The notes under the pieces: generated by a model
The model's database searches: none
What the model saw: the letters and a program-made list of their open reading frames with translations, nothing else
Told to the model about the DNA's origin: nothing
Position numbers and translations under genes: made by a program
Shown: in pieces, positions 1 through 64,000 of the stretch
Layout: the number at the start of each line of letters is the position of its first letter
Position numbering within the stretch: the first letter of the stretch is position 1
DNA from: Escherichia coli
Lineage (GTDB): Bacteria > Pseudomonadota > Gammaproteobacteria > Enterobacterales > Enterobacteriaceae
Assembly: GCF_003334815.1 (NCBI RefSeq)
Contig: NZ_QOWO01000001.1
Length of the DNA stretch: 64,000 bases
Reading direction: 5' to 3' (one strand)

Positions 1-194
1 CTATCAGCGTTCAGTATTTATAAGAACTTGTAATACAGTTTTTATTTTTACGCATTAACCAGTTAGCTATAACTCGGACAGATTATGCCCTATGACATGG
101 TCTGTCTTAATCAATCTCATCGCAAACAGTGCATAACATATATTAACAATATGTTTCTGCGTTATTTATCATTATTACAGGAGTTTTAATTTAA

Positions 195-869
195 ATGCTC
201 AGACACATTACATTCACTGTATTTATAACAACATCAATGAATACCTTAGCCACAGGGATGGTTCCTGAAACATCAGTATTGCTGGTTGATGAAAAGCGTG
301 GTGAAGCTAGTATTAATATTAAGAATACAGATGATCATCCTTCATTGCTTTACACCACCATTGTTGATTTGCCTGAAAGCAATAAATCAATTCGTTTAAT
401 CCCGACTCAGCCCGTTATTCGTGTTGAAGCCGGTCAAGTACAACAGGTTCGATTTTTACTTCAGGCGACTGTTCCTCTGCAATCAGAAGAGCTGAAACGC
501 GTAACGTTCGAAGGTATTCCACCAAAAGATGACAAGAGCAGCAGAGTTACTGTTTCAATTCGTCAGGATCTACCTGTACTGATCCACCCGGCTTCCCTGC
601 CGGAAGAGCGAGAGACCTGGAAATTCCTGGAATGGCGTAAAAATGGCGACCAAATTGAGATTAGCAACCCCAGTAATTATGTCGTTCGTATGACCTTACA
701 ATTTAAAACGCTCCCTTCAGGAAAAACGGGGGCTATAAATAAGACCTATTTTCTACCACACACCAGTACAACTACTGCATTAACAAACGCTACGGATACA
801 AAAGTCGAGTTTTACCCAGCCAGCCGATATGGTTATCGCGGTAATAAATATGTCACTGACTTAAAATAA
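195..869 (+). CDS. yhcA: Periplasmic fimbrial chaperone (PapD-like) of the yhc chaperone-usher cluster
   Basis: ORF track 224 aa; sequence recognised as E. coli YhcA; position upstream of the usher. Confidence 0.9.
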   Translation: MLRHITFTVFITTSMNTLATGMVPETSVLLVDEKRGEASINIKNTDDHPSLLYTTIVDLPESNKSIRLIPTQPVIRVEAGQVQQVRFLLQATVPLQSEELKRVTFEGIPPKDDKSSRVTVSIRQDLPVLIHPASLPEERETWKFLEWRKNGDQIEISNPSNYVVRMTLQFKTLPSGKTGAINKTYFLPHTSTTTALTNATDTKVEFYPASRYGYRGNKYVTDLK

Positions 870-871
870 CT

Positions 872-3271
872 TTGCCTGGAGCGACAAGGATGTTAAAAAA
901 AACGTTACTGGCCTACACCATTGGTTTTGCCTTTTCTCCCCCAGCCAATGCAGATGGTATAGAGATTGCCGCTGTTGATTTTGATCGGGAAACATTAAAA
1001 TCACTAGGTGTAGATCCTAATATATCGCATTATTTTTCCCGTTCAGCCCGTTTTTTGCCAGGTGAATATTCACTGATAGTATCAGTAAATGGCGAAAAAA
1101 AAGGCAACATTGCTACGCGCTTTGATGAAAATGGCGACATTTGTCTTGATCAGGCATTTCTGCAACAAGCCGGTTTAAAAATTCCTTCTGAAGAAAAAAA
1201 TGGCTGTTACGACTATATATTGTCCTACCCGGGTACCACAATCACACCATTACCTAACCAGGAAGCGTTAGATATTATCGTTTCACCACAGGCGATCATT
1301 CCCATAGGGTTGGATCTCACAAACGCAGCAACTGGTGGAACAGCTGCGCTGCTAAACTACTCTCTGATGAGCAGCCGTGCAGAATTTTCTAATGGGAGTT
1401 CGGACTACTCCCAGGCTGCACTTGAAGGTGGGATTAATATTAATGACTGGATGTTACGCAGCCATCAGTTCCTTACACAAACAAATGGCACATTCAGTAA
1501 CCAGAACTCGTCAACCTACCTTCAACGTACCTTTACAGATCTTAAAACACTCATGCGAGCAGGTGAAGTTAACCTCAATAATAGCGTGTTGGAAGGAGCC
1601 AGTATTTACGGTATCGAAATCGCACCGGACAACGCATTGCAAACCAGCGGCAGTGGTGTGCAAGTTACTGGTATAGCCAACACCTCTCAGGCTCGTGTCG
1701 AGATTCGTCAACAAGGAGTTTTAATTCATTCCATTCTGGTTCCTGCGGGCGCATTCACTATCCCTGATGTACCTGTTCGCAATGGTAATAGTGATCTTAA
1801 TGTCACCGTTGTCGAAACAGACGGTAGTTCGCACAACTATATTGTTCCCTCCACCCTGTTTAATCAGCATGTAGAAAGCTTCCAGGGTTATCGCTTCGCG
1901 ATAGGGCGGGTAGACGATGACTATGACGAATCACCTTGGGTAATTAGTGCATCGAGCGGATGGAATCTGACACGCTGGAGTGCAATGAACGGCGGCGTTA
2001 TCGTAGCAGAAAATTATCAGGCGGCATCAATCCGGTCGAGTCTGGTTCCCCTGCCCGATTTAACAGTGAGCAGCCAAATTAGTACATCGCAGGATACGAA
2101 AGACTCACTGCAAGGACAGAAATATCGTCTTGACGCGAACTACAATCTCCCATTTTCACTTGGGCTAACAACCAGCCTCACTCGATCTGATCGCCATTAT
2201 CGCGAACTGTCTGAAGCGATTGATGATGATTATACCGATCCGACTAAAAGCACTTATGCGCTTGGTTTAAACTGGTCTAACTCCATTCTGGGTGGTTTCA
2301 ACATCAGTGGCTATAAAACATATAGTTACGACGGTGACAATGACTCAAGCAACCTTAATATTAACTGGAACAAAGCGTTCAAACACGCCACGGTTTCCGT
2401 CAACTGGCAGCATCAACTTAGTGCTTCAGAAAATAATGAAGACGATGGTGATCTGTTCTACGTCAACATCAGTATTCCATTTGGCAGATCAAACACCGCC
2501 ACACTGTATACTCGCCATGACGATCATAAAACCCACTATGGTACTGGTGTCATGGGAGTCGTCTCAGATGAGATGTCCTACTATGTGAATGCTGAACGAG
2601 ATCACGACGAACGTGAAACGAGCTTGAACGGCAGTATCAGTTCCAATCTCCATTACACCCAAGTCAGCCTTGCCGCAGGAGCAAGCGGCAGTGATAGCCG
2701 TACTTACAACGGTACGATGTCAGGTGGTATTGCCGTACATGATCAGGGAGTGACCTTTTCACCGTGGACTATCAATGACACTTTCGCCATCGCAAAAATG
2801 GATAACAATATTGCAGGTGTCAGAATTACATCTCAGGCAGGCCCAGTATGGACAGATTTTCGGGGTAATGCCGTCATTCCATCAATCCAGCCGTGGCGAA
2901 CATCAGGAGTTGAGATCGATACCGCCAGCTTGCCAAAAAATGTCGATATCGGTAACGGCACAAAAATGATCAAACAAGGCCGTGGTGCAGTAGGGAAAGT
3001 CGGATTCAGTGCGATAACACAACGCCGTGCATTACTCAATATCACACTTTCCGACGGCAAAAAACTGCCCAGAGGCGTTGCGATTGAAGATAGTGAAGGC
3101 AACTATCTGACAACATCAGTGGATGACGGTGTTGTATTCCTCAATAACATCAAACCGGACATGGTGCTAGATATAAAAGATGAGCAGCAATCATGCCGTA
3201 TTCACCTTACATTCCCAGAAGATGCACCAAAAGATGTGTTCTATGAGACAGCAACAGGAGAGTGCCAATGA
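872..3271 (+). CDS. yhcD: Outer-membrane fimbrial usher protein
   Basis: ORF track 799 aa; recognised as YhcD usher; canonical start may be the internal Met (MLKKTLLAY) a few codons downstream. Confidence 0.9.
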   Translation: MPGATRMLKKTLLAYTIGFAFSPPANADGIEIAAVDFDRETLKSLGVDPNISHYFSRSARFLPGEYSLIVSVNGEKKGNIATRFDENGDICLDQAFLQQAGLKIPSEEKNGCYDYILSYPGTTITPLPNQEALDIIVSPQAIIPIGLDLTNAATGGTAALLNYSLMSSRAEFSNGSSDYSQAALEGGININDWMLRSHQFLTQTNGTFSNQNSSTYLQRTFTDLKTLMRAGEVNLNNSVLEGASIYGIEIAPDNALQTSGSGVQVTGIANTSQARVEIRQQGVLIHSILVPAGAFTIPDVPVRNGNSDLNVTVVETDGSSHNYIVPSTLFNQHVESFQGYRFAIGRVDDDYDESPWVISASSGWNLTRWSAMNGGVIVAENYQAASIRSSLVPLPDLTVSSQISTSQDTKDSLQGQKYRLDANYNLPFSLGLTTSLTRSDRHYRELSEAIDDDYTDPTKSTYALGLNWSNSILGGFNISGYKTYSYDGDNDSSNLNINWNKAFKHATVSVNWQHQLSASENNEDDGDLFYVNISIPFGRSNTATLYTRHDDHKTHYGTGVMGVVSDEMSYYVNAERDHDERETSLNGSISSNLHYTQVSLAAGASGSDSRTYNGTMSGGIAVHDQGVTFSPWTINDTFAIAKMDNNIAGVRITSQAGPVWTDFRGNAVIPSIQPWRTSGVEIDTASLPKNVDIGNGTKMIKQGRGAVGKVGFSAITQRRALLNITLSDGKKLPRGVAIEDSEGNYLTTSVDDGVVFLNNIKPDMVLDIKDEQQSCRIHLTFPEDAPKDVFYETATGECQ

Positions 3272-3813
3272 AACGGATAATAACAGGATGCCTGCTGCTG
3301 AACTTCGCCATGGCCGCTCAGGCAGAGTGTAATATCTCCAGTAGCATACAAAATATCGACTATGGCAAACGAAGTGCTGCCATGCGCCAAGTTGACCGGG
3401 GTAAAACAACACAATTAGCAGACAGAACAATCACGCTGGTAATGCAATGCGATCAGGACGCTCATATTCGTGTTCAGTTGAATACCGCTAATATTTCCAA
3501 CAACGGATTTGGATTTGGCCCGAATGGTTCATTAAATCTGATCGCCAGCGATGCATTTTCAGGTAGTAACAATCTCGACCTGGCGTTAGCCAGTGGCAAA
3601 AATGACAATCCGGGCAGCACAGGAACAGCATCAATTAGTACTTCCCCCAATAATTGGCTGGTGTTTATGCAAAATGGTCAAGAAGTGGTAATTGATAGCG
3701 GTAAAAGCGTTAGCCTCACACTGACAATGGCTCCAGCTTTTAAGGATGAAGGGGAACTAACCGACATGACAGATATTACAGGCAATCTGACGGTCCTGGT
3801 GGAGGCAAAATGA
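3262..3813 (+). CDS. yhcE: Fimbrial-like protein, apparently intact
   Basis: ORF track 183 aa with signal-peptide-like N-terminus; position after the usher; no IS interruption visible. Confidence 0.7.
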   Translation: MPMKRIITGCLLLNFAMAAQAECNISSSIQNIDYGKRSAAMRQVDRGKTTQLADRTITLVMQCDQDAHIRVQLNTANISNNGFGFGPNGSLNLIASDAFSGSNNLDLALASGKNDNPGSTGTASISTSPNNWLVFMQNGQEVVIDSGKSVSLTLTMAPAFKDEGELTDMTDITGNLTVLVEAK

Positions 3814-4526
3814 ACAATGTAAAATTACTGATTGCCGGAAGTGCCTTTTTTGCCATGTCAGCGCAAGCCGCTGATAGAGTATCAATTGACGTTAAGGTGA
3901 CTCTGGAAGCTGCAGCTTGTACTCCAATACTAAGCAACGGCGGAGTTGTTAACTTCGGTAGTCATTCAGTCAATAGACTTTCAACGCAGCACTACACACA
4001 GATTGGAACACGTAATATTAATATGACTATAACTTGCGAATCCGCTACCGGCATTGCGATTACCGCTCGTGATACACGAATGGATAGTATGACCACCGGA
4101 AAAGATAGTGGGGGTCAGAGTGGTGTAAAATATACCTTAAATGGCGGAGGTTATATTAGCCAGACAACGCGCTTATTCGGCTTAGGGAAAACAAAAGATA
4201 ATAAAAATATCGGTAGTTATGCCGTGTTAATTGATAGCAACAACATTAGTGCCAGCAATGGTAGCCAGACGTTAGCTGTATCAATAGCAGGTGCAGATGC
4301 CGTCATAACAGGGCAAAAAAGAGCATGGCAAACGCTCACCGCTTATCCGCTTGCAGTCGATCAAAGCTATTATTACACCTTTGTAAAACCAGGTGAAACA
4401 ACCCCAACTCCTGTAACGAACGCCATTATACCGCTTCAGGTGAGCGCATCTATCGCGAATGATTTAGGCGGTTCAGAAAAAATCGAACTTGATGGGAAAG
4501 CTGTGATAAGCGTAGTCTACTTGTGA
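3810..4526 (+). CDS. yhcF: Fimbrial-like protein / putative adhesin subunit
   Basis: ORF track 238 aa; signal peptide (MNNVKLLIAGSAFFAMSAQA); overlaps the yhcE stop. Confidence 0.75.
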   Translation: MNNVKLLIAGSAFFAMSAQAADRVSIDVKVTLEAAACTPILSNGGVVNFGSHSVNRLSTQHYTQIGTRNINMTITCESATGIAITARDTRMDSMTTGKDSGGQSGVKYTLNGGGYISQTTRLFGLGKTKDNKNIGSYAVLIDSNNISASNGSQTLAVSIAGADAVITGQKRAWQTLTAYPLAVDQSYYYTFVKPGETTPTPVTNAIIPLQVSASIANDLGGSEKIELDGKAVISVVYL

Positions 4527-4710
4527 TAACAATGCCGGACAGGAGTACTATCAGGCATTCGTTTTATACGATCGGTTAATGTTTCAGGAAAGCTCTTCGC
4601 ATATCTTGGGGAAAGTAAATGTAATACGCTGTTCTTAATTGTTCAGTGCTCACCCCCCAGAGTATAGCTCATTCCATTATTCAACTTAGCTCCATATAAA
4701 GGGACAGATA

Positions 4711-5838
4711 ATGGAATCGCTCTCAGAAGGAACCACAGCAGGCTACCAGCAAATCCACGACGGTATTATTCATCTGGTCGATAGCGCCCGGACGGAAACG
4801 GTACGTAGCGTTAACGCGTTAATGACCGCGACGTACCAGGAAATTGGCCGACGAATTGTCGAATTTGAACAAGGTGGCGAGGCCAGGGCTGCGTATGGTG
4901 CGCAGCTAATCAAGCGACTATCAAAGGATTTATGTCTAAGGTATAAGCGTGGGTTCTCTGCAAAAAACTTACGCCAAATGAGGCTTTTTTACCTCTTTTT
5001 TCAACATGTTGAAATTCGCCAGACAATGTCTGGCGAATTAACACCATTGGGAATTCCGCAGACACCGTCTGCAGAATTCCCATCGGCAAAGATTTGGCAG
5101 ACGCTGTCTGCCAAATCTTTCCCCTTGCCCAGGTCCACCTACGTCCGTTTACTTTCCGTTAAAAACGCTGACGCCCGCAGCTTTTATGAAAAAGAGACGC
5201 TCCGCTGTGGCTGGTCTGTTCGCCAGCTAGAGCGGCAAATTGCGACCCAGTTTTATGAGCGGACACTACTGTCACATGACAAATCAGCCATGCTGCAACA
5301 ACACGCTCCTGCCGAGACGCATATTCTTCCGCAACAGGCGATACGCGATCCCTTTGTGCTCGAATTTCTGGAATTGAAAGATGAATATTCAGAATCCGAT
5401 TTTGAGGAGGCGCTGATCAACCACCTGATGGATTTCATGCTGGAACTTGGGGATGATTTTGCCTTTGTTGGTCGGCAGCGAAGGTTACGCATTGATGACA
5501 ACTGGTTTCGTGTCGATCTGCTGTTTTTCCACCGCCGTTTACGCTGCCTGCTAATCGTCGATCTAAAAGTGGGCAAATTCAGCTATAGCGATGCCGGACA
5601 GATGAATATGTATCTCAACTACGCCAAAGAGCACTGGACGCTACCGGATGAAAATCCGCCCATCGGTCTGGTTCTCTGTGCAGAGAAAGGAGCCGGAGAA
5701 GCGCATTATGCTCTGGCAGGTTTGCCTAACACCGTTCTGGCAAGCGAATATAAGATGCAACTACCTGATGAGAAACGACTCGCAGATGAACTCGTTCGAA
5801 CACAGGCGGTGCTAGAGGAAGGCTATAGACGCCGTTAA
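4711..5838 (+). CDS. yhcG: DUF1016-family protein (PDDEXK nuclease-like YhcG)
   Basis: ORF track 375 aa; recognised as YhcG; contains three in-frame palindromic DNA units at 5013-5116. Confidence 0.85.
   Translation: MESLSEGTTAGYQQIHDGIIHLVDSARTETVRSVNALMTATYQEIGRRIVEFEQGGEARAAYGAQLIKRLSKDLCLRYKRGFSAKNLRQMRLFYLFFQHVEIRQTMSGELTPLGIPQTPSAEFPSAKIWQTLSAKSFPLPRSTYVRLLSVKNADARSFYEKETLRCGWSVRQLERQIATQFYERTLLSHDKSAMLQQHAPAETHILPQQAIRDPFVLEFLELKDEYSESDFEEALINHLMDFMLELGDDFAFVGRQRRLRIDDNWFRVDLLFFHRRLRCLLIVDLKVGKFSYSDAGQMNMYLNYAKEHWTLPDENPPIGLVLCAEKGAGEAHYALAGLPNTVLASEYKMQLPDEKRLADELVRTQAVLEEGYRRR
5013..5116. repeat. Three tandem palindromic units (core GCAGACA-N1-3-TGTCTGC) inside the yhcG coding sequence
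   Basis: Read directly: aattcgccagacaATGTCTGGCGAATT (5013-5039), gaattccgcagacaccgtctgcagaattc (5051-5079), tttggcagacgctgtctgccaaa (5094-5116). Confidence 0.8.
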
Positions 5839-5852
5839 TTTCAGCGGTTTCG

Positions 5853-5879
5853 AATTCTGCAGACAGTGTCTGCAGAATC
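5853..5879. terminator. Fourth copy of the same palindrome, just after the yhcG stop and before the nanQ stop; probable bidirectional hairpin
   Basis: attctgcagacagtgtctgcagaat is a perfect 13-bp-arm palindrome between convergent genes. Confidence 0.5.
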
Positions 5880-5897
5880 TTTAAAACGAACTAAGTT

Positions 5898-7230
<1,333 letters not shown>

Positions 7231-7234
<4 letters not shown>

Positions 7235-7920
7235 AGCACCGCCTTTTTCATCGCTGTGTTGTACCACTGACAAATGTGCTCAAGACGCGTGATTGCAGAA
7301 CCGACCGTCACCGCCCACGCGCCGTGGCGCATCGCATCCGCCGCCTGAGCAGGCGTGTTGTAACGCCCTTCGGCAATCACCCGACATCCGGCGTCGCTCA
7401 ACGTTTTCACCAGCGCCAGATCCGGCTCTTCTGGCGTTTCAGGCGTGGTATAGCCAGAAAGCGTAGTGCCAATAATTTCGGCTCCCAGCTTTTGGCATGC
7501 CAGGCCGTCTTCCGGCGTTGAGCAGTCGGTCATCGCCAGTAAACCGTGATGGTGAATACGTGCCAGCAGCGTTTCAACAGGCACCGGACGCGGGCGGTCG
7601 GTGCCGTCAATGGCGATAATGTCCGCGCCCGCCTGCGCCAGCGCATCAACATCTTCAATATAGGCCGTGATGCGTACCGGAGAATCCTCCAGATCGCGTT
7701 TCACAATTCCAATAATCGGCACGCTCACCACCGCACGCGTGGCTTGCAGATTTGCCACACCTTCAATGCGAATGGCAACCGCGCCCGCCTGTTCTGCCGC
7801 TAATGCCATGGCGGCGACGATTTCGGGTTTATCGAGCGGGCTGTCCGGAACCGGCTGGCAGGAGACAATCAGGCCACCGTTAGCAGCGATTTTTTGATCC
7901 AGTTGTGCAAGTAACGACAT
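7231..7920 (-). CDS. nanE: N-acetylmannosamine-6-phosphate 2-epimerase
   Basis: ORF track 243 aa; canonical start [10 protein letters not shown] (ATG at 7920), giving 229 aa. Confidence 0.9.
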
Positions 7921-7967
7921 ACATCTTCCCTTAGCGAAAGGCCCGGTACATAGACCGGGCAACAGGA

Positions 7968-9458
7968 TTAACTTTTGGTTTTGACTAAATCGTTTTTGGC
8001 GCTGCCAAACGGCACGGCACCGCTGAATGGTTTACCGTCGATAGCGTCATGAGTACGCAACGCTTCCGGGCGCAACCAACGCTGAACGCGAGAAGGCATA
8101 TCCAGCCCAATCAGCAGGATCACCACGAACGTCAGACTGAACGAGAGCGATGCCAGCGCAGTACCCAGATCCAGACGTTGAGCGATCAACGCGCCGATGA
8201 TTGGGGCCAGTGCACCGCCCAATGCGCCAACGTTGTAGGTAAAGCCCAGGCCCGCTGCACGCTGGTCGGTATCGAAATAACCGCCAATCAGTTTTGGTAA
8301 GATCCCGGCGATCCCTTGTCCAAGCATTTGCTGGAAGAACAGTAACAGACCGAGCACCCAGACGTTTGCGCCGCCAATCGCAAATACCGGAATAATCAGC
8401 AGCTGCGAGGCCAGCAGGCTACAAACGTACGCTTTGCGGGTTCCCAGCCAGTCACCGAGGAAGCCACCTACGCAGCATCCCACCGCCGCGCCAAAGCCAC
8501 TAAAGAACAGCACATTGGCTACAGTATGCGGGTTATAAGCCAGATCGGTTTTCAGATACGTTGGCAGCAGCGCCTGAATCGGCCATGAGTAGAGGAAAGC
8601 AAACAACACGACCACCATCAGCATTACGCCCGTTGGCCAGCGTTTGCCTGTACTCTGCACCATAAAGCTGATAAAGATTGCGGCGCATAACAGCCCAAGA
8701 ACAGCGACGATCGCGGCATTTTGCAGGTTACCGGCGAAGCAGAACCACAGCGCAGTAGCCGCCGCCAGTGTCATTACGATATTGGCAATGCGATGTTCAC
8801 CACGGTAGAGAATATCCACCATTGTGCGTACTGGTGCTTTACCTGCGTGTTTCTCTTTCCAGTCTTCCGCTTCCGGGATGTTTTTACGCAGCCAGAGAGC
8901 AAAGATGATTGGCAAAATGCCGATAAAGAACAGCGCACGCCAGCCCCAGACCGGAACCACCAGGCTATAGACCTGAGCGGCAACGACGGCCCCCACAGAG
9001 AAGCCTGAAATCAAAAAACCACTGGCTTTGTTACGCAGATGTTTTGGCCAGCTTTCAATGACATAGGTGGCGCTGGAACCGTATTCACCCGCCATCCCCA
9101 TGCCGATGGCCAGACGAGCGATAAACATGGTGATGTAGCCTGGCGCAAAGCCGCAGGCCAGCGTCCCGGCCGAGAAGAGAACGATGCTGGTGACCATTGC
9201 CAGACGACGCCCGTAGCGGTCACCCATAGCGCCGAGCATCAGGCCGCCGAACCAGCGAGAGATAAAGGCTGCAGAGATCAGACTTGCCGCCTGCACCGTC
9301 GTCAGCCCGAATTCACCTTGTACTTCGGTGAGTACCAGGGCGATTAAAACGAAATCAAAACCGTCAAGCAGATATCCCAACCAGGCAGCGGAAAATGCGC
9401 GCCATTGTGCACGGTTGAGATGGCGATACCACGGGATATTCTGGGTTGTAGTACTCAT
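7968..9458 (-). CDS. nanT: Sialic acid transporter (MFS)
   Basis: ORF track 506 aa; canonical start [11 protein letters not shown] (ATG at 9458), giving 496 aa. Confidence 0.9.
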
Positions 9459-9566
9459 TGTGAGTCTCCCGCGGTGGGCGATGCCCACACGCTTTGGTAT
9501 GAAAATTGTAGGGTACAGATGCGTTTATTTCCCCTCACCCGGTAGGGGCGAGCGAGGGGAAACAAC

Positions 9567-10460
9567 TCACCCGCGCTCTTGCATCAACTGCTGGGCCAGC
9601 GCCTTCAGTTCTGGCAGATATTTTTCATCTACCGGTCCAAACGGTTTGCGGCACAGCGGCACAGAAACGACATCCATATAATGGAGGACAGTTTTCAGGC
9701 CGCGGAATACGCCCGTTTTGATCAGTAAATCAATGACTTTATTGCATTCAGTTTGCAGTTTCTGCGCGGTCTGGATATCGCCTTCTTTCAGCGCCTTAAC
9801 GATCCCCTGATAGCGCCAGCCCATGATGTTGTAGGTACTGCCGATACCACCATCAGCGCCCGCCAGCAGACCAGAGGCGAAGATTTCGTCGTAACCGTTA
9901 TAGAGCACAAGATCAGGATGTTCACGACGGATCTGCTCCATCTGATAGAGATCGCCAGAGGTCTGTTTCAGCGCACCTACGCCAGGCAATGTAACAAGTG
10001 TGTTGATCTGATCCAGGGTCAGTTTTACCCCACTCAGGGCTGGAATGTTGTACACCACCATCGGCAAACCATCCGCCGAATCAATAATTGCCCGATAGTG
10101 ATCGCAGTGTTCTTCAAAGCTGAAAGGATAGTAGAACGGCGTGACGGCGGAGACGGCATCGAAGCCATAACGTTTAGCCGATGCCGCAAGTTGTTGGCTT
10201 TCGGCGGTGCTGACGCAACCGACGTGGGCGATGAGTTTAATCTTACCTTTCGCCTCTTCGGCGACGATTTCCAGTACCTGTTCACGCTCGGAAAGGCTTT
10301 GTACAAAGGCCTCGCCGGTCGAACCACCCACGTATAAACCGTCGATGCCCTGCTGAATATTGAACTGAACCAGGCGACGCAGACTCGCTTTATCCAGTGC
10401 TTGTTGTTGGTCAAAAGGAGTCAGGAGTGCAGCCATTACGCCACGTAAATTCGTTGCCAT
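9567..10460 (-). CDS. nanA: N-acetylneuraminate lyase
   Basis: ORF track 297 aa; recognised NanA sequence. Confidence 0.95.
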
Positions 10461-10495
10461 AAATACCTCTGAAGTGATGCTTGTCTGATAAATGA

Positions 10496-10518
10496 TATAC
10501 CTTTATACCTGTTATACC
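10496..10518 (-). promoter_or_regulatory. NanR operator: three GGTATA hexamer repeats in the nanA promoter
   Basis: Plus strand reads TATACC at 10496-10501, 10504-10509 and 10513-10518 (GGTATA on the nanA strand); matches the published Nan box. Confidence 0.7.
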
Positions 10519-10581
10519 AGATCAATTAAGCAACACCCCATACAGAAAGCTTATAATGCGATCTGCTTCACTAAAGTGGCA

Positions 10582-11373
10582 TTATTTCTTTTTGTTGGTG
10601 GTCTGACCGAAAGCGTGCCAGGTAGCAGAGACGCTGTTGAGATGCGATTGCAACGCACGATCGGCTTCGTCAGGATCATGACGGCGGATCGCATCAACGA
10701 TCGCAATATGCTGTTGATAACTAACGTTGTTATGTTCGTGCAGTGCCTGATCGGTAACCGTTGGGCGTGCGGCAATAAGCCAGTCGAGCAGGGCAACGTG
10801 GATCGCCATGAAGATTGGGTTACCGGGGATCTCCGCCAGCACGCGGTGGAAATCAACGTCTGAACGAATGAATGCCGCGTTGTTATCCAGCGACTGACTG
10901 TTGATTTCCAGTGCTTTTGCCAGCAAATCGATTTGCTCATCGGTGGCATGTTCAGCCGCATAGCGCACCAGACTGGATTCAAAGAACAGACGTAATTGTT
11001 CGAAATGGGCAATCCCACCGGGATGAGAAAGGAAATCTTTCGCCATGCCGGAAAGCTCACCGATGATAGTGTCCGCAGAAGGACGCGAGACGCGAGCGCG
11101 TTCGCCGTTGTTTATTTGCACCAGACCTTTGCGTTTTAACGCTGCCAGCGCTTCACGCACCGAAGGACGCCCGACGTTAAAGAACGCCATCAGTTCGCGT
11201 TCAGACGGTAATTGTTCACCTTCTCCAAATTCACGACGGCGGATCATCTGTTCCAGCTCTTCTTCCACCATTTCGGAGAGTTTTTTACGCGCCAGCGGGC
11301 GGCTACGCAAGTTGCGACCAATTGCAGGTGAAGAATCTTCGGTTTGCGAATCAAATGCGTTCATAAGGCCCAT
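10582..11373 (-). CDS. nanR: GntR/FadR-family repressor of the sialic acid regulon
   Basis: ORF track 263 aa; recognised NanR sequence. Confidence 0.9.
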
Positions 11374-11752
11374 TCTGTAAGGTCAGTGTGATTAACATCA
11401 TCAGTGACATCCTATCACAGGATTGAAAGTAGGGGAAAATGGCAGGGTTTTCTCTTTGTGCCTCATCATTACCATAATTAACGGAATAATTAACTATTGC
11501 GAAAAATTAATGTAACGCAGATAAAAACATCCCGTTTGAATTATTTATAAGACTATTCACGAGCATTATGAATATTATGAATGTGTTCTTACAAAATAAT
11601 CATAAGCGCATATTTTTTAATGAAAAATCACCTCACCTACAATTAAAAACACGACATCCGCACCATAAATAGCCTTGCAAAAAATATAACATCGTTGTTT
11701 TCAATCTGCCGTTTATGGGATTGACCGTTTTCTTTTGACACGGAGTTCAACA

Positions 11753-26017: not shown

Positions 26018-26221
26018 TCAAACGAACAGTCGCGATATCAAATAAAACAAGCAGCAATAGAGCGCGGTGTTGAACAACGCCGGATGCCAGACAAAGTCGT
26101 AGATACCTGTTGGCACAAGTACCCGGCGCACCAGCCAGAAAATCGCCAGTGATAAAAGCAATTCAAAAAATATCGGTGGGAAGGACAGCCCAAACACCAC
26201 GATAACGGGAAACAGACTCAT
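26018..26221 (-). CDS. aaeX: Small membrane protein AaeX
   Basis: ORF track 90 aa; start taken at [12 protein letters not shown] (ATG at 26221), giving 67 aa. Confidence 0.85.
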
Positions 26222-26403
26222 GTTGACCTTGGTTGTAAAGAGAGAGCAGGCGTTATTATTTTCAGCATCTGTCGCCGCAGAGAAGGGCATGGAAAGCCGG
26301 GCGAGAGCAACATTGCTGTAGATTGATATTTAATATATTAGCGTAACTGTTATGCTGTTATCTATATTATGTGATCTAAATCACTTTTAAGTCAGAGTGA
26401 ATA

Positions 26404-27333
26404 ATGGAACGACTAAAACGCATGTCGGTGTTTGCCAAAGTAGTTGAATTTGGCTCTTTTACCGCCGCCGCCAGACAGCTACAGATGAGCGTTTCGTCCA
26501 TCAGTCAGACGGTATCAAAACTGGAAGATGAGTTGCAGGTAAAGCTGTTAAACCGTAGCACACGCAGCATTGGCCTGACCGAAGCCGGTAGAATTTACTA
26601 CCAGGGCTGCCGTCGTATGCTTCATGAAGTGCAGGATGTTCATGAGCAACTGTATGCCTTCAATAACACCCCCATCGGGACGCTACGCATTGGCTGTTCT
26701 TCAACTATGGCACAAAATGTTCTCGCCGGGCTGACAGCCAAAATGCTGAAAGAATACCCAGGTTTGAGCGTCAATCTGGTTACCGGAATTCCAGCCCCCG
26801 ACCTGATTGCCGACGGTCTGGATGTGGTGATCCGCGTCGGCGCGTTGCAGGATTCCAGCCTGTTTTCCCGCCGTCTGGGCGCGATGCCAATGGTGGTGTG
26901 CGCCGCGAAAAGCTATCTCACACAATACGGCATACCGGAAAAACCCGCCGATTTGAGTAGTCATTCATGGCTTGAATACAGCGTGCGGCCCGACAATGAA
27001 TTTGAACTGATCGCACCGGAAGGGATCTCGACTCGCCTGATCCCACAAGGAAGATTTGTGACTAATGATCCGATGACGCTGGTGCGCTGGCTGACGGCGG
27101 GTGCCGGGATCGCCTACGTGCCGCTGATGTGGGTGATCAACGAGATCAATCGTGGGGAGCTGGAGATCCTGCTGCCGCGTTACCAGTCAGATCCACGCCC
27201 GGTTTATGCGTTATATACCGAAAAAGATAAGCTGCCGCTGAAGGTACAGGTCGTGATCAACTCGCTGACGGATTATTTTGTTGAGGTCGGTAAATTGTTT
27301 CAGGAGATGCACGGGCGCGGGAAAGAGAAGTAA
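26404..27333 (+). CDS. aaeR: LysR-family activator of aaeXAB
   Basis: ORF track 309 aa; N-terminal HTH; divergent from aaeXAB. Confidence 0.9.
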   Translation: MERLKRMSVFAKVVEFGSFTAAARQLQMSVSSISQTVSKLEDELQVKLLNRSTRSIGLTEAGRIYYQGCRRMLHEVQDVHEQLYAFNNTPIGTLRIGCSSTMAQNVLAGLTAKMLKEYPGLSVNLVTGIPAPDLIADGLDVVIRVGALQDSSLFSRRLGAMPMVVCAAKSYLTQYGIPEKPADLSSHSWLEYSVRPDNEFELIAPEGISTRLIPQGRFVTNDPMTLVRWLTAGAGIAYVPLMWVINEINRGELEILLPRYQSDPRPVYALYTEKDKLPLKVQVVINSLTDYFVEVGKLFQEMHGRGKEK

Positions 27334-27466
27334 TTCATATTGTACTGTTACGTTGTACAAACCTGTGCCAACGGGTTCCCCTCACCCTAACCCTCACCCC
27401 AAAGGGGCGAGGGGACCGTTCGTGCACGTAGAAAGATTAATTATCCTTCTGAAAATAGTGAAATTA

Positions 27467-28927
<1,461 letters not shown>

Positions 28928-28956
28928 TTAGTTACTGCAGTAGAGGATTTTTTACG

Positions 28957-29190
28957 GCTGCCGGATGCGGCGTGAACGCCCTATCCAGCCTACGGTTATG
29001 TTCCGGTTTGTAGGCCTGATAAGACGCACAGCGTCGCATCAGGCAACGGCTGTCGGATGCGGCGTAAACGCCTTATCCGACCTACGGTTATGTTCCGTTT
29101 GTAGGCCTGATAAGACGCACAGCGTCGCATCAGGCAACGGCTGCCGGATGCGGCGTGAACGCCCTATCCGATCTACGGTTATGTTCTGGC
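28957..29190. repeat. REP/BIME array: three tandem copies of a ~78-bp unit built from REP palindromes
   Basis: gccggatgcggcgtgaacgccctatcc...tgtaggcctgataagacgcacagcgtcgcatcaggca repeated three times with point differences. Confidence 0.9.
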
Positions 29191-29250
29191 TCGTTGGCCT
29201 TTGGCAACGATTATCCTATGAGATTGGGGCAATTACGCGCCCTCGTCAAA

Positions 29251-32200
29251 TCATTGCGCTTTTTCTTTACGCGGTTGGCGCAACACTTCGTTGATTTGCG
29301 GATCGTCCAGCGGACCCGAAATGTGATAGCGCAAAATGGAGACTTTGCTCCACAGCGGCCCCAGCACTTTACTGGCGGCAAACACTGCCGCGCCAACAAT
29401 GGGGTTAACCGCAAAAGCCGCAGCCACGCCCACCGTCGCAGAAATCTCTGGTGCGACAACCGCTTCCATATTCAGGTCGCGACGTACCAGATTTACCGAC
29501 CCTTTCATGGCGATATCCGCCTCCAGGCCATCCACCAGCGTGTCGTCGGTGTGCATAACGCCGTCTTTAATCCACGCGGTGCTGCGAATGGAGTCAAAAT
29601 AGAACCCTTCGCCAAAAGTGTCTCTGAAATCAAAACGCAGCTTACGCATCAGGGCATCTACGCTCAATAAGCGCAGCAATTGCCCGGCATGTCCGGTATT
29701 GATTTCGGTAATTTCGCCTTTACCCAGTTGAGTATGAATGATGCCATTCAACGTCGCTTCATCTGGCTGCCAGGGTGCTTTGCGCCAGTGTAAATCGTAA
29801 TCCACATTAAATGACGACTGGCGTATGGGCGTCGTGACACCAAAAAATTCTGCGGCGGCATCAATTTTCTGCCCGCGCAGTTTTCCTTTCAGCGAGGTAC
29901 GTTCATTCCCCGGATTATTAACCCATTCACCATCGGCAGTAAGCCGCGAGAAACCAGTATCAATCAGTCCATTGGTCAGCGTTAACGTATCGCCAGAAAT
30001 GGTGATATCACTGTCAATGCGACCGAATTTTTGCCCCCAGAACCAGCACTCTGTGCATCGTATTTGGGCGTCCGGCCAGCCACGGAAGTTAATGCGCTCC
30101 GTTGTCGGGAAAGGTGATGACGGCGTTGAATCACCACGAGTTTTCGCCACGCTCGGGTTGTAATAAAGATATTTGATATTCGCCAGCCACGGCGCGTTAT
30201 TACGCATCGCTAGCGTGGCGTTGATTTCACGCCCTTGCGCTTCAACCAGGGTGCCATTTGCCGTCGGTTGCGAAACAATACTCAGGTTATTCCATTGCTG
30301 ATTTCCCAGTGACAACATAGGCGTACGTAACGTTATGTGTTGTGGGAAACTCGCTGCACCACCGACACTCTCCGCAGCGCCTTTCTGGAACAGGGCCAGC
30401 CACTCGGCACCATTCATCGGCGGCATATTGAGTTCAACGCCACTTTGTTCCGGCAACGGCGGGAGCGTTTTACTGTCTGCCGCCCAAATAGCACGATCGA
30501 GCGTCAGCTTTTGACCGAGCAACCAGCGGCTATTGAAATGATTATCCGCACCAGCCTGTCCGGTTAATTCAAAGCTGTTGAGATTGCCATCAACCTTAAC
30601 GTTTACCGCTAGTGGTTCACCCGCAGGTTTGGCTAACGGTGAAGGTAAGTGACTGCTCACATTCTTTAGATCGCCGTTCAGCTCTATGTTATAGGTCGCA
30701 CCAGCATGATAAGGCAGATCAATGCCCACTTTACCATCCCACGCCACGCTGCCACTCAATGCTTCGTTCACCGCTTCAGGCAGAACGCCGGTTTTCGCCG
30801 GTTGCCAGTTACCGTTGAGGTTTACCGCTACCTGGTAGGCTTTTGCCCCTTCTTTGGTGGAAAAATCCACGTTCAACGGCTGATTAAACCAGCTTGCTGT
30901 CAGTGGTTCACTTTGCAGATCGCTATTGATAAAGCTGAATTTACCGCTCAAATTTTTCAGGGTGCTGTCGAGTGGTTTGATAAACAGACTGTTATTACGC
31001 AGCGTCACTTCACCTTTCGCGGTTACCAGTTCGCCGTTCAGCGGGATATCAAGATGTAAGCGAGCATTCACATCGCCGTCGAGCTGGAGTTCTTGCAGGG
31101 TCGCACCCAGAGAATCTTTCAGCGGTGTCTCATCAAAGTAAGGGCCAACGGCTTTACCCGGACCTTTAATGTCAGCGTCAATCAGCAGTTTTTCTTTTGA
31201 GTAGTCAGGGATCACTGCGGTAAGATTACTCGCGCGCACGCCGCCCAGATTAACGCCATCGGTTTTCATCCATAAACCGTCGTTAATAAAGTCCAGTTCA
31301 ATATCAAGGTTAGTTAATGCAGGCCAGTCCGGCTGGAAGGCAAACTTCGCGTTGCGCAGCGGCACCAGCACTTCAAACTGACCTTCGTTGTGTTTATAGG
31401 GGAAGAGTTGCGGATTGCCACCATAAACCAGCGTCGCGTTATCCGCTTCACCGCCCTGAATCGCGCCACTTAAGTAATCAACCAGGTCTTTACCCATCAA
31501 GTTTTCCGGGAAATAGCGCCAGGCTTGTGAACCATCATCGGTACTGATGCCAGCCAGAATACCCAGCCAGGGTTCATCGTTAGCAGGTTGCAGGTAACGA
31601 AAACCGCCGCGCGCATGGACGGCTTTGGCTTTAACGTCAATATTACGCCCATCCAGCTGGAAACCTTTGTTATTGTTCAGCCAGCTTATAGTTGCCTGGC
31701 CGTCGGCGATTTCTAGTGGCGCACGGAATACCGTTTCGTAAGGCATCTTTGCCTGCTTCATCGACGCGGTAAGCAAACCATTTTCAACGCTGCCGGAAAG
31801 CGTCCCGGAGAAGTGTTCCGCACCCGGTAATAATTTCCATTGCTTCCAGGCCAGATCGCTCCACGATGCCTGAAAACGGGTCTTGTCTGCCGCCTGAAGC
31901 GGGATATCCAGCGCCAGAGTGTTAATCTTGCCGCTCGGTTGTGTGGAGCGCCAAACATCACCCAGTGCAGGTGAAAGTTTCGCGGCCAGCGGGCGTATGC
32001 CCTCCAGGCCTGCCAGCTCCAGATTACTGGCGCGAATCCGGAGTTCGTCACTGCGTTTATTGTCTTTGCCGCCAACGTCCTGTTCCGGTATCCAGGCCAG
32101 CGTCAATGCTCCGCTCGGCCAGGGTTTGCCGTCCATCGTGATCCGTGTATCGGGAATAGAGAACTGCCAGCCCGGATTTTCACGCGTAATATGCGCGGTC

Positions 32201-33051
32201 AGATTATCCACCGACAGCGTATGCGTTTGCTTCTCGCCCAACCAGCTGGCACCGCCCTGTTTCAGCCAGACGTCACCGCCGGTTACATCGCCTTTGTCGA
32301 TCGTCATCCAGCCTTCAAGGGAGAACTGTGCCGTTTCCAGCGCAATATTGTCCTGCATCCATTTACCGAGCCACGGCTTCAGGTCGATGTCATCCGCCTG
32401 GAGCCAGACGCGACCATTGCTTAACAACCCCTCATCATCGCGCAAATCCATGCGCACCTGCATCACGCCGTGCTGTCCGGTAAGGCTGGAGAGGCTTACC
32501 AGGCCTTCCGCACGGTGTCGACGTGGATCGTTCAGCCAGGTGAGTTGTGGGATCGCCAGCTCGGCGCGCTGACCGGATGGCGTCAGGAAACTGACTTCAC
32601 TGTCGCGAAGATCGAAATGGTCAAATTGACGAAGAAACAGATCGCTGATGTGACTGGCTTCCAGACTGTCATCACTACCACCGCTGGTGATAGGAGTGTT
32701 GGTGCGAAAGCGCAGCTGCCAGAAAGTGAGGTCGCGAAACTGCCAGCGCATATGTAACAGGCTCTGCCAGACATCCAGCGCCAGAGTAACGCGTTTAACC
32801 GAAAATTCGCCGCCATCTTTTAGTTCTGCACGGATGTCGTGTGCTTCAAGCGTCGGGCCAAAATTCTGCCAGCTGGCTGAGAGCTGACTGGCTTCTACCG
32901 GCATGCCAGTCGCGGATTCTATTTTGTTGAGGATTTCCGGACGCCAGGCGTCAAGATGCGGTAAAGCAATACGCAGGCCGCTAACCAGCAGGGCAGCGAT
33001 CACAACGAGCGCGGCTCCAGTAAGCAGTAAAATCCCCGGCAATCGCCTCAC
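29251..33051 (-). CDS. yhdP: AsmA-like envelope lipid-transport protein YhdP
   Basis: ORF track 1266 aa; N-terminal TM anchor; recognised YhdP. Confidence 0.93.
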   Translation of the reverse strand: MRRLPGILLLTGAALVVIAALLVSGLRIALPHLDAWRPEILNKIESATGMPVEASQLSASWQNFGPTLEAHDIRAELKDGGEFSVKRVTLALDVWQSLLHMRWQFRDLTFWQLRFRTNTPITSGGSDDSLEASHISDLFLRQFDHFDLRDSEVSFLTPSGQRAELAIPQLTWLNDPRRHRAEGLVSLSSLTGQHGVMQVRMDLRDDEGLLSNGRVWLQADDIDLKPWLGKWMQDNIALETAQFSLEGWMTIDKGDVTGGDVWLKQGGASWLGEKQTHTLSVDNLTAHITRENPGWQFSIPDTRITMDGKPWPSGALTLAWIPEQDVGGKDNKRSDELRIRASNLELAGLEGIRPLAAKLSPALGDVWRSTQPSGKINTLALDIPLQAADKTRFQASWSDLAWKQWKLLPGAEHFSGTLSGSVENGLLTASMKQAKMPYETVFRAPLEIADGQATISWLNNNKGFQLDGRNIDVKAKAVHARGGFRYLQPANDEPWLGILAGISTDDGSQAWRYFPENLMGKDLVDYLSGAIQGGEADNATLVYGGNPQLFPYKHNEGQFEVLVPLRNAKFAFQPDWPALTNLDIELDFINDGLWMKTDGVNLGGVRASNLTAVIPDYSKEKLLIDADIKGPGKAVGPYFDETPLKDSLGATLQELQLDGDVNARLHLDIPLNGELVTAKGEVTLRNNSLFIKPLDSTLKNLSGKFSFINSDLQSEPLTASWFNQPLNVDFSTKEGAKAYQVAVNLNGNWQPAKTGVLPEAVNEALSGSVAWDGKVGIDLPYHAGATYNIELNGDLKNVSSHLPSPLAKPAGEPLAVNVKVDGNLNSFELTGQAGADNHFNSRWLLGQKLTLDRAIWAADSKTLPPLPEQSGVELNMPPMNGAEWLALFQKGAAESVGGAASFPQHITLRTPMLSLGNQQWNNLSIVSQPTANGTLVEAQGREINATLAMRNNAPWLANIKYLYYNPSVAKTRGDSTPSSPFPTTERINFRGWPDAQIRCTECWFWGQKFGRIDSDITISGDTLTLTNGLIDTGFSRLTADGEWVNNPGNERTSLKGKLRGQKIDAAAEFFGVTTPIRQSSFNVDYDLHWRKAPWQPDEATLNGIIHTQLGKGEITEINTGHAGQLLRLLSVDALMRKLRFDFRDTFGEGFYFDSIRSTAWIKDGVMHTDDTLVDGLEADIAMKGSVNLVRRDLNMEAVVAPEISATVGVAAAFAVNPIVGAAVFAASKVLGPLWSKVSILRYHISGPLDDPQINEVLRQPRKEKAQ

Positions 33052-33118
33052 CCGTCACTCCTTGTCTGCTAAAAATGTGACTCAAAAACCCTTTGCCGGA
33101 TGGCGGCCCAGCATCTGT

Positions 33119-34588
33119 TTACATCATTACGACGTCAAACTGCTCCTGGTTATAGAGCGGTTCAATTTGTACTTTAACCTGTTTGCCAACGAAAATTTCC
33201 ACTTCCGCCAGCGAGTGTGACTCTTCGCCTTTCAAGGCTTCAGCTACTGCCGGAGAAGCATAGACCAGGAAACGGTCGGAGTCGTAAGCATGGTGGACAC
33301 GAACAATCTCGCGCATGATTTCATAGCATACCGTTTCCACGGTTTTCACCGTTCCGCGACCGTGGCAGGTTGGGCATTCGTTACACAGTACGTGCTCAAT
33401 GCTTTCGCGGGTGCGTTTACGCGTCATCTCCACCAGCCCCAGCGCCGAAAAACCATTAACGCTGGTTTTCACCCGGTCTTTGCTCAACGCCTGCTCCAGC
33501 GAGTGCAGCACTCGGCGGCGGTGATCTTCATTATTCATATCGATGAAATCAATAATGATAATCCCGCCCAGATTACGCAACCGTAACTGGCGAGCGATAG
33601 CCTGCGTCGCTTCAATATTGGTATTGAAAATGGTGTCGTCCAGATTGCGATGACCGACAAACGCTCCGGTATTGATGTCCACGGTGGTCATCGCTTCGGT
33701 CTGGTCGATAATGAGATAACCACCGGATTTCAGTTCTACTTTGCGTTCCAGCGCTCGCTGGATTTCGTTTTCGACATCAAAGAGATCGAAAATCGGCTGG
33801 CGTCCTGTGTAATGCTCCAGCTTGCTTGTCATCTCGGGAATGTACTCCGAGGTGAACTCAAGTAACGCTTCGTAAGTCAGGCGTGAGTCAACGCGAATGC
33901 GGTCCAGTTCGGCATCGGCGAAATCACGCAGAACACGCTGCGCCAGCGCCAGTTCGCCGTACAGCTGATAACGGGTCTGCGGGCGTTTTTTACGCTCCAT
34001 AACTTTGGTCCAGACGCGTTTCAGATAAGCGGCATCGGAGGCCAGTTCAGCCTCGCCAACCCCTTCCGCTGCGGTACGGATGATAAACCCGCCCTGCTCG
34101 TCGCAATACTCTGCGACCACTTTTTTCAGGCGTTCACGTTCTGATTCGCTTTCAATACGTTGGGAAACCCCAACGTGAGAAGCCCCTGGCATAAACACCA
34201 GATAGCGAGAAGGGAGCGTGATATCGGTGGTCAGGCGCGCACCTTTAGTGCCAAGCGGATCTTTCACCACCTGCACCATCAGATCTTGCCCCTGACGAAC
34301 CAGTTCCGAGATGTCGCGCACCGTGAATTGCTTTTGTTCTTCACCCGCCACACATTCGGTGTGCGGCATGATGTCGGATGCATGAAGAAACGCGGCTTTA
34401 TCCAGCCCAATATCTACAAAAGCCGCCTGCATACCCGGAAGTACACGACTTACACGACCCTTGTAGATATTGCCTACTATTCCGCGTCGCGCCTCACGTT
34501 CAATATGAATTTCCTGCAGAATACCGCCATCAATATACGCCACTCGCGTTTCCGAAGGCGTTACGTTTACTAACAATTCAGCCGTCAT
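33119..34588 (-). CDS. rng: Ribonuclease G
   Basis: ORF track 495 aa; canonical start [15 protein letters not shown] (ATG at 34588), giving 489 aa. Confidence 0.95.
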
Positions 34589-35171
34589 GTTTATCCCTTT
34601 TCTCACGCAGTGCGTTAAAATTACTTAATAATTCATACGTTTCAACCAGCGGTAAGCCGACTACGGCGTGATAGCTGCCATTTATCTTCCTGACAAAACA
34701 GCCACCCAGCCCCTGAATACCGTATGCACCTGCTTTATCTAACGGTTCATCGCTGGCGACATAGCCCGCGATGTCTTCGTCTGTTAACGTTCTGAAAGTC
34801 ACATCGGTGACCACTAGGCAATCGAGAATGTGCTGGCTGTCGGCCAACGCCACTGCTGTCATCACCTGATGGGTCTGACCCGATAATTTGCGCAACATCT
34901 GCGCCGCATGCTCTGCGTCGCGCGGTTTCTCCAGCACTTCTCCGTTCAGGATAACGATAGTATCCGCACCCAGCACCGGGAGATCCTTCGCCGTTTGCGC
35001 GACACCTGCCCGTGCTTTCTCGCGCGCCAGACGCACAACATACTGCTGCGCGCTCTCCTGCGGCTGACGCTGCTCCTCAATGCCCGTAACAATACGTTCA
35101 AAGGTCACGCCAAGTTGCGCAAGTAACTCCTGACGACGCGGAGAACCGGAAGCTAAATACAGAGAAGTCAT
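34578..35171 (-). CDS. yhdE: Maf-like nucleotide pyrophosphatase
   Basis: ORF track 217 aa; start taken at [13 protein letters not shown] (ATG at 35171), giving 197 aa. Confidence 0.9.
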
Positions 35172-35179
35172 AGAAACCT

Positions 35180-36762
<1,583 letters not shown>

Positions 36763-36827
36763 AAGTTATGCGTATTCTCGTATCAGACCAGGCAGGGTAA
36801 ACAGACACTTCCCCTGCCTGCATCCGA

Positions 36828-37997
<1,170 letters not shown>

Positions 37998-38175
37998 TTA
38001 CAAATCTCTGCCTGAGTCCAGAAAGGCTTAATGCATCAGCAGCATTCCTCGCCTGTTTGCAACCGCGTAAGGTCATTCATCTGCATATGTGCTGCAACAA
38101 TCTGGCGAGCAGACAAGCACACTCCCATGAGACGCAGCGCGCGTTATTCTACGTGAAAACGGATTAAACGGCAGG

Positions 38176-40116
38176 TTAAACCGAGTATCTTTGTGAATAT
38201 TTTTTCACGTTAGTATCAAGTGGCTGTGAGGACGCGAAAAAATCCCCTTGCCCGCCTGTAACACCGCGCTGAATCAGGGTCTGCCACTCGCTTCGCGAAC
38301 GCACGCCGGTGGCGTAAACCTGGGTGCTGGTCCCGGAGCAGGCTTCCACCAGGCTTTGAACCAGCAGCTGGTTCTCCGTTCGCTTCTCAATGTTTCTGAC
38401 CAGCCCCGGATGGAGCTTGAGTAACTCAACATTAAGTTCTTTGATCCAACTGGTACTTACCAGCGTCAAACCAGCCTGGTTGACGGCTACCCGTACCCCT
38501 AAAGCATTCACTAAACGAATAACAGGTTGTAAACGACTGATATGTTGACCTACATCGGCCTCTGCAAGTTCAATAATTATGCGTTTTCGTTGTGATTTTT
38601 CACATTGCATTAACGTATCGCGCAGCCAACGCTGAAAACGCGGGCGAATCAGCGACTCAACGGTAACCTGAATCGCCAGATTTTCCTCTGGCCAGTAACG
38701 CAATAGTGGAATAAGACGGCTGATTTGCAGACGGTCATACTCTTCCGATAAGCCAAACTGCAAGACCATCGGCATATACTCCGCCGAGCTAACCTCTTCA
38801 TTACCATCGAAGATGCGGCACATGAGTTCGCGATGATGAACCTGACCTTCGCGAGTAACCGCCGGTTTTTGATAAAGGCGCGGGCCGCCGCGACTGAGCA
38901 TTTGCTCGATAAGCGTACGCCAGCGAACATTACCGCGTCCTTTTTCAGGCAACGAGTCATCGTAAATAGCCCAGCTATTGCCGCCCTGCAATCCCGCATT
39001 ACGCGTGGCAGACTCTGCATGTTCCATTACCTGCTCGGTATCCTGACCACTACGCCAGGCGCAGATACCAATGTGGATCATATCGTCGCGATCGAGCATT
39101 TTATTGTTCGGCAAGGTATCAACGGCTTTGATTAACTGACCGGCGATGCTCTCTGCCTCTTTTAACGTCCGGTGCGGTAACAGCGCAGCAAAATCACTGC
39201 GGTGGTAACGCGCCAGCAGTGCGCCAGGGTAGCGCATCATAAATGTCGACAGCAGATTCGTCAGAGTGAAGAACTGTTCTTCAACCTGGCTGTGCCCCCA
39301 GGTATCGCTCAACATATTGAAATCCGGCAGACGAATCATCATCACGATCCCGTGGGTACCTACTTTCTCCTGATCTTCCAGTAACGTTGCTAACTGATTA
39401 TCGAAAAAGAGTCGGTTATTGAGGCCGGTTTTCACGTCCTGGGCGGCATAAGAGCGGATCAGCGTATCAAGACGGCTGTGTTGTTCGCGTGCGTTCTGAA
39501 TTTCACGAAGCAGCGTATCCAGCGCACTGCTGGTTCTGGGCGGCCATTCATAGATGGTTCCCAACACATTAGAGCCACGCTCACCGTTTAAGATACGAGT
39601 AGCCCGGGTTTCCAGCAATTCTTGCCCGGCAAGTTGCCGTTGTAACCAGCGTACCGCCAGGAAGAGCATAACAATGATAAAGCCAATCGCCCCCGTGAGC
39701 GGCGCGGTGGTCATCAACGAATGGAAATAGTTGCCCATCGGATCCTGATAAACCAGACGCAACGACATCCCCGGATGCTTTATCAACGGAACGCTCAGTT
39801 CGCGAAACAGATCGCTGGAGCCAACTGGACGATAACTACCATTTCTGGCCAGGGTATAAACCTGTTTATCACCATGGAGCAGGTCTACACGAACGATATC
39901 TGCCGACATCATTAATTCGGTAATTTGTGGCCTTAATACGCTGAAGTCATTCGACACAAGGTGGGTATCAATCGCCGTCGCCACCGCCTGAACGCGATGA
40001 CTAAACTTATACTGAATGGCGTTGTAGAAACTTAGCGAACAGCCCAGCAAAGTCACAAAAATTGTTAACCCGGTGAGCAGCGTAACAAAGGCCGAAAATT
40101 TCGTCGTTAATCTCAT
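38176..40116 (-). CDS. csrD: Degenerate GGDEF-EAL regulator of CsrB/CsrC decay
   Basis: ORF track 646 aa; recognised CsrD (YhdA). Confidence 0.93.
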   Translation of the reverse strand: MRLTTKFSAFVTLLTGLTIFVTLLGCSLSFYNAIQYKFSHRVQAVATAIDTHLVSNDFSVLRPQITELMMSADIVRVDLLHGDKQVYTLARNGSYRPVGSSDLFRELSVPLIKHPGMSLRLVYQDPMGNYFHSLMTTAPLTGAIGFIIVMLFLAVRWLQRQLAGQELLETRATRILNGERGSNVLGTIYEWPPRTSSALDTLLREIQNAREQHSRLDTLIRSYAAQDVKTGLNNRLFFDNQLATLLEDQEKVGTHGIVMMIRLPDFNMLSDTWGHSQVEEQFFTLTNLLSTFMMRYPGALLARYHRSDFAALLPHRTLKEAESIAGQLIKAVDTLPNNKMLDRDDMIHIGICAWRSGQDTEQVMEHAESATRNAGLQGGNSWAIYDDSLPEKGRGNVRWRTLIEQMLSRGGPRLYQKPAVTREGQVHHRELMCRIFDGNEEVSSAEYMPMVLQFGLSEEYDRLQISRLIPLLRYWPEENLAIQVTVESLIRPRFQRWLRDTLMQCEKSQRKRIIIELAEADVGQHISRLQPVIRLVNALGVRVAVNQAGLTLVSTSWIKELNVELLKLHPGLVRNIEKRTENQLLVQSLVEACSGTSTQVYATGVRSRSEWQTLIQRGVTGGQGDFFASSQPLDTNVKKYSQRYSV

Positions 40117-40267
40117 CCTTGTGTTAACTCCGATAGTGAGGAAGCGGGCATACTAGCAAATCAGATTTATCTCGCAATTTATTGCGCTTCATCGGCTTTG
40201 CTTTTCCATTAGCGAGTATAGTCTTCAGAAATTATTTTCCAATCCATCATGCACATGAGGACCACTT

Positions 40268-41242
40268 ATGCAGGCGTTACTTTTAGAACAGCAGGACGGC
40301 AAAACTCTCGCATCAGTACAGACTCTGGACGAAAGTCGCCTGCCGGAGGGCGATGTCACGGTCGATGTTCACTGGTCGAGCCTGAACTATAAAGATGCGC
40401 TGGCGATTACCGGTAAGGGAAAAATCATCCGTAATTTTCCGATGATTCCTGGGATCGATTTTGCCGGAACTGTACGCACCAGCGAAGATCCGCGTTTTCA
40501 TGCCGGTCAGGAGGTGTTACTCACTGGCTGGGGCGTTGGTGAAAACCACTGGGGTGGGCTGGCGGAGCAGGCGCGAGTGAAAGGTGACTGGCTGGTTGCC
40601 ATGCCGCAAGGGCTGGACGCGCGTAAAGCAATGATTATCGGTACTGCCGGTTTTACCGCCATGCTGTGTGTGATGGCGCTGGAAGATGCCGGTGTTCGCC
40701 CGCAGGACGGGGAGATTGTCGTGACGGGTGCCAGTGGTGGCGTCGGCAGTACCGCCGTGGCGCTGCTGCATAAGTTGGGTTATCAGGTCGTTGCCGTTTC
40801 CGGTCGCGAAAGTACCCATGAATATCTGAAAAGTTTAGGTGCTAGCCGTGTTCTCCCTCGTGATGAGTTTGCCGAATCCCGTCCTCTGGAAAAACAAGTC
40901 TGGGCTGGGGCAATTGACACCGTTGGCGACAAAGTGCTGGCAAAAGTGCTGGCGCAAATGAATTACGGCGGCTGCGTGGCGGCCTGTGGTCTGGCGGGTG
41001 GTTTTACTCTGCCAACCACGGTCATGCCATTTATTCTGCGTAATGTCCGTTTGCAAGGGGTGGATTCAGTAATGACGCCACCAGAACGCCGCGCACAAGC
41101 CTGGCAGCGACTGGTCGCCGATTTACCGGAATCATTCTATACCCAGGCGGCAAAAGAGATATCTCTGTCAGAGGCACCGAACTTTGCCGAGGCCATCATT
41201 AATAACCAGATCCAGGGTCGCACGCTGGTGAAGGTTAACTAA
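40268..41242 (+). CDS. acuI: NADPH-dependent acrylyl-CoA reductase (MDR superfamily)
   Basis: ORF track 324 aa; recognised YhdH. Confidence 0.93.
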   Translation: MQALLLEQQDGKTLASVQTLDESRLPEGDVTVDVHWSSLNYKDALAITGKGKIIRNFPMIPGIDFAGTVRTSEDPRFHAGQEVLLTGWGVGENHWGGLAEQARVKGDWLVAMPQGLDARKAMIIGTAGFTAMLCVMALEDAGVRPQDGEIVVTGASGGVGSTAVALLHKLGYQVVAVSGRESTHEYLKSLGASRVLPRDEFAESRPLEKQVWAGAIDTVGDKVLAKVLAQMNYGGCVAACGLAGGFTLPTTVMPFILRNVRLQGVDSVMTPPERRAQAWQRLVADLPESFYTQAAKEISLSEAPNFAEAIINNQIQGRTLVKVN

Positions 41243-42219
41243 CCATTTAGCAGGGAATAATAAGAGAGGGAACTCATTTTGAAATCATTATTCAATCGGT
41301 TAACGGGAAAAGCGGTTAGCCGGACAGCTTTCGTCGAACACCTTGGTCAGGAAGTTATACAACATCATCCAAACTGGAAAGTCATGATTTCGACTGACCA
41401 CAAATTGATGCGCATTGATACTCCACTAAACAGCTATTATTGATACGCCTCCGTCGCCTGTTAGGTTTATGGTGCTTTGCCTGGGCGACGCTACGCTTAG
41501 CCCCTTACTTATTTCTGGTACCATGGGGTGAATAATCTGATTTTGTTTGACTACAAATTAATCACTCGAACCTATTTAATGCTGAGCATTGTCAATCGGT
41601 TAATTTTGCGTGCTTTAGCATTCACATCTATCCAGACGATGCAGTGAAAATTGGGTAATCCCCAGCAACCGCTGCGTAATGTCGTCTATCTTGTCGCGAT
41701 CCTGGCATCCCTACATTATTTGTGGTCTGTGAAGATTATCTCATTGCAGCCCCTCATCTTCGCAGGGCTGGCTTTTCAGCTTTTCACCTTACGTTATAAG
41801 AAGTTCCGTCGATGATGGCGCTAATTTCGTGAATTGTGCGGCTTGTTGCAAATTACACGGTGTTGAAGGTTATTTACATGTTAGCTGTTGATTATCTTCC
41901 CTGATAAGACCAGTATTTAGCTGCCAATTGCTACGAAATCGTTATAATGTGCGACCTCGTCCTCCCTGACGCAGTTTTTGCGCTGCGGAAAAGGTGACAT
42001 TGGCGCAACGAAGGTATATTTTGTTTTTTGCCGGAGGATAGCAGCAGATCGCTGCACAATGTCCGTCAAGTCTAACATTGACACTCTGGGGCAAAATAGA
42101 CCGGCGTCCCGGCCTGCTGGAATTTATCGCTATGCATACAGCTGTCGGGGCATACGCTTTACAGACGGCGGTGAAACGCCTGTCACAATCACACTAAACA
42201 AAGAGTACGGAACCCACTC

Positions 42220-42690
42220 ATGGATATTCGTAAGATTAAAAAACTGATCGAGCTGGTTGAAGAATCAGGCATCTCCGAACTGGAAATTTCTGAAGGCGAA
42301 GAGTCAGTACGCATTAGCCGTGCAGCTCCTGCCGCAAGTTTCCCTGTGATGCAACAAGCTTACGCTGCACCAATGATGCAGCAGCCAGCTCAATCTAACG
42401 CAGCCGCTCCGGCGACCGTTCCTTCCATGGAAGCGCCAGCAGCAGCGGAAATCAGTGGTCACATCGTACGTTCCCCGATGGTTGGTACTTTCTACCGCAC
42501 CCCAAGCCCGGACGCAAAAGCGTTCATCGAAGTGGGTCAGAAAGTCAACGTGGGCGATACCCTGTGCATCGTTGAAGCCATGAAAATGATGAACCAGATC
42601 GAAGCGGACAAATCCGGTACCGTGAAAGCAATTCTGGTCGAAAGTGGACAACCGGTAGAATTTGACGAGCCGCTGGTCGTCATCGAGTAA
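42220..42690 (+). CDS. accB: Biotin carboxyl carrier protein of acetyl-CoA carboxylase
   Basis: ORF track 156 aa; biotinylation motif EAMKMMN. Confidence 0.97.
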
Positions 42691-42700
42691 CGAGGCGAAC

Positions 42701-44050
42701 ATGCTGGATAAAATTGTTATTGCCAACCGCGGCGAGATTGCATTGCGTATTCTTCGTGCCTGTAAAGAACTGGGCATCAAGACTGTCGCTGTGCACTCCA
42801 GCGCGGATCGCGATCTAAAACACGTATTACTGGCAGATGAAACGGTCTGTATTGGCCCTGCTCCGTCAGTAAAAAGTTATCTGAACATCCCGGCAATCAT
42901 CAGCGCCGCTGAAATCACCGGCGCAGTAGCAATCCATCCGGGTTACGGCTTCCTCTCCGAGAACGCCAACTTTGCCGAGCAGGTTGAACGCTCCGGCTTT
43001 ATCTTCATTGGCCCGAAAGCAGAAACCATTCGCCTGATGGGCGACAAAGTATCCGCAATCGCGGCGATGAAAAAAGCGGGCGTCCCTTGCGTACCGGGTT
43101 CTGACGGCCCGCTGGGCGACGATATGGATAAAAACCGTGCCATTGCTAAACGCATTGGTTATCCGGTGATTATCAAAGCCTCCGGCGGCGGCGGCGGTCG
43201 CGGTATGCGCGTAGTGCGCGGCGACGCTGAACTGGCACAATCCATCTCCATGACCCGTGCGGAAGCGAAAGCTGCTTTCAGCAACGATATGGTTTACATG
43301 GAGAAATACCTGGAAAATCCTCGCCACGTCGAGATTCAGGTACTGGCTGACGGTCAGGGCAACGCTATCTATCTGGCGGAACGTGACTGCTCCATGCAAC
43401 GCCGCCACCAGAAAGTGGTCGAAGAAGCGCCAGCACCGGGCATTACCCCGGAACTGCGTCGCTACATCGGCGAACGTTGCGCTAAAGCGTGTGTTGATAT
43501 CGGCTATCGCGGTGCAGGTACTTTCGAGTTCCTGTTCGAAAACGGCGAGTTCTATTTCATCGAAATGAACACCCGTATTCAGGTAGAACACCCGGTTACA
43601 GAAATGATCACCGGCGTTGACCTGATCAAAGAACAGCTGCGTATCGCTGCCGGTCAACCGCTGTCGATCAAGCAAGAAGAAGTTCACGTTCGCGGCCATG
43701 CGGTGGAATGTCGTATCAACGCCGAAGATCCGAACACCTTCCTGCCAAGTCCGGGCAAAATCACCCGTTTCCACGCACCTGGCGGTTTTGGCGTACGTTG
43801 GGAGTCTCATATCTACGCGGGCTACACCGTACCGCCGTACTATGACTCAATGATCGGTAAGCTGATTTGCTACGGTGAAAACCGTGACGTGGCGATTGCC
43901 CGCATGAAGAATGCGCTGCAGGAGCTGATCATCGACGGTATCAAAACCAACGTTGATCTGCAGATCCGCATCATGAATGACGAGAACTTCCAGCATGGTG
44001 GCACTAACATCCACTATCTGGAGAAAAAACTCGGTCTTCAGGAAAAATAA
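42701..44050 (+). CDS. accC: Biotin carboxylase
   Basis: ORF track 462 aa; canonical start [15 protein letters not shown] (ATG at 42701), giving 449 aa. Confidence 0.97.
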
Positions 44051-44065
44051 GACTGCTAAAGCGTC

Positions 44066-44093
44066 AAAAGGCCGGATTTTCCGGCCTTTTTTA
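44066..44093 (+). terminator. Rho-independent terminator of accBC
   Basis: aaaaggccggattttccggcctttttt. Confidence 0.8.
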
Positions 44094-44158
44094 TTACTGG
44101 GGATCGACAACCCCCATAAGGTACAATCCCCGCTTTCTTCACCCATCAGGGACAAAAA

Positions 44159-44401
44159 ATGGACACTCGTTTTGTTCAGGCCCATAAAGAGGCGCGCTGG
44201 GCGCTGGGGCTGACCCTTTTGTATCTGGCAGTTTGGTTAGTAGCCGCTTACTTATCTGGCGTTGCCCCCGGTTTTACCGGCTTTCCGCGCTGGTTTGAGA
44301 TGGCCTGCATCCTGACGCCGCTGCTGTTTATTGGACTGTGCTGGGCGATGGTGAAATTTATCTATCGCGATATCCCACTGGAGGATGACGATGCAGCTTG
44401 A
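44159..44401 (+). CDS. yhdT: Small membrane protein (DUF997) co-transcribed with panF
   Basis: ORF track 80 aa; two hydrophobic helices; overlaps the panF start. Confidence 0.85.
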   Translation: MDTRFVQAHKEARWALGLTLLYLAVWLVAAYLSGVAPGFTGFPRWFEMACILTPLLFIGLCWAMVKFIYRDIPLEDDDAA

Positions 44402-45842
44402 AGTAATTCTACCGCTGGTCGCCTATCTGGTGGTGGTGTTCGGTATCTCGGTTTATGCGATGCGTAAACGGAGCACCGGCACCTTCCTTAATGAGTATTT
44501 CCTCGGCAGCCGCTCTATGGGCGGTATTGTGCTGGCGATGACGCTCACCGCGACCTATATCAGTGCCAGTTCGTTTATCGGCGGGCCAGGAGCTGCTTAT
44601 AAATACGGGCTGGGCTGGGTATTGCTGGCGATGATTCAGCTTCCTGCAGTCTGGCTTTCACTCGGTATTCTCGGCAAGAAGTTTGCGATTCTTGCGCGCC
44701 GCTACAATGCAGTGACGCTGAACGATATGCTGTTTGCCCGCTACCAGAGTCGTCTTCTGGTGTGGCTGGCGAGTTTGAGTTTGCTGGTTGCGTTCGTTGG
44801 TGCGATGACCGTGCAGTTTATCGGCGGTGCGCGCCTGCTGGAAACCGCGGCGGGTATTCCTTATGAAACCGGGCTGCTGATTTTTGGTATCAGCATTGCG
44901 TTATATACCGCCTTTGGTGGCTTTCGCGCCAGCGTGCTGAACGACACCATGCAAGGGCTTGTGATGCTGATTGGCACCGTTGTGCTGCTTATTGGCGTAG
45001 TACATGCCGCTGGCGGCTTAAGTAACGCAGTACAGACCTTGCAAACCATCGATCCGCAACTGGTTACGCCACAAGGCGCTGACGATATTCTGTCGCCTGC
45101 CTTTATGACGTCGTTCTGGGTACTGGTGTGTTTTGGCGTGATTGGCCTGCCGCATACTGCGGTGCGCTGTATCTCTTATAAAGACAGCAAAGCCGTACAT
45201 CGGGGGATCATCATCGGTACGATTGTGGTCGCAATTCTGATGTTCGGTATGCACCTGGCCGGAGCGTTAGGTCGGGCGGTGATCCCCGATCTCACCGTAC
45301 CGGACCTGGTGATCCCAACGTTAATGGTAAAAGTGCTGCCACCGTTTGCTGCCGGGATCTTCCTGGCTGCACCGATGGCTGCGATCATGTCGACAATTAA
45401 CGCCCAACTGCTGCAAAGTTCCGCTACGATCATTAAAGATCTCTATCTGAATATCCGTCCGGATCAAATGCAAAACGAGACGCGTCTGAAGCGGATGTCG
45501 GCGGTAATTACGTTAGTTCTCGGCGCGTTGCTGCTGCTTGCCGCCTGGAAGCCGCCAGAAATGATCATCTGGCTGAATTTGTTGGCCTTCGGTGGGCTGG
45601 AAGCCGTTTTCCTGTGGCCGCTGGTGCTGGGTCTTTACTGGGAACGCGCCAACGCCAAAGGCGCGCTAAGTGCGATGATCGTTGGCGGCGTGCTGTATGC
45701 CGTACTCGCGACGCTGAATATTCAGTACCTGGGCTTCCACCCTATCGTGCCCTCGTTACTACTAAGTTTGCTGGCTTTCCTGGTCGGAAACCGTTTCGGT
45801 ACATCCGTCCCGCAAGCTACCGTTTTGACTACTGATAAATAA
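44391..45842 (+). CDS. panF: Sodium/pantothenate symporter
   Basis: ORF track 485 aa; start taken at [12 protein letters not shown] (ATG at 44391), giving 483 aa. Confidence 0.95.
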
Positions 45843-45853
45843 AGAGTTTTGCC

Positions 45854-46735
45854 ATGCCTTGGATCCAACTGAAACTGAACACCACCGGCGCGAACGCGGA
45901 AGATCTTAGCGATGCGCTGATGGAAGCGGGTGCCGTTTCTATCACTTTTCAGGATACCCACGATACGCCAGTATTTGAACCGCTGCCGGGCGAAACGCGC
46001 CTGTGGGGCGACACCGATGTGATTGGTCTGTTCGACGCTGAAACCGATATGAACGACGTGGTGGCGATTCTGGAAAACCATCCGCTGCTCGGCGCAGGCT
46101 TCGCGCATAAAATCGAACAACTAGAAGATAAAGACTGGGAGCGCGAATGGATGGATAATTTCCACCCGATGCGCTTTGGTGAACGACTGTGGATCTGCCC
46201 TAGCTGGCGTGATGTGCCGGACGAAAACGCCGTCAACGTGATGTTAGATCCAGGGCTGGCGTTTGGTACGGGTACCCATCCAACCACCTCTCTGTGCCTG
46301 CAATGGCTCGACAGCCTCGATTTAACCGGTAAAACAGTCATCGACTTTGGCTGTGGTTCCGGCATTCTGGCGATCGCGGCGCTGAAACTGGGTGCAGCAA
46401 AAGCCATTGGTATTGATATCGATCCGCAGGCGATTCAGGCCAGCCGCGATAACGCCGAACGTAATGGCGTTTCTGACCGTCTGGAACTCTACTTACCGAA
46501 AGATCAGCCAGAAGAAATGAAAGCCGACGTGGTGGTCGCTAACATCCTTGCAGGCCCATTACGTGAACTGGCACCGTTAATCAGCGTCCTGCCGGTTTCA
46601 GGCGGTTTGCTGGGCCTTTCCGGTATTCTGGCAAGCCAGGCAGAGAGCGTTTGTGAAGCTTATGCCGATAGCTTCGCACTGGACCCGGTCGTGGAAAAAG
46701 AAGAGTGGTGCCGTATTACCGGTCGTAAGAATTAA
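45854..46735 (+). CDS. prmA: Ribosomal protein L11 methyltransferase
   Basis: ORF track 293 aa; SAM-binding motif DFGCGSGIL. Confidence 0.95.
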
Positions 46736-46989
46736 CCTTCGCATCGCCGTAGGGTGACGCGGGGCGAAGTGCGAGCAAGCTCACAAAAGGCACGTAAATT
46801 TGCCGATTATTTACGCAAATTTGCGTGCCAAAATTTTCATTCATAAAGAAAAATTGAGAACTTACTCAAATTTCTTTGAGTGTAAATTTTAGTCACTATT
46901 TTCTAATATGATGATTTTTATGAGTAATTATCGCACCACGCTCATTTTAAATGCAATTCTTTGATCCATCTCAGAGGATTGGTCAAAGT

Positions 46990-47035
46990 TTGGCCTTTCA
47001 TCTCGTGCAAAAAATGCGTAATATACGCCGCCTTG
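46990..47035 (+). promoter_or_regulatory. dusB-fis operon promoter region (-10 taatat followed by a GC-rich discriminator)
   Basis: ttcatctcgtgcaaaaaatgcgtaatatacgccgcc lies upstream of dusB; the GC-rich discriminator fits a stringently controlled promoter; assigned from memory of the fis promoter. Confidence 0.5.
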
Positions 47036-47063
47036 CAGTCACAGTATGGTCATTTCTTAACTC

Positions 47064-48029
47064 ATGCGCATCGGACAATATCAGCTCAGAAATCGCCTGA
47101 TCGCAGCGCCCATGGCTGGCATTACAGACAGACCTTTTCGGACGTTGTGCTACGAGATGGGAGCCGGATTGACAGTATCCGAGATGATGTCTTCTAACCC
47201 ACAGGTTTGGGAAAGCGACAAATCTCGTTTACGGATGGTGCACATTGATGAACCCGGTATTCGCACCGTGCAAATTGCTGGTAGCGATCCGAAAGAAATG
47301 GCAGATGCAGCACGTATTAACGTGGAAAGCGGTGCCCAGATTATTGATATCAATATGGGTTGCCCGGCTAAAAAAGTGAATCGCAAGCTCGCAGGTTCAG
47401 CCCTCTTGCAGTACCCGGATGTCGTTAAATCGATCCTTACCGAGGTCGTCAATGCAGTGGACGTTCCTGTTACCCTGAAGATTCGCACCGGCTGGGCACC
47501 GGAACACCGTAACTGCGAAGAGATTGCCCAACTGGCTGAAGACTGTGGCATTCAGGCTCTGACCATTCATGGCCGTACACGCGCCTGTTTGTTCAATGGA
47601 GAAGCTGAGTACGACAGTATTCGGGCAGTTAAGCAGAAAGTTTCCATTCCGGTTATCGCGAATGGCGACATTACTGACCCGCTTAAAGCCAGAGCTGTGC
47701 TCGACTATACAGGGGCGGATGCCCTGATGATAGGCCGCGCAGCTCAGGGAAGACCCTGGATCTTTCGGGAAATCCAGCATTATCTGGACACTGGGGAGTT
47801 GCTGCCCCCGCTGCCTTTGGCAGAGGTTAAGCGCTTGCTTTGCGCGCACGTTCGGGAACTGCATGACTTTTATGGTCCGGCAAAAGGGTACCGAATTGCA
47901 CGTAAACACGTTTCCTGGTATCTCCAGGAACACGCTCCAAATGACCAGTTTCGGCGCACATTCAACGCCATTGAGGATGCCAGCGAACAGCTGGAGGCGT
48001 TGGAGGCATACTTCGAAAATTTTGCGTAA
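47064..48029 (+). CDS. dusB: tRNA-dihydrouridine synthase B
   Basis: ORF track 321 aa; recognised DusB. Confidence 0.95.
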
Positions 48030-48054
48030 ACAGAAATAAAGAGCTGACAGAACT

Positions 48055-48351
48055 ATGTTCGAACAACGCGTAAATTCTGACGTACTGACCGTTTCTACCG
48101 TTAACTCTCAGGATCAGGTAACCCAAAAACCCCTGCGTGACTCGGTTAAACAGGCACTGAAGAACTATTTTGCTCAACTGAATGGTCAGGATGTGAATGA
48201 CCTCTATGAGCTGGTACTGGCTGAAGTAGAACAGCCCCTGTTGGACATGGTGATGCAATACACCCGTGGTAACCAGACCCGTGCTGCGCTGATGATGGGC
48301 ATCAACCGTGGTACGCTGCGTAAAAAATTGAAAAAATACGGCATGAACTAA
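48055..48351 (+). CDS. fis: Nucleoid-associated protein Fis
   Basis: ORF track 98 aa; exact Fis sequence ([15 protein letters not shown]...KKYGMN). Confidence 0.98.
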
Positions 48352-48363
48352 AGTCAAGCTGTA

Positions 48364-48373
48364 ACGGCATGAA
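48364..48373. repeat. Left copy of the 10-bp direct repeat ACGGCATGAA (candidate attL core)
   Basis: Exact match to 57684-57693; 13 bp after the fis stop. Confidence 0.55.
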
Positions 48374-48375
48374 AT

Positions 48376-48408
48376 TAAAGGGGCTATTTCAGCCCCTTTA
48401 CTTTTTGT
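48376..48408 (+). terminator. Rho-independent terminator serving fis; lies inside the island boundary
   Basis: aaaggggctatttcagcccctttactttttgtt, located between the left direct repeat and the tape-measure stop. Confidence 0.75.
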
Positions 48409-48428
48409 TGCAACCGTACTGACAACCC

Positions 48429-50702
48429 TTATGGTGTTTGCGCGCCATCTATCATCATGCTTCGCTGCCTTACTGCTTGTTGCTGTCGTAGTTGCTGTAT
48501 CACCTTCCGGGCTAATGCATCTTCATTCATACCAGGTTCTGCCTTCACGCTGATGTGGTACTGGTCGTTGCTATGCACCGTAGTGCCACCAGAGCGGTTG
48601 GCCAGTGCAGGTGACGGCAGGGCAGCACCAGAGGCAGTGGTTGCTGCTGGCTGCTGTACATCGTCGCGGAATGGTGCGGTAAAGAAATCTTTGGTTTTCT
48701 GCCACGCACCACCAGCAACATCAGACACGGCGTTTTTAAACTCCAGTGCCTTGTTGGTCAGGTTGCCAATGTTGTCAGAAACCCAAATGATCTTATCAAT
48801 CAGGAACGTGATCGGTGCGGTCACAAGCTCGATGCCAGCCGCCAGGGTCTTACCGAACGTCATCCCCATTTTACCGGCCTTATCCAGTTCCTCGCCGCTG
48901 TATTTGACCGGTTCGGTCAGTGACGTGAACCAGTTGAAAGCCGTCTTAACCGCAGCGCCCACGCCATCAATGACGGGCTTCAATGGCCCCATGCGCTCAT
49001 ACAGGCGATGCAGGGCATCGCTAAGCGGTTCCAGCCCGGATTTGATACCTTCACCCACGCCACCAAAAAAAGCCTTCACACCAGCCCAATGGCGGTAAAT
49101 CTGATAACCTGCCAGCGCCAGGCCAGCTACGGCAGCACCAACGCCAGTGGAAATGAACGCCGCACCGATGGCGCGCACGCCGGTAGCCACCGCAGGCAGG
49201 CCACGAGTGCTGGCCAGAACGGCGGATGCGTTCATGCGGGCAAACAGGCTGGACACGTTCAGCAATCCGCCTTTCAGGAACGTGAACGCAAAGCCAGCGG
49301 CGAACGTCGCCACACGCAGTGCCACCAGTGCACTGGAACCAATAACCACTGCTTTGGTCACGGTAGGGTATTCGCGCGCCAGTTCGGCAACCTTGCCGAT
49401 AACCGGGCCAACGGTAGCCAGAACGCCGTTGAATGCTGGCAGCAGCACTGTGCCGATCGTGACGCCCAGGTTAGACACACGGTTGTTGAAAATCTTAAGC
49501 TGCGCCGACGTTTTGGCGGTGGCTGCCTCATATTCAGCCTGCATAGAACCGGCATATTTGGTCTTGTCTTTGACCATATCCAGATTCTTTTGGTACGTAT
49601 CAAGCTGTGTCAGCATTGGTGCGATAGCGCCAATCGATTCCTTACCAAACAGTTGCGAAAGCGTTGCCGCCTGCATGTGTTTTGGCAGCTTGCTGATCTT
49701 GGACAGGATGACGCGGATTGTTTCATCGGCGTTCAGTTGCATTGATTTTGCAACCTGCTTGGATGTGAAGCCAAGCTGTTTAAACGCTTCACGCTGTGAC
49801 TTCGTGGCGGATGCGCCAGCGGTCAGGGATAGCAGCAGGTTTTTAATACCGGTGGCCGCAATCTCATTCTGCACGCCCATACCGCGCAGCGTTGCACCCA
49901 TCGCAGCGATAGAACCGGAAGCTGCACCAGCGACGCTGCCAAGTGGCCCGATGCGCTGCGTGATTTCCAGGATGTCTTTGGCTGATGCGGCGGTGTTGTT
50001 GCCCAGGTAGTTGATCTTGTCGGCCAGAACGTTCATCTGGTCCTGCGTCATCCCGAAGGCGGCGCGCATCTCTGCCATTGCCTGGCCTGCCTGGTCGGCG
50101 CTGACGTCAAAAGCCACACCCATTTTGATGGCCGATTCAGCAAACTTGGTTAGTTCGCTGGTGGCGATGCCTGATTGAGCACCAGCGGCAACAATCTTGC
50201 CGATTTCGTTGGCTGCCATCGGCATTTTGGTTGACATATCCTGGATAGCCTGGCCCATCTTAACCAGGCCGTCAGGGGTTTCGAAGTTGGCAACCTTGCG
50301 GATATCTGCCAGCGTATCTTCAAAATCCATAGCCTGTTTGATCGGTACAGCTACCGTTGCGCCAAGTGCGACAGTCCCCAGGATTCCTTCTTTGTAGCCT
50401 TGACGCTTCGCCAGGTTGCGTTCGCGGGCATCCTCCACGCGTTTCAGGCGTTCGGTGGCAGAACGAAGGCGTTCAACCTGCCCGACAACCGTTTGATAGC
50501 GGTCCTTCATGCGGGAGAATATCGCGCTATCCTGGCCATAACGCTTCATTGCTTCATTTAACTGGCGCTGTTCGCGCGACAGCTTAGAGATTGCGCTACC
50601 AATCTCGACGGTATTTTTCTTTACAGTTCCAAATGCACCACGAAGGCTGCCGGAAACGGCCCCACCAATCGTGATTGTTGCATTTAACTTCTTGTTGGCC
50701 AT
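48429..50702 (-). CDS. Phage tail tape measure protein (TP901-family core-like)
   Basis: ORF track 757 aa; N-terminal coiled coil, Ala/Gly-rich core (GNNTAASAKDILEITQRIGPLGSVAGAASGS...), hydrophobic C-terminal segments; called on recognised family features, not a search. Confidence 0.75.
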   Translation of the reverse strand: MANKKLNATITIGGAVSGSLRGAFGTVKKNTVEIGSAISKLSREQRQLNEAMKRYGQDSAIFSRMKDRYQTVVGQVERLRSATERLKRVEDARERNLAKRQGYKEGILGTVALGATVAVPIKQAMDFEDTLADIRKVANFETPDGLVKMGQAIQDMSTKMPMAANEIGKIVAAGAQSGIATSELTKFAESAIKMGVAFDVSADQAGQAMAEMRAAFGMTQDQMNVLADKINYLGNNTAASAKDILEITQRIGPLGSVAGAASGSIAAMGATLRGMGVQNEIAATGIKNLLLSLTAGASATKSQREAFKQLGFTSKQVAKSMQLNADETIRVILSKISKLPKHMQAATLSQLFGKESIGAIAPMLTQLDTYQKNLDMVKDKTKYAGSMQAEYEAATAKTSAQLKIFNNRVSNLGVTIGTVLLPAFNGVLATVGPVIGKVAELAREYPTVTKAVVIGSSALVALRVATFAAGFAFTFLKGGLLNVSSLFARMNASAVLASTRGLPAVATGVRAIGAAFISTGVGAAVAGLALAGYQIYRHWAGVKAFFGGVGEGIKSGLEPLSDALHRLYERMGPLKPVIDGVGAAVKTAFNWFTSLTEPVKYSGEELDKAGKMGMTFGKTLAAGIELVTAPITFLIDKIIWVSDNIGNLTNKALEFKNAVSDVAGGAWQKTKDFFTAPFRDDVQQPAATTASGAALPSPALANRSGGTTVHSNDQYHISVKAEPGMNEDALARKVIQQLRQQQAVRQRSMMIDGAQTP

Positions 50703-50723
50703 AATAATTGTGCTCTCAAGGAA

Positions 50724-50930
50724 TTAATTAAGTAAATTTTCTGCAAGGGTGTGTTCACCGATTGCCCGCAAGGCGGCAGCGGCCAGTTGCAGGGCGCATT
50801 CGGTGCGGTAGTCTCGCTGTTTCTGCATTTCCTCCGCTGTGTTGCACGCCAGAACTTTTGGCAGGACCATATCCACCAGTTCAGGCCAGGGGTTTGTTCC
50901 TTCCGGTTTTGTGTGAATACGGTCCAGCAT
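50724..50930 (-). CDS. Small hypothetical protein immediately upstream of the tape measure gene (possible tail assembly chaperone)
   Basis: ORF track 68 aa; same strand and tight spacing within the operon; no recognisable motif. Confidence 0.4.
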   Translation of the reverse strand: MLDRIHTKPEGTNPWPELVDMVLPKVLACNTAEEMQKQRDYRTECALQLAAAALRAIGEHTLAENLLN

Positions 50931-50939
50931 GGTGCCCCC

Positions 50940-51257
50940 TTATGCACTCCGTACCAGGATAGCGCCGCGCTTCACCGCCTGGCGTTTGGCCCGTTCACCG
51001 GAACTGATGCGGCTGGATGGTTGCCACTTCGTGCGTCCCAGGGCGGATGCGTGGCTTTCCGCTTCGTCACGCATGATGCGGCCCGCTTCATCGGTCATGT
51101 GTTCGAATGCGTTTAAACGGTTGCGAAGGCTTGCCAGCAGGTCGGCTGCTTCGTAGCTGATAGGGTTTTTCTCTGAAATGGTTTGGAAACGCTTTGTTTC
51201 GCTAAGGATCAAACGCGCTTCTTCTTTCATTGATTCGTACAGGTCATGTTTTTTCAT
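50940..51257 (-). CDS. Hypothetical protein (possible tail assembly chaperone); start uncertain
   Basis: ORF track 149 aa (50940..51389); preferred start at the internal MKKHDLYESMKEE (ATG at 51257, ~104 aa) because the upstream extension is low-complexity. Confidence 0.4.
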   Translation of the reverse strand: MKKHDLYESMKEEARLILSETKRFQTISEKNPISYEAADLLASLRNRLNAFEHMTDEAGRIMRDEAESHASALGRTKWQPSSRISSGERAKRQAVKRGAILVRSA

Positions 51258-51471
51258 AGTATTGGCCGCTAACAATAGTTGTTGATGATTAAGTGAGTGC
51301 GCGCTTTTAGGTGACAGGTGCGGCGCAACCGGTGTGGAATTAGTGGTGGTTTTGACCGTCCAGGATGACCACCAACCTGGTTCCAGCATCCATCGTCTGA
51401 GGAACGATGAAGGTTAAATTTGGCCGGTTATTTGGGGCACAGGGAACCGGTGAAACCTGTATTCTTGGCCA

Positions 51472-51636
51472 TTATTTGCCGTTCAGCCCGCTACTCAGAA
51501 ACTTTTCAATCACCTGGCTGCGTGAAGGGCGGATGCCTGTTCTGCGTTCCAGTTTGGCTTGCTCTCTTTCGACCTGGCGCACCAGGTCAGGGGCGAGGCG
51601 TACCGTTACGTGCTGGCGTGTTTCTTGTCGTTTCAT
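51472..51636 (-). CDS. Ribbon-helix-helix (CopG/Arc-like) DNA-binding protein, 54 aa; absent from the ORF track (below length cutoff)
   Basis: Hand-translated: MKRQETRQHVTVRLAPDLVRQVEREQAKLERRTGIRPSRSQVIEKFLSSGLNGK; beta-strand then two helices typical of RHH; starts 3 nt after the upstream gene stop. Confidence 0.55.
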   Translation of the reverse strand: MKRQETRQHVTVRLAPDLVRQVEREQAKLERRTGIRPSRSQVIEKFLSSGLNGK

Positions 51637-51639
51637 GGC

Positions 51640-51960
51640 TTAGTACCTGTTCATCCAGCTTTCGCGCTTCTGTTTCGGGCGCTGCTCGCGGTAGTGACTG
51701 CGCACCAGGGAAGCGAGGTAATTCACGGCGCGTTCAATCTGGTACTGCTTAAGCTCCGGGTAAGCCTTGCGAATCCATTTTTCAGCAGCGTCATCGCTGT
51801 AGATGAATCCTGACCAGCCAACCGGCTGCACTACGATGCGCGGTGTGTTTTCATCACCGTGGCGCACATACATGGCCACACCTTCGATAGCTGCCAGGAT
51901 TTCACCCGGCAGGGCAGCGCGCTCCGCTGCCGCTTTTTTGCTGCCCCACCACATGATCAA
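51640..51960 (-). CDS. Hypothetical protein, ~105 aa, translationally coupled to the downstream RHH gene
   Basis: ORF track 106 aa; TTG or ATG start overlapping the stop of the upstream 294-aa gene. Confidence 0.45.
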   Translation of the reverse strand: MIMWWGSKKAAAERAALPGEILAAIEGVAMYVRHGDENTPRIVVQPVGWSGFIYSDDAAEKWIRKAYPELKQYQIERAVNYLASLVRSHYREQRPKQKRESWMNRY

Positions 51961-52841
51961 GCCTTCCAGAACATAGTTGAGTCAGGCACCAGTGCGGATG
52001 CGTTCACCCACACAACGATTTCAACGGCACCATTCAGCACGCGGCGGGCGGTGACGCGGATTTCATCATCCAGGGCAACGGCTGCATTGCCGAAAGCGCC
52101 AATGATTGTGCTGGAAGTCTGGCCGCTGATTTCAGCGCGTACACCGTAGGCACGCAGAACGCCGTCTTGCAGTTCCAGGCCGGTGCAATCACCGCCAACA
52201 ATGGCTTTAACTTCATCAAAGCGCAGGTTTTTGGCTGCAATCTTCTGCGCCACTGCGGTGAATGACGGGCTGGCCAGCGTTTCCGCTGCGGTTTCCAGGT
52301 GGTTCAGCAGTACGAAATCAGCCAGGTCAGCAATTCCGCGTTCAATGGCGGTGTTGACCACTTCCAGCGTGGTATCGTCTGCGAAGTCGTGTTTCATCTG
52401 CTTGCGGCTAAGGGTGTAGCCCACGCCGTAAGCCGGTGCGTTGTTGTGGTTGAACGCTGATACCAGGTAAGGCAGGCCGCTCATGGTGATTTCTTCGCCG
52501 TCAGCCACTTTGGCGAACGCACCAGGGCGAACGACAACGAAGCGGTCAGCCACTTCGCGGCCAGTCGTTGCGCCGGTGTTGCCAGTCGGAGGCGTGGTCA
52601 TCGGGCCAGGGATGCGGATGATTTCAGCGCCTGCCTGTGCCACCAGTGAACGTTCAGCCAGAACAGCGTTGAAGGTGGTCTGCTTGCCGCCTTTCGGGGT
52701 CAGCACGTCATTCATGGACAGGTAGCGAACTGCTGCAGGTTCCACAGGGATGAATTGAGTAATGTCACCGTTGCCATCAGTGCGAATGTGGCCGCCCTGG
52801 TGGTTCAACGCGTCGTTGATAAGTTGAGATAAAACGTTCAT
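51957..52841 (-). CDS. Phage structural-like protein, 294 aa (major tail- or capsid-like; unassigned)
   Basis: ORF track 322 aa; start moved to MNVLSQLINDAL (ATG at 52841), which has a GGAG RBS 8 nt upstream; first gene of the minus-strand operon ending in the tape measure. Confidence 0.4.
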   Translation of the reverse strand: MNVLSQLINDALNHQGGHIRTDGNGDITQFIPVEPAAVRYLSMNDVLTPKGGKQTTFNAVLAERSLVAQAGAEIIRIPGPMTTPPTGNTGATTGREVADRFVVVRPGAFAKVADGEEITMSGLPYLVSAFNHNNAPAYGVGYTLSRKQMKHDFADDTTLEVVNTAIERGIADLADFVLLNHLETAAETLASPSFTAVAQKIAAKNLRFDEVKAIVGGDCTGLELQDGVLRAYGVRAEISGQTSSTIIGAFGNAAVALDDEIRVTARRVLNGAVEIVVWVNASALVPDSTMFWKA

Positions 52842-53229
52842 TAAAAATGCTCCGGTTGTTGTGCAATAAATCGTCTGGAATGACTTAAAGATATACAGTA
52901 ACCAGGCCGAACACAATAGCCACAATGTGAGCTTTTTAATGTAAAATCAGTAACTTATAACCATGAATACTTGCAAATAACCAGGCATAATCCGGCGTAA
53001 TCGATATTTACACATCTTTACAATTCAGCGTGTGTAAAACGTGTTCGCTTTATTTTGCAATCTCGCAAGTATGGTTCCAGTGCTTTGATAGGATTCACAT
53101 AAATGATTGATTTACTTGACGTAATCATAAAGTGAGTTTTGTAGGGGCACGCACAACGCGAATTACGCGGGACCAATGCCCCCGCAGGCTGTACCCCCCT
53201 CGGAAGTACCTTGACTTTTTTGGCAGCAG

Positions 53230-53540
53230 ATGGCGATGACACCTAATGTCACCATGACGGCGTTATGTTGGAAAGGTGTCATTAGGTGTCATAGCGGGAA
53301 ACACGCTGATTATTAAAGAAAAATACAAACAAGATAATGTAATGAATGACACCTGTGACACCATGACACCCATTTCTATAAAGTATAACGACCACTGTTA
53401 CATTATCACAGTGGTCGTTATTTTCTTTAAAAATGCTGTCATAGGTGTCATAGGTGTCATTAGTAATGTCGCAACCCTTGCGGGTTATGGCTTGAGAACA
53501 ATGACACCTGCCATGACACCTTATAAATTAATGACACCTA
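53230..53540. repeat. Iteron array: at least 10 perfect copies of the octamer ATGACACC/GGTGTCAT in both orientations, with a central 9-bp-arm palindrome; probable replication origin
   Basis: Perfect copies start at 53236, 53275, 53285, 53346, 53363, 53444, 53453, 53501, 53513 and 53531; variants at 53246, 53355 and 53435; palindrome gaccactgt-N9-acagtggtc at 53390-53416; located 3' of the primase gene. Confidence 0.7.
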
Positions 53541-53607
53541 GGCGTCACTTTGAAAATAAAAAAAGCCCCGGCATTCGCCAGGGTAATGGGCAACAACTGT
53601 TGTGATG

Positions 53608-53832
53608 TTATGATCGGATGAACGGCAAGATTTCAGCGGAATCCACTACCCTTATGCGGTAGCTGCATAGCAGGTTTTCACCCAACTTGGCCAGTTCCTG
53701 CTGCACCTCTGGCAGCCTATTGCGAGCATGGTCTACCGCTTCCTGTTCAGTGGCGAAACCCTCCATAATTTCGGTTTCGGTGTAGGTGCCGTGTTCCGGG
53801 TCAAAAGCAATGATATATGCGCGATAACTCAT
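53608..53832 (-). CDS. Small hypothetical protein between the primase gene and the iteron origin
   Basis: ORF track 74 aa; GAGG RBS 6 nt upstream of the ATG. Confidence 0.5.
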   Translation of the reverse strand: MSYRAYIIAFDPEHGTYTETEIMEGFATEQEAVDHARNRLPEVQQELAKLGENLLCSYRIRVVDSAEILPFIRS

Positions 53833-53841
53833 AGTATTACC

Positions 53842-55530
53842 TCAAAACTGGTGGTTAGGCCCATCAAAATAGCGATGGTCTTGCTGTCCAAAAACTTTCG
53901 GTGGCATTAGGTAAAAACGCCCTTTACTTGTTCTACGTGCATCCCTTCCTGTCAGTTTTCGCAGAATGTTACCGCACTGCGTTGCCTGGGATTTTGTTGG
54001 CCGATCCTGCCCAATAGACAACAGAACATCCGTTGCAGTCATTTCTATATATGCAGCCAGGCGATCACTGTTCCAATCAAAACGCGCCAATATCATTTCT
54101 TCAATCGGGTCAGTTTGCCCGTGCTGTTCGTTCACGACTTCCAGCATGGCTTCTTCATCACGGTCCAGCCACCAGCGTTCACCTGCTTCAAACCAGGAAA
54201 GAACTTCGGCCCATAATTGTTGTGTGTCTATGCCATGCTCGTAGTTAACGGCAGTTACAGGAATGGTCCACCAGCGCACGTTCCCGGTGTCATCCGCCAG
54301 GAAGTGTTTCGGGTTCACTGACGCAAAAAACACGGTGCGGCGCTGGTACTTCGATTCAAGCCGGTCATAAGGGCGGCGCAGGTCATCACGGTCCTGGCTG
54401 ATAAATGCTTTGAGCTTGGCAATATCCGCCTTGCGAAACGTCGCATCCAATTCGCCTAGCTCAACAAGCCAGTGACTAATTGCGCTGGCCACGCTGTCTT
54501 TATTGCCGGGGTCAATAGTTGCTCCCACCTTAACCAGGTTGCGATTGTCAGGGGGCAGAAGCGCTTTAAACCATGCTGTTTTACCCAGTGACTGCTCGCC
54601 CTGGAAAACCAGCACGCCTTTGGACCAGAAACCCGCTTCTAAGTAAGCAGCCGCCACGGCAGACAGCAACCAACGACGCACCAGCATGGCCAGCAGATCG
54701 CGACTGTAGTCATCTGGCGTGCTGATAGTATTCAGCAGGTCTGCAAATCGGCTTCGTCCATCCCATTCACGTTGATTGATGAAATCCCTGACAGGATTAT
54801 AAGTATTGCGCACAGCGATAGTTTTGATATGACCTTCAATATTACTCATTGGTAACCGGTTCAGTGCGGCGAGGCTTAAAATTTCACTCACAGCGCAGTT
54901 ATCGCGAGCATCTGAACCGCCACTAACGCCAGGTACTAAAACCTCAACGTCCTTGCTAATCTCATTATATTTTGCAGAAATGCTGTAGTTATCTAATAGA
55001 CGTTCAACATTAGGGCGTGTGTTTAAAGGCTGGCCATTGCTTCCAATATTTGGCCAGGTTGTCATTAATACAGGAGCCATATCGTGAATGTCTTTTACAG
55101 TTGCTGCGGCGGTTGCTCGTTCTTCTTTGCGCAGCATGCCCACCAGGCTTTCACCGCGTAGGGCGGCGTCTCTAAGCCTGTCCATGTTCCATTTTTCCGG
55201 TTCACGGTCAGTAATGCCTTTAAATAAACGGGCTTCCTTAACTCCAGCCACTGCCAGCTTGTCAGCAATAGTGCTGATTTGAAGTTGCTTAATATCACCA
55301 GCCAGATATACCCGCGCAGACCGGCGACCATCGTCGATAATTCGTAGATTATCTAAATCATCCAGTTGTCTTGGCCCAAGGTAGACAGGAGGAGTAGTGT
55401 CACCGGCAACTTGTTTACCCATTCCTTCTTCCCAGCCCTTGGCATGGCTCCAAGCGTCAGAACCGGCAAAAATAATTGCTTCCGTAAAAGGGTCTTTAGG
55501 TAATAGCTTAACGTTAGGCGCGTTTCTCAT
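53842..55530 (-). CDS. Satellite-type primase / replication initiator with P-loop NTPase domain
   Basis: ORF track 562 aa; Walker A motif GEQSLGKTAW; sits between alpA and the iterons as in P4 alpha / PICI pri-rep arrangements. Confidence 0.65.
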   Translation of the reverse strand: MRNAPNVKLLPKDPFTEAIIFAGSDAWSHAKGWEEGMGKQVAGDTTPPVYLGPRQLDDLDNLRIIDDGRRSARVYLAGDIKQLQISTIADKLAVAGVKEARLFKGITDREPEKWNMDRLRDAALRGESLVGMLRKEERATAAATVKDIHDMAPVLMTTWPNIGSNGQPLNTRPNVERLLDNYSISAKYNEISKDVEVLVPGVSGGSDARDNCAVSEILSLAALNRLPMSNIEGHIKTIAVRNTYNPVRDFINQREWDGRSRFADLLNTISTPDDYSRDLLAMLVRRWLLSAVAAAYLEAGFWSKGVLVFQGEQSLGKTAWFKALLPPDNRNLVKVGATIDPGNKDSVASAISHWLVELGELDATFRKADIAKLKAFISQDRDDLRRPYDRLESKYQRRTVFFASVNPKHFLADDTGNVRWWTIPVTAVNYEHGIDTQQLWAEVLSWFEAGERWWLDRDEEAMLEVVNEQHGQTDPIEEMILARFDWNSDRLAAYIEMTATDVLLSIGQDRPTKSQATQCGNILRKLTGRDARRTSKGRFYLMPPKVFGQQDHRYFDGPNHQF

Positions 55531-55795
55531 ATCGCACCCCGCGTTTTAACTCCAGATACATCGCCCATGATTCAGAATCGCTGATGCGAAACGGCACCAG
55601 GCTATCAGCCATAGCGGCGTGACGTGAAACAATAGTCCACGGGCGGTTTACACCTTCGCGAATGCATGCTTGCAACAATAATTGTGCTGCCGCCATACGC
55701 TGGGCGGTAAGTTCGCCAACGGTTAACTGGCGCTGTGGGTTACGCAACAGGCTGTTATAGCGACTGATAGCCTGATTTACGGTTGTTTTCTTCAT
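55514..55795 (-). CDS. Small hypothetical protein directly upstream of the primase gene, overlapping its start
   Basis: ORF track 93 aa; GAGGTGG RBS; 17-nt overlap with the primase start. Confidence 0.5.
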   Translation of the reverse strand: MKKTTVNQAISRYNSLLRNPQRQLTVGELTAQRMAAAQLLLQACIREGVNRPWTIVSRHAAMADSLVPFRISDSESWAMYLELKRGVRYEKRA

Positions 55796-55803
55796 AAGCC
55801 ACC

Positions 55804-55983
55804 TCAGCGCTGTACTGGCTGGCGGCTTTCAAGCCACGCCATAACATCTTTGCGCCGCCAGGCCACGCGTTTTGGCCCTAATTTTATGCAATTAGGAAAC
55901 GTGCCAGCCTGGATATAGCGCCAGATAGTCATGCGGGATAATGTTGTTAGTGTTGTGACTTGCTTAGCAGTCAGTAATTCCAT
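55804..55983 (-). CDS. alpA: AlpA-family phage transcriptional regulator (MerR-like HTH), 59 aa; absent from the ORF track (below length cutoff)
   Basis: Hand-translated: MELLTAKQVTTLTTLSRMTIWRYIQAGTFPNCIKLGPKRVAWRRKDVMAWLESRQPVQR; classic AlpA signature; GAGGG RBS. Confidence 0.7.
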   Translation of the reverse strand: MELLTAKQVTTLTTLSRMTIWRYIQAGTFPNCIKLGPKRVAWRRKDVMAWLESRQPVQR

Positions 55984-56277
55984 CTTACGGCCCTCAAAAC
56001 ATGGCCGGTGGATATGTGGTCTGTAATGATTTATGATTATGTTGCGTTAACAAAGAACGCGACCATTACAGCCTTCACCGGCTTTTTGGTATTAAGGGGT
56101 TCGGTTTTCTGTTTGGCGACGTGAACCGATCCCCGCCTTATTCAAGCCCTCAGTTCTGCTGGGGGCTTTTTATTACTACATGACAATAATACTCAAATTG
56201 TATCAGCAGTAAATACCCTTTAAATTCATAAACTTAACTGCAAATAACGCTACATAACTCTATATAATCATCAATTT

Positions 56278-57513
56278 TTAATTATCTGATTTTAAAAGGT
56301 TTATTTTTTCTAAATATTTTATCCATTTGTCCAAGGCTAACCGTTTTTCCGGGATGTACTGGCTACGGTTGTACACCGCCATCACTCCTGGCATTGAGTG
56401 GCCCAGCAACTGTTCAACCACATGCGGGGCTATCCCCAAGTTATTTAGACTGGTGGCAAAAGTGCGGCGCAGGTCATGCAACGTCCACGGCGTTGAATGC
56501 TCTAATCGTCTGTATAAGATACGCCCCCACTGGCTGACAGCTTCGGGTTTCTTCATTTCACCAAGCAGCATTCCGCTATCAAGATGATTTTGGCGTAGCT
56601 GTAAAATAAATGGCTGTATAGATTCAGGCACGGGTCTGATGATTTTCTCCCCACCCTTGCTATGTTCTCGCGGAACTGTCCAAATCCATTCTTTCACGTT
56701 CCATTCCGACCATGTCGAAAGACGAATTTCTTGTGTTCTTGCACCAAACACTATTAGCAATTTTAAAAGCGCGGTGTAGTAAGGTAGAAACGCATATTCG
56801 CTTTTTAGCGCATTCCAAAGGCCACTAAGTTCTTCAGAAGTTAAAACACGATCACGTTTTGCCTGCTTTCTTCCAACATCAGTAACTTTGATATCCTCCA
56901 GCGCATCACTGTAAACATCGTGCAGCCTGCGGTTGTGAATCAACGCCTGCTTGCAGTTACCTAATATGTAGCCGCTTGCTACCGGCGCGACTTTTTTGAT
57001 TCTGCTAAATGTCTCCATCCATCTTGCTTTAGAGCACTGTTCAAGTGGCAATTCGCCGATGAAAGGATAAATATGTCTTTCGAATTGGCGTCTATGCCTT
57101 TCAAAGTTGACCCGGTTTTCCGCCGCGTACTCATTAATCCAGCGTTCCAATGCTTCCCTGATAGTGACAGGTTTCATGGTTTTTGCTGACTCTTGGTCAA
57201 ACTGGTCTTTAGGATCTAGATTATGAGCAAGCCACCGTTTGCATTGGTCGCGTTTCACCCTCGCCTCAGCAAGAGATAAGGCAGGATACTTGCCCAGCAC
57301 TAGCGTCAAAGTATTGGCGCTTTTATGCTTATTCTTATAACGGAACAACCATTGGATGTTATTGGCCGGTCTCTTCTCGCCATCAAGGATTTTGCGCCTT
57401 GATGGTGTAACGCGAACAGAAAGGCTGCCACCGTCAGCAACATCAAAAGGTTTTTCGATGACTTTGCGGGTTAACGCACGCAATTGAACATCTGAGAGTT
57501 TATTTTCGGCCAT
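56278..57513 (-). CDS. int: Tyrosine recombinase, P4-type integrase family
   Basis: ORF track 435 aa; start taken at MAENKLSDVQLRAL (ATG at 57513, 411 aa); P4-integrase-like N-terminus (DGGSLSVRVTPSRRK) and C-terminal catalytic motifs (HDLRRTF...LGHS...VYNR...Y). Confidence 0.85.
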   Translation of the reverse strand: MAENKLSDVQLRALTRKVIEKPFDVADGGSLSVRVTPSRRKILDGEKRPANNIQWLFRYKNKHKSANTLTLVLGKYPALSLAEARVKRDQCKRWLAHNLDPKDQFDQESAKTMKPVTIREALERWINEYAAENRVNFERHRRQFERHIYPFIGELPLEQCSKARWMETFSRIKKVAPVASGYILGNCKQALIHNRRLHDVYSDALEDIKVTDVGRKQAKRDRVLTSEELSGLWNALKSEYAFLPYYTALLKLLIVFGARTQEIRLSTWSEWNVKEWIWTVPREHSKGGEKIIRPVPESIQPFILQLRQNHLDSGMLLGEMKKPEAVSQWGRILYRRLEHSTPWTLHDLRRTFATSLNNLGIAPHVVEQLLGHSMPGVMAVYNRSQYIPEKRLALDKWIKYLEKINLLKSDN

Positions 57514-57683
57514 AGAGTTAATGACAACCTTTTTGACAACTGTATGCAGGGAGTAACTGATAACTGATGATACAATGCGAGCCAATAAAAAATAAATATC
57601 TCTTTCCGCATCAATTATTTATGATGAATACAAATTATCTAGAGTGATAATAAATTACGTATAATGACTCTGTATTTTACAAT

Positions 57684-57693
57684 ACGGCATGAA
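57684..57693. repeat. Right copy of the 10-bp direct repeat ACGGCATGAA (candidate attR core)
   Basis: Exact match to 48364-48373; ~170 bp beyond the integrase start. Confidence 0.55.
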
Positions 57694-57721
57694 CTAATTC
57701 AGGTTAGCTAAATGCTTGATT

Positions 57722-57760
57722 AAAAAGGCGCTACTCGGCATGGGGAAGCGCCTTTTTTAT
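57722..57760 (+). terminator. Orphaned rho-independent terminator, probably the ancestral fis terminator displaced by the insertion
   Basis: aaaaaggcgct...agcgccttttttat on the plus strand with no upstream plus-strand gene; lies just outside attR. Confidence 0.5.
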
Positions 57761-57782
57761 AGGTGTCACAAAGGGAGTGACC

Positions 57783-58667
57783 ATGAGAACAGGATGTGAA
57801 CCGACCCGGTTTGGTAATGAAGCTAAGACCATTATTCACGGTGATGCGCTTGCCGAACTTAAAAAGATCCCCGCCGAAAGTGTCGATCTGATCTTTGCCG
57901 ACCCACCATATAACATCGGTAAAAATTTTGATGGTCTGATCGAAGCCTGGAAAGAAGATCTGTTTATCGACTGGCTGTTTGAAGTGATTGCAGAGTGCCA
58001 CCGCGTTCTGAAAAAGCAGGGCAGCATGTACATCATGAACAGTACGGAAAACATGCCCTTTATCGATCTCCAGTGCCGCAAGCTTTTTACCATCAAAAGT
58101 CGCATCGTCTGGTCATATGACAGTTCTGGAGTGCAGGCGAAAAAACACTACGGCTCCATGTACGAACCCATCCTGATGATGGTGAAAGACGCAAAGAACT
58201 ACACATTCAACGGTGATGCTATTCTGGTAGAAGCCAAAACCGGATCGCAGCGCGCGTTGATCGATTATCGCAAAAATCCTCCACAGCCTTACAATCATCA
58301 AAAAGTACCGGGTAACGTTTGGGATTTTCCGCGCGTGCGTTATTTGATGGATGAATATGAAAACCACCCGACGCAAAAACCGGAAGCCTTACTGAAACGC
58401 ATTATTCTCGCCTCTTCCAACCCAGGCGATATCGTTCTCGACCCGTTTGCTGGTAGCTTTACTACCGGTGCCGTAGCCATCGCCAGCGGACGAAAATTCA
58501 TTGGTATTGAGATCAACAGCGAGTACATCAAAATGGGGCTTCGACGGCTGGATGTCGCGTCGCATTACTCTGCGGAAGAACTGGCGAAAGTGAAAAAAAG
58601 AAAGACCGGCAACCTGTCAAAACGAAGCCGGTTAAGCGAAGTTGACCCCGATCTCATTACAAAGTAA
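57783..58667 (+). CDS. yhdJ: DNA adenine methyltransferase YhdJ
   Basis: ORF track 296 aa (GTG at 57777); ATG at 57783 taken as start; DPPY motif (FADPPYNIG). Confidence 0.93.
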   Translation: MRTGCEPTRFGNEAKTIIHGDALAELKKIPAESVDLIFADPPYNIGKNFDGLIEAWKEDLFIDWLFEVIAECHRVLKKQGSMYIMNSTENMPFIDLQCRKLFTIKSRIVWSYDSSGVQAKKHYGSMYEPILMMVKDAKNYTFNGDAILVEAKTGSQRALIDYRKNPPQPYNHQKVPGNVWDFPRVRYLMDEYENHPTQKPEALLKRIILASSNPGDIVLDPFAGSFTTGAVAIASGRKFIGIEINSEYIKMGLRRLDVASHYSAEELAKVKKRKTGNLSKRSRLSEVDPDLITK

Positions 58668-58750
58668 AGGATGTGTAAGCCTGGTTTTCAGATTATTCAT
58701 TTCGTGTATATTTCCTGCCAGACTTGGTTAAACATGCACAGGCTCAGGTA

Positions 58751-58930
58751 ATGATTCGCAAGTATTGGTGGCTCGTCGTTTTCGCTGTCTTCGTTTTTCT
58801 GTTTGATACTTTACTGATGCAGTGGATTGAACTGCTGGCAACAGAAACAGACAAATGCCGCAATATGAACTCAGTTAATCCACTAAAACTGGTTAACTGT
58901 GACGAACTGAATTTTCAGGACAGAATGTGA
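58751..58930 (+). CDS. yhdU: Small membrane protein YhdU
   Basis: ORF track 68 aa; start taken at MIRKYWWLVVFAVFVFLF, giving 59 aa. Confidence 0.8.
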   Translation: MIRKYWWLVVFAVFVFLFDTLLMQWIELLATETDKCRNMNSVNPLKLVNCDELNFQDRM

Positions 58931-58932
58931 AT

Positions 58933-59595
58933 TTACATGACACTTAATTCATTCGTTTGATGAATTAATTTCGTTATGTTTTCATCTGGCATGAACATTC
59001 TTAATACGTTATCGACCAGAGCGGGGGCTTGTTTATAAAGATCATAACCCGCCATATTCATTAACCAGTTTTGAACAATTCCGCTGAAGGCACCATCAAT
59101 AATAATCATCACAACATCTAAATCGAGGTTATTTGCTACACAACCTTGTTGCTGACACGCCTGCAATACTTCGCGGAGAGTCTGCGGATTAAAGCCCATC
59201 TTTTCGCGTATCACTCCCTCGGCCAGCATCTCATCATTAAATTCACATTTGTGATATAAGATTTTCAGCAACGCCTGCTGGCGGGGAATTTTGGCAATAT
59301 ATTGCAAGCCGACAATCAATTTTTCACGCAATTGTTGAAACGGGTCATGCTCTAATCCAGCCGTCAAGTGTTCCTGGATTAACTCCCGCAATGAAGGCTG
59401 TTGCAACCACATCTCATTAAACAGTTGAGTCTTGTTTTCGAAGTGCCAGTAGATAGCGCCACGCGTAACGTTAGCGGCGTCGGCAATGTCGTTGAGCGTC
59501 GTCTTGCTTACGCCATGCTGCGCAAACTGGGCGATGGCAGTTTCAATCAGTTCTTGCCGGGTCTTCAGAGCTTCGGCTTTGGTTCTTTTTGCCAT
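58933..59595 (-). CDS. acrS: TetR-family repressor AcrS (EnvR)
   Basis: ORF track 220 aa; TetR-type HTH; divergent from acrEF. Confidence 0.93.
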   Translation of the reverse strand: MAKRTKAEALKTRQELIETAIAQFAQHGVSKTTLNDIADAANVTRGAIYWHFENKTQLFNEMWLQQPSLRELIQEHLTAGLEHDPFQQLREKLIVGLQYIAKIPRQQALLKILYHKCEFNDEMLAEGVIREKMGFNPQTLREVLQACQQQGCVANNLDLDVVMIIIDGAFSGIVQNWLMNMAGYDLYKQAPALVDNVLRMFMPDENITKLIHQTNELSVM

Positions 59596-59993
59596 GATTA
59601 ATTATTCAGGAAATAAATATATTCGACACAGAGTGAGAAAATAGCGAAGGTTAATCTATCACCTAATGTGTATTTATACGAGAGGCTAATATTGAGTTGC
59701 TATAAATCGTTAAATAAATAATATATATTATTTACCTAAGATACATTCACTACATCAATATATATTTCAATTTACGAGGTTTTAATTCTGCCTCTTTCAA
59801 CCCGCGTCAAAATAAAACAGTAGAATATTAATCTTTTTTTGTGTTTATGTGCCTTGAGATGCCTGTATTCATAACTATTCCTTACATCGACGAATGATAA
59901 TTTGTAGGATAGCGAACTGTATTTTTCTTTCTGCGAGTTAACGCGTTGCCTTTTTGGGTAAATAACGCGCTTTTGGTTTTTTGAGGAATAGTA

Positions 59994-61151
59994 ATGACGA
60001 AACATGCCAGGTTTTTCCTCCTGCCCTCCTTTATTCTGATCTCCGCGGCTTTAATCGCCGGTTGTAACGATAAGGGAGAAGAGAAAGCTCACGTCGGTGA
60101 ACCGCAGGTTACCGTTCATATTGTAAAAACGGCCCCGTTAGAAGTTAAGACTGAATTACCAGGCCGCACCAATGCTTATCGTATAGCCGAAGTTCGCCCA
60201 CAGGTTAGCGGGATCGTACTGAATCGCAATTTCACTGAAGGCAGCGATGTGCAAGCAGGCCAGTCCCTGTACCAGATCGATCCCGCGACCTATCAGGCAA
60301 ATTATGACAGCGCGAAAGGCGAACTGGCGAAAAGTGAAGCCGCCGCCGCCATCGCGCATTTGACGGTAAAACGTTACGTTCCGCTCGTGGGTACGAAATA
60401 CATCAGCCAGCAGGAGTACGACCAGGCCATTGCTGATGCTCGTCAGGCCGATGCCGCCGTGATTGCCGCAAAAGCCACAGTCGAAAGCGCTCGCATCAAT
60501 CTTGCTTATACCAAAGTCACTGCGCCAATTAGCGGACGTATCGGCAAATCGACTGTGACCGAAGGCGCTCTTGTCACTAATGGGCAAACGACTGAACTGG
60601 CGACTGTCCAGCAGCTCGATCCTATCTACGTTGATGTGACCCAATCCAGCAACGATTTTATGAGGCTGAAGCAATCCGTAGAGCAAGGAAATTTGCATAA
60701 GGAAAACGCCACCAGCAACGTAGAGTTGGTCATGGAAAACGGTCAAACCTATCCCCTGAAAGGTACGCTGCAATTCTCCGATGTGACCGTTGATGAAAGC
60801 ACCGGCTCCATAACCCTACGTGCTGTCTTCCCTAACCCGCAACATACGCTTTTGCCGGGTATGTTTGTGCGTGCACGGATTGATGAAGGCGTCCAACCTG
60901 ACGCCATTCTTATCCCGCAACAAGGCGTTAGCCGCACACCGCGTGGTGATGCAACCGTGCTGATTGTTAACGATAAAAGTCAGGTTGAAGCGCGCCCTGT
61001 CGTTGCCAGTCAGGCGATTGGCGATAAATGGTTGATTAGTGAAGGACTGAAATCTGGCGATCAAGTCATTGTCAGCGGCCTGCAAAAAGCGCGTCCGGGA
61101 GAGCAGGTTAAAGCCACTACCGATACCCCCGCAGATACTGCATCGAAGTAA
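59994..61151 (+). CDS. acrE: Multidrug efflux membrane-fusion protein AcrE
   Basis: ORF track 385 aa; lipoprotein signal (LIAGC); recognised AcrE. Confidence 0.95.
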   Translation: MTKHARFFLLPSFILISAALIAGCNDKGEEKAHVGEPQVTVHIVKTAPLEVKTELPGRTNAYRIAEVRPQVSGIVLNRNFTEGSDVQAGQSLYQIDPATYQANYDSAKGELAKSEAAAAIAHLTVKRYVPLVGTKYISQQEYDQAIADARQADAAVIAAKATVESARINLAYTKVTAPISGRIGKSTVTEGALVTNGQTTELATVQQLDPIYVDVTQSSNDFMRLKQSVEQGNLHKENATSNVELVMENGQTYPLKGTLQFSDVTVDESTGSITLRAVFPNPQHTLLPGMFVRARIDEGVQPDAILIPQQGVSRTPRGDATVLIVNDKSQVEARPVVASQAIGDKWLISEGLKSGDQVIVSGLQKARPGEQVKATTDTPADTASK

Positions 61152-61162
61152 GGTAATCTGAC

Positions 61163-64000
61163 ATGGCAAACTTTTTTATTCGACGACCGATATTTGCATG
61201 GGTGCTGGCCATTATTCTGATGATGGCGGGCGCACTGGCGATCCTACAATTGCCCGTCGCTCAGTATCCAACAATTGCACCGCCTGCGGTTTCTGTTTCA
61301 GCAAACTATCCGGGCGCTGATGCGCAGACCGTGCAGGATACGGTGACGCAGGTTATCGAACAGAATATGAACGGTATCGATAACCTGATGTATATGTCCT
61401 CCACCAGCGATTCCGCCGGTAGCGTGACAATTACCCTTACCTTCCAGTCCGGGACCGATCCTGATATCGCGCAAGTGCAGGTGCAGAACAAACTCCAGCT
61501 CGCCACGCCGTTGCTGCCGCAGGAGGTTCAGCAGCAGGGGATCAGTGTTGAAAAGTCCAGTAGCAGCTATTTGATGGTGGCGGGCTTTGTCTCTGATAAC
61601 CCAGGCACCACACAGGACGATATCTCGGACTATGTGGCCTCTAACGTTAAAGATACGCTTAGCCGTCTGAATGGCGTCGGTGACGTACAGCTTTTCGGCG
61701 CACAGTATGCGATGCGTATCTGGCTGGATGCCGATCTGCTAAACAAATATAAACTGACACCGGTTGATGTGATTAACCAGTTGAAGGTACAGAACGATCA
61801 GATCGCTGCCGGACAGTTGGGCGGAACGCCAGCGTTACCAGGGCAACAATTGAACGCCTCGATTATTGCTCAGACGCGGTTTAAAAATCCGGAAGAATTC
61901 GGCAAAGTGACCCTGCGCGTAAACAGTGACGGCTCGGTGGTACGCCTGAAAGATGTCGCACGGGTTGAACTTGGCGGTGAAAACTATAACGTTATCGCTC
62001 GTATCAACGGAAAACCGGCGGCGGGCCTGGGGATTAAGCTGGCAACCGGCGCGAATGCTCTCGATACCGCGAAAGCCATTAAGGCAAAACTGGCGGAATT
62101 ACAGCCATTCTTCCCGCAGGGAATGAAGGTTCTCTACCCTTATGACACCACGCCATTCGTCCAGCTTTCTATTCACGAAGTGGTAAAAACGCTGTTCGAA
62201 GCCATTATGCTGGTGTTCCTGGTGATGTATCTGTTCTTGCAGAATATGCGAGCAACGCTGATCCCCACCATTGCGGTACCCGTGGTGTTGTTAGGGACGT
62301 TTGCCATCCTCGCCGCTTTTGGTTACTCCATCAACACACTAACGATGTTCGGGATGGTGCTTGCCATCGGGCTGCTCGTCGATGATGCGATAGTGGTGGT
62401 GGAGAACGTCGAGCGCGTGATGATGGAGGATAAGCTCCCGCCAAAAGAAGCGACGGAAAAATCGATGTCGCAAATTCAGGGCGCACTGGTGGGTATCGCG
62501 ATGGTGCTGTCAGCGGTATTTATTCCGATGGCATTCTTCGGCGGTTCTACTGGGGCAATTTATCGCCAGTTCTCTATCACCATCGTTTCGGCAATGGCGC
62601 TTTCTGTTCTGGTGGCATTGATTCTTACCCCTGCGTTATGTGCAACGCTGCTTAAACCCGTCTCTGCTGAGCATCACGAAAATAAGGGCGGTTTCTTCGG
62701 TTGGTTTAATACCACCTTCGATCATAGCGTTAACCACTACACCAACAGCGTCGGCAAAATCCTCGGATCCACAGGACGATATTTACTGATCTATGCGCTG
62801 ATTGTTGCAGGAATGGTGGTGTTGTTTTTACGTCTTCCGTCTTCCTTCTTACCTGAAGAGGATCAGGGTGTCTTTCTGACCATGATTCAGTTACCCGCTG
62901 GCGCGACGCAAGAGCGGACGCAAAAAGTGTTGGATCAAGTTACGGATTACTATCTGAAGAACGAGAAAGCGAACGTTGAAAGTGTCTTTACGGTTAACGG
63001 CTTTAGCTTCAGCGGCCAGGCACAAAACGCCGGTATGGCCTTCGTCAGTCTGAAACCGTGGGAAGAGCGTAATGGTGACGAAAACAGTGCGGAAGCGGTA
63101 ATCCATCGTGCCAAAATGGAATTGGGCAAGATCCGCGACGGTTTTGTCATTCCATTCAATATGCCAGCCATTGTTGAACTGGGCACGGCAACGGGTTTCG
63201 ACTTTGAGTTAATTGATCAGGCTGGGCTGGGTCACGATGCCCTAACCCAGGCCCGTAACCAGTTGCTTGGTATGGCGGCGCAACATCCTGCCAGCTTAGT
63301 CAGCGTGCGCCCTAATGGCCTGGAAGACACCGCGCAGTTTAAACTGGAAGTTGACCAGGAAAAGGCGCAGGCATTAGGTGTTTCACTTTCTGACATCAAT
63401 CAGACCATTTCAACGGCGCTGGGTGGGACTTACGTTAACGACTTCATCGACCGTGGTCGCGTGAAAAAGTTGTATGTTCAGGCGGATGCCAAATTCCGTA
63501 TGCTGCCAGAAGATGTCGATAAACTTTATGTCCGCAGCGCCAACGGCGAAATGGTGCCATTCTCGGCCTTTACCACTTCACATTGGGTGTATGGCTCTCC
63601 GCGACTGGAACGCTACAACGGTCTGCCGTCAATGGAGATTCAGGGGGAAGCCGCGCCAGGAACCAGTTCCGGCGATGCCATGGCGTTGATGGAAAACCTT
63701 GCGTCAAAATTACCTGCGGGCATTGGTTATGACTGGACGGGTATGTCGTATCAGGAACGCTTATCGGGAAACCAGGCTCCCGCTCTGGTAGCAATTTCCT
63801 TTGTGGTTGTTTTCCTGTGCCTTGCTGCACTCTATGAAAGCTGGTCAATTCCTGTCTCGGTTATGTTGGTAGTGCCGTTAGGGATTGTCGGCGTGCTGCT
63901 GGCGGCGACACTCTTTAATCAAAAAAATGACGTCTACTTTATGGTGGGCTTGCTAACGACAATTGGCTTGTCGGCCAAAAACGCTATTTTGATCGTTGAG
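61163..64000 (+). CDS. acrF: RND multidrug efflux transporter AcrF (5' part; continues beyond the window)
   Basis: Open frame from ATG at 61163 ([27 protein letters not shown]...) to the window end; not in the ORF track because no stop is reached. Confidence 0.93.

What the first reader, a model, noticed from the sequence alone, without database searches (positions are those of the whole stretch)
48429..52841. Tail tape measure module on a satellite backbone that lacks capsid, terminase, baseplate and lysis genes
The minus-strand operon 52841 to 48429 ends with a 757-aa protein that has tape-measure hallmarks, preceded by small chaperone-sized ORFs and a 294-aa structural-like protein. The island has no terminase, portal, capsid, tail tube/sheath, baseplate or lysis genes that I can recognise. 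A tape measure sets tail length, so a satellite carrying only this gene could re-size or redirect helper tail assembly, a tail counterpart of capsid-size redirection. The less exciting alternative is a mosaic acquisition with no function, but the intact att ends make simple deletion decay less likely.
Basis: inference. Interest (0 to 1): 0.8.

Follow-up and report, generated by a model that had tools for sequence, protein, structure and literature searches.

The report
Mini phage satellite with own capsid and tape measure
This is an intact 9.3-kb phage satellite inserted at the end of the E. coli fis gene that copies the DNA-packaging (cos) site of Jilinvirus phages and, unusually, encodes both its own capsid protein and its own tail tape measure, giving a tractable E. 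coli system for asking why satellites replace a helper's tape measure.

Summary
Window 48429-50702 (-) encodes a genuine 757-aa tape measure protein (TMP) at the end of a minus-strand operon. The operon lies in a precisely inserted 9,346-bp island flanked by 17-bp att repeats at the fis stop codon.

The "294-aa structural-like protein" is an HK97-fold major capsid protein, so the island is not capsid-less.

The island also carries three further features:
- an iteron origin;
- a VapE primase related to the helper's primase;
- a 73-nt copy (97-99% identical) of the cos site of Jilinvirus myophages (HeidiAbel, ECOO78, ECO1230-10, ep3). These are the same phages whose TMPs are the closest matches (59% identity, full length).

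The capsid-to-TMP module is under purifying selection. It is conserved in 66 of 5,426 complete E. coli genomes, in Enterobacter and Pseudomonas islands, and in integrase-less circular plasmids of about 9 kb.

Most likely it is a satellite of Jilinvirus phages. It would build small capsids, be packaged by the helper terminase, and place its own TMP in helper-built tails. The TMP is only 24-28 aa shorter than the helper's, so tail re-sizing is minor.

Satellite-encoded TMPs are already known (Vibrio PLEs, mycobacterial EPIPs, some cf-PICIs). This is a new variant of a known kind.

The parts
48335..48351 (.). attL: 17-bp core AATACGGCATGAACTAA overlapping the last codons and stop codon of fis
   Evidence: Exact direct repeat with 57681-57697. 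The reconstructed empty site is 100% identical to other E. coli genomes.
48429..50702 (-). Tail tape measure protein, 757 aa
   Evidence: phrog_28 E=2.7e-129; PF10145; TIGR01760. 58-60% identical over full length to Jilinvirus TMPs. dN/dS 0.18-0.36.
50724..50930 (-). p68, a small helical protein immediately upstream of the TMP gene with its own Shine-Dalgarno site. It co-occurs with the TMP. Candidate TMP partner or chaperone (inferred).
   Evidence: Conserved next to the TMP in E. coli, Enterobacter and Pseudomonas satellites, with no clear homologue in the TMP-less Serratia relative. No Pfam, PHROG or PADLOC hit. No link to the helper gpE-like protein.
50940..51257 (-). p105, a helical protein with a basic C-terminus. 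RefSeq calls it 149 aa, to 51389. Possibly a scaffolding protein (speculative).
   Evidence: Conserved in TMP-bearing relatives and in the TMP-less Serratia relative (41%). No family match.
51472..51636 (-). p54, which looks like a ribbon-helix-helix DNA-binding protein
   Evidence: Judged from the sequence pattern. Conserved in E. coli, plasmid and Pseudomonas relatives. Weak YlcI/YnfO hit, E=0.025.
51640..51954 (-). p104, a family-core protein always found next to the capsid gene; function unknown
51957..52841 (-). HK97-fold major capsid protein, 294 aa, without delta domain or protease
53148..53220 (-). cos site copied from Jilinvirus helpers, containing the 13-nt putative cohesive end GGGGCATTGGTCC
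   Evidence: 97-99% identical to the Rz-terS intergenic region of HeidiAbel, ECO1230-10 and ep3. Only 12 of 50,697 phage records match. The physical ends of the ECOO78 and Arya records fall inside it. Conserved at the same position in relatives.
53233..53540 (.). Iteron-type replication origin: 10 exact copies of GGTGTCAT in both orientations around an AT-rich core
   Evidence: 10 of the window's 15 exact matches lie here, against 1.9 expected in the whole window.
53566..53583 (-). Terminator-like hairpin ending the early (replication) operon
53608..53832 (-). p74, a small protein downstream of the primase gene
   Evidence: Conserved in plasmid forms. No family match.
53842..55530 (-). VapE-type primase/helicase, 562 aa
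   Evidence: phrog_2249 E=1e-82. Matches the helper primase at E about 1e-177, with a 744-bp stretch 76% identical at the nucleotide level.
55514..55795 (-). p93, unknown early protein
55804..55983 (-). AlpA-family excisionase/regulator, 59 aa
   Evidence: phrog_66 E=3e-12. RefSeq annotates it as a helix-turn-helix regulator.
56278..57513 (-). Tyrosine integrase, 411 aa
   Evidence: phrog_1 E=5e-53. RefSeq annotation.
57681..57697 (.). attR: second copy of the 17-bp core

Best explanation
The island (window 48352-57697) is a 9.35-kb integrative phage satellite whose helpers are Jilinvirus/Iiscvirinae myophages. These are 41-44-kb phages with a lambda-like head and a P2-like tail.

Proposed cycle (inferred unless marked otherwise):
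1. It sits at an attB overlapping the fis stop codon. When a helper infects, it excises (int, alpA) and replicates from its iteron origin using its own VapE primase-helicase.
2. Its late operon makes an HK97-fold capsid protein, plus p104, p54 and p105. These assemble small shells on the helper portal. A 9.0-9.6-kb genome is the size expected for T=3 or T=4 (my estimate).
3. The helper terminase cuts and packages satellite DNA because the satellite carries a near-identical copy of the helper cos site.
4. The satellite TMP, probably with p68, replaces the helper TMP inside tails otherwise built from helper tube, sheath, baseplate and fibres. This gives chimeric tails of almost unchanged length.

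Shown here: gene identities, the cos copy, the iteron-rich ori-like region, the att sites, conservation and purifying selection. Inferred: helper dependence, small-capsid formation, and TMP incorporation with its benefit. The benefit could be escape from TMP-targeted exclusion or defence, or interference with helper tail assembly.
For: - TMP identity.
- The closest TMPs are full-length Jilinvirus TMPs at 58-60% identity. The termini are conserved and the middle is mosaic: residues 150-300 are closer to ECOO78 (70-86% per 50-residue window) than HeidiAbel is to ECOO78 (56-80%). This implies gene exchange with helpers.
- The 73-nt cos copy is 97-99% identical to exactly that phage group. Record termini of ECOO78 (13-nt terminal repeat) and Arya fall inside it.
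- The primase is homologous to the helper primase.
- The 294-aa protein has the HK97 capsid fold.
- Precise insertion with intact att. Iteron ori.
- The module is present in 66 of 5,426 complete E. coli genomes, including a closed 8,933-bp plasmid, and in circular 9.06-9.09-kb contigs.
- The same architecture occurs in Enterobacter and Pseudomonas. The Pseudomonas island also has a gpX baseplate-hub gene, and its intergenic region matches the Rz-terS spacer of a Pseudomonas phage that is also among the more distant TMP matches (40% identity).
- A Salmonella relative is physically inserted in the capsid gene of a Jilinvirus-like prophage.
- dN/dS is 0.14-0.36 for TMP, MCP and p104.
- Precedent: PLE TMPs are incorporated into chimeric tails (PMC12987554).
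Against: - No experiment of any kind was available.
- No portal, protease, head-tail connector or terminase was found. The satellite capsid protein shows no sequence similarity to the helper's, so co-assembly with the helper portal is an assumption.
- No Jilinvirus terL-portal DNA was found in any of 5,426 complete E. coli genomes. The helper must therefore be an incoming phage, and co-occurrence cannot be shown.
- TMP-less relatives exist (Serratia L019, L022), so the TMP is not essential to the wider family.
- The four small late proteins remain unidentified. No tail assembly chaperone or frameshift signal was found.
Confidence: 0.7

Rival explanations
1. The TMP is primarily an anti-helper or anti-phage weapon. 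As a divergent decoy, it enters or stalls helper tail assembly (dominant-negative interference) and so protects the host population. It is not needed for the satellite's own particles.
For: - Conserved termini with a divergent, mosaic middle fit a protein that still docks onto helper tail parts.
- PLE11 combines its own TMP with Rta-mediated blocking of the helper TMP, and tail-assembly interference is a known PICI strategy (PMC12987554, PMC11364771).
- TMP-less relatives show that the family can do without it.
Against: - There are no PADLOC hits.
- The TMP sits at the end of the capsid operon and its length tracks the helper's, which suggests functional tails rather than dead ends.
- In PLEs, the satellite TMP is needed for efficient transduction (PMC12987554).
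Confidence: 0.15
2. The 294-aa HK97-fold protein does not form capsids alone. Like SaPIbov5 Ccm, it co-assembles with the helper capsid protein to force small shells. On this reading the element is a capsid-redirecting satellite rather than a capsid-forming one.
For: - The island lacks portal, protease and connectors, which true capsid-forming PICIs encode (PMC10085698).
Against: - There is no detectable sequence similarity to the helper capsid protein.
- Some relatives carry their own fused prohead protease, which is typical of a self-sufficient capsid protein.
- The Salmonella relative disrupts the helper's capsid gene. While it is integrated, helper capsid protein would be missing.
Confidence: 0.2
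3. The island is a decayed prophage remnant or a mosaic with a non-functional acquired TMP gene.
For: It lacks most virion genes, and no helper prophage is present in any complete E. coli genome.
Against: - The size is constant at 8.9-9.6 kb and the gene order is conserved across E. coli, Enterobacter, Pseudomonas and plasmid forms.
- The att sites are intact and the insertion is precise.
- It retains a cos site and an ori.
- All late genes are under purifying selection.
Confidence: 0.03

Closest known systems
PLEs of Vibrio cholerae (satellites of phage ICP1)
   Same: A satellite that encodes its own TMP next to other small tail-assembly genes. In PLEs the satellite TMP replaces the helper's in chimeric tails (PMC12987554). 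The helper is a myophage met by infection rather than a resident prophage. A Pseudomonas relative of this island also carries a baseplate-hub (gpX) gene, as PLEs carry BhuB.
   Different: - The backbones appear unrelated and the host clades differ.
- PLEs steal the helper capsid protein and remodel it with TcaP, whereas this island has its own HK97 capsid protein.
- The PLE TMP is only about 20% identical to ICP1's and 95 aa shorter (10 nm). Here the TMP is 59% identical to the helper's and 24-28 aa shorter.
- No tail assembly chaperone could be identified here.
Capsid-forming PICIs (cf-PICIs, e.g. EcCIEDL933, EcCI2)
   Different: cf-PICIs are defined by 11 core genes including terS, terL, portal, protease, head-tail adaptor, connector and HNH, and tail genes are 'forbidden' in the detection model (PMC10085698). 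None of those packaging or connector genes is found here. At 9.3 kb the island is also too small to hold them.
P4-like satellites of P2
   Same: It is small and has an integrase plus a primase-helicase. It carries a copy of the helper cos site so that the helper terminase packages it. Relatives exist both integrated and as plasmids. The helper has a P2-type contractile tail.
   Different: No PHROG match to any capsid-size, decoration or transactivator function (Sid/Psu/Delta-type) was found, and no Rfam RNA. P4 reshapes P2 capsid protein with an external scaffold. This island instead brings its own capsid protein and a TMP.
EPIPs of Mycolicibacterium (bioRxiv 10.64898/2025.12.02.691453)
   Same: Satellites of about 11 kb reported to encode both a major capsid protein and a TMP while lacking other tail genes and lysis genes.
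   Different: EPIPs have a serine integrase, terS, head-tail adaptor and stopper, and a siphophage helper. Their tails are reported to be much longer than the helper's.

Membership tests
Phage tail tape measure protein | Sequence match to TMP profiles (Pfam PF10145, TIGR01760, PHROG TMP families) | tested here: met
   phrog_28 E=2.7e-129; PF10145 E=3.5e-39; TIGR01760 at 239 bits against a cut-off of 28.8.
Phage tail tape measure protein | Collinear full-length similarity to the TMP of a characterised tailed phage | tested here: met
   100% coverage and 58-60% identity to the TMPs of HeidiAbel, ECOO78 and PT1.
HK97-fold major capsid protein | HK97 fold (A and P domains, E-loop, spine helix) | tested here: met
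cf-PICI | Own terL and terS | tested here: not met
   No terminase match in any island protein. A sibling variant at the same site has a terS only.
cf-PICI | Own portal, prohead protease, head-tail adaptor and connector, HNH | tested here: not met
   No matches. No ORF is long enough to be a portal apart from the primase, the TMP and the integrase.
cf-PICI | int - alpA - primase left arm and own capsid protein | tested here: met
cf-PICI / PICI (SatelliteFinder models) | Absence of tail genes (a forbidden component) | tested here: not met
   The TMP gene lies inside the element. Model definition from PMC10085698.
PICI | terS homologue or known capsid-redirection gene for hijacking packaging | tested here: not met
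   None in the window's island. Packaging is instead explained by the cos copy.
P4-like satellite | Copy of the helper cos site | tested here: met
   The 73-nt element is 97-99% identical to Jilinvirus cos regions.
P4-like satellite | sid / psu / delta hijacking genes | tested here: inconclusive
   PHROG and NCBIfam scans returned no capsid-size, decoration or transactivator match for any island protein. The small late proteins are unidentified, and no dedicated Sid/Psu/Delta comparison was run.
PLE-type chimeric-tail module | TMP plus tail assembly chaperone (and baseplate hub) encoded by the satellite | tested here: inconclusive
   The TMP is present. p68 and p105 show no chaperone signature, no frameshift site and no similarity to the helper gpE-like protein. 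A gpX hub gene occurs only in the Pseudomonas relative.
PLE-type chimeric-tail module | Satellite TMP physically incorporated into transducing particles | not testable with these tools
   Needs purified particles with mass spectrometry or western blot.

The most novel reading that the evidence does not exclude
This may be an undescribed family of minimal (about 9 kb) satellites of Iiscvirinae myophages. On this reading they build the smallest tailed-particle capsids known (T=3-sized) from their own scaffold-less HK97 protein on a stolen portal, are packaged through cos mimicry, and swap in their own TMP. The TMP has a recombining, hypervariable N-terminal half. The swap would let their DNA enter cells that exclude or sense the helper's TMP. 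Relatives go as far as integrating into, and so silencing, the helper's capsid gene.
Probability: 0.3. Interest if true: 0.8.

Novelty: new variant of a known kind. Interest (0 to 1): 0.62.

Why it matters
Why satellites encode their own TMP is an open question, raised only in 2025-2026 by work on Vibrio PLEs and mycobacterial EPIPs. This island offers an E. coli system for it.

- The candidate helper HeidiAbel (Bas97) is in the public BASEL collection and grows on K-12 with restored O16 antigen (PMC11990801).
- The satellite is 9.3 kb with only six late genes.
- Natural comparison material exists: TMP-less, terS-plus and plasmid variants.

It also shows that current satellite finders, which forbid tail genes and need sequence-detectable capsid genes, will miss such elements. 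About 1% of complete E. coli genomes carry one, annotated only as 'tape measure protein plus hypothetical proteins'. If the capsids are T=3, they would be the smallest isometric capsids of any tailed particle.

Tried and rejected
- Sequence searches on the 294-aa protein found nothing: Pfam, PHROGs, NCBIfam, a PDB sequence profile and tblastn against 50,697 phages. Only structure prediction identified it.
- p68 and p105 were tested as tail assembly chaperones. There were no Pfam hits and no hhalign similarity to the helper gpE-like protein. There is no slippery site at the p105/p68 junction, and p68 has its own ribosome-binding site. This does not disprove the chaperone idea; it leaves it unsupported.
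- Defence cargo: no PADLOC hit for any island protein.
- Regulatory RNAs: no Rfam hit.
- Search for a resident helper prophage: no Jilinvirus terL-portal DNA in any complete E. coli genome.
- A genome-contig scan with capsid-protein patterns found no relatives among the species representatives. The broader alignment A1 was too divergent to make patterns. One paper look-up timed out.
- The 129-aa last gene of the Serratia relative is not a TMP fragment.
- The prophage-remnant reading was rejected on conservation, selection and intact att, cos and ori.


Full report
**Context.** The window is E. coli chromosome. The 12 kb around the finding matches RefSeq genomes at up to 99.6% identity. The region lies between fis (48055-48351, +) and yhdJ (57777-58667, +). 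RefSeq annotates it as an integrase, an AlpA-like regulator, a VapE protein, eight hypothetical proteins and a 'phage tail tape measure protein'.

**Observation check.**
- The 757-aa product of 48429-50702 (-) is a true TMP: phrog_28 E=2.7e-129, PF10145 E=3.5e-39, TIGR01760 E=5e-71.
- The island is bounded by an exact 17-bp direct repeat, AATACGGCATGAACTAA, at 48335-48351 (the end of fis, stop codon included) and 57681-57697.
- A sequence built by removing the island and one repeat copy matches other E. coli genomes at 100% in one piece. 5,309 of 5,426 complete genomes have the site uninterrupted.
- The insertion is therefore precise: 9,346 bp with intact att ends.

**The 'structural-like' protein is a capsid protein.**
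- The 294-aa protein (51957-52841, -) has no Pfam, PHROG, NCBIfam or PDB sequence match and no tblastn hit in 50,697 phage records.
- Its homologues include 463-465-aa proteins in which it is fused behind an HK97 prohead protease domain (PF04586), and one that a source names 'major capsid protein'.
- An AlphaFold2 model built on 29 homologues (pLDDT 77, pTM 0.75) gave 242 PDB hits at E<=1e-3 with Foldseek. The top 50 listed are all HK97-fold capsid or encapsulin shell proteins or engineered cages.
- The island is therefore not capsid-less. A profile search of 1.84 billion representative proteins found 274 clusters of this capsid family, a minority of them protease fusions.

**Backbone.** In gene order on the minus strand:
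- integrase (56278-57513);
- alpA (55804-55983);
- p93;
- VapE primase-helicase (53842-55530);
- p74;
- a terminator-like hairpin (53583-53566);
- an origin-like region in which 10 of the window's 15 exact GGTGTCAT copies lie within 303 bp, against 1.9 expected in the whole window;
- a 73-nt cos element (see below);
- the late operon: capsid protein, p104, p54, p105, p68, TMP.

**Who is the helper?** Three independent links point to Jilinvirus (Iiscvirinae) myophages.
1. *TMP.* The closest phage TMPs are those of ECOO78, PT1, HeidiAbel (Bas97), ECO1230-10 and ep3. They cover 100% of the length at 58-60% identity.
2. *Primase.* The VapE gene matches the primase of these phages (phmmer E about 1e-177), with a 744-bp stretch at 76% nucleotide identity.
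3. *cos site.* Window 53148-53220 (-) is 97-99% identical to the non-coding spacer between the lysis genes and terS of HeidiAbel, ECO1230-10 and ep3.
   - Only 12 of 50,697 phage records match it at all. They belong to the same phage group as the best TMP matches.
   - The linear ECOO78 record carries the 13-nt sequence GGGGCATTGGTCC at both ends, and the Arya record starts 4 nt upstream of it. This is what is expected of a cohesive-end site.
   - The satellite contains that 13-mer exactly.

These phages have a lambda-type terminase and portal, a fused protease-scaffold-capsid gene and a P2-type tail. They are described as small myoviruses that grow lytically although some keep lysogeny genes (PMC11990801).

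No Jilinvirus terL-portal DNA is present in any of the 5,426 complete E. coli genomes. A helper would therefore have to arrive by infection.

**Conservation.**
- The capsid-to-TMP module occurs in 66 of 5,426 complete E. coli genomes. One of these is a closed circular 8,933-bp plasmid, pM121-3, which has no integrase.
- Contigs of 9,092-9,166 bp from several samples are circularly permuted and have terminal overlaps equal to the assembly k-mer. They carry the same module plus a different primase and no integrase.
- An Enterobacter island at the fis site has the same order and a 694-aa TMP. The Enterobacter Jilinvirus Arya has a 695-aa TMP.
- Pseudomonas islands (capsid protein 39% identical) keep int-alpA-VapE-capsid-small genes-TMP and add a gpX baseplate-hub gene (phrog_46, E=7e-19).
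- The Pseudomonas intergenic region weakly matches the Rz-terS spacer of Pseudomonas phage Persinger, the only phage hit.
- A Serratia island at fis, and a more distant element, have the capsid module but no TMP.
- p68 is found with the TMP and not clearly without it.
- dN/dS is 0.18-0.36 for the TMP, 0.24-0.27 for the capsid protein and 0.14-0.23 for p104.

Together these results exclude a decaying remnant.

**The TMP itself.**
- Aligned with helper TMPs, it is collinear.
- The N-terminus, the C-terminal segment (FLIDKIIWVSDNIG...WQKTKDFF) and the C-terminal VRQRSMM motif are conserved.
- It has a 21-aa deletion and is 24-28 aa shorter overall than HeidiAbel's and ECOO78's.
- The middle is mosaic. 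Residues 150-300 are closer to ECOO78 than HeidiAbel is to ECOO78.
- Compared with the plasmid form, the N-terminal half is 20-36% identical across residues 100-450 and the C-terminal half is 93-100% identical.
- This suggests repeated recombination in a protein that must still dock onto helper tail parts.
- At the usual roughly 1.5 A per residue (established knowledge), the predicted tail shortening is about 4 nm, roughly one tube ring. Tail re-sizing is thus at most minor.

**Mechanism proposed.** See the best explanation. It combines three known strategies:
- cos mimicry with helper terminase packaging, as in P4;
- own small capsids, as in cf-PICIs, but using the helper portal;
- TMP replacement in helper-built tails, as shown for PLEs, where the satellite TMP is found in particles and is needed for efficient transduction (PMC12987554).

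A sibling variant at the same site carries a terS (phrog_57, E=5e-27), and its cos right half is diverged. This fits a packaging-specificity logic.

**Comparison with the known.**
- Satellite-encoded TMPs were reported in PLEs (Nature 2026, PMC12987554) and in mycobacterial EPIPs (bioRxiv 10.64898/2025.12.02.691453). They were also noted in some cf-PICIs (PMC12987554, Extended Data Fig. 10).
- This island fails the cf-PICI definition: no terL, terS, portal, protease, adaptor, connector or HNH, and it has a tail gene (PMC10085698).
- It lacks the PICI terS. No Sid-, Psu- or Delta-type function was detected, though that was not tested with dedicated comparisons.
- I found no paper that mentions its proteins.
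- I file it as a new variant of a known kind.

**Unresolved.**
- The roles of p104, p54, p105 and p68 are unknown.
- It is unknown whether the capsid protein assembles alone or with helper capsid protein.
- The selective benefit of the TMP is unknown.

Noticed in passing
L004 (Salmonella GCA_018535225.1) about 4672 and 13838; also L003: A relative of the satellite (int, AAA_25 replicase, protease-capsid fusion, 155-aa protein, 547-aa coiled-coil protein) is inserted inside the fused protease-scaffold-capsid gene of a Jilinvirus-like prophage. It splits the gene at about residue 450 and is flanked by a 16-bp repeat, ATCCCCAAACAAACAG. The satellite therefore interrupts its presumed helper's capsid gene while integrated.
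   Followed up: partly
L018 (plasmid pM121-3, NZ_CP083588.1) and L008-L011: Integrase-less circular forms of 8.9-9.1 kb carry the same capsid-to-TMP module and cos site with a different primase. One is a closed plasmid in a complete E. coli genome. The family thus has both integrated and plasmid lifestyles.
   Followed up: partly
L012-L014, L017 (fis site of other E. coli, e.g. NZ_CP173573.1): A sibling variant has two extra genes between p54 and p105. One is a small terminase subunit (phrog_57, E=5e-27). The right half of its cos element is diverged from the helper type. In L017 an IS1 also disrupts the primase gene.
   Followed up: partly
L019 (Serratia CP006250.1, fis site): The Serratia member has the capsid, p104, p54 and p105 genes but no TMP or p68. 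It carries a SocA_Panacea-domain gene (toxin-antitoxin-type cargo) after the primase.
   Followed up: partly
window 53276-53605 (+): RefSeq annotates a 109-aa hypothetical protein (WP_112793409.1) in near-identical genomes. It lies entirely over the iteron/AT-rich origin region, and its repeated 'MTP' peptides mirror the iterons. It is probably not a gene.
   Followed up: partly
window 50940-51389 (-): RefSeq calls this gene 149 aa. Gene calls in relatives start at the internal ATG, giving 105 aa (50940-51257). The upstream 44 codons are nevertheless open and similar in the plasmid form.
   Followed up: no
fis-yhdJ site across E. coli genomes: About 117 of 5,426 genomes lack an uninterrupted fis-yhdJ junction, but only 66 carry this capsid-TMP module. 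Other elements probably use the same attachment site.
   Followed up: no
window 48429-50702 compared with L018 2971-5262: The TMPs of the island and the plasmid form are 93-100% identical in the C-terminal half (alignment columns 500-700) but only 20-36% identical across residues 100-450. This is a sharp recombination boundary inside the gene.
   Followed up: partly

What the first reader, a model, noticed from the sequence alone, without database searches (positions are those of the whole stretch)
51472..51960. Ribbon-helix-helix protein coupled to a 105-aa unknown inside the tape-measure operon
A 54-aa RHH protein (hand-translated; not in the ORF track) starts 3 nt after the stop of a ~105-aa ORF with no recognisable motifs. 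RHH proteins are typical antitoxins and repressors and are unusual inside structural operons. The pair could be a toxin-antitoxin or abortive-infection cassette carried as cargo, or a regulator of the tail module. The order (larger gene first) is atypical for ParDE-like pairs.
Basis: inference. Interest (0 to 1): 0.55.

Follow-up and report, generated by a model that had tools for sequence, protein, structure and literature searches.

The report
Conserved satellite late-operon gene pair
The two small coupled genes are real, and one does fold as a ribbon-helix-helix DNA binder, but they look like fixed parts of the capsid/packaging operon of a 9-kb phage satellite in E. coli, not a toxin-antitoxin cassette; what they do has not been tested.

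Summary

The interpretation does not hold. The genes lie in a 9.35-kb satellite of the published "fis PICI" type, bounded by the repeat TACGGCATGAACTAA. The island carries integrase, AlpA, a VapE primase/helicase, origin iterons and a copy of the cos ends of Jilinvirus myophages. Its late operon runs MCP-like gene, 104 aa, RHH, 105 aa, 68 aa, tape measure.

The 104-aa family has 229 cluster representatives and no Pfam, PHROG, PADLOC or fold match. It followed an MCP-like gene in all nine islands examined, from Escherichia to Pseudomonas and Xanthomonas. That includes islands with no tape measure and three with no RHH.

The RHH co-occurs with the next gene downstream. None of these proteins is found in the helper phages.

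My best reading: the 104-aa protein is a satellite-specific partner of the MCP-like protein. The RHH is a DNA-binding factor acting on the satellite's cos/late-operon DNA, in regulation or packaging choice. Toxin-antitoxin cargo is unlikely.

The parts
48337..48351 (+). att repeat at the 3' end of fis (TACGGCATGAACTAA); one boundary of the island
   Evidence: Exact match. It is the published fis-PICI identity block (PMC10111431).
48429..50702 (-). Tape-measure protein, 757 aa; last gene of the late operon
   Evidence: PHROG 28, E 2.7e-129; PF10145 in island relatives. 59% identical to the tape-measure proteins of Jilinvirus phages ECOO78, ep3 and Bas97.
50724..50930 (-). 68-aa satellite-specific protein, here called the 'fifth' family
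   Evidence: No family hit. Homologues sit at the same position in Pseudomonas L012 and in L018.
50940..51257 (-). 105-aa satellite-specific protein, here called the 'third' family. RefSeq calls it 149 aa, starting at 51389. It co-occurs with the RHH gene.
   Evidence: No Pfam, PHROG, NCBIfam or PADLOC hit. A profile finds it only in islands that also have the RHH.
51258..51471 (.). Intergenic region after the RHH gene. It contains the inverted repeat TTTGGCCGGTT/AACCGGTGAAA (51419-51455) and a second hairpin.
   Evidence: The CCGG-containing arms recur in E. coli island L002 and in L018. No function has been tested.
51472..51636 (-). 54-aa ribbon-helix-helix protein
51640..51954 (-). 104-aa protein of an unnamed family (229 cluster representatives). 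It is always the gene directly after the MCP-like gene. Conserved C-terminal R-x-x-W-[VM]-x-x-[WYF].
   Evidence: dN/dS 0.11. No Pfam hit in 79 members. No fold match.
51957..52841 (-). 294-aa MCP-like protein; first gene of the late operon
   Evidence: A 57%-identical relative is named 'Phage major capsid protein' by UniRef, and relatives are fused to a PF04586 prohead protease. That protease part matches the Jilinvirus protease-MCP fusion at E 2e-41. The C-terminal ~65 residues align end to end with helper MCPs at E 0.0014-0.0029. One relative has a faint PF25209 hit. The fold itself was not predicted here.
53148..53219 (.). cos site: a copy of the joined genome ends of Jilinvirus ECOO78
   Evidence: Window 53148-53182 matches ECOO78 41255-41289 at 97%. 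Window 53170-53219 matches ECOO78 1-51 at 92-95%. The core is present in E. coli islands L002-L007.
53233..53545 (.). Replication-origin iterons (AGGTGTCAT/ATGACACCT, at least 9 copies in both orientations)
   Evidence: The position just downstream of the primase/helicase module matches the published PICI layout (PMC6092414).
53842..55530 (-). VapE-domain primase/helicase, 562 aa
   Evidence: 79% nucleotide identity to the ECOO78 primase over 54061-54687.
55804..55983 (-). AlpA-type helix-turn-helix regulator, 59 aa
   Evidence: RefSeq annotation converted from L001 coordinates; PF05930 in relatives.
56278..57513 (-). Tyrosine integrase, 411 aa
57683..57697 (+). Second att repeat (TACGGCATGAACTAA); the other boundary of the island

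Best explanation
The two ORFs are core genes of the late operon of a 9.35-kb phage satellite, a Gram-negative PICI of the fis-integrating type. Its helpers are cos-packaging Jilinvirus-like myophages. The operon starts about 300 bp from the satellite's copy of the helper cos site and opens with a private MCP-like gene.

Shown: the 104-aa protein is encoded directly after that gene, with a 2-nt or overlapping junction, in all nine islands examined. The 54-aa protein is predicted to be an RHH dimer.

Inferred: the 104-aa protein is made together with the MCP-like protein and acts on it. It may serve as an assembly, size-determining or terminase-docking factor, perhaps through its conserved basic-plus-tryptophan C-terminus.

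Inferred: the RHH binds specific sites in the satellite's own DNA, either the cos-to-promoter region or the repeat-bearing spacer after its gene. It probably works together with the 105-aa protein it co-occurs with. Its job would be to set late-operon expression, or to mark satellite DNA for the helper terminase.

The pair is not an addiction or abortive-infection cassette.
For: Island identity: att repeats; integrase, AlpA, VapE, iterons and late zone; fis PICIs are described in PMC10111431.

Helper link: a 72-nt copy of the joined ECOO78 genome ends at 53148-53219, plus primase and tape-measure similarity to the same phage group.

Fixed position: the order MCP-like, ~100 aa, 53-68 aa recurs in E. 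coli, Serratia, Pseudomonas, L018 and L020. The junctions are tight and conserved.

The 104-aa family has 229 cluster representatives at 50% identity. It was found in all nine islands examined. The RHH and the 'third' family co-occur.

Both genes show purifying selection.

RHH fold.

Neither family is present in ECOO78, in the Bas97 tail region, or in the Salmonella helper prophage. They are satellite inventions, not captured helper genes.

Similarity to the helper stops 43 nt before the helper TerS start. So the side of cos where the small terminase subunit is expected to bind, by analogy with lambda cosB, differs in the satellite. That mirrors the situation that made Rpp necessary in EcCICFT073 (PMC6739421).
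Against: No function was tested, and no DNA target for the RHH was identified. The candidate repeats are short and not conserved across genera.

The 104-aa model has only moderate confidence (pLDDT 67.7), so a missed fold match is possible.

The MCP assignment of the 294-aa protein rests on naming, on fusion to a protease and on a weak C-terminal alignment, not on a predicted fold.

Capsid genes carried by the model Gram-negative PICI EcCICFT073 were not required for its transfer (PMC10111431; PMC6092414). The module may therefore not be essential here either.

The RHH dimer geometry was partly imposed by the fused construct I designed.

Three islands manage without the RHH.
Confidence: 0.6

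Rival explanations
1. The pair is a type II toxin-antitoxin or abortive-infection cassette, with the 104-aa protein as toxin and the RHH as antitoxin, carried as cargo.
Against: The 104-aa family occurs without the RHH in L010, L013 and L019. It is tied to the MCP-like gene at a fixed operon position across genera. It has no PADLOC, Pfam or fold similarity to toxins. The RHH has no C-terminal toxin-binding extension. Real toxin-antitoxin-type cargo (SocA/Panacea) sits elsewhere in the Serratia island.
Confidence: 0.04
2. The RHH and the downstream 105-aa protein form a toxin-antitoxin-like pair in the canonical order, antitoxin first.
For: The two families co-occur strictly in the islands sampled. 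In Pseudomonas they are separated by 1 nt.
Against: The 105-aa family has no toxin or defence match. It holds a fixed late-operon position in every genus. In E. coli, Serratia and L018 a 111-214-nt spacer separates the two genes. The RHH lacks a neutralising tail.
Confidence: 0.05
3. The small proteins are diverged virion parts, such as head-tail adaptor, head-closure or decoration proteins. They would let capsids built from the satellite's MCP-like protein join helper tails.
For: Their position between an MCP-like gene and tail genes (gpX in Pseudomonas, tape measure) copies the phage order capsid, connectors, tail. Capsid-forming PICIs are known to encode connectors (bioRxiv 10.1101/2022.09.08.507074, listed).
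Against: There is no PHROG or Pfam hit for any of them. There is no structural match to solved connector proteins or to predicted viral structures. The RHH is a DNA-binding fold not known in connectors (my own knowledge). The island has no portal for connectors to sit on.
Confidence: 0.12
4. The RHH is an interference factor that represses helper late genes, as CapR does in the Vibrio satellite PLE. It would not act on satellite DNA.
For: Satellites are known to repress helper capsid genes (CapR, cited in PMC10111431). RHH proteins are typically repressors.
Against: No helper operator was identified. The protein sits in the late operon, so it would appear after helper late transcription has begun (inference).
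Confidence: 0.15

Closest known systems
Rpp (RppA/B/C) of E. coli PICI EcCICFT073 (PMC6739421)
   Same: A satellite-encoded small DNA-binding protein in a cos-type Gram-negative PICI. In that PICI the nicking part of cos matches the helper, but the adjacent terminase-binding side differs. The same pattern is seen here.
   Different: Rpp is 144-153 aa with a winged helix-turn-helix and a coiled-coil dimer. Here the DNA binder is a 54-aa RHH with no sequence or fold relation to Rpp. No binding to the small terminase subunit has been tested. The helpers are Jilinvirus myophages, not lambda or phi80.
Ccm of SaPIbov5, and the MCP homologues of Gram-negative PICIs such as c1499 of EcCICFT073 and the one in PmCI172 (PMC8569155, PMC6092414)
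   Same: A satellite carries its own homologue of the capsid protein, which in SaPIbov5 redirects capsid size.
   Different: Those systems have no described partner equivalent to the 104-aa protein. The 294-aa protein here has no detectable match in any deposited phage genome.
Relaxosome accessory RHH proteins TraY, TraM and ArtA
   Different: Sequence identity is only 13-14%. They belong to conjugation, not packaging. TraY is a natural tandem RHH, whereas this protein would have to dimerise.
Arc and Mnt repressors of phage P22
   Different: Arc and Mnt control an immunity region, not a morphogenetic operon. hhalign gives no significant sequence relation.
Lambda gpFI (from my own knowledge; not tested here)
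   Same: It is the gene directly after the major capsid gene. It is a small protein that helps the terminase-DNA complex dock on proheads. This is a positional analogue for the 104-aa protein.
   Different: No sequence or structural similarity was found. The analogy rests on gene position only.

Membership tests
Ribbon-helix-helix (Arc/MetJ/CopG) superfamily | Beta-alpha-alpha topology in about 45 residues | tested here: met
   AlphaFold2 gives strand 8-14, helix 16-33 and helix 39-52, with pLDDT about 88-92.
Ribbon-helix-helix (Arc/MetJ/CopG) superfamily | Intertwined dimer whose two N-terminal strands form an antiparallel ribbon | tested here: inconclusive
Ribbon-helix-helix (Arc/MetJ/CopG) superfamily | Significant sequence match to an RHH family profile | tested here: not met
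   No Pfam hit even at E 10. The best member hit is CB_ParB_C at E 0.05. PDB profile searches are negative. hhalign to CopG and Arc gives probability under 3%.
Ribbon-helix-helix (Arc/MetJ/CopG) superfamily | Sequence-specific DNA binding through the ribbon | not testable with these tools
   Needs EMSA, footprinting or ChIP.
Type II toxin-antitoxin module with an RHH antitoxin (ParDE, CcdAB, RelBE-like) | Partner protein belongs to a toxin fold or family | tested here: not met
Type II toxin-antitoxin module with an RHH antitoxin (ParDE, CcdAB, RelBE-like) | Toxin and antitoxin always occur together | tested here: not met
   The 104-aa family is present without any RHH homologue in L010, L013 and L019.
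Type II toxin-antitoxin module with an RHH antitoxin (ParDE, CcdAB, RelBE-like) | Antitoxin carries a C-terminal extension that wraps the toxin | tested here: not met
   Helix 2 ends at residue 52 of 54.
Type II toxin-antitoxin module with an RHH antitoxin (ParDE, CcdAB, RelBE-like) | Toxin arrests growth and the antitoxin rescues it | not testable with these tools
   Needs expression experiments.
Gram-negative PICI, fis-integrating subfamily (PMC10111431) | Integration at the 3' end of fis, flanked by the identity block TACGGCATGAACTAA | tested here: met
   Exact copies at 48337-48351 and 57683-57697. fis and yhdJ flank the island.
Gram-negative PICI, fis-integrating subfamily (PMC10111431) | Ordered zones: inward-facing integrase plus AlpA, then replication (primase and origin), then late genes. 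About 10 kb, without a full virion gene set. | tested here: met
   The island is 9.35 kb and has no portal, terminase, sheath, tube or baseplate genes.
Gram-negative PICI, fis-integrating subfamily (PMC10111431) | Helper-dependent induction, packaging and transfer | not testable with these tools
   Indirect support only: a helper cos copy, and many stand-alone ~9-kb contigs in assemblies.
Rpp family (PMC6739421) | 144-153-aa protein with an N-terminal winged helix-turn-helix and a C-terminal coiled-coil dimer | tested here: not met
   Sizes are 54 and 104 aa. The predicted folds differ. The PDB sequence and profile searches returned no Rpp chain; the RppC structures are reported as solved in PMC6739421.
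Known phage head-tail connector or tail-chaperone families | Match to a PHROG or Pfam connector/chaperone family, or to a solved connector fold | tested here: not met
   There is also no similarity to the Bas97 chaperone-position gene.

The most novel reading that the evidence does not exclude
The block of MCP-like gene, 104-aa, RHH and 105-aa genes is an undescribed satellite strategy with two parts. First, the satellite builds its own, probably small, capsid shell from a private capsid protein, with the 104-aa protein as a dedicated assembly or docking factor. Second, the RHH, together with the 105-aa protein, binds next to the satellite's cos and redirects the Jilinvirus terminase to satellite DNA. 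That would be a functional analogue of Rpp built on an unrelated fold. The island's own tape-measure gene would then extend the takeover to tail assembly.
Probability: 0.2. Interest if true: 0.7.

Novelty: new variant of a known kind. Interest (0 to 1): 0.42.

Why it matters
Phage satellites shape gene transfer and phage resistance in enterobacteria. For Gram-negative PICIs, only one packaging-hijack protein (Rpp) has been characterised, and the carried capsid genes have no established role.

This locus gives a compact, genetically tractable system. It is a 9.35-kb island in E. coli. The candidate helpers are identifiable from the cos copy, and they include cultured phages such as Bas97, ECOO78 and ep3.

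A conserved set of four satellite-only small proteins sits between a private capsid-like gene and a private tape-measure gene. The 104-aa family alone has 229 cluster representatives and no name in any library. Assigning it a function would annotate a whole satellite lineage.

For the scan itself, the lesson is narrower. A small RHH gene next to an unknown gene is not in itself evidence for a toxin-antitoxin pair.

Tried and rejected
- Sequence searches for both proteins gave nothing significant. These were PHROGs, NCBIfam, PADLOC, Pfam (single sequences and every member of three alignments), PDB sequences and PDB profiles. The ubiquitin 'hits' are an artefact of summing weak matches over polyubiquitin repeats.
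- hhalign of the RHH alignment against CopG and Arc was in register but not significant.
- Rpp membership is rejected on size and fold.
- Tai and Tab tail-assembly blockers were looked at only through the paper outline and not pursued.
- The island's 105-aa protein was compared with the helper's chaperone-position gene; there is no similarity. A second comparison failed on coordinates.
- tblastn of the MCP-like protein against 50,697 phage records found no match. BLASTP against the helper MCP pieces was not significant. A PDB profile search with the MCP-like family was negative.
- An Rfam scan of the island found no RNA family.
- Literature searches for a PICI with a tape measure, a PICI with an RHH, or a Jilinvirus satellite found no description of this module.
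- I looked for an RHH operator among short repeats. None is conserved across genera, so I claim no site.

Full report
**What is at the coordinates**

All the relevant genes are on the minus strand. An ORF of 104 aa runs 51640-51954 from ATG, or 106 aa to 51960 from TTG. It ends in TAA and is followed after 3 nt (GCC) by the ATG of a 54-aa ORF, 51472-51636. The 104-aa ORF itself starts 2 nt after the stop of a 294-aa ORF, 51957-52841 (TGA-TC-ATG).

RefSeq annotates all three as hypothetical proteins in identical E. coli chromosomes. Against a diverged E. coli copy of the locus (L002), dN/dS is 0.11 for the 104-aa gene, 0.24 for the 54-aa gene and 0.13 for the 294-aa gene. The stop/2-3 nt/start or overlapping junctions recur in Serratia, Pseudomonas and two other islands.

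**Is the small protein a ribbon-helix-helix protein?**

Sequence methods say nothing.
- Pfam gives no hit even at E 10.
- NCBIfam, PHROGs and PADLOC give no hit.
- PDB sequence and profile searches give no RHH hit. The polyubiquitin rows are summed repeats of a 2.8-bit match.
- hhalign against CopG and Arc is in register but not significant.

Structure prediction does support the fold. I fused two copies with a 15-residue linker for each of 11 homologues (alignment A5). AlphaFold2 gave strand 8-14, helix 16-33 and helix 39-52 in each half. pLDDT was about 88-92 in the structured blocks and pTM was 0.70.

The fold call is therefore supported. One caveat applies: my construct imposed the two-copy arrangement. 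The protein ends two residues after helix 2, so it is a bare DNA-binding module.

**The larger protein**

It has no Pfam, NCBIfam, PHROG or PADLOC match. A first search found only 13 close relatives in Enterobacterales.

I then added syntenic homologues from Serratia, Pseudomonas and two distant islands (alignment A3). An exhaustive profile search with A3 found 229 cluster representatives at E 0.001 or better, nearly all 95-140 aa long.

The alignment of 79 of them shows near-invariant R31, R39, P66, L68 and W100. The consensus reads roughly LP..V..AIE.A...R....GPRV.V...G...F ... PEL...Q..RA..L..RV. It ends in a basic stretch and R-x-x-W-V-x-x-W at or near the C-terminus. None of the 79 members hits a Pfam family at E 0.001 or better.

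**The surroundings: a phage satellite**

The locus is a 9.35-kb island between fis and yhdJ. It is bounded by exact copies of TACGGCATGAACTAA at 48337-48351 and 57683-57697. That is the published identity block of the 'fis PICIs', a subfamily of Gram-negative phage-inducible chromosomal islands counted in the thousands (PMC10111431). The 2.3-kb stretch 50700-53000 of the island's late region matches in 66 of 5,426 complete E. coli genomes, one copy each.

Read along the minus strand, the island carries:
- integrase, 56278-57513
- AlpA, 55804-55983
- a 93-aa gene
- a VapE-domain primase/helicase, 53842-55530
- a 74-aa gene
- a block of AGGTGTCAT iterons, 53233-53545
- the late operon: 294 aa, 104 aa, 54 aa, 105 aa, 68 aa and a 757-aa tape-measure protein (PHROG 28, E 2.7e-129)

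**The helper**

The tape measure is 59% identical to those of Jilinvirus-type myophages ECOO78, ECO1230-10, ep3 and Bas97 HeidiAbel. The VapE gene shares 75-80% nucleotide identity with their primase genes.

Window 53148-53219 is a copy of the joined ends of the linear ECOO78 genome. Similarity is 97% over the last 35 nt of the phage and 92-95% over its first 51 nt. This cos copy lies between the iterons and the start of the late operon. Its core is kept in the other E. coli islands. Visibly related elements occupy the same place in the Serratia, Pseudomonas, Xanthomonas and other islands (by inspection).

Similarity to the phage stops 43 nt before the phage's small-terminase start codon. By analogy with lambda cosB, that is the side where the small terminase subunit should bind, and it differs in the satellite. 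The same situation led to the discovery of Rpp in EcCICFT073 (PMC6739421).

**The first gene of the operon is capsid-like**

The 294-aa protein has no Pfam hit, no match in 50,697 phage records and no PDB profile hit. The capsid assignment rests on four indirect lines.
- A 57%-identical Serratia relative is named 'Phage major capsid protein' in UniRef.
- Three relatives are fused behind a PF04586 prohead protease. That protease part matches the protease end of the 681-aa Jilinvirus protease-capsid fusion at E 2e-41.
- The last ~65 residues align end to end with the C-termini of two helper capsid proteins, at E 0.0014-0.0029 in single comparisons.
- One relative has a faint PF25209 hit.

Capsid homologues are reported in 21 of 29 reference Gram-negative PICIs (PMC10111431). 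I call the protein MCP-like; its fold was not predicted here.

**Phyletic pattern, the main argument**

I examined islands found through homologues of the MCP-like and 104-aa proteins.
- E. coli L002-L007
- Serratia L016 and L017
- Pseudomonas L011 and L012
- Unidentified proteobacteria L013, L018 and L020
- Xanthomonas L019
- A Salmonella island embedded in a prophage, L009 and L010

All have integrase and a primase/helicase, and most also have AlpA. In all nine distinct islands a member of the 104-aa family is the gene directly after the MCP-like gene. The Serratia islands have no tape measure and still keep the order MCP-like, 105 aa, 54 aa, 101 aa.

The RHH family is found in E. coli, Serratia, Pseudomonas, L018 and the decayed L020. 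It is absent from L010, L013 and L019. A profile of the next gene, the 105-aa 'third' family, finds it in the intact islands that have the RHH and in none of the islands that lack it. The decayed L020 has the RHH but no detected third-family gene. The 68-aa family is also shared with Pseudomonas and L018.

Neither the 104-aa nor the RHH family has a homologue in ECOO78, in the Bas97 region fetched, or in the Salmonella helper prophage.

A toxin cannot be kept without its antitoxin in a third of the lineages. Cargo does not hold a fixed operon position from Escherichia to Xanthomonas. The RHH has no toxin-binding tail. In the Serratia island, a recognisable toxin-antitoxin-type cargo gene (SocA/Panacea) sits elsewhere, between the replication and late zones.

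The toxin-antitoxin or abortive-infection reading is therefore unlikely; I give it about 0.04. The variant with the RHH as antitoxin to the downstream 105-aa protein fits the co-occurrence, but it has no other support (about 0.05). 'Regulator of the tail module' does not fit the tape-measure-less Serratia islands.

**Most likely mechanism**

Shown: the position, coupling, conservation and satellite specificity of both genes; the predicted RHH fold; the cos copy; and the link to the helper group.

Inferred for the 104-aa protein: it is made together with the MCP-like protein and acts on it or on the shell it forms. It could be an assembly, size-determining or terminase-docking factor. Its conserved basic-plus-tryptophan C-terminus is the obvious candidate contact. 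Lambda gpFI, encoded directly after the capsid gene, is a positional analogue only (my own knowledge; no similarity was found).

Inferred for the RHH: it binds satellite DNA as a dimer, probably with the co-occurring 105-aa protein. It would either control late-operon expression or mark the satellite's cos-adjacent region for the helper terminase. The latter would be an Rpp-like job done by an unrelated fold. Its closest structural relatives, TraY and TraM, do the equivalent job next to a conjugative nick site.

I could not identify its binding site. Candidates are short repeats upstream of the operon and a CCGG-armed inverted repeat at 51419-51455, just after its stop codon. None of them is conserved across genera.

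My overall confidence that the pair is a functional part of the satellite's capsid/packaging/late-control module, and not a toxin-antitoxin cassette, is about 0.6 for the statement as written. Confidence that it is not a toxin-antitoxin pair is higher. Confidence in any specific molecular role is lower.

**Novelty**

The island type is published. Satellites with capsid homologues are published. RHH DNA binders are ordinary. What I could not find described is this module: a private MCP-like gene followed by four satellite-only small proteins, one of them an RHH, placed next to a Jilinvirus-type cos and, in E. coli and Pseudomonas, ending in a private tape measure. I rate it a new variant of a known kind, of moderate interest. 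The function is open, and the system is easy to test.

Noticed in passing
window 53148-53219: A 72-nt copy of the joined genome ends (cos) of Jilinvirus ECOO78, at 92-97% identity. It identifies the probable helper group. Similarity stops 43 nt before the helper's small-terminase start, so the presumed terminase-binding side differs in the satellite.
   Followed up: yes
window 53233-53545: At least nine copies of AGGTGTCAT/ATGACACCT in both orientations, plus long imperfect palindromes. This looks like the island's replication origin. RefSeq annotates a 105-aa plus-strand 'hypothetical protein' (about 53276-53593) over the repeats; it is probably not a gene.
   Followed up: partly
window 48429-50702: A full-length tape-measure gene (757 aa, 59% identical to helper tape measures of about 780 aa) sits in a 9-kb satellite that has no other tail genes. 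Pseudomonas relatives carry gpX (PF05489) plus an 831-aa tape measure. Serratia relatives carry none and end in a protein that looks Mor-like by eye. Why a satellite keeps only the tape measure is unexplained.
   Followed up: partly
L009 and L010, about 4735-13816: In Salmonella, a related island is inserted inside the protease-capsid fusion gene of a Jilinvirus-like prophage (484-aa and 241-aa fragments on either side). It carries integrase, an AAA_25 protein, a 463-aa protease-MCP fusion, a 155-aa member of the 104-aa family and a 521-aa tape-measure-like protein. This fits the published 'helper-embedded PICI' class (PMC10111431).
   Followed up: partly
L016 5838-6949: The Serratia island carries a SocA/Panacea-domain gene plus a 188-aa partner between the primase and the late operon. 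This shows where accessory toxin-antitoxin-type cargo sits in this lineage.
   Followed up: no
window 51640-51954 compared with L002 9683-9997: Synonymous divergence of the 104-aa gene between two E. coli islands is dS 0.85. Its neighbours are far lower: MCP-like 0.15 and RHH 0.21. That suggests recombination or allele exchange at this one gene, possibly matching different helpers.
   Followed up: no
L002 about 8710-8740; L016 about 7850-7930; L012 about 9900-9950; also L018, L019, L013 upstream of the MCP-like gene: A motif resembling GAAA(C/T)CCC-N-AAG-N-GAA recurs just upstream of the MCP-like gene in most islands. The window's island has a different sequence there. It may be a late-promoter activator site, with mosaic promoter regions between islands.
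   Followed up: no
one search hit table: Dozens of assemblies hold the MCP-like gene on contigs of 8.9-9.6 kb, about the island's own length. That suggests the island often assembles as a separate unit, either excised and circular or multicopy. One copy is labelled as lying on a 17-kb plasmid.
   Followed up: no
window 50940-51389: The start of the gene after the RHH is ambiguous. RefSeq aa from 51389. Gene callers on related islands aa from the equivalent of 51257. A 58-nt indel between E. coli islands falls in the disputed stretch, which favours the shorter gene.
   Followed up: partly

What the first reader, a model, noticed from the sequence alone, without database searches (positions are those of the whole stretch)
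53230..53540. Dense iteron array of the octamer ATGACACC with a central palindrome: candidate satellite origin
Within about 310 bp there are 10 perfect and 3 near-perfect copies of ATGACACC/GGTGTCAT in both orientations, often in doublets or triplets. AT-rich stretches and a perfect 9-bp-arm palindrome (53390-53416) lie in the middle. The array is directly 3' of the primase gene, which mirrors the octamer iterons that P4 alpha protein binds at ori/crr, though the sequence is different.
Basis: seen in the sequence. Interest (0 to 1): 0.6.

Follow-up and report, generated by a model that had tools for sequence, protein, structure and literature searches.

The report
Replication origin of a phage satellite
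The dense cluster of ATGACACC repeats is real and is almost certainly the replication origin of a small (9.3 kb) E. coli phage satellite, built like the known origins of SaPI/PICI and P4 satellites, so the origin itself is an ordinary kind of thing even though the satellite carrying it seems undescribed.

Summary
ATGACACC occurs 10 times perfectly and 3 times with one mismatch in 53236-53538. The whole 64-kb window has 15 copies against about 1.8 expected by chance.

The copies form five groups of alternating orientation, with two AT-rich spacers and a central palindrome. The palindrome has 14-bp arms, not 9.

The array lies in a 9.35-kb island inserted at the 3' end of fis. It sits between the terminator of the rep operon and a 73-bp copy of the cos site of Jilinvirus (ep3-like) phages.

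The "primase" has no detectable primase domain. It is a SaPI-Rep1-like initiator-helicase with a predicted C-terminal winged helix.

In 13 related elements an array with the same layout sits at the same place. The repeat sequence changes with the Rep C-terminal domain and with no other gene. Four integrase-less relatives are ~9-kb circular plasmids, and one of them uses the same TGACACCT repeat.

Best reading, confidence about 0.85: a Rep-specific, iteron-type origin of the SaPI/PICI/P4 kind, that is, a new member of a known kind. No replication experiment exists. The surrounding satellite, which carries cos and a tape-measure gene and has Jilinvirus as probable helper, was not found in the literature searched.

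The parts
53236..53261 (+). Iteron group A: ATGACACC (53236), ATGTCACC (53246) and a degenerate ATGACGGC (53254), all pointing right
53275..53292 (-). Iteron group B: two perfect copies (53275, 53285) pointing left, 10 bp apart
53293..53345 (.). AT-rich spacer 1 (GC 25-30%), between the divergent groups B and C. One of two candidate unwinding regions.
   Evidence: An AT-rich spacer at the same place in L011, L013, L015, L016 and L019.
53346..53370 (+). Iteron group C: ATGACACC, GTGACACC, ATGACACC pointing right, spacing 9 and 8 bp
53385..53421 (.). Central perfect palindrome: 14-bp arms (53385-53398 and 53408-53421) with a 9-nt loop. It is the centre of a larger imperfect dyad, C-palindrome-D, with 44 of 64 positions matching.
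   Evidence: Weaker hairpins of different sequence at the same place in relatives.
53422..53469 (.). 48-bp block (TTTTCTTTAAAAAT, then group D, then TAGTAATG) that is invariant between the E. coli, L015 and Pantoea elements. Its A/T run (53422-53434) is the second candidate unwinding region.
53435..53460 (-). Iteron group D: ATGACAGC, ATGACACC, ATGACACC pointing left, spacing 9 and 9 bp
53501..53548 (+). Iteron group E: three perfect copies pointing right (53501, 53513, 53531), plus a degenerate inverted copy GTGACGCC (53541-53548)
53556..53583 (-). Intrinsic terminator ending the rep operon: stem 53583-53566 followed by a T-run. The array starts right after it.
   Evidence: The same terminator-then-array order occurs in L009, L011, L013-L016, L019 and in P4 (t-alpha then crr).
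53608..53832 (-). 74-aa ORF of unknown function between rep and the array. Its sequence does not track the iteron type.
53842..55530 (-). rep: 562-aa initiator-helicase. It has an N-terminal alpha/beta domain (1-130), an SF3/VapE ATPase (Pfam 252-470) and a C-terminal winged helix (about 475-542). It is the predicted iteron-binding protein.
53148..53220 (.). cos site of the presumed Jilinvirus helper, directly left of the array. The cohesive-end sequence GGACCAATGCCCC is at 53170-53182. It is not part of the origin but shares the intergenic region.

Best explanation
The array is the vegetative replication origin (ori) of a ~9.35-kb cos-type phage satellite integrated at the 3' end of fis.

Inferred mechanism, by homology with SaPI Rep and P4 alpha:
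1. The 562-aa Rep is a hexameric SF3 helicase that is also the initiator. The winged helix of its C-terminal domain binds the 13 ATGACACC(T) repeats.
2. The repeats come in doublets and triplets spaced about one helical turn apart, in five groups of alternating orientation. Rep assemblies are therefore placed head-on around the two AT-rich spacers.
3. Binding melts an AT-rich stretch, either 53293-53345 or the hairpin plus A/T run at 53385-53434.
4. The helicase loads itself on the opened DNA.
5. Priming must come from elsewhere (host DnaG or the helper phage primase), because Rep has no detectable primase domain.

What is shown: the array and its statistics; its position after the rep terminator; the Rep fold; the co-variation of repeat sequence with the Rep C-terminal domain; the plasmid state of relatives.

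What is inferred: binding, melting, the site of unwinding, the source of primers, and induction by the helper.
For: 1. Enrichment and anatomy.

2. The Rep protein.
- Pfam finds a VapE domain only.
- phmmer hits PDB 7pds at E = 2e-16.
- The AlphaFold model has pLDDT 88.6, with residues 475-542 ordered helix-strand-helix-helix-strand-strand.
- The best Foldseek match is 7pds 'PriRep1 with dsDNA', E = 2.7e-21, TM 0.65 over the whole target.
- SaPI Reps bind iterons downstream of rep through a C-terminal winged helix, with an AT-rich centre and iterons in opposite directions on each side (PMC9371898).
- Gram-negative PICIs have the same origin plan, and the EcCICFT073 rep-ori was shown to work (PMC6092414).

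3. Same place, same plan, different repeat in relatives:
- L015: ATGACACC x9
- L013 (Pantoea): TGACACCT x9
- L019: TGACACCT x11
- L016: CTGACACC x9
- L024: GTGACCA x7
- L014: TGGACCCT x9
- L009/L010: CGCCACCA
- L011: TGTTCCCC x11
- L018: GGTTACAA x10
- L004/L005: TGTTCACC
- L006: GTTGGTTCA

4. The repeat follows the Rep C-terminal domain (CTD).
- A CTD 58-90% identical goes with the TGACACC core.
- A CTD of 29% identity or less goes with other repeats, even where the N-terminal domain is 83-84% identical.
- L024 has the ep3-type recognition helix and the ep3-type repeat TGGTCAC.
- Positive control: L004 Rep carries the P4 alpha origin-binding domain (1ka8, E = 5e-26) and is followed by P4's own type-1 repeat TGTTCACC.

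5. No other gene tracks the repeat: alpA, orf93, orf74 and the late genes do not.

6. Repeat cores are better conserved than spacers: 77% against 54%, p = 1e-4, against the Pantoea element.

7. Integrase-less relatives are circular ~9-kb plasmids with no known replicon type and no other replication gene. In pSCU-121-2 all 11 TGACACC copies of the plasmid lie in the array.

8. There is no DnaA box in the region.
Against: - No experiment on this or any closely related element shows Rep binding or Rep-dependent replication.
- Rep lacks a recognisable primase domain, so autonomy is not guaranteed for this particular element. The plasmid relatives with the TGACACC repeat have full toprim-VapE Reps.
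- In P4 the array right after alpha is crr, an auxiliary site, and initiation starts at a second array 4.5 kb away. Here only one array exists, so it presumably does both jobs, but that is an inference.
- The co-variation rests on about a dozen elements that are not fully independent.
- The role of the central palindrome is unexplained. It is strong only in the window type (z = -7.1) and weak in the others (z = -0.2 to -2.6).
Confidence: 0.85

Rival explanations
1. The repeats are packaging signals. They would be a cosB-like set of binding sites for a small terminase subunit, since they lie directly beside the cos cleavage site.
For: The array begins 16 bp from the conserved cos block at 53148-53220. 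Lambda-type cos sites have repeated terminase-binding sites next to cosN (general knowledge). Some relatives encode a small terminase: L009 has terS and L016 has a Phage_Nu1 protein.
Against: - The helper phages ep3 and ECOO78 share the cos block but have no ATGACACC array beside it. Similarity stops at the edge of the block.
- Satellites with the same cos block carry unrelated repeats: window, L011, L016, L018, L019.
- In L011, L016 and L019 about 400 bp of other sequence separates cos from the array, while the array stays next to the rep terminator.
- The window island has no terminase gene by PHROGs.
- The repeat follows the Rep C-terminal domain.
Confidence: 0.04
2. The repeats are operator sites for a transcription factor (AlpA-like protein, orf93, orf74, or a helper late activator) that controls the downstream 'late' operon. 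They would not be an origin.
For: The array lies upstream, on the minus strand, of the operon that starts at 52925. Weak promoter-like matches occur inside it.
Against: - alpA is about 66% identical in elements with the same repeat and in elements with different repeats, and is absent from plasmids L016 and L019, which keep the TGACACC repeat.
- orf93 is 99% identical in L009, which has another repeat, and gives no hit in L013 and L015, which have the same repeat as the window.
- orf74 is 92% identical in L018, which has another repeat, and is absent from L009 and L014.
- The late genes are about 93% identical across four repeat types.
- Promoter-like matches are no more frequent than in shuffles: 5 against 3.0 +/- 2.1.
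Confidence: 0.04
3. The array is only an auxiliary cis element, either a crr-like enhancer or a copy-control/handcuffing site. Initiation would occur elsewhere or depend wholly on the helper phage replisome.
For: In P4 the array that directly follows the alpha terminator is crr, and ori lies 4.5 kb away. This Rep lacks a primase domain.
Against: There is no second cluster in the island. Besides the array, the only ATGACACC copy in the island is a single one inside rep, at 54286. In the 9.1-kb plasmid pSCU-121-2 every TGACACC copy is in the one array. The array includes AT-rich spacers flanked by oppositely oriented repeats, which is the plan of complete SaPI/PICI origins.
Confidence: 0.06
4. 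The region is coding. The RefSeq 'hypothetical protein' ORF at 53276-53605 (+) would be a real gene, and the repeats would encode a repeated Met-Thr-Pro peptide.
For: RefSeq annotates this ORF in most E. coli copies. Four of the plus-strand copies are in frame with it.
Against: - The repeats occur on both strands and in more than one frame.
- The ORF runs against all island genes and starts with GTG.
- It is broken by indels in the Pantoea and L015 arrays.
- No gene is called there in L013, L014, L015 or L022.
- Some RefSeq copies carry no annotation there.
Confidence: 0.01

Closest known systems
SaPI / PICI origins with their Rep initiator-helicases (SaPI1 Rep1, SaPIbov1; E. coli EcCICFT073)
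   Same: - The origin lies downstream of rep.
- It has many short repeats in sets of opposite orientation around an AT-rich region.
- Rep is an SF3/VapE helicase whose C-terminal winged helix gives origin specificity.
- Repeat sequence differs between elements along with their Rep.
- There are no DnaA boxes.
- The Rep model superposes on SaPI1 Rep (7pds) over the whole chain.

   Different: - The repeats are 8-9 bp, against 5-6 bp reported for SaPIs.
- There are five alternating groups and two AT-rich spacers instead of two sets and one spacer.
- A strong central palindrome is present.
- A 74-aa ORF and a terminator lie between rep and the array.
- No separate or fused primase is detectable.
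- Sequence identity to SaPI1 Rep is only about 19%.
Phage P4 ori/crr and the alpha protein
   Same: - Octamer repeats in both orientations.
- The array starts right after the terminator of the replicase gene, exactly like P4 crr (t-alpha 4604-4628, crr 4291-4590).
- The replicase C-terminal domain is a winged helix.
- Both are cos-type satellites of a myovirus.
- Relatives of this island (L004, L005) carry a true P4-alpha binding domain together with P4's TGTTCACC repeat.

   Different: - The repeat sequence is ATGACACC, not TGTTCACC.
- There is one array instead of the separated ori and crr.
- Rep has no primase domain.
- Its C-terminal domain gives no sequence match to 1ka8.
- No sid, psu or delta homologues were found.
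- The presumed helper is a Jilinvirus, not P2.
Iteron plasmid origins (pSC101, R6K, RK2, pPS10 class)
   Same: A cluster of repeats bound by the replicon's own initiator lies next to an AT-rich unwinding element. Relatives of this island live as plasmids.
   Different: Those origins use 17-22-bp direct repeats, a dimeric winged-helix Rep without helicase activity, DnaA boxes and host DnaB/DnaC loading (general knowledge; review PMC4980987 listed, not read). Here the repeats are 8 bp in both orientations, no DnaA box is present, and the initiator is itself a helicase.
PLE origin and RepA of Vibrio cholerae satellites
   Same: A satellite-encoded initiator acts on a repeat-containing origin inside the satellite (PMC7145576, listed; abstract only).
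   Different: The paper was not read beyond its abstract, and no sequence or structural comparison with PLE RepA was made here.

Membership tests
SaPI/PICI-type origin (Rep-ori module) | The origin lies immediately 3' of the replication initiator gene | tested here: met
   The array starts 8-18 bp after the T-run of the rep-operon terminator (53556-53583). A 225-bp ORF lies between rep and the terminator. The position is the same in 13 relatives.
SaPI/PICI-type origin (Rep-ori module) | Sets of short repeats flank an AT-rich region, with at least two repeats on each side pointing in opposite directions | tested here: met
   B(<<) | AT-rich spacer 53293-53345 | C(>>>), and C(>>>) | palindrome plus A/T run | D(<<<). 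The criterion comes from PMC9371898 and PMC6092414.
SaPI/PICI-type origin (Rep-ori module) | The initiator is an SF3/VapE-type helicase with a C-terminal winged-helix DNA-binding domain | tested here: met
   Pfam VapE at 252-470; 7pds by sequence, E = 2e-16; model with a winged-helix topology at 475-542; Foldseek match to 7pds, E = 2.7e-21. This rests on a prediction, not a solved structure.
SaPI/PICI-type origin (Rep-ori module) | Repeat sequence is specific to the cognate Rep | tested here: met
   Co-variation with Rep CTD identity across 13 elements, and none with the other genes.
SaPI/PICI-type origin (Rep-ori module) | The Rep plus ori segment drives replication, and Rep binds and melts ori | not testable with these tools
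   Indirect evidence only: integrase-less relatives are circular plasmids without any known replicon type.
SaPI/PICI-type origin (Rep-ori module) | A primase (Pri) is encoded upstream of Rep or fused to it | tested here: not met
   Pfam, PHROGs and NCBIfam find no primase domain in the 562-aa protein or in the 93-aa ORF upstream. The N-terminal 130-aa domain gives no significant fold match; the best Foldseek E-value is 0.06. Relatives L019, L024 and ep3 do have a Toprim domain.
P4 ori/crr - alpha system | Type-1 repeat TGTTCACC | tested here: not met
   The repeat here is ATGACACC. P4's repeat was verified in NC_001609.
P4 ori/crr - alpha system | Two separate cis sites (ori and crr), both carrying the repeat | tested here: not met
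   The island has a single cluster. The only other copy in the island is at 54286, inside rep.
P4 ori/crr - alpha system | An alpha-type protein: primase, then helicase, then the 1ka8-type origin-binding domain | tested here: not met
   There is no primase domain and no sequence match to 1ka8 at E <= 1, whereas L004 Rep matches 1ka8 at E = 5e-26. The general winged-helix fold is shared.
Iteron plasmid oriV (RepA/pi/TrfA class) | 17-22-bp direct repeats, DnaA box(es), and a non-helicase Rep of the Rep_3 type | tested here: not met
   The repeats are 8-bp units in both orientations, there is no DnaA box, and Rep is a VapE helicase.
cosB-type terminase binding sites | The repeats are conserved together with cos and are present beside cos in the helper phage | tested here: not met
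   They are absent beside cos in ep3 and ECOO78. They differ among satellites that share the cos block.

The most novel reading that the evidence does not exclude
The array is the origin of a satellite family that has not yet been described. These are ~9-kb cos-type parasites of virulent Jilinvirus (ep3-like) myophages.

- They carry a full-length copy of the helper's tape-measure gene but no capsid or terminase genes.
- They exist either integrated at fis or as integrase-less plasmids.
- They swap Rep-CTD/iteron cassettes as units. Some cassettes, including the ATGACACC one, appear to derive from the helper's own primase-helicase and origin.
- The window element would be a primase-less version whose origin firing depends on a primase supplied by the helper or the host.
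Probability: 0.4. Interest if true: 0.6.

Novelty: new member of a known kind. Interest (0 to 1): 0.4.

Why it matters
The origin gives a defined ~330-bp cis element and a cognate 562-aa protein for a small E. coli mobile element found in about 1% of complete genomes. The natural series of at least eight Rep-CTD/repeat pairs on one common scaffold could be used to map how a winged helix reads an 8-bp repeat, and to build orthogonal Rep-ori pairs.

The larger value is in the context found while checking it. The helper cos site lies next to the origin, the tape-measure gene resembles the helper's, and there are plasmid relatives. Together these point to a satellite system for Jilinvirus phages that could be tested directly by infecting an island-carrying strain with ep3 or ECOO78.

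Tried and rejected
- Rfam scan of 48000-58000 at E <= 1: only two chance-level hits, none in the array. The region is not a known RNA.
- Promoter and terminator scans: promoter-like matches are at shuffle level. The one terminator belongs to the rep operon.
- DnaA box, Fis-like and Dam (GATC) motifs: none inside the array. One IHF-like match at 53100 and one GATC at 53612 lie outside it.
- The ~9.5-kb Logan contigs holding the identical Rep (L021, L022) looked like excised circles. Their ends run into the fis and yhdJ flanks and there is no terminal overlap, so they are integrated copies.
- The E. coli record with the array but no rep (L008) looked like a counter-example to Rep-repeat linkage. 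It is a deletion remnant of the island.
- The genome-contig scan with Rep returned only 5 loci. It was useful for the N-terminal-domain relatives only.
- N-terminal domain of Rep (1-143): a separate model (pLDDT 78) gave no significant PDB match. MAFFT aligns it loosely to the Toprim region of the longer relatives, but the EG and DxD catalytic motifs are not kept. Whether it is a decayed Toprim remains open.
- Central hairpin as a conserved structure: it is strong only in the window type, so I do not claim a conserved function.
- Literature searches for a Jilinvirus satellite, a satellite with a tape-measure gene, or an ATGACACC iteron found nothing relevant. The search for TGTTCACC returned only primer noise, so the P4 repeat was taken from the P4 GenBank annotation instead.
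Full report
**1. The observation**

ATGACACC occurs 15 times in the 64-kb window on both strands, and 10 of those copies lie in 53236-53538. Dinucleotide-preserving shuffles give a mean of 1.8 and a maximum of 6 for the whole window. At the density seen outside the array, 0.024 copies would be expected in 303 bp, so P(>=10) is about 1e-23.

Three more copies differ at one position: 53246 ATGTCACC, 53355 GTGACACC and 53435(-) ATGACAGC. Two differ at two positions. No other octamer reaches 5 copies per 400 bp anywhere in the window. The unit extends to ATGACACCT.

The copies form five groups of alternating orientation:
- A: 53236-53261, pointing right
- B: 53275-53292, pointing left
- C: 53346-53370, pointing right
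- D: 53435-53460, pointing left
- E: 53501-53538, pointing right

Within groups the spacing is 8-12 bp.

An AT-rich spacer (GC 25-30%) lies between B and C. Between C and D lies a perfect palindrome followed by TTTTCTTTAAAAAT. As single-stranded DNA it folds at -14.4 kcal/mol, z = -7.1. C, the palindrome and D together form a larger imperfect dyad.

**2. The element that carries it**

The window is E. coli chromosome. A 9.35-kb island lies between fis and yhdJ. It is bounded by a repeat of the fis 3' end, GGCATGAACTAA, at 48340-48351 and 57686-57697.

All island genes are on the minus strand:
- integrase, 56278-57585
- AlpA-like gene, 55804-55983
- a 93-aa ORF
- the 562-aa gene, 53842-55530
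- a 74-aa ORF, 53608-53832
- the non-coding stretch that holds the array
- five small or unknown ORFs
- a 757-aa tape-measure protein, 48429-50702

The rep operon ends in an intrinsic terminator at 53566-53583, and the array begins just after its T-run. The island occurs in 47-66 of 5,426 complete E. coli genomes. Near-identical Rep proteins occur in Klebsiella, Enterobacter, Citrobacter and Pantoea.

**3. A helper cos site lies next to the array**

The GC-rich block 53148-53220, 16 bp left of the array, is 98.6% identical to a non-coding stretch of Jilinvirus phages. In ep3 this stretch is at 15601-15673, just upstream of the small terminase gene. In phages ECOO78 and Arya the match sits at the physical end of the linear record.

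The ECOO78 record both starts and ends with GGACCAATGCCCC, which equals window 53170-53182. That is the signature of a cohesive end. The island's tape-measure protein is 58% identical over its full length to that of ep3. Residues 159-556 of the 562-aa protein are 65% identical to the ep3 'primase'.

The island is therefore a cos-type satellite whose probable helper is an ep3-like phage. Helper dependence has not been tested.

**4. The neighbouring protein is an initiator-helicase, not a demonstrable primase**

- Pfam finds only a VapE domain at 252-470.
- PHROG 'primase' families match only through their C-terminal helicase halves.
- NCBIfam finds nothing.
- The only PDB sequence match is 7pds, E = 2e-16. 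This is SaPI1 Rep bound to dsDNA.

An AlphaFold model built on 67 sequences (mean pLDDT 88.6) has a C-terminal domain ordered helix-strand-helix-helix-strand-strand at residues 475-542, which is a winged helix. Its best Foldseek match is again 7pds, E = 2.7e-21, TM 0.65 over the whole target chain.

SaPI Reps are self-loading helicases. Their C-terminal winged helix recognises repeats placed immediately downstream of rep, with an AT-rich centre and repeats pointing in opposite directions on each side (PMC9371898). Gram-negative PICIs share this plan, and the EcCICFT073 rep-ori pair was shown to drive replication (PMC6092414).

The N-terminal 130 residues form an alpha/beta domain with no significant structural match. 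They do not keep the Toprim catalytic motifs.

**5. Comparative test: same place, same plan, different repeat**

In every relative examined, the stretch after the rep terminator carries an array with the same alternation of groups, an AT-rich spacer, a small central hairpin followed by a T/A run, and a tight inverted triplet (or doublet).

| Element | Repeat |
|---|---|
| L015 (metagenome contig, host not identified) | ATGACACC x9 |
| L013 (Pantoea) | TGACACCT x9 |
| L019 (plasmid pSCU-121-2) | TGACACCT x11 |
| L016 | CTGACACC x9 |
| L024 | GTGACCA x7 |
| L014 (Klebsiella) | TGGACCCT x9 |
| L009 / L010 (E. coli, same fis site) | CGCCACCA |
| L011 (plasmid pM121-3) | TGTTCCCC x11 |
| L018 (Proteus plasmid pW47-1) | GGTTACAA x10 |
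| L004 / L005 (Raoultella, Pluralibacter) | TGTTCACC |
| L006 | GTTGGTTCA |

**6. The repeat follows the Rep C-terminal domain**

Identity to the window Rep was measured domain by domain:

| Element | N-terminal domain | C-terminal domain (CTD) | Repeat |
|---|---|---|---|
| L015 | 68% | 90% | same as window |
| L013 | 64% | 90% | same core |
| L019 | not measured | 67% | same core |
| L016 | 25% | 58% | TGACACC core |
| L024 | not measured | 57% | GTGACCA |
| L014 | 84% | 29% | different |
| L009 | 83% | 26% | different |
| L011 | 18% | 18% | different |

The predicted recognition helix and wing are nearly identical in the window and L019. The window has KSQATQCGNILRKLTG...GRFYLMPP and L019 has KSQATSCGNILRKLTG...GRFYPIPP.

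L024 has the ep3-type helix (KSQSTHVSNVLRRL) and the repeat TGGTCAC. The same motif forms clusters in the phages: ep3 at 13192-13448 and ECOO78 at 2332-2632.

There is also a positive control. L004 Rep carries the P4 alpha origin-binding domain (PDB 1ka8, E = 5e-26) and is followed by TGTTCACC. That is P4's annotated 'ori type 1 repeat'.

No other gene tracks the repeat:
- alpA is about 66% identical in every integrated relative examined, whatever its repeat, and is absent from the plasmids.
- orf93 is 99% identical in L009, which has a different repeat.
- orf74 is 92% identical in L018, which has a different repeat.
- The late genes are about 93% identical across four repeat types.

Between the window and the Pantoea element, repeat cores are 77% conserved and spacers 54%, p = 1e-4. 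A 48-bp block at 53422-53469 is invariant across the window, two other E. coli copies (L001, L008), L015 and the Pantoea element.

**7. Natural evidence for autonomy**

Four relatives without an integrase are deposited as circular plasmids:
- pM121-3, 8.9 kb
- pSCU-121-2, 9.1 kb
- pW47-1 of Proteus, 9.0 kb
- CP077066.1, 17.4 kb

PLSDB (MOB-suite) lists all four as non-mobilizable. The typing shown for the three whose full records were read (pM121-3, pW47-1, pSCU-121-2) gives no replicon type, and in those three the only replication-type gene is the VapE Rep. In pSCU-121-2 all 11 TGACACC copies of the plasmid are in the array. This is the closest thing to a functional test available here. Note, however, that its Rep includes a Toprim domain that the window Rep lacks.

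**8. Rival explanations**

- cosB-like terminase sites. The helpers have no such repeats beside cos. Satellites sharing the cos block have unrelated repeats. In L011, L016 and L019 the array stays with the rep terminator, about 400 bp away from cos.
- Operators for a regulator. No candidate protein co-varies with the repeat.
- crr-like auxiliary site only. There is no second cluster in the island.
- A real coding ORF (RefSeq 53276-53605). The repeats are on both strands, the frame is broken in relatives, and gene callers disagree.

**9. Mechanism**

Shown: the array, its placement, the Rep fold, the co-variation and the plasmid relatives.

Inferred by homology:
1. Rep winged helices bind the repeats.
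2. Assemblies on oppositely oriented groups bracket an AT-rich stretch and melt it.
3. The helicase loads itself.
4. Primers come from host DnaG or the helper primase-helicase, since this Rep has no primase domain.

Which spacer opens is unknown, and so is the role of the palindrome. The palindrome is strong only in the window type; relatives have weaker hairpins of different sequence at the same spot.

**10. Comparison and novelty**

By every feature that could be tested here except a primase partner, this is a SaPI/PICI-type Rep-ori module. It also resembles P4, where crr follows the alpha terminator in the same way. It fails P4 membership on repeat sequence, on the two-site arrangement and on the alpha domain set. 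It is not an iteron-plasmid oriV: the repeats are 8 bp, there is no DnaA box, and the initiator is a helicase.

What may be new is the satellite around it. No paper in the searched library describes a Jilinvirus satellite or a satellite carrying a tape-measure gene. That library is incomplete, so this is not proof of novelty.

Noticed in passing
window 53148-53220 (cohesive end 53170-53182): A 73-bp block 98.6% identical to the cos region of Jilinvirus phages (ep3, ECO1230-10, ECOO78, Arya). The ECOO78 record begins and ends with GGACCAATGCCCC. The island thus carries its presumed helper's packaging site right beside the origin.
   Followed up: yes
window 48429-50702 (-): The satellite encodes a full-length tail tape-measure protein 58% identical to that of phage ep3. 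PHROGs recognises no capsid, portal or terminase genes in the island. Why a ~9-kb satellite keeps a tape-measure copy is unexplained; altering tail length or interfering with helper tails are guesses.
   Followed up: partly
L011 (NZ_CP083588.1), L019 (CP054330.1), L018 (NZ_CP104987.1), CP077066.1: Integrase-less relatives of the island exist as ~9-kb circular, non-mobilizable plasmids in E. coli and Proteus mirabilis. They have the same cos block, late genes and tape-measure gene. The 17.4-kb record may be a dimer; this was not checked.
   Followed up: partly
window 55140-55530 (Rep residues 1-130); L004, L005, L006, L009, L014: Rep genes are mosaics. The same N-terminal 130-aa domain (58-84% identical) is joined to quite different helicase/CTD modules, including a P4-alpha-type module in Raoultella and Pluralibacter. 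The domain has no significant fold match and lacks the Toprim catalytic motifs.
   Followed up: partly
L012 (ep3) 13192-13448; L023 (ECOO78) 2332-2632: Jilinvirus phages have their own cluster of (G)GTCACC / TGGTCAC repeats (8 and 11 copies) beside the late-activator gene. Satellite L024, whose Rep has the ep3-type recognition helix, uses the same repeat. This is a candidate phage origin and is not annotated as such.
   Followed up: partly
window 53276-53605 (+): RefSeq annotates a 109-aa 'hypothetical protein' (WP_112793409.1) lying entirely within the repeat array. Its Met-Thr-Pro repeats are ATGACACC read in frame. It is probably a spurious gene call.
   Followed up: yes
window 48340-48351 and 57686-57697: The island is bounded by a duplication of the last codons of fis (GGCATGAACTAA), so it integrates into the 3' end of fis and restores it. 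Several different satellite variants (L009, L010, L024) use the same site.
   Followed up: partly
window about 53122: About 30 E. coli copies are 99% identical to the window from 53122 rightwards (cos, array, rep) but diverge to the left. This marks a recombination boundary between the replication/cos module and the late-gene module.
   Followed up: no
L008 (NZ_JALDNN010000001.1) 6169-7700: One E. coli strain keeps only a remnant of the island between fis and yhdJ. The array and cos are 99% identical to the window's, but rep and int are deleted.
   Followed up: yes

What the first reader, a model, noticed from the sequence alone, without database searches (positions are those of the whole stretch)
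53608..53832. 74-aa unknown gene wedged between the primase and the origin
It has a good RBS and is co-oriented with the primase. Small proteins at this position in satellites are frequently helper-interference or accessory factors. No motif recognised.
Basis: seen in the sequence. Interest (0 to 1): 0.35.

Follow-up and report, generated by a model that had tools for sequence, protein, structure and literature searches.

The report
Small conserved satellite gene, function unknown
This is a real, conserved 74-amino-acid gene at the end of the replication operon of a phage-parasite island in E. coli; it has no known relatives and its job is still unknown, so it is a modest lead, not a discovery.

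Summary
The ORF exists as described, on the minus strand at 53608-53832. Its GAGG ribosome site overlaps the stop codon of the upstream helicase gene. A conserved terminator and the iteron origin follow it.

It is a genuine gene:
- It is 74-75 aa in every relative, down to 34% identity.
- dN/dS is 0.14-0.25.
- It always sits between the replication protein (Rep) and the origin.

The island (48352-57697) is a 9.35-kb PICI (phage-inducible chromosomal island) inserted at the fis gene. Integrase-less relatives are 9-kb plasmids.

The protein is acidic, with a confidently predicted beta-beta-alpha-beta fold and a disordered, conserved E-I-[IL]-P-F tail. It matches no Pfam, PHROG, NCBIfam, PADLOC or PDB family. 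The "HicB family" label on a UniProt orthologue fails every test I ran.

Two deep allele classes are swapped as a discrete cassette. The swaps are independent of Rep family, iterons, integrase and late genes. Jilinvirus phages carry the closest primase and tape-measure homologues but have no copy of this gene.

My best guess (0.4) is a satellite-specific protein that binds a helper or host partner. The main rival is a generic replication cofactor or regulator. The function is untested, and interest is modest.

The parts
53608..53832 (-). orf74: the 74-aa CDS. The protein is acidic (pI 4.7) with a predicted beta-beta-alpha-beta fold and a conserved C-terminal E-I-[IL]-P-F tail.
   Evidence: Coordinates and translation. 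dN/dS 0.14-0.25. Fisher tests. AF2 pLDDT 86. Charge.
53840..53843 (-). Shine-Dalgarno GAGG. It overlaps the TGA stop of the Rep gene, 7 nt before the ATG, which suggests translational coupling.
   Evidence: Sequence. The same F-codon/TGA/GG arrangement, with a 9-11 nt gap, is seen in all relatives.
53558..53583 (-). Rho-independent terminator (CCCTGGCGAATGCCGGGG followed by T7) that ends the alpA-orf93-Rep-orf74 operon.
   Evidence: Terminator scan. Conserved in 10 loci, with the stem retained in variants.
53591..53602 (-). Near-palindrome CAACAGTTGTTG directly after the stop codon. It is conserved in most relatives and its role is unknown.
53842..55530 (-). No primase domain was detected. The C-terminus ends in ...HQF.
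   Evidence: Pfam PF05272 only. PHROG primase/helicase families. PDB 7pds 'similar to D. nodosus vapE', E = 2e-16.
55514..55795 (-). orf93: a small helical protein of unknown function that overlaps the Rep start by 17 nt.
55804..55983 (-). AlpA-like HTH regulator, the first gene of the early operon.
   Evidence: Pfam Phage_AlpA in orthologues.
53233..53545 (.). Iteron field (ATGACACC / GGTGTCAT in both orientations) around an AT-rich centre. This is the putative origin.
   Evidence: Iteron type follows the Rep C-terminal domain.
56278..57585 (-). Tyrosine integrase of the island.
48337..48351 (+). att identity block TACGGCATGAACTAA at the 3' end of fis (one island border).
   Evidence: The consensus is given in PMC10111431.
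57683..57697 (+). Second copy of the att identity block (the other island border). The island therefore spans 48352-57697.
48429..50702 (-). Tape measure protein (757 aa), the last gene of the island.
   Evidence: TIGR01760, 5e-71. phrog_28, 3e-129. 58-60% identity to the tape measure protein of Jilinvirus phages.

Best explanation
orf74 encodes a small, acidic, soluble protein that is specific to this satellite and plasmid group. It is made together with the replication initiator (Rep) from the alpA-led early operon (AlpA control is assumed by analogy with other PICIs), through an SD that overlaps the Rep stop codon.

It does not belong to the system that sets origin specificity (the Rep DNA-binding domain and the iterons). 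Instead it behaves as a self-contained cassette that is exchanged between elements.

The most likely mode of action is protein binding. The folded beta-beta-alpha-beta body carries the face that differs between allele classes. The conserved, disordered E-I-[IL]-P-F tail may provide a constant contact. The partner would lie outside the element's own Rep/ori pair, most plausibly a replication-associated protein of the helper phage (Jilinvirus-like) or of the host. The effect would be to favour satellite replication, or to restrain the helper, during induction.

Shown here: the gene is real, probably translationally coupled to Rep (inferred from the SD that overlaps the Rep stop codon), specific to the satellites, acidic, folded, and exchanged as a cassette.

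Inferred only: that it binds a protein, the identity of the partner, and the direction of the effect.
For: - Real gene under purifying selection. The position and coupling signal are conserved in every relative.
- All family members are acidic, with net charge -2.4 to -8.4. This argues against DNA binding.
- Confident small fold with a disordered but conserved tail.
- Not tied to Rep or the origin. A class-A allele (88% identical overall to the window's; 92% over a 71-residue tblastn match) follows an unrelated DUF5906 helicase with GGTTACAAC iterons in Proteus plasmid pW47-1. A class-B allele (41-42% identical) follows a Rep whose aligned part is 83-87% identical to the window's, with the same iterons.
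- Discrete allele replacement. Between L006 and L026 the flanks are 85-100% identical, while the orf74 body is 48-61% identical.
- Absent from the phages with the closest Rep (65% identity) and tape measure protein (59%). In HeidiAbel the primase gene runs straight into its terminator. The gene is therefore not an intrinsic cofactor of this helicase family.
Against: - No partner has been identified.
- An AlphaFold2 model of orf93, Rep and orf74 joined by linkers gave pTM 0.43 and left the orf74 tail below pLDDT 50. This neither supports nor excludes binding to Rep.
- Tight coupling to Rep and the fixed position next to the origin fit an intrinsic replication role equally well.
- The two deep allele classes could reflect old neutral divergence plus recombination, not selection for specificity.
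- orf74 alleles do not track tape-measure alleles, which I used as a proxy for the helper. L002 and L004 carry identical orf74 but tape measure proteins that are 60% and 42% identical to the window's.
- No expression or phenotype data exist.
Confidence: 0.4

Rival explanations
1. orf74 is an intrinsic replication accessory or regulator of the satellite replicon. It could be an adaptor that recruits host replisome parts, which the phage supplies for itself (own DnaB-like helicase and SSB) and the satellite lacks. Or it could be a copy-number brake analogous to P4 Cnr.
For: - It is the last gene of the Rep operon, with an SD that overlaps the Rep stop codon (translational coupling inferred), and lies directly before the origin in all elements. 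These include relatives that are true 9-kb plasmids, where copy-number control matters.
- A natural in-frame stop-to-Trp readthrough variant (P0002, 99 aa) joins the Rep C-terminal residues to orf74.
- HeidiAbel encodes its own helicase and SSB, and the satellites do not.
Against: - The allele does not co-vary with Rep family, Rep DNA-binding domain or iterons.
- The homologous phage primase works without such a gene.
- There is no similarity to Cnr/DUF5375, and cnr sits upstream of alpha.
- The fused AlphaFold2 model shows no confident docking.
Confidence: 0.28
2. orf74 is an accessory 'moron' unrelated to replication, for example a counter-defence protein or a factor that benefits the host. 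It would merely use the 3' end of the early operon as an expression slot.
For: - Cassette-like exchange with deep allele classes inside nearly identical flanks.
- Small acidic proteins are typical of inhibitors (general knowledge).
- No link to any other module of the element.
Against: - Unlike typical morons, it is present in every member of the group, always at the same position, and never replaced by a different gene.
- There is no PADLOC hit.
Confidence: 0.15
3. orf74 is a HicB-like antitoxin, as a UniProt entry labels an orthologue.
For: - AFDB entry A0ABD7PCE9 (Klebsiella variicola, 97% identical) is named 'HicB family protein'.
- The start of the helix (T-E-x-E-A) loosely resembles HicB, which is my own reading of the sequence.
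Against: - No HicB Pfam match.
- hhalign against E. coli HicB gives probability 0.4%.
- There is no hicA-like neighbour and no DNA-binding C-terminal domain.
Confidence: 0.03
4. The ORF is a chance reading frame and not a gene.
For: Many chance ORFs of similar length occur in the window. No family hit was found.
Against: dN/dS is 0.14-0.25 with a significant synonymous excess. Length and frame are kept down to 34% identity. The RBS and terminator are conserved.
Confidence: 0.02

Closest known systems
P4 Cnr (ORF106, DUF5375), the copy-number regulator of satellite P4
   Same: It is a small satellite-encoded protein in the same operon as the primase-helicase. It has no counterpart in the helper, and it acts by binding a protein (alpha), which I state from the literature as I remember it.
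   Different: - cnr lies upstream of alpha, the position occupied here by orf93. In P4, alpha is followed directly by its terminator and crr.
- There is no sequence similarity.
- From memory, Cnr acts through the DNA-binding part of alpha. The orf74 allele is independent of the Rep DNA-binding domain and of the iterons.
HicB antitoxin family (N-terminal domain)
   Same: It is a small alpha/beta domain, and a database label on an orthologue names this family.
   Different: It fails the HMM, profile-profile, fold and gene-neighbourhood tests.
SaPI/PICI helper-interference proteins (Ppi, PtiA/B/M, CpmA/B, Rpp)
   Same: They are small satellite-specific proteins that work by binding helper proteins (established literature).
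   Different: Those genes lie in the late or packaging operon and are unrelated in sequence. orf74 lies in the early replication operon. No PHROG match was found.
Lambda Ren (the small gene directly downstream of replication genes O and P)
   Same: This is a positional analogy only, recalled from memory. It is a small non-replicative accessory gene appended to the replication operon.
   Different: It was not compared here, beyond the absence of any phage hit. It belongs to a different element type.
PurS / generic beta-beta-alpha-beta half-ferredoxin-like folds

Membership tests
HicB antitoxin family | Match to the Pfam HicB or HicB-like profiles | tested here: not met
   No HicB family appears among hits up to E = 10, for the protein or for any of 13 family members.
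HicB antitoxin family | Profile-level similarity to a bona fide HicB | tested here: not met
   hhalign of alignment A2 against E. coli K-12 HicB gives probability 0.4% over 14 columns.
HicB antitoxin family | Fold match to solved HicB structures | tested here: not met
HicB antitoxin family | An adjacent hicA toxin gene | tested here: not met
   The neighbours are the Rep gene and the terminator/origin in all loci.
P4 Cnr / DUF5375 | Sequence match to DUF5375 or to P4 ORF106 | tested here: not met
   No Pfam hit. hmmsearch of the A2 profile against the six-frame ORFs of P4 gave a best E of 0.9.
P4 Cnr / DUF5375 | Gene immediately upstream of the primase-helicase gene | tested here: not met
   orf74 is downstream of Rep. 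cnr is upstream of alpha.
Gram-negative PICI, fis-integrating group (applies to the island, not to orf74) | int, alpA and the primase/Rep gene all in one direction, with the origin downstream of Rep | tested here: met
   The organisation is as described in PMC6092414 and PMC10111431.
Gram-negative PICI, fis-integrating group (applies to the island, not to orf74) | att identity block TACGGCATGAACTAA at the 3' end of fis, repeated at the far end of the island | tested here: met
   Exact copies at 48337-48351 and 57683-57697. Chance expectation is 0.12 matches at up to 2 mismatches. The consensus comes from PMC10111431.
Gram-negative PICI, fis-integrating group (applies to the island, not to orf74) | Induction, replication and packaging that depend on a helper phage | not testable with these tools
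   The only evidence is circumstantial: circular, permuted contigs of the excised form (L019) and homology to Jilinvirus phages.
Protein-coding gene (real versus chance ORF) | Purifying selection, and conserved frame and length across diverged relatives | tested here: met
   dN/dS 0.14-0.25. Fisher p between 6e-10 and 7e-4. Length 74-75 aa down to 34% identity.

The most novel reading that the evidence does not exclude
Orf74 is an exchangeable specificity cassette whose conserved tail, E-I-[IL]-P-F, imitates acidic tails that end in ...IPF or ...PF. Examples are the bacterial SSB C-terminus (DDDIPF, recalled from memory) and the C-termini of the Rep and primase proteins of these elements and of Jilinviruses. 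These end in ...PF or ...QF even when the helicase families differ, for example PDDDKPF in HeidiAbel.

On this reading the tail plugs the pocket of a host or helper replication protein that normally receives such tails. Replisome components would then be diverted to the satellite, or the helper primase would be blocked. The class-specific body would choose the target.
Probability: 0.08. Interest if true: 0.7.

Novelty: new variant of a known kind. Interest (0 to 1): 0.32.

Why it matters
PICI-type satellites are described as having a replication module of Rep (or Pri-Rep) plus an origin. This group carries a third element that is always present. It is a tiny gene that appears translationally coupled to Rep, that the related phages lack, and that is swapped between elements as a two-class cassette.

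If it acts on the helper or on the host replisome, it would be a new type of hijacking or interference factor that works at the replication stage. It would also be a compact reagent for studying Jilinvirus or host replication proteins. If it is a copy-number or loading cofactor, it would help explain how the same 9-kb element can live either as an integrated island or as a plasmid.

Either outcome can be tested with one deletion and one expression clone. As things stand, it is a validated hypothetical gene, and nothing about it overturns current views.

Tried and rejected
- Family searches found nothing. I searched PHROGs, Pfam (single sequence and 13-member alignment), NCBIfam, PADLOC and the PDB sequence profile.
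- An exhaustive phmmer search of 1.84 billion representatives found only 4 clusters at 50% identity. Profile iteration added only close relatives.
- I tested the HicB idea, which was my own first impression and is also a UniProt label, and rejected it.
- I rejected the P4 Cnr analogy on position and on sequence.
- I first thought the orf74 allele co-segregated with orf93 and the N-terminal domain of Rep. The Proteus plasmid pW47-1 and the L006/L026 comparison disproved this.
- An AlphaFold2 model of orf93, Rep and orf74 joined by GGGGS linkers (34-row alignment) gave pTM 0.43, and the orf74 tail stayed disordered. The tool returns no PAE or contact map, so the result is uninformative, not negative.
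- Programmed readthrough from Rep into orf74 is rejected. The two genes are in frame in the window and in L008 (9-nt gap) but not in L002 or L006 (10- and 11-nt gaps).
- Rfam found no RNA family near the gene.
- I searched the literature for satellites that carry a tape measure protein, and for Jilinvirus satellites. I found no description of this group. PMC10111431 covers fis PICIs in general.

Full report
**The observation**

The ORF lies on the minus strand at 53608-53832 and encodes 74 aa:
MSYRAYIIAFDPEHGTYTETEIMEGFATEQEAVDHARNRLPEVQQELAKLGENLLCSYRIRVVDSAEILPFIRS.

- It starts 9 nt after the TGA of a 562-aa gene (53842-55530).
- The SD GAGG (53843-53840) overlaps that stop codon.
- After the TAA come a near-palindrome (CAACAGTTGTTG, 53602-53591) and a G+C hairpin with a T7 run (53583-53558).
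- A 310-bp field of ATGACACC/GGTGTCAT repeats around an AT-rich core follows (53233-53545).

**It is a real gene**

- Homologues are 74-75 aa, without indels or stops, down to 34-49% identity.
- dN/dS against Klebsiella and other orthologues is 0.14-0.25 at dS 0.4-1.5. The synonymous excess is significant, with Fisher p = 2e-5, 6e-10 and 7e-4.
- The F-codon/TGA/GG coupling signal and the terminator hairpin are conserved in all relatives, and stem pairing is retained in variants.
- In E. coli the gene is single-copy and chromosomal in 48 of 5,426 complete genomes. One copy is truncated and one has an apparent 1-nt deletion.
- A few clusters from E. coli carry altered or truncated C-termini (P0005, P0006, P0015). 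One variant (P0002, 99 aa) joins the Rep C-terminal residues to orf74 through an in-frame stop-to-Trp change.

**Context**

The gene belongs to a 9.35-kb island bounded by exact copies of TACGGCATGAACTAA, at the 3' end of fis (48337-48351) and at 57683-57697. This is the att block of the 'fis PICIs' described by Mageeney et al. (PMC10111431).

- The early genes are int, alpA, orf93, Rep and orf74. The last four form a compact operon with overlapping or coupled junctions.
- Beyond the origin lie five or six satellite-specific ORFs and a genuine tape measure protein.
- The 'primase' matches only the VapE-like helicase domain in Pfam. Its nearest solved relative is PDB 7pds.
- Its residues 125-562 are 83% identical to a 760-aa PriCT_2-Toprim-VapE protein of a related element. 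Its first ~110 residues are a different domain.

**The protein**

- Every family member is acidic, with pI 4.5-5.4.
- AlphaFold2 with a 13-sequence alignment gives pLDDT 86. It predicts strands at 2-11 and 16-26, a helix at 29-49 and a strand at 55-63. The tail is disordered but conserved, A-E-I-[IL]-P-F-x-R-x.
- No Pfam, PHROG, NCBIfam, PADLOC or PDB sequence match was found.
- At E <= 0.001 AFDB50 returns only the orthologue, which is labelled 'HicB family protein'. That label fails every test: no HicB HMM hit, hhalign probability 0.4% against E. coli HicB, no HicB among the fold matches, and no hicA neighbour.

**Distribution**

The family is very narrow. It has 4 clusters at 50% identity among 1.84 billion representatives, and 21 clusters at 90%. 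Named sources are E. coli, Klebsiella, Cronobacter, Salmonella and Proteus. All members lie in one element type with the same gene order. That type occurs in two forms:

- fis-integrated islands;
- integrase-less circles of 8.9-9.4 kb. These appear as contigs with 77-nt or 30-nt terminal overlaps and as finished 'non-mobilizable' plasmids of E. coli, Salmonella and Proteus, one of them a dimer.

**Evolutionary behaviour**

This is the most informative result. Iteron type follows the Rep C-terminal domain, as expected. The orf74 allele follows nothing.

| Comparison with the window | Rep | Iterons | orf74 |
|---|---|---|---|
| L002 (Klebsiella) | 39% identical in the core, 29% in the C-terminal domain | different (CTCGCCACC) | 78% identical |
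| L017 / L008 | L017 core and C-terminal domain 83-85% identical; L008 C-terminal fragment 87% | same | 41-42% identical |
| Proteus plasmid pW47-1 (L026) | unrelated DUF5906 helicase | GGTTACAAC | 88% identical overall (92% over a 71-residue tblastn match) |

L006 has the same Rep tail as pW47-1 (34 of 35 residues) and the same iterons, yet carries a class-B allele that is 49% identical. Along the L006/L026 alignment the flanks are 85-100% identical, while the orf74 body drops to 48-61%.

orf74 therefore exists in at least two deep classes, 34-49% identical to each other, and is exchanged as a discrete cassette. Residues conserved across classes are the N-terminus MSY, D11, G15, F26-A-T, A32, G51, Y58, V63 and the E-I-x-x-F tail. 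Strand 2 and the second half of the helix are class-specific.

**Relation to phages**

- No phage record among 50,697 encodes a homologue (tblastn, E <= 1).
- The closest relatives of the Rep core (65% identity) and of the tape measure protein (58-60%) both lie in the same small myoviruses: ep3, ECOO78, ECO1230-10, Arya and HeidiAbel Bas97, i.e. Jilinvirus and related genera.
- In HeidiAbel the primase gene is followed directly by its terminator. No six-frame ORF of that phage or of P4 matches the orf74 profile.

orf74 is therefore specific to the satellites and is not an intrinsic cofactor of this helicase family.

**Test for a partner inside the element**

I modelled orf93, Rep and orf74 joined by linkers, using a 34-row alignment. 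The model gave mean pLDDT 67 and pTM 0.43. The orf74 body stayed folded (pLDDT 74-83) and its tail stayed below 50. No contact map is returned, so this shows no support for docking but does not exclude it.

**Interpretation**

Shown:
- a real small gene whose SD overlaps the Rep stop codon, so translational coupling is inferred;
- an acidic, folded product;
- specific to the satellites and always present in this element type;
- independent of the Rep/ori specificity determinants;
- exchanged as a two-class cassette.

Inferred:
- it works by binding a protein;
- the partner is common to all these elements, so it is the helper or the host and not the element's own Rep/ori;
- the class-specific face sets specificity.

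I put 0.40 on an early effector directed at the helper or host that favours the satellite at the replication stage. I put 0.28 on a generic replication cofactor or copy-number regulator, 0.15 on an unrelated accessory or counter-defence gene, 0.03 on HicB-like, and 0.02 on a chance ORF.

One speculative lead rests on memory only. The tail resembles the SSB C-terminal DDDIPF. Every Rep or primase of these elements and phages also ends in ...PF or ...QF.

**Verdict**

The gene is a validated orphan that adds a third, constant component to a PICI-type replication module. This is a new variant of a known kind and of modest interest until a phenotype is found.

Noticed in passing
window 48429-50702 (-), and the whole island 48352-57697: This 9.35-kb fis PICI ends in a genuine 757-aa tape measure protein. 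Both that protein (58-60% identity) and the Rep helicase core (65%) have their closest phage relatives in the same small myoviruses: Jilinvirus HeidiAbel Bas97, ep3, ECOO78, ECO1230-10 and Arya. These are candidate helpers. I found no paper that describes a satellite carrying its own tape measure protein, or a satellite of Jilinviruses.
   Followed up: partly
L013-L017, L025 (NZ_CP100673.1), L026 (NZ_CP104987.1); also CP054330.1, NZ_CP083588.1 and CP077066.1: Integrase-less relatives of the island exist as circular elements of 8.9-9.4 kb. Some are assembly contigs with terminal overlaps, and some are finished 'non-mobilizable' plasmids in E. coli, Salmonella and Proteus, one of them a 17.4-kb dimer. 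They share the late genes and the tape measure gene, and carry a full PriCT_2-Toprim-VapE or DUF5906 Rep. The same satellite type therefore seems to live either integrated at fis or as a plasmid.
   Followed up: partly
window 53842-55530 (-): The 'primase' has no detectable primase domain. Its residues 125-562 are 83% identical to a 760-aa PriCT_2-Toprim-VapE protein. Its first ~110 residues are a different domain, predicted beta-alpha-beta and possibly a degenerate Toprim. That domain is 72-90% conserved among integrated islands even where the helicase core is only 39% identical. The recombination breakpoint lies near residue 110-125.
   Followed up: partly
window 53276-53605 (+): RefSeq annotates a 109-aa 'hypothetical protein' (WP_000052065.1) across the iteron field. 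Its frame contains stop codons in relatives with the same iterons (L022, L008, L017), and its sequence is simply the translated repeats (MTP...). It is almost certainly not a gene.
   Followed up: yes
C-termini of Rep/primase proteins: window 53845-53862 (-); L002, L016, L017, L026; L024 36668-36685: All Rep and primase proteins of these elements and of HeidiAbel end in ...PF or ...QF, often after acidic residues (PDDDKPF, GDGEDKPF). This holds even when the helicase families differ (VapE versus DUF5906). The pattern recalls the SSB C-terminal tail. Alternatively, it may only mark the recombination junction of the orf74 cassette.
   Followed up: no
window 53591-53602 (-): A near-palindrome, CAACAGTTGTTG, lies directly after the orf74 stop codon. 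It is conserved in most relatives and is a perfect CAACAATTGTTG in L006. Its role is unknown. It could be a protein-binding site or a recombination junction.
   Followed up: no
window 55514-55795 (-): orf93 is a four-helix protein that overlaps the Rep start. It is the most conserved protein among the integrated islands (75-88% identity) and has no family match. It occupies the position that cnr holds in P4.
   Followed up: partly

What the first reader, a model, noticed from the sequence alone, without database searches (positions are those of the whole stretch)
55804..55983. AlpA-family regulator missed by the ORF track (59 aa)
A minus-strand ORF with a GAGGG ribosome-binding site encodes a 59-aa protein with the AlpA HTH signature (LTxKQV...LSRMTIWRYIQAGTFPNCIKLGPKRVAWRRKDVMAWL). 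AlpA-type proteins are the activator/excisionase-like switches of E. coli PICIs and P4-like elements. Its position between the integrase and the primase fits that role.
Basis: partly seen in the sequence, partly recalled or inferred. Interest (0 to 1): 0.45.

Follow-up and report, generated by a model that had tools for sequence, protein, structure and literature searches.

The report
AlpA switch gene of a phage satellite
The 59-residue ORF is a real AlpA/excisionase-family DNA-binding gene that public annotation already names; it is most likely the on-switch of a 9.3-kb phage-parasitic island inserted at the end of the E. coli fis gene, and the island is more unusual than the gene.

Summary
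Window 55804-55983 (-) encodes the quoted 59-aa protein behind a GAGGG ribosome-binding site. It matches Pfam Phage_AlpA over the full model (E 3.9e-13), evolves under strong purifying selection (dN/dS 0.02-0.15), and RefSeq already annotates it (WP_001439227.1). It was probably "missed" only because 59 aa is below a 60-aa ORF cut-off.

alpA follows int and opens a tightly packed operon, alpA-orf93-vapE-orf74. The operon lies in a 9,346-bp island bounded by 17-bp direct repeats at the fis 3' end, the hallmark attachment site of Vibrio PICMI satellites.

The island has its own iteron origin. It carries a 73-bp copy (97-99% identical) of the cos site of Jilinvirus myophages. It also encodes a VapE replicase and a tape measure protein about 60% identical to those phages' proteins, plus an HK97-fold capsid protein.

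The protein's closest relatives are the GIsul2 excisionase (structure), P4 Vis (42%) and the EcCICFT073 AlpA activator (38%). I infer that it is the helper-induced excision switch. Whether it works as an excisionase, an activator or both remains untested.

The gene is an ordinary new member of a known family. The satellite around it appears undescribed.

The parts
55804..55983 (-). alpA CDS, 59 aa, AlpA/Vis/Xis-family winged-helix protein
   Evidence: ORF. Pfam Phage_AlpA E 3.9e-13. PHROG 66/2790. AF2 pLDDT 88.9; best PDB fold match is 8C3T, the GIsul2 excisionase, TM 0.86, rmsd 0.9 A. dN/dS 0.02-0.15.
55991..55995 (-). GAGGG ribosome-binding site, 7 nt before the ATG
   Evidence: Read from the sequence. 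AGGGC is invariant in six variants.
55984..56192 (-). Conserved, structured alpA upstream region (candidate 5' leader). It contains hairpin A (56144-56168), hairpin B (56096-56134) and stem C (56021-56071) enclosing stem D. An upstream CCGGCC can pair with the ribosome-binding site.
   Evidence: Alignments A1 and A7. RNAalifold gives 8 of 34 pairs with compensatory change. Folding z-score -2.9. The transcript ends are inferred.
56197..56224 (-). Candidate alpA promoter, TTTAAA-N16-TACAAT with an upstream TG, just after the int stop codon
   Evidence: Consensus scan. Conserved in five of six variants. Function is inferred.
56009..56178 (+). Candidate cis-antisense small RNA: promoter at 56009-56037, RNA at about 56044-56178, ending in a hairpin plus a U5 terminator
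   Evidence: Promoter scan and terminator scan. The -35/17-nt/-10 layout is kept in four clades although the hexamer sequences differ (read). Folding energy -51.5 kcal/mol, z-score -5.9. Compensatory changes occur in the stems. There is no Rfam match. Not experimentally supported.
56278..57513 (-). Tyrosine integrase, 411 aa, with an arm-binding domain. The mechanical ORF extends further to a TTG at 57585.
   Evidence: PHROG 1, E 5e-53. RefSeq CDS. Pfam Arm-DNA-bind_3 plus Phage_integrase in orthologues.
57681..57697 (+). attR core, AATACGGCATGAACTAA
   Evidence: Exact 17-bp direct repeat, 9346 bp from its partner. The same core is listed for fis-integrated elements in PMC10803314, Suppl. Data 2.
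48335..48351 (+). attL core, which is the last codons and stop codon of fis
57611..57658 (-). Three phased TAATT(T/G) repeats, 20 bp apart, between the core and the int promoter. They are candidate binding sites for a directionality factor (AlpA) or an accessory protein.
   Evidence: Read from the sequence. Conserved in Cronobacter, Salmonella and metagenome variants. Inference only.
57522..57540 (-). Two GTTGTCA repeats just upstream of the int ATG, with a third at 48420-48426 in the opposite arm. They are candidate arm-type Int sites.
   Evidence: The 7-mer is not enriched in the window as a whole, so this rests on position and conservation alone.
55514..55795 (-). orf93, unknown function. 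Its start lies 8 nt after the alpA stop, and it overlaps vapE by 17 nt.
   Evidence: No family hit. Conserved in all variants.
53842..55530 (-). VapE-domain replication protein, 562 aa. Residues 159-556 are 61% identical to the C-terminal part of the Jilinvirus 'DNA primase'. The N-terminal 158 aa are island-specific.
   Evidence: Pfam VapE-like_dom, E 6e-48. PHROG 2249. tblastn against phage ECO1230-10.
53608..53832 (-). orf74, last gene of the alpA operon, followed by a terminator at 53566-53583
53236..53538 (.). Replication origin: ten exact GGTGTCAT iterons in both orientations around an AT-rich core
   Evidence: 15 copies in the window against 1.9 expected; 10 of the 15 lie here. Sequence. 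They are absent from the phage. The Cronobacter and Salmonella variants carry a different iteron.
53148..53220 (.). Copy of the Jilinvirus cos site
   Evidence: 97-99% identical to the stretch upstream of terS in ECO1230-10, ep3 and HeidiAbel (94% in PT1). It spans the physical ends of the ECOO78 genome, which overlap by 13 nt, GGACCAATGCCCC.
51957..52841 (-). HK97-fold major capsid protein, 294 aa
   Evidence: AF2 pLDDT 93.2. Foldseek PDB hits are phage capsids and encapsulins. 10 of 61 relatives are fused to a prohead protease.
50724..51954 (-). Four small ORFs of unknown function (104, 54, 149 and 68 aa)
   Evidence: No family hits. No match to the phage tail chaperone or tube.
48429..50702 (-). 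Full-length tail tape measure protein, 757 aa
   Evidence: Pfam PhageMin_Tail, E 3.5e-39. PHROG 28, E 3e-129. 58-60% identical over its whole length to Jilinvirus tape measure proteins.

Best explanation
The ORF is a genuine AlpA/Vis/Xis-family winged-helix DNA-binding protein. It is the first gene of the early operon alpA-orf93-vapE-orf74 of a 9.35-kb phage satellite integrated at the 3' end of fis.

Proposed mechanism:
1. In the resting state int is expressed from its own promoter and ends at its own terminator. alpA is kept low, possibly through its long structured upstream region and a divergent antisense RNA.
2. When a Jilinvirus-like myophage infects, the alpA operon is switched on.
3. 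AlpA then acts as the switch from the integrated to the excised state. Most likely it is a recombination directionality factor that works with Int on the int-proximal arm. It may also boost its own operon.
4. VapE fires the GGTGTCAT iteron origin.
5. The island's cos copy lets the helper terminase package the island.

What is shown: the gene, its family and fold, selection on it, the operon layout, the att sites, the origin, the cos copy and the helper-derived genes. What is inferred: induction by the helper, the excisionase role, and the binding sites.
For: Family and fold:
- Pfam Phage_AlpA, E 3.9e-13; PHROG 'excisionase and transcriptional regulator'.
- The predicted fold superposes on the GIsul2 excisionase 8C3T (TM 0.86, rmsd 0.9 A, 35% identity). 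The RdfS, Pukovnik Xis and TorI excisionases are also among the hits (sequence hit).
- 42% identical to P4 Vis (annotated in the record as excisionase and regulator) and 38% to the EcCICFT073 AlpA.

Real gene:
- dN/dS 0.02-0.15.
- Intact in 47 complete E. coli genomes and present in Cronobacter, Salmonella, Klebsiella and Enterobacter.

Layout:
- int has its own terminator, conserved through compensatory changes.
- alpA, orf93 and vapE are separated by 8 nt or overlap, and one terminator follows orf74.

Context:
- 17-bp direct repeats at the fis 3' end, as for PICMI115. There alpA is necessary and sufficient for excision without changing transcription, and int appears constitutive (PMC10803314).
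- No other excisionase-like protein was found in the island.
- Three phased repeats, conserved across variants, lie in the int-proximal arm.

Satellite status:
- iteron origin
- cos copy
- helper-like VapE and tape measure protein
Against: - Nothing here shows transcription, induction or DNA binding.
- The best-studied E. coli homologue (EcCICFT073 AlpA, 38% identical, same position) is a transcriptional autoactivator that does not control int (PMC6092414). Sequence identity does not separate the activator and excisionase subtypes.
- The NCBIfam 'excise' model scores 19.4 bits, below its 28.8-bit cut-off.
- The proposed arm sites are short AT-rich motifs with no statistical support.
- The helper is inferred only from sequence. 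No Jilinvirus is present in the window, and the lifestyle of that genus is unsettled (PMC11990801).
Confidence: 0.6

Rival explanations
1. Pure transcriptional master activator, as in EcCICFT073. AlpA binds its own promoter region and turns on alpA-orf93-vapE-orf74, and perhaps the late capsid/tape-measure operon. Excision follows indirectly, and AlpA is not part of the recombination complex.
For: - 38% identity to, and the same position as, the EcCICFT073 AlpA. That protein autoactivates, and its overexpression triggers excision and replication (PMC6092414). The EcCIMP1 alpA downstream of int behaves likewise.
- A conserved inverted repeat, GTAATG..CATTAC, brackets the alpA-proximal region. 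It changes symmetrically to GCAATG..CATTGC in the variant whose AlpA is only 66% identical. This could reflect operator and protein changing together.
Against: - The island has no other excisionase candidate.
- The closest solved structure is an excisionase.
- In the architecturally closest family (PICMI, also at fis), alpA did not alter satellite transcription.
- The inverted repeat is equally well explained as an RNA stem.
Confidence: 0.27
2. Relic gene in a decaying, immobile island. The ORF is intact but no longer has a role.
For: - The island sequence is nearly clonal (99.4-99.8% over 5 kb) in 47 E. coli genomes.
- One variant has an IS21 insertion in its tape measure gene.
- No helper phage is present in the window.
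Against: - Strong purifying selection across genera.
- All island genes, both att repeats, the iterons and a 98.6%-identical cos copy are intact.
- The same element occurs at the same site in several genera, which implies recent mobility.
Confidence: 0.1
3. Chance ORF with no protein product.
Against: Full-length Pfam match, dN/dS well below 1, a conserved ribosome-binding site, annotation by PGAP, and a confident fold.
Confidence: 0.01

Closest known systems
AlpA of Vibrio PICMI satellites (PICMI115; PMC10803314)
   Same: The element integrates at the 3' end of fis between 17-bp direct repeats. The gene order is int, alpA, one small unknown gene, then the replication gene. alpA heads the early regulon. 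Both are AlpA/HTH_17 proteins with an excisionase-like fold.
   Different: - The host is Enterobacteriaceae, not Vibrionaceae.
- The replication protein is VapE (PF05272), not DUF3987/DUF5906.
- The island is 9.35 kb and carries a capsid gene, a tape measure gene and a cos site. PICMIs are about 6-7 kb, have no capsid genes and are packaged as concatemers.
- I could not obtain the PICMI115 AlpA sequence, so no direct sequence comparison was made.
AlpA of E. coli PICIs (EcCICFT073, EcCIMP1; PMC6092414, PMC11773190)
   Same: It is a small AlpA-family protein directly downstream of int, in the same orientation, ahead of the replication genes. It is 38% identical to the EcCICFT073 AlpA, E 1e-12.
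   Different: - It is a different allele, at a different attachment site (fis, against the roxA/phoQ region in CFT073).
- In EcCICFT073 several small genes separate alpA from pri. Here alpA, orf93 and vapE are contiguous.
- Activator function is shown there and is untested here.
Vis (ORF88) of satellite phage P4
   Same: It is the best phage-database match from an E. coli element: 42% identity over 52 residues. The record annotates it as excisionase and transcriptional regulator. P4 also has 8-bp iterons bound by its replication protein.
   Different: - Vis is 88 aa, with an N-terminal extension.
- P4 lacks the int-alpA adjacency.
- The island has none of the P4 hallmark genes psu, delta, sid or epsilon.
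GIsul2 excisionase (PDB 8C3T)
   Same: It is the closest solved structure: TM 0.86-0.89, rmsd 0.9 A, 35% identity. Sequence E-value 9e-6. The depositors name the molecule 'AlpA family phage regulatory protein'.
   Different: It belongs to an integrative genomic island or transposon, not a phage satellite. I found no paper on it in the library.
AlpA of cryptic prophage CP4-57 (E. coli K-12 b2624), which gives the family its name
   Same: Same Pfam family, and also encoded near an integrase.
   Different: Only 31% identical, with an insertion in the recognition region. In CP4-57 it is separated from intA by yfjH.

Membership tests
Pfam Phage_AlpA (PF05930) / AlpA-Vis-Xis winged-helix proteins | Significant full-length match to the family profile | tested here: met
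   E 3.9e-13, 49.5 bits, model positions 2-51 of 51. PHROG 66/2790, E about 1e-12.
Pfam Phage_AlpA (PF05930) / AlpA-Vis-Xis winged-helix proteins | Small protein with the excisionase/MerR-type winged-helix fold | tested here: met
   AF2 pLDDT 88.9, with strand-helix-helix-wing-helix topology. Best PDB matches are 8C3T, RdfS, Pukovnik Xis, TorI, BldC and MerR N-terminal domains.
NCBIfam TIGR01764 'excisionase family DNA-binding protein' | Score at or above the curated cut-off of 28.8 bits | tested here: not met
   19.4 bits, E 0.001.
Gram-negative PICI master regulator AlpA | Encoded directly downstream of int, in the same orientation, ahead of the pri-rep gene | tested here: met
   int 56278-57513, alpA 55804-55983 and vapE 53842-55530, all on the minus strand. 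Same order as in CFT073.
Gram-negative PICI master regulator AlpA | Helper-induced, positively autoregulated, and required for excision, replication and packaging | not testable with these tools
   This needs reporter fusions, deletions and phage infection (as in PMC6092414).
PICI (SatelliteFinder definition, PMC10085698) | int, a regulator and pri-rep are present, and no phage tail or holin genes ('forbidden' components) | tested here: not met
   The core trio is present, but the island carries a tail tape measure gene. Tail profiles are forbidden components in the model. I did not run SatelliteFinder itself.
PICMI (PMC10803314) | Integration at the end of fis between short direct repeats | tested here: met
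   17-bp repeat AATACGGCATGAACTAA at 48335-48351 (fis stop codon included) and at 57681-57697. The paper calls integration at fis the hallmark of PICMI.
PICMI (PMC10803314) | Primase of the DUF3987/DUF5906 type | tested here: not met
   The only Pfam hit is VapE-like_dom, PF05272.
PICMI (PMC10803314) | Minimal gene content (about 6-7 kb) with no capsid-related genes | tested here: not met
   9,346 bp, 12-13 genes, an HK97-fold capsid protein and a tape measure protein.
P4-like satellites | Presence of psu, delta, sid and epsilon together with the alpha primase | tested here: not met
   No island protein matches these families in PHROGs or NCBIfam.
Capsid-forming PICI (cf-PICI) | Own capsid gene plus portal, protease, head-tail connectors and terminase subunit(s) | tested here: not met
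   Only a capsid protein was recognised. No portal, protease, connector or terminase hit in this variant. A terS gene exists in variant L022.

The most novel reading that the evidence does not exclude
alpA is the switch of an undescribed class of enterobacterial phage satellite that occupies the PICMI attachment site (fis). The class parasitises Jilinvirus-type myophages. It carries a near-exact copy of their cos site, a chimeric replicase derived from the helper's primase-helicase, its own HK97-fold capsid protein and, unusually for a satellite, its own full-length tail tape measure protein. In this reading alpA is held off by a cis-antisense small RNA and a structured leader rather than by a protein repressor. 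That would give a concrete answer to how Gram-negative satellites without a master repressor stay silent.
Probability: 0.4. Interest if true: 0.72.

Novelty: new member of a known kind. Interest (0 to 1): 0.42.

Why it matters
The gene itself adds little. It is one more AlpA-family protein, it sits where satellite AlpA genes sit, and RefSeq already names it.

Its value is as the handle on the element around it. Expressing alpA should be the simplest way to mobilise, cure or test a satellite that seems to link three things:
- the fis-integrating PICMI lineage, so far described as complete elements only in Vibrio;
- the poorly understood Jilinvirus phages;
- a satellite-encoded tape measure protein, which a December 2025 preprint describes as essentially unknown in satellites.

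The system also offers a clean test of the open question raised by the EcCICFT073, EcCIMP1 and PICMI papers: whether the AlpA encoded next to int is an excisionase, an activator, or both. The conserved antisense promoter and terminator opposite the alpA upstream region suggest a testable mechanism for keeping the switch off.

Tried and rejected
- Rfam scan of the whole island at E up to 1: only two chance-level hits, and nothing in the int-alpA spacer.
- PADLOC: only marginal HTH hits for AlpA and none for the other island proteins, so no known defence system was recognised.
- Tail genes: I tested whether the small ORFs upstream of the tape measure gene are the helper's tail chaperone, tube or sheath. 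No similarity was found.
- Genome-contig scan with an AlpA alignment: it returned only an unrelated Agrobacterium locus, because the island is absent from the species-representative genomes.
- metagenome DNA-pattern scan: four loci, mostly identical to sequences already held.
- Word-indexed protein search: it found only close relatives.
- Literature search for PDB 8C3T: nothing relevant. A search for 'Jilinvirus' plus 'satellite' gave no papers.
- A 32-aa hydrophobic ORF on the + strand (56026-56124): rejected as coding, because 1-3-nt indels break its frame in other clades.
- GTTGTCA as arm-type sites: the 7-mer is not enriched in the window, so this is kept only as a position-based suggestion.
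- GGTGTCAT iterons in the helper genome: absent, so the island's origin is its own.
- A motif shared between the att arm and the alpA promoter that could mark AlpA sites: none was convincing.

Full report
**1. The observation**

Window 55804-55983 on the minus strand is an ATG-to-TGA ORF of 59 codons. GAGGG lies at 55991-55995, 7 nt before the ATG.

- The protein matches Pfam Phage_AlpA (PF05930) over the whole model (E 3.9e-13) and HTH_17 (E 1e-8).
- It matches PHROGs 66 and 2790, 'excisionase and transcriptional regulator', at E about 1e-12.
- The NCBIfam 'excise' model scores 19.4 bits, below its 28.8-bit cut-off.
- An AlphaFold model (pLDDT 88.9) has the strand-helix-helix-wing-helix topology. 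It superposes best on PDB 8C3T, the GIsul2 excisionase (TM 0.86-0.89, rmsd 0.9 A, 35% identity). BldC, the RdfS excisionase, Pukovnik Xis, TorI and MerR N-terminal domains follow (sequence-level hit).

The ORF is a real gene. I compared orthologues from Cronobacter sakazakii, Salmonella enterica and a metagenomic E. coli-like variant. Synonymous sites are near saturation while dN is 0.04-0.18, giving dN/dS of 0.02-0.15.

It is not unannotated. RefSeq lists it as WP_001439227.1, 'helix-turn-helix transcriptional regulator' or 'AlpA family transcriptional regulator'. The identical sequence is on at least 1000 public contigs. That is an inference from the tool's default.

**2. What surrounds it**

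The flanking genes are E. coli core genes: dusB-fis on one side and yhdJ-yhdU-acrS-acrEF on the other. Between them lie 9,346 bp bounded by an exact 17-bp direct repeat, AATACGGCATGAACTAA. One copy is at 48335-48351 and includes the last fis codons and the stop. The other is at 57681-57697. This island is present in 47 of 5,426 complete E. coli genomes.

All island genes that I regard as real are on the minus strand (RefSeq also lists a + strand ORF, discussed under the origin below):

| Feature | Coordinates |
|---|---|
| int (411 aa) | 56278-57513 |
| alpA | 55804-55983 |
| orf93 | 55514-55795 |
| VapE-domain protein (562 aa) | 53842-55530 |
| orf74 | 53608-53832 |
| non-coding stretch of about 700 bp | 52842-53607 |
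| 294-aa protein | 51957-52841 |
| four small ORFs | 50724-51954 |
| tape measure protein (757 aa) | 48429-50702 |

- orf93 starts 8 nt after the alpA stop, with its ribosome-binding site over that stop.
- orf93 overlaps vapE by 17 nt.
- One intrinsic terminator follows orf74, at 53566-53583.

So alpA is the first cistron of a compact operon.

**3. The island is a phage satellite**

*Origin.* Ten exact GGTGTCAT octamers in both orientations surround an AT-rich core at 53236-53538. The whole window has 15 copies against 1.9 expected. This is an iteron origin just downstream of the replication gene. It is probably also why RefSeq calls a dubious + strand ORF there. The Cronobacter and Salmonella variants carry a different iteron at the same place.

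*cos site.* The stretch 53148-53220 is 97-99% identical to a non-coding segment immediately upstream of terS in the Jilinvirus myophages ECO1230-10, ep3 and HeidiAbel, and 94% identical in PT1. In phage ECOO78 this segment is where the deposited linear genome begins and ends. The two ends overlap by 13 nt, GGACCAATGCCCC, and the island contains that sequence. I read this as a copy of the helper's cos site.

*Genes shared with the helper.* I compared all island proteins with the full ECO1230-10 genome.
- VapE residues 159-556 are 61% identical to the C-terminal two-thirds of the phage 'DNA primase'.
- The tape measure protein is 59% identical over its whole length.
- Nothing else matches.
- The cos segment is far more similar (98.6% nt) than these genes are (72-75% nt).
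- The phage lacks the island's iterons.

*Capsid protein.* The 294-aa protein has no family hit. It has 243 relatives at E up to 0.001 among cluster representatives. Ten of the 61 aligned relatives are fused to a prohead protease. It folds with pLDDT 93 into an HK97-type capsid protein, and all top Foldseek hits are phage capsids or encapsulins.

*Conservation.* The same gene order at the same fis site occurs in Cronobacter, Salmonella and further E. coli variants. One of these has a terS gene, and an IS21 element sits immediately after its shortened tape measure gene.

**4. Comparison with known satellites**

*E. coli PICIs.* Fillol-Salom et al. (PMC6092414) showed that EcCICFT073 AlpA is encoded after int. 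It activates its own operon, is induced by the helper, and is required for the island cycle. When overexpressed it triggers excision and replication, but it does not control int. Our protein is 38% identical to it. The EcCIMP1 paper (PMC11773190) found the same for the alpA next to int. It also showed that other 'AlpA family' proteins are plain excisionases.

*P4.* P4 Vis, annotated in its record as excisionase and regulator, is 42% identical.

*PICMIs.* The closest architecture is the PICMI family of Vibrio (PMC10803314).
- Integration at the end of fis between 17-bp repeats.
- Gene order int, alpA, one small gene, prim.
- Virulent helpers.
- alpA is necessary and sufficient for excision, with no effect on satellite transcription.

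That paper's Supplementary Data 2 already lists fis-integrated int/alpA/prim elements in Enterobacterales with the same repeat. The E. coli entries on the part I read are 15-17 kb, and the authors state they found no complete PICMI outside Vibrio.

*What does not fit.*
- This island fails the PICMI model on primase type (VapE only) and on minimalism.
- It fails the SatelliteFinder PICI definition because tail genes are forbidden components.
- It lacks P4 and cf-PICI hallmark genes.

A December 2025 preprint states that tape measure proteins are not known in satellites apart from its own mycobacterial elements and a proposed PLE11 case. No paper in the library links Jilinvirus and satellites. 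The BASEL paper calls the Jilinvirus lifestyle enigmatic and treats HeidiAbel as virulent.

**5. How alpA is probably controlled (inference)**

The 294-bp int-alpA spacer is conserved in architecture across six variants, while its stems change by compensatory substitutions.

| Element | Reference variant | Other variants |
|---|---|---|
| Hairpin A | GCCCCCAG..CTGAGGGC | CCCCGG..CCGGGG |
| Stem D | GCGTT/AACGC | GGGTT/AACCC |
| Stem C | GTAATG/CATTAC | GCAATG/CATTGC |

- A promoter facing alpA (TTTAAA-N16-TACAAT with an upstream TG, at 56224-56197) is conserved just after the int stop.
- On the opposite strand, a promoter at 56009-56037 keeps its -35/17-nt/-10 layout in four clades although the hexamers differ: TATGAT, TAAAAT, TAGAAT and TATAGT (read).
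- The RNA it would make (56044-56178) folds into four hairpins at -51.5 kcal/mol, z-score -5.9. It ends in a GC-rich stem followed by U5, and the U-run is conserved on this strand only.

I therefore suspect a cis-antisense small RNA opposed to a long alpA leader. The leader folds with a z-score of -2.9, and its Shine-Dalgarno sequence can pair with an upstream CCGGCC. This rests on only six sequences in about four clades and on no expression data.

**6. Mechanism and verdict**

I commit to the following model. AlpA is the helper-responsive switch of this satellite. It most likely acts as a directionality factor with Int. The reasons are:
- no other excisionase candidate exists in the island;
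- the nearest solved structure is an excisionase;
- int is a separate, self-terminated unit;
- the PICMI precedent at the same att site points the same way;
- conserved phased repeats lie in the int-proximal arm.

It may also autoactivate. My confidence is 0.6 for the switch-with-excisionase model and 0.27 for a pure activator. Relic and artefact readings are unlikely.

As a finding about a 59-aa ORF, this is a correct and fairly ordinary call: a new member of a known family, already annotated. The more interesting result is the element it controls. The element appears to be an undescribed variant of satellite with a helper cos copy, its own capsid protein and its own tape measure protein.

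Noticed in passing
window 53148-53220: A 73-bp non-coding stretch is 97-99% identical to the segment upstream of terS in Jilinvirus myophages. It spans the physical genome ends of phage ECOO78, which overlap by 13 nt (GGACCAATGCCCC). The island therefore carries a copy of the helper's cos site, far better conserved than the shared genes.
   Followed up: yes
window 48429-50702 (-): The island encodes a full-length tail tape measure protein of 757 aa, 58-60% identical to Jilinvirus tape measure proteins. The gene is conserved at the same position in Cronobacter, Salmonella and other E. coli variants. Tail genes are 'forbidden' in the SatelliteFinder PICI models, and a 2025 preprint reports tape measure proteins as essentially unknown in satellites.
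   Followed up: partly
window 51957-52841 (-): A 294-aa 'hypothetical protein' with no Pfam, PHROG or NCBIfam hit is an HK97-fold major capsid protein (AF2 pLDDT 93; Foldseek hits are capsids and encapsulins). Some relatives are fused to a prohead protease. No portal, protease or terminase gene accompanies it in this variant.
   Followed up: yes
window 56009-56178 (+): This is a candidate cis-antisense small RNA opposite the alpA upstream region. It has a conserved promoter layout, four hairpins (z-score -5.9) and a conserved hairpin-plus-U5 terminator with compensatory stem changes. There is no Rfam family and no expression evidence.
   Followed up: partly
window 53236-53538; L003 and L006, equivalent region: The iteron origin has ten exact GGTGTCAT repeats. 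The Cronobacter and Salmonella variants have a different iteron (CTCGCCACCACA-type) at the same place. This implies a swap of origin specificity between otherwise syntenic islands.
   Followed up: partly
window 53842-55530 (-): The VapE replication protein looks chimeric. Residues 159-556 are 61% identical to the C-terminal part of the Jilinvirus 'DNA primase', but the N-terminal 158 residues are island-specific. No primase domain is detectable, so 'primase' is a loose label.
   Followed up: partly
window 48364-48378: A degenerate third copy of the att core (ACGGCATGAAATTAA, 13 of 15 matches) lies 12 nt inside the island next to attL. A hairpin at about 48380-48403 follows it and probably terminates both fis and the tape measure gene.
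   Followed up: no
L022 (E. coli strain 98202, NZ_CP173557.1), locus 9022-17917: This is a more diverged island variant, with an AlpA 66% identical. It carries a terminase small subunit gene in the late module. Its tape measure gene is shortened (about 490 aa against 757) and is followed directly by an IS21-family element.
   Followed up: no
window 56278-57585 (-): The mechanical ORF for int starts at a TTG (57585, 435 aa). RefSeq and all orthologues use the ATG at 57513 (411 aa). The extra 72 nt contain the putative int promoter and the GTTGTCA repeats.
   Followed up: partly
L023 (phage ECO1230-10), 27996-28430: The putative helper encodes a 'late transcriptional activator' between its lysis genes and its early genes. 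It is an obvious candidate for the phage signal that turns on satellite promoters.
   Followed up: no

What the first reader, a model, noticed from the sequence alone, without database searches (positions are those of the whole stretch)
55984..56277. ~290-bp non-coding gap between the integrase and alpA, and a ~390-bp gap (52842-53229) between the origin and the tape-measure operon
Both are the likely control regions of the island (alpA/primase promoter; promoter of the structural-like operon). I could not find a P2/P4-type late-promoter TGT-N12-ACA element in 52842-53229, so activation may not follow the P2 Ogr/Delta scheme, or the helper is not P2-like.
Basis: inference. Interest (0 to 1): 0.3.

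Follow-up and report, generated by a model that had tools for sequence, protein, structure and literature searches.

The report
Satellite control regions: antisense RNA, cos
Two short non-coding stretches of a 9.3-kb phage-parasite island in E. coli hold a conserved, unannotated antisense RNA gene facing the promoter of the island's master switch alpA, and a near-exact copy of the DNA-packaging (cos) site of Jilinvirus phages; this identifies the likely helper phage and suggests how the island is kept silent and then packaged.

Summary
Both gaps are real and non-coding, and no TGT-N12-ACA element exists anywhere in the island. They are more than promoter regions.

Gap 1 (55984-56277) holds a conserved promoter for alpA. 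Facing it is a second promoter plus a terminator, which together define a ~135-nt four-hairpin RNA antisense to the alpA leader. The RNA is found in 12 distinct island variants from several enterobacteria, with compensatory base changes. It folds better on that strand in 6 of 6 homologues. It matches no Rfam family.

The right part of gap 2 (53121-53221) is a cos site, 94-99% identical over 53148-53227 to the genome ends of Jilinvirus myophages. The island's tape-measure protein (59% identity) and helicase domain (65%) also come from those phages. The helper is therefore Jilinvirus-like, not P2.

The left part of gap 2 holds a weak but conserved sigma-70-like promoter. A triple RTTAY array in 10-bp phase occurs only twice in the 64-kb window, once in each gap. 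Sister islands replace this part with an 18-mer repeated five times among the helper's late genes.

The operon downstream starts with an HK97-fold capsid protein. All evidence is computational; no transcript or cleavage was shown.

The parts
48335..48351 (.). attL: 17-bp direct repeat AATACGGCATGAACTAA, which is the 3' end of fis
   Evidence: The same 17-mer recurs at 57681-57697. The island is always between fis and yhdJ.
57681..57697 (.). attR: second copy of the 17-bp repeat. The island is about 48352-57697.
56278..57513 (-). Tyrosine integrase (P4-type, with an arm-binding domain)
   Evidence: phrog_1 E=5e-53; PGAP start; Pfam domains on homologues
56233..56269 (-). Phased 10-bp units GATTAT/AGTTAT/CGTTAT/AGTTAA just upstream of the P_alpA -35: an operator-like array
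   Evidence: RTTAY-N5-RTTAY-N5-RTTAY occurs only twice in 64 kb against 0.00 expected. It is conserved in AlpA allele group 1.
56197..56224 (-). P_alpA: TTTAAA-16-TACAAT with an upstream TG; predicted transcription start about 56190
   Evidence: Consensus scan. The -10 block GA[TA]AC[AG]A[TG] is conserved in 8 diverged relatives.
55984..56190 (-). Predicted ~206-nt alpA leader. About nt 15-147 are complementary to the antisense RNA. The Shine-Dalgarno GAGGG (about 55991-55995) lies in a small conserved hairpin.
56009..56037 (+). P_as: TGGATA-17-TATGAT, a promoter convergent with P_alpA
   Evidence: Consensus scan. In 12 homologues the -10 takes five different near-consensus forms (TATGAT, TAGAAT, TAAAAT, TATAGT, TACAAT) at the same distance from hairpin 1.
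56040..56179 (+). Antisense RNA gene, ~135 nt: hairpins H1 56042-56062, H2 56062-56090, H3 56096-56134, H4 (terminator) 56144-56174
   Evidence: MFE -52.6 kcal/mol, z -4.65 to -5.2. Covariance model hits of 62-140 bits in 12 distinct loci, always antisense to alpA. Covariation counts. G-U versus A-C counts.
56144..56176 (+). Intrinsic terminator of the antisense RNA: an 11-bp stem followed by a T run, 14 bp short of the alpA transcription start
   Evidence: The stem sequence differs between relatives while the pairing and the T run on this strand are kept.
55804..55983 (-). alpA: 59-aa AlpA/excisionase-family HTH protein
   Evidence: phrog_66/2790; PF05930 on homologues
53558..53583 (-). Terminator of the early operon (alpA, orf93, VapE, orf74)
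53233..53540 (.). Replication origin: 11 GGTGTCAY iterons in four clusters around an AT-rich dyad
   Evidence: The iteron type changes between family members.
53121..53221 (.). cos site copied from Jilinvirus phages. The likely cleavage region is 53170-53186 (GGACCAATGCCCCCGCA).
   Evidence: 94-98.6% identity over 53148-53227 to the non-coding stretch between the Rz/spanin gene and terS in ECO1230-10, ep3, HeidiAbel and PT1. The linear records of ECOO78 and Arya begin and end inside it. It is the only part of gap 2 conserved in all E. coli variants.
53100..53112 (-). IHF-consensus match AATCAATCATTTA (WATCAANNNNTTR) next to cos
   Evidence: Kept in 7 of 10 relatives despite surrounding divergence. 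Chance was not assessed.
52950..53001 (-). Second RTTAY array, with units at 53001, 52991, 52981, 52961 and 52954
   Evidence: Conserved in type-A relatives.
52888..52916 (-). P_late candidate: TTGTGT-17-TATCTT, preceded by ATTGTG direct repeats (52929-52911)
   Evidence: Below the scan threshold at 7 of 12, but position-conserved. The -10 is TATAAT in L021 and TATTAT in L018.
51957..52841 (-). First gene of the late operon: HK97-fold major capsid protein, 294 aa
   Evidence: AlphaFold2 pLDDT 93.4. Foldseek probability 1.00 to phage capsid proteins. Long relatives are fused to a prohead protease.
48429..50702 (-). Last gene of the late operon: tail tape-measure protein, 757 aa
   Evidence: phrog_28 E=3e-129. 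58-60% identity over its full length to Jilinvirus tape-measure proteins.

Best explanation
The island (about 48352-57697) is a PICI-like phage satellite whose helper is a Jilinvirus-type myophage. The two gaps are its two control and packaging nodes.

Gap 1 is a convergent-promoter switch. P_alpA, with a phased operator-like array just upstream, transcribes a ~206-nt leader and then alpA, the master activator/excisionase. From inside that leader, P_as fires the other way. It makes a ~135-nt, four-hairpin RNA that ends at an intrinsic terminator 14 bp before the alpA transcription start. I infer that this RNA, together with collisions between the two converging polymerases, keeps leaky or int read-through transcripts from producing AlpA. 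That would set the threshold of an auto-activating loop until helper infection drives P_alpA hard.

Gap 2 has two parts. Next to the origin lies a copy of the helper's cos site, so the helper terminase can cut and package replicated island DNA. The remaining ~280 bp is an exchangeable regulatory cassette for the capsid-to-tape-measure operon. In this island it holds an IHF-like site, the same RTTAY array and a weak sigma-70-like promoter that probably needs an activator. In sister islands it holds the helper's own late-gene 18-mer.

Shown by sequence analysis: the elements, their conservation and the cos identity. Inferred: transcription, repression, the activator's identity and cleavage.
For: Antisense RNA.
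- A + strand promoter and an 11-bp-stem terminator sit 107 bp apart.
- The 140-nt segment folds at -52.6 kcal/mol, z = -4.65 to -5.2.
- Eight relatives fold on their own into the same four hairpins.
- Covariance model R1 hits 12 distinct loci at 62-140 bits, always in the int-alpA gap and antisense to alpA. One of them, L028, is an island with a different primase and cargo.
- 87.6% of cells are paired versus 34-56% when partners are slid. 12 pairs show double changes versus 1-4 in the slid controls. 0 of 500 shuffles reach the observed score.
- There are 48 G-U pairs against 17 A-C.
- The antisense strand is more stable than the sense strand in 6 of 6 homologues.
- The -10 hexamer takes five different near-consensus forms.
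- No Rfam family matches.

cos and helper identity.
- 94-98.6% identity to the Jilinvirus stretch between the lysis genes and terS.
- Phage record termini fall at 53170-53186.
- cos variants in relatives track different Jilinvirus-like phages.
- The tape-measure protein is 59% identical and the helicase domain 65% identical to the same phages.

Late control.
- The RTTAY triple array occurs only in the two gaps.
- A weak promoter is conserved in position.
- The helper 18-mer occurs five times on the late strand of the phage against 0.03 expected, and lies upstream of the capsid gene in 8 sister loci.

Biology from the literature.
- In the E. coli PICI EcCICFT073, AlpA is the auto-activating master switch. 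It is induced by the helper through an unknown route, and no repressor is known (PMC6092414).
Against: - There is no expression data of any kind.
- The structure alignment was fitted to the model, and the sequences are few, related and mosaic, which inflates the covariation statistics.
- Both DNA strands can form the hairpins. The sense strand still gives z = -2 to -3.6.
- Folding does not support an antisense-triggered occlusion of the Shine-Dalgarno sequence. The RNA stops ~49 nt short of it, so the repression mechanism is open.
- The model PICI EcCICFT073 has no such RNA, so this is not a general PICI feature.
- The gap-2 RTTAY array occurs with both AlpA allele groups. That weakens AlpA as its binder.
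- P_late matches only 7 of 12 consensus positions.
- A 9.3-kb cos unit is far from the 41-kb helper genome size. Packaging needs either small capsids or multimers, and neither was shown.
Confidence: 0.6

Rival explanations
1. Gap 1 contains no antisense gene. Hairpin H4 is simply the terminator of int, and H1-H3 are structures of the alpA 5' UTR on the sense strand, for example for mRNA stability or translation control.
For: Every hairpin can also form on the sense strand, which still folds better than shuffles (z = -2.0 to -3.6). 80% of cells would still pair on that strand (327 Watson-Crick plus 17 A-C out of 428). int needs some terminator. A long structured leader before a master regulator is common.
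Against: The T run follows H4 only on the + strand in all relatives; on the sense strand 2-3 U are followed by purines. G-U pairs outnumber A-C 48 to 17. The antisense strand is more stable in 6 of 6 homologues. A -35/-10 pair with five different but always near-consensus -10 hexamers sits 5-7 nt before H1 on the + strand. In L014 and L030, which lack H4, H3 is followed directly by a U run on the same strand.
Confidence: 0.2
2. The cos-like block is a recombination scar or a regulatory mimic, such as a binding site for a helper late factor or terminase-mediated interference. It is not a functional packaging site.
For: Only ~75-100 bp are shared. The phage's upstream inverted copy of the CACGCAC...GCG arm and the terS-proximal part are missing or diverged. 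A -10-like hexamer lies at exactly the same distance from the shared block in phage and island, so the block could belong to a promoter. The island is 4.4 times smaller than the helper genome.
Against: The shared block is centred on the positions where phage genome records end. It is the one invariant part of gap 2 in all E. coli variants. Relatives in other genera carry cos variants that resemble other Jilinvirus-like phages. Carrying the helper's cos is the established route for P4 and for E. coli PICIs (PMC6092414).
Confidence: 0.12
3. The antisense RNA is real, but its main target is not alpA. It acts in trans on helper or host transcripts, or it is the RNA component of an immunity or defence function.
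For: It stops 49 nt before the alpA Shine-Dalgarno sequence, and no structural switch is predicted. In P4, RNA-based immunity acts on targets away from its own gene (own knowledge).
Against: No complementarity longer than 11-13 nt to the HeidiAbel genome or to the rest of the island. Perfect 130-nt complementarity to the alpA leader is built in. The convergent-promoter geometry is conserved in all relatives.
Confidence: 0.08

Closest known systems
Gram-negative phage-inducible chromosomal islands (PICIs), e.g. EcCICFT073 (Fillol-Salom et al. 2018, PMC6092414)
   Same: The gene order int, alpA, primase/replicase, origin, all in one direction. About 10 kb at a fixed att site. A copy of the helper's cos site. 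AlpA as the small HTH master regulator. A phased 10-bp repeat array between int and alpA (EcCICFT073 has five GAACAAC units).
   Different: EcCICFT073 has no antisense RNA or terminator in its int-alpA gap. This island's helper is a Jilinvirus myophage rather than lambda/phi80. It carries its own capsid protein and tape-measure protein, and no rpp-type packaging-redirection gene was recognised.
Satellite P4 with helper P2
   Same: A P4-type integrase. An AlpA/Vis-family protein. A primase-helicase with an adjacent origin. The helper's cos site. RNA-based control of the lysogenic state (CI RNA; own knowledge).
   Different: No TGT-N12-ACA late promoters. No sid, psu or delta genes. cos matches Jilinvirus, not P2. 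The P4 CI RNA is processed from the sense leader and causes premature termination, whereas here a separate convergent promoter makes a true antisense RNA.
Convergent-promoter counter-transcript switches: IS10 RNA-OUT/RNA-IN, P22 sar, pCF10 prgQ/prgX Anti-Q, coliphage 186 pR/pL (own knowledge)
   Same: Two face-to-face promoters ~150 bp apart. A short, highly structured, terminator-ended antisense RNA complementary to the 5' part of the mRNA for a master regulator. The expected outcome is a threshold or bistable switch.
   Different: There is no sequence or Rfam relationship. The RNA does not cover the ribosome-binding site as RNA-OUT does, and no attenuator was found downstream as in pCF10. 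The mode of action is therefore unknown.
Lambda-type cos (cosQ-cosN-cosB with an IHF site) (own knowledge)
   Same: It lies just upstream of terS in the helper. A GC-rich cleavage core is flanked by protein-binding DNA. An IHF-consensus site lies on the terS-proximal side.
   Different: The sequence is unrelated to lambda or P2 cos. The overhang length and polarity are only inferred from database record ends (13-17 nt).
Capsid-forming PICIs (cf-PICIs; bioRxiv 10.1101/2022.09.08.507074)
   Same: The satellite encodes its own HK97-fold major capsid protein.
   Different: No portal, protease, connector or terminase genes. It also carries a tail tape-measure gene, which cf-PICIs, as tail thieves, lack.

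Membership tests
Gram-negative PICI | int, alpA, primase/replicase and origin in one orientation at a specific att site, about 10-15 kb | tested here: met
   The size is 9.3 kb and a 17-bp att repeat lies in the fis 3' end.
Gram-negative PICI | Carries the helper's packaging signal (cos or pac) or a packaging-redirection gene | tested here: met
   cos block 94-98.6% identical to Jilinvirus termini. No rpp-like gene was recognised.
Gram-negative PICI | No phage structural genes of its own (classical PICI) | tested here: not met
   An HK97-fold capsid protein and a full-length tape-measure protein are present.
Gram-negative PICI | Helper-dependent induction, replication and high-frequency transfer | not testable with these tools
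   Needs infection with a Jilinvirus and transduction assays.
cis-encoded antisense (counter-transcript) RNA | Its own promoter on the strand opposite the target leader | tested here: met
   TGGATA-17-TATGAT. Conserved with five different -10 variants in 12 loci. This is consensus evidence only.
cis-encoded antisense (counter-transcript) RNA | An intrinsic terminator that defines a short transcript | tested here: met
   Stem covariation is shown.
cis-encoded antisense (counter-transcript) RNA | Conserved secondary structure with compensatory changes, specific to one strand | tested here: met
   Caveat: the alignment was fitted to the model and contains only 12 sequences.
cis-encoded antisense (counter-transcript) RNA | The transcript exists and changes expression of its target | not testable with these tools
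   No transcriptome data are available here.
P4-like satellite / P2 Ogr-Delta late control | TGT-N12-ACA activator box upstream of late promoters | tested here: not met
   0 matches in the island; 11 in the window against 15.8 expected.
P4-like satellite / P2 Ogr-Delta late control | sid/psu/delta genes and a P2-type cos | tested here: not met
   No PHROG hits for such genes. The gap-2 DNA matches only Jilinvirus-type phages.
Phage cos site | Coincides with the physical ends of the helper genome and lies next to terS | tested here: met
Phage cos site | Cut by the helper terminase, so that the island is packaged | not testable with these tools
   Needs end-mapping of packaged DNA.
cf-PICI | A complete capsid and packaging module: capsid protein, protease, portal, connectors, terminase | tested here: not met
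   Only the capsid protein was found.
Any Rfam RNA family | A score at or above the family's gathering threshold | tested here: not met
   The best hit in gap 1 scores 18.6 bits against a threshold of 49.5.

The most novel reading that the evidence does not exclude
The antisense RNA is the missing 'repressor' of a lineage of Gram-negative PICI-like satellites: an RNA-based brake on the auto-activating AlpA switch that the helper must overrun. The island family itself would then be an undescribed satellite class. It parasitises the mostly virulent Jilinvirus myophages using the helper's cos, brings its own capsid protein and its own tape-measure protein, and has swappable late-control cassettes, either an RTTAY array or the helper's late 18-mer.
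Probability: 0.35. Interest if true: 0.75.

Novelty: new variant of a known kind. Interest (0 to 1): 0.6.

Why it matters
- **Open question on PICI silencing.** For Gram-negative PICIs, the founding paper states that no repressor is known and that the way helpers switch on alpA is unknown (PMC6092414). A conserved counter-transcript facing P_alpA gives that question a concrete, testable candidate in one lineage.
- **Helper assignment.** The cos identity assigns a helper family (Jilinvirus) to an island present in about 1% of complete E. coli genomes and in Cronobacter, Salmonella and Klebsiella. No library paper mentions both Jilinvirus and satellites, and these phages are little studied (PMC11990801).
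- **Unusual cargo.** The operon under gap 2 encodes a capsid protein and a tape-measure protein. A December 2025 preprint describes tape-measure proteins in satellites as essentially unknown (10.64898/2025.12.02.691453).
- **Annotation.** Annotation pipelines currently leave both gaps empty.

Tried and rejected
- **P2/P4 late box.** TGT-N12-ACA is absent from the island.
- **Rfam.** Nothing at gathering or permissive thresholds in either gap.
- **RNA structure in the cos block.** Folding 53125-53235 gave z = +0.2 and +0.8 on the two strands.
- **Antisense-induced Shine-Dalgarno sequestration.** The Shine-Dalgarno hairpin is predicted equally with and without the bound RNA in 9 relatives.
- **Trans targets.** No meaningful complementarity of the RNA to the helper or to the rest of the island.
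- **P. aeruginosa AlpA antitermination as a model.** That AlpA is a larger, Q-like protein unrelated to the 59-aa E. coli-type AlpA (PMC9371919). It was dropped.
- **Generality of the RNA.** EcCICFT073 has no homologue in its int-alpA gap. L022, an island with a 54%-identical integrase, has none either.
- **AlpA as the proven binder of the RTTAY arrays.** Not supported cleanly: the gap-2 arrays occur with both AlpA allele groups.
- **Wider collection scans.** GTDB species representatives gave nothing with the integrase or with the RNA pattern. Metagenome and IMG/VR scans added only a few loci.
- **First structure prediction.** AlphaFold2 on 9 close sequences was useless (pLDDT 33). Only the 56-sequence alignment worked.
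- **Family searches for island proteins.** PHROG, NCBIfam, Pfam and PDB sequence searches found nothing for the small island proteins or, by sequence, for the capsid protein.
Full report
**Setting.** The window is E. coli chromosome (accC, panF, prmA, dusB, fis ... yhdJ, acrS). A ~9.3-kb island lies between fis (48055-48351) and yhdJ. It is bounded by a 17-bp direct repeat, AATACGGCATGAACTAA, at 48335-48351 (the 3' end of fis) and 57681-57697.

All island genes are on the minus strand:
- int (56278-57513)
- alpA (55804-55983)
- a 93-aa ORF
- a VapE-type primase-helicase (53842-55530)
- a 74-aa ORF
- then, after the origin, a 294-aa gene (51957-52841), four small ORFs and a 757-aa tape-measure protein (48429-50702)

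The island is present in 47 of 5,426 complete E. coli genomes, always at this site. The same architecture next to fis occurs in Cronobacter sakazakii, Salmonella enterica, Klebsiella michiganensis and several metagenome or read-archive contigs.

**Checking the observation.** Both gaps are exactly as described.
- Gap 1 is 294 bp, between the alpA start and the int stop.
- Gap 2 is 388 bp, between the start codon at 52841 and the first iteron.
- RefSeq annotates nothing under either gap in any of the 47 genomes.
- Only short ORFs of 15-52 codons with mostly non-ATG starts lie inside them.
- The origin is real. Eleven of the window's 19 GGTGTCAY copies cluster in 53236-53538, against 3.5 expected for the whole window.
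- TGT-N12-ACA is absent from the island (11 matches in the window, 15.8 expected, none between 48352 and 57697).

**Gap 1: the elements.** A consensus scan finds three things:
- On the minus strand, TTTAAA-16-TACAAT (56224->56197) with a TG upstream of the -10.
- On the plus strand, TGGATA-17-TATGAT (56009-56037).
- On the plus strand, a strong terminator: an 11-bp stem at 56144-56168 followed by TTTTTATT.

The plus-strand promoter and terminator delimit a ~135-nt transcript. It is antisense to the alpA leader and ends 14 bp short of the predicted alpA transcription start (about 56190). This segment folds into four hairpins at -52.6 kcal/mol, with z = -4.65 to -5.2 against dinucleotide shuffles.

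**Gap 1: comparative evidence.** Within E. coli the gap is either at least 99% identical (43 genomes) or 71% identical (4 genomes). I retrieved more distant relatives through integrase homologues of 56-88% identity and through a degenerate DNA pattern.

- Eight relatives each fold on their own into the same four hairpins, at -50 to -55 kcal/mol.
- A covariance model built from them (R1) hits 12 distinct loci at 62-140 bits. Every hit is in the int-alpA gap and on the strand opposite alpA. One locus, L028, has a different primase (PriCT_2) and a different chromosomal site.
- On the 12-sequence alignment, 87.6% of cells pair, against 34-56% when partners are slid by 1-3 columns.
- On the same alignment, 12 pairs carry changes on both sides, against 1-4 in the slid controls. 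No shuffle out of 500 reaches the observed covariation score.

Three observations fix the strand:
1. G-U pairs, which are valid only on the plus strand, outnumber A-C by 48 to 17.
2. The antisense strand is more stable than the sense strand in 6 of 6 homologues. Examples are -52.6 versus -43.1 and -58.8 versus -47.8 kcal/mol; z is -3.5 to -5.2 against -2.0 to -3.6.
3. The U run follows the terminator only on that strand.

The promoter in front of hairpin 1 is kept in every relative, but with five different near-consensus -10 hexamers: TATGAT, TAGAAT, TAAAAT, TATAGT and TACAAT. This is the pattern expected for selection on promoter function rather than on sequence. In L014, L029 and L030 hairpin 4 is missing, and hairpin 3 is followed directly by a U run.

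No Rfam family matches.

Caveats: the alignment was fitted to the model, the sequences are few and mosaic, and there are no expression data.

**Gap 1: the sense side.** The -10 block of P_alpA (GA[TA]AC[AG]A[TG]) and the 45 bp upstream of its -35 are the best-conserved part of the gap. That upstream stretch consists of 10-bp units, GATTAT / AGTTAT / CGTTAT / AGTTAA (56269-56233).

The pattern RTTAY-N5-RTTAY-N5-RTTAY occurs exactly twice in the 64-kb window against 0.00 expected. Both copies are on the coding strand. One is here (56244-56268) and the other is in gap 2 (52977-53001). So the two gaps share an operator-like array.

In EcCICFT073, AlpA activates its own promoter and the downstream genes, alpA is induced by the helper through an unknown factor, and no repressor is known (PMC6092414). 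That PICI has five 10-bp-phased GAACAAC units in the same position. By analogy, AlpA is the prime candidate for binding the array.

The support is imperfect. AlpA alleles fall into two groups of ~65% identity, and the P_alpA operator type changes in parallel between them. However, the gap-2 array occurs with both groups.

**Gap 1: how it probably works (inference).** There is no terminator between int and P_alpA on the sense strand, and AlpA is auto-activating. A constitutive counter-transcript plus convergent transcription would absorb leaky expression and set an induction threshold. This is the logic of IS10 RNA-OUT, P22 sar, pCF10 Anti-Q and the face-to-face promoters of coliphage 186 (own knowledge).

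I could not establish the molecular route:
- The RNA ends ~49 nt before the Shine-Dalgarno sequence.
- Constrained folding of nine leaders shows no antisense-dependent change in Shine-Dalgarno accessibility.
- The RNA has no extended complementarity elsewhere in the island or in the helper.

Duplex-directed cleavage and transcriptional interference remain the most likely routes. EcCICFT073 lacks the RNA, so it belongs to one int-alpA lineage and not to PICIs in general.

**Gap 2: the right part is a cos site.** Among E. coli variants only 53122-53229 is conserved. The remaining 280 bp is replaced in more than half of them.

- Against 50,697 phage genomes, the only matches of gap 2 are 73-80 bp (53148-53227) at 94-98.6% identity to Jilinvirus myophages: ECO1230-10, ep3, HeidiAbel_Bas97 and PT1. 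Weaker matches are to ECOO78, Alux-21, Arya and Serratia MQ-4.
- In those phages the segment is non-coding and lies between the Rz/spanin gene and terS.
- The linear record of ECOO78 starts and ends with the same 13 nt, GGACCAATGCCCC (53170-53182). The Arya record starts at the equivalent of 53186. The phage genome ends therefore fall in the middle of the shared block.
- Relatives in other genera carry the same architecture, with a conserved TGCGGGG core, but with flanks that resemble other Jilinvirus-like phages. For example, the left half in L019 resembles Arya.

Two proteins point to the same phages. The tape-measure protein is 58-60% identical over its full length. Residues 159-553 of the VapE protein are 65% identical to the C-terminal part of the HeidiAbel primase.

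Jilinviruses are small (41-44 kb), little-studied myophages that behave as virulent phages (PMC11990801). The cos block occurs in only 49 E. coli records. About 47 of these are accounted for by the island, so resident helper prophages are rare. No paper in the library mentions both Jilinvirus and satellites.

**Gap 2: the left part is an exchangeable late-control cassette.** No site reaches the scan threshold of 9 of 12 matches. Aligning five diverged 'type A' relatives (window, L015, L018, L021, L030) shows conserved blocks:
- an IHF-consensus match, AATCAATCATTTA (53112-53100)
- TATCAA
- AAAGCGAACAC
- the RTTAY array (53001-52950)
- ATTGTG direct repeats
- TTGTGT-16/17-TAT..T (52916-52888). 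The -10 is TATCTT here, but TATAAT in L021 and TATTAT in L018.

This is a plausible weak, activator-dependent promoter about 40 nt upstream of the capsid gene.

'Type B' relatives lack these blocks. They include more than half of the E. coli islands, plus L017, L019, L020 and L029. Instead they carry GACAAACCCCAAGAAGAA 60-115 nt upstream of the same gene.

That 18-mer occurs five times in HeidiAbel against 0.03 expected. All five copies are on the late strand, before or inside late gene blocks: the terL end, the head gene, the baseplate, the sheath, and the late-activator/holin junction. It is absent from this window. It is most simply read as the recognition element of the helper's late system. 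The phage encodes a 144-aa late activator with a C-terminal HTH (phrog_836).

The family therefore shows two alternative ways of wiring the late operon. This island uses the one that does not copy the helper motif.

**What the late operon encodes.** The 294-aa protein has no Pfam, NCBIfam, PHROG or PDB sequence match. A profile search found 258 cluster representatives. Three long relatives carry an N-terminal prohead protease domain. With a 56-sequence alignment, AlphaFold2 gives pLDDT 93.4. Foldseek then matches many HK97-fold capsid proteins at probability 1.00.

The island has no portal, protease or terminase gene. A satellite with its own capsid protein and tape-measure protein, but only these, fits none of the described classes. 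A December 2025 preprint notes that tape-measure proteins are otherwise essentially unknown in satellites.

**Comparison and verdict.** The island works like a Gram-negative PICI and like P4: integrase, AlpA switch, own replicon and the helper's cos. It fails the 'no structural genes' criterion of classical PICIs and the 'complete capsid module' criterion of cf-PICIs. It also lacks the P4 genes and the P2-type late boxes.

The more informative content is the antisense RNA gene in gap 1 and the cos site in gap 2.

I rate the existence of the conserved structured element and of the cos homology as high (about 0.85 each). The regulatory role of the RNA is moderate (about 0.55) and the promoter assignments moderate (about 0.5). 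Everything rests on sequence analysis. Transcript mapping and a helper infection experiment would settle it.

Noticed in passing
window 51957-52841 (-): The first gene of the 'tape-measure operon' is an HK97-fold major capsid protein (AlphaFold2 pLDDT 93.4; Foldseek probability 1.00). It has no sequence-level annotation in any library. Some distant relatives are fused to a prohead protease. The island has no portal, protease or terminase.
   Followed up: yes
window 48429-50702 (-): The island's tape-measure protein is full-length and 58-60% identical to that of the predicted helper. Its length varies in relatives (696-787 aa). A tape-measure protein in a satellite is described as nearly unprecedented in a December 2025 preprint.
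   Followed up: partly
L008 (HeidiAbel) 2426, 5165, 9467, 13923, 39193; L003 6217, L017 6216, L019 9550, L020 10787, L029 14283: The 18-mer GACAAACCCCAAGAAGAA is repeated five times on the late strand of the Jilinvirus genome (0.03 expected). It also sits upstream of the capsid gene in 'type B' sister islands, but is absent from this window. It is probably the helper's late-control element. No -10 lies at a fixed distance from it.
   Followed up: partly
L008 38818-38842; L005 5134-5158; L007 2263-2287: The same triple RTTAY 10-bp-phased pattern that marks both island gaps occurs once in each Jilinvirus genome, across the ribosome-binding site and start of the late-activator gene. This could be chance, or a point of satellite-helper cross-talk.
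   Followed up: no
window 53233-53540 and relatives (L015, L020 and others): The iteron type differs between family members: GGTGTCAT here, CTCGCCACCAC in most others, and GGACCCT in K. michiganensis. The helicase domain stays homologous. The helper's own origin uses related GGTGAC/GGTCACC iterons.
   Followed up: partly
window 53276-53605 (+): RefSeq annotates a plus-strand 'hypothetical protein' across the iterons in sister genomes. It overlaps the origin repeats and is probably spurious.
   Followed up: no
window 48352-48428: Integration into the last 17 bp of fis regenerates the fis stop codon. The island end supplies a new hairpin terminator (AAAGGGGCTATTTCAGCCCCTTT) shared by fis and the convergent tape-measure operon. 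A partial third copy of the att core (ACGGCATGAA) lies at 48364.
   Followed up: partly
L032 (E. coli CFT073) 11161-11525 and 12740-12873: The int-alpA gap of EcCICFT073 has five 10-bp-phased GAACAAC repeats right after int, but no antisense RNA. A weak hit of the RNA model (17.6 bits) lies further inside that PICI, between the YlcI-like and Icd-like genes.
   Followed up: partly
E. coli genome collection: The Jilinvirus cos block occurs in only 49 records of 5,426 genomes, about 47 of which are accounted for by the island itself. The predicted helper is therefore almost never a resident prophage, and induction would have to follow infection.
   Followed up: no
window 29013-29173 (-): Two tandem Rfam naRNA4 (REP-derived nucleoid-associated RNA) matches, unrelated to the island.
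   Followed up: no
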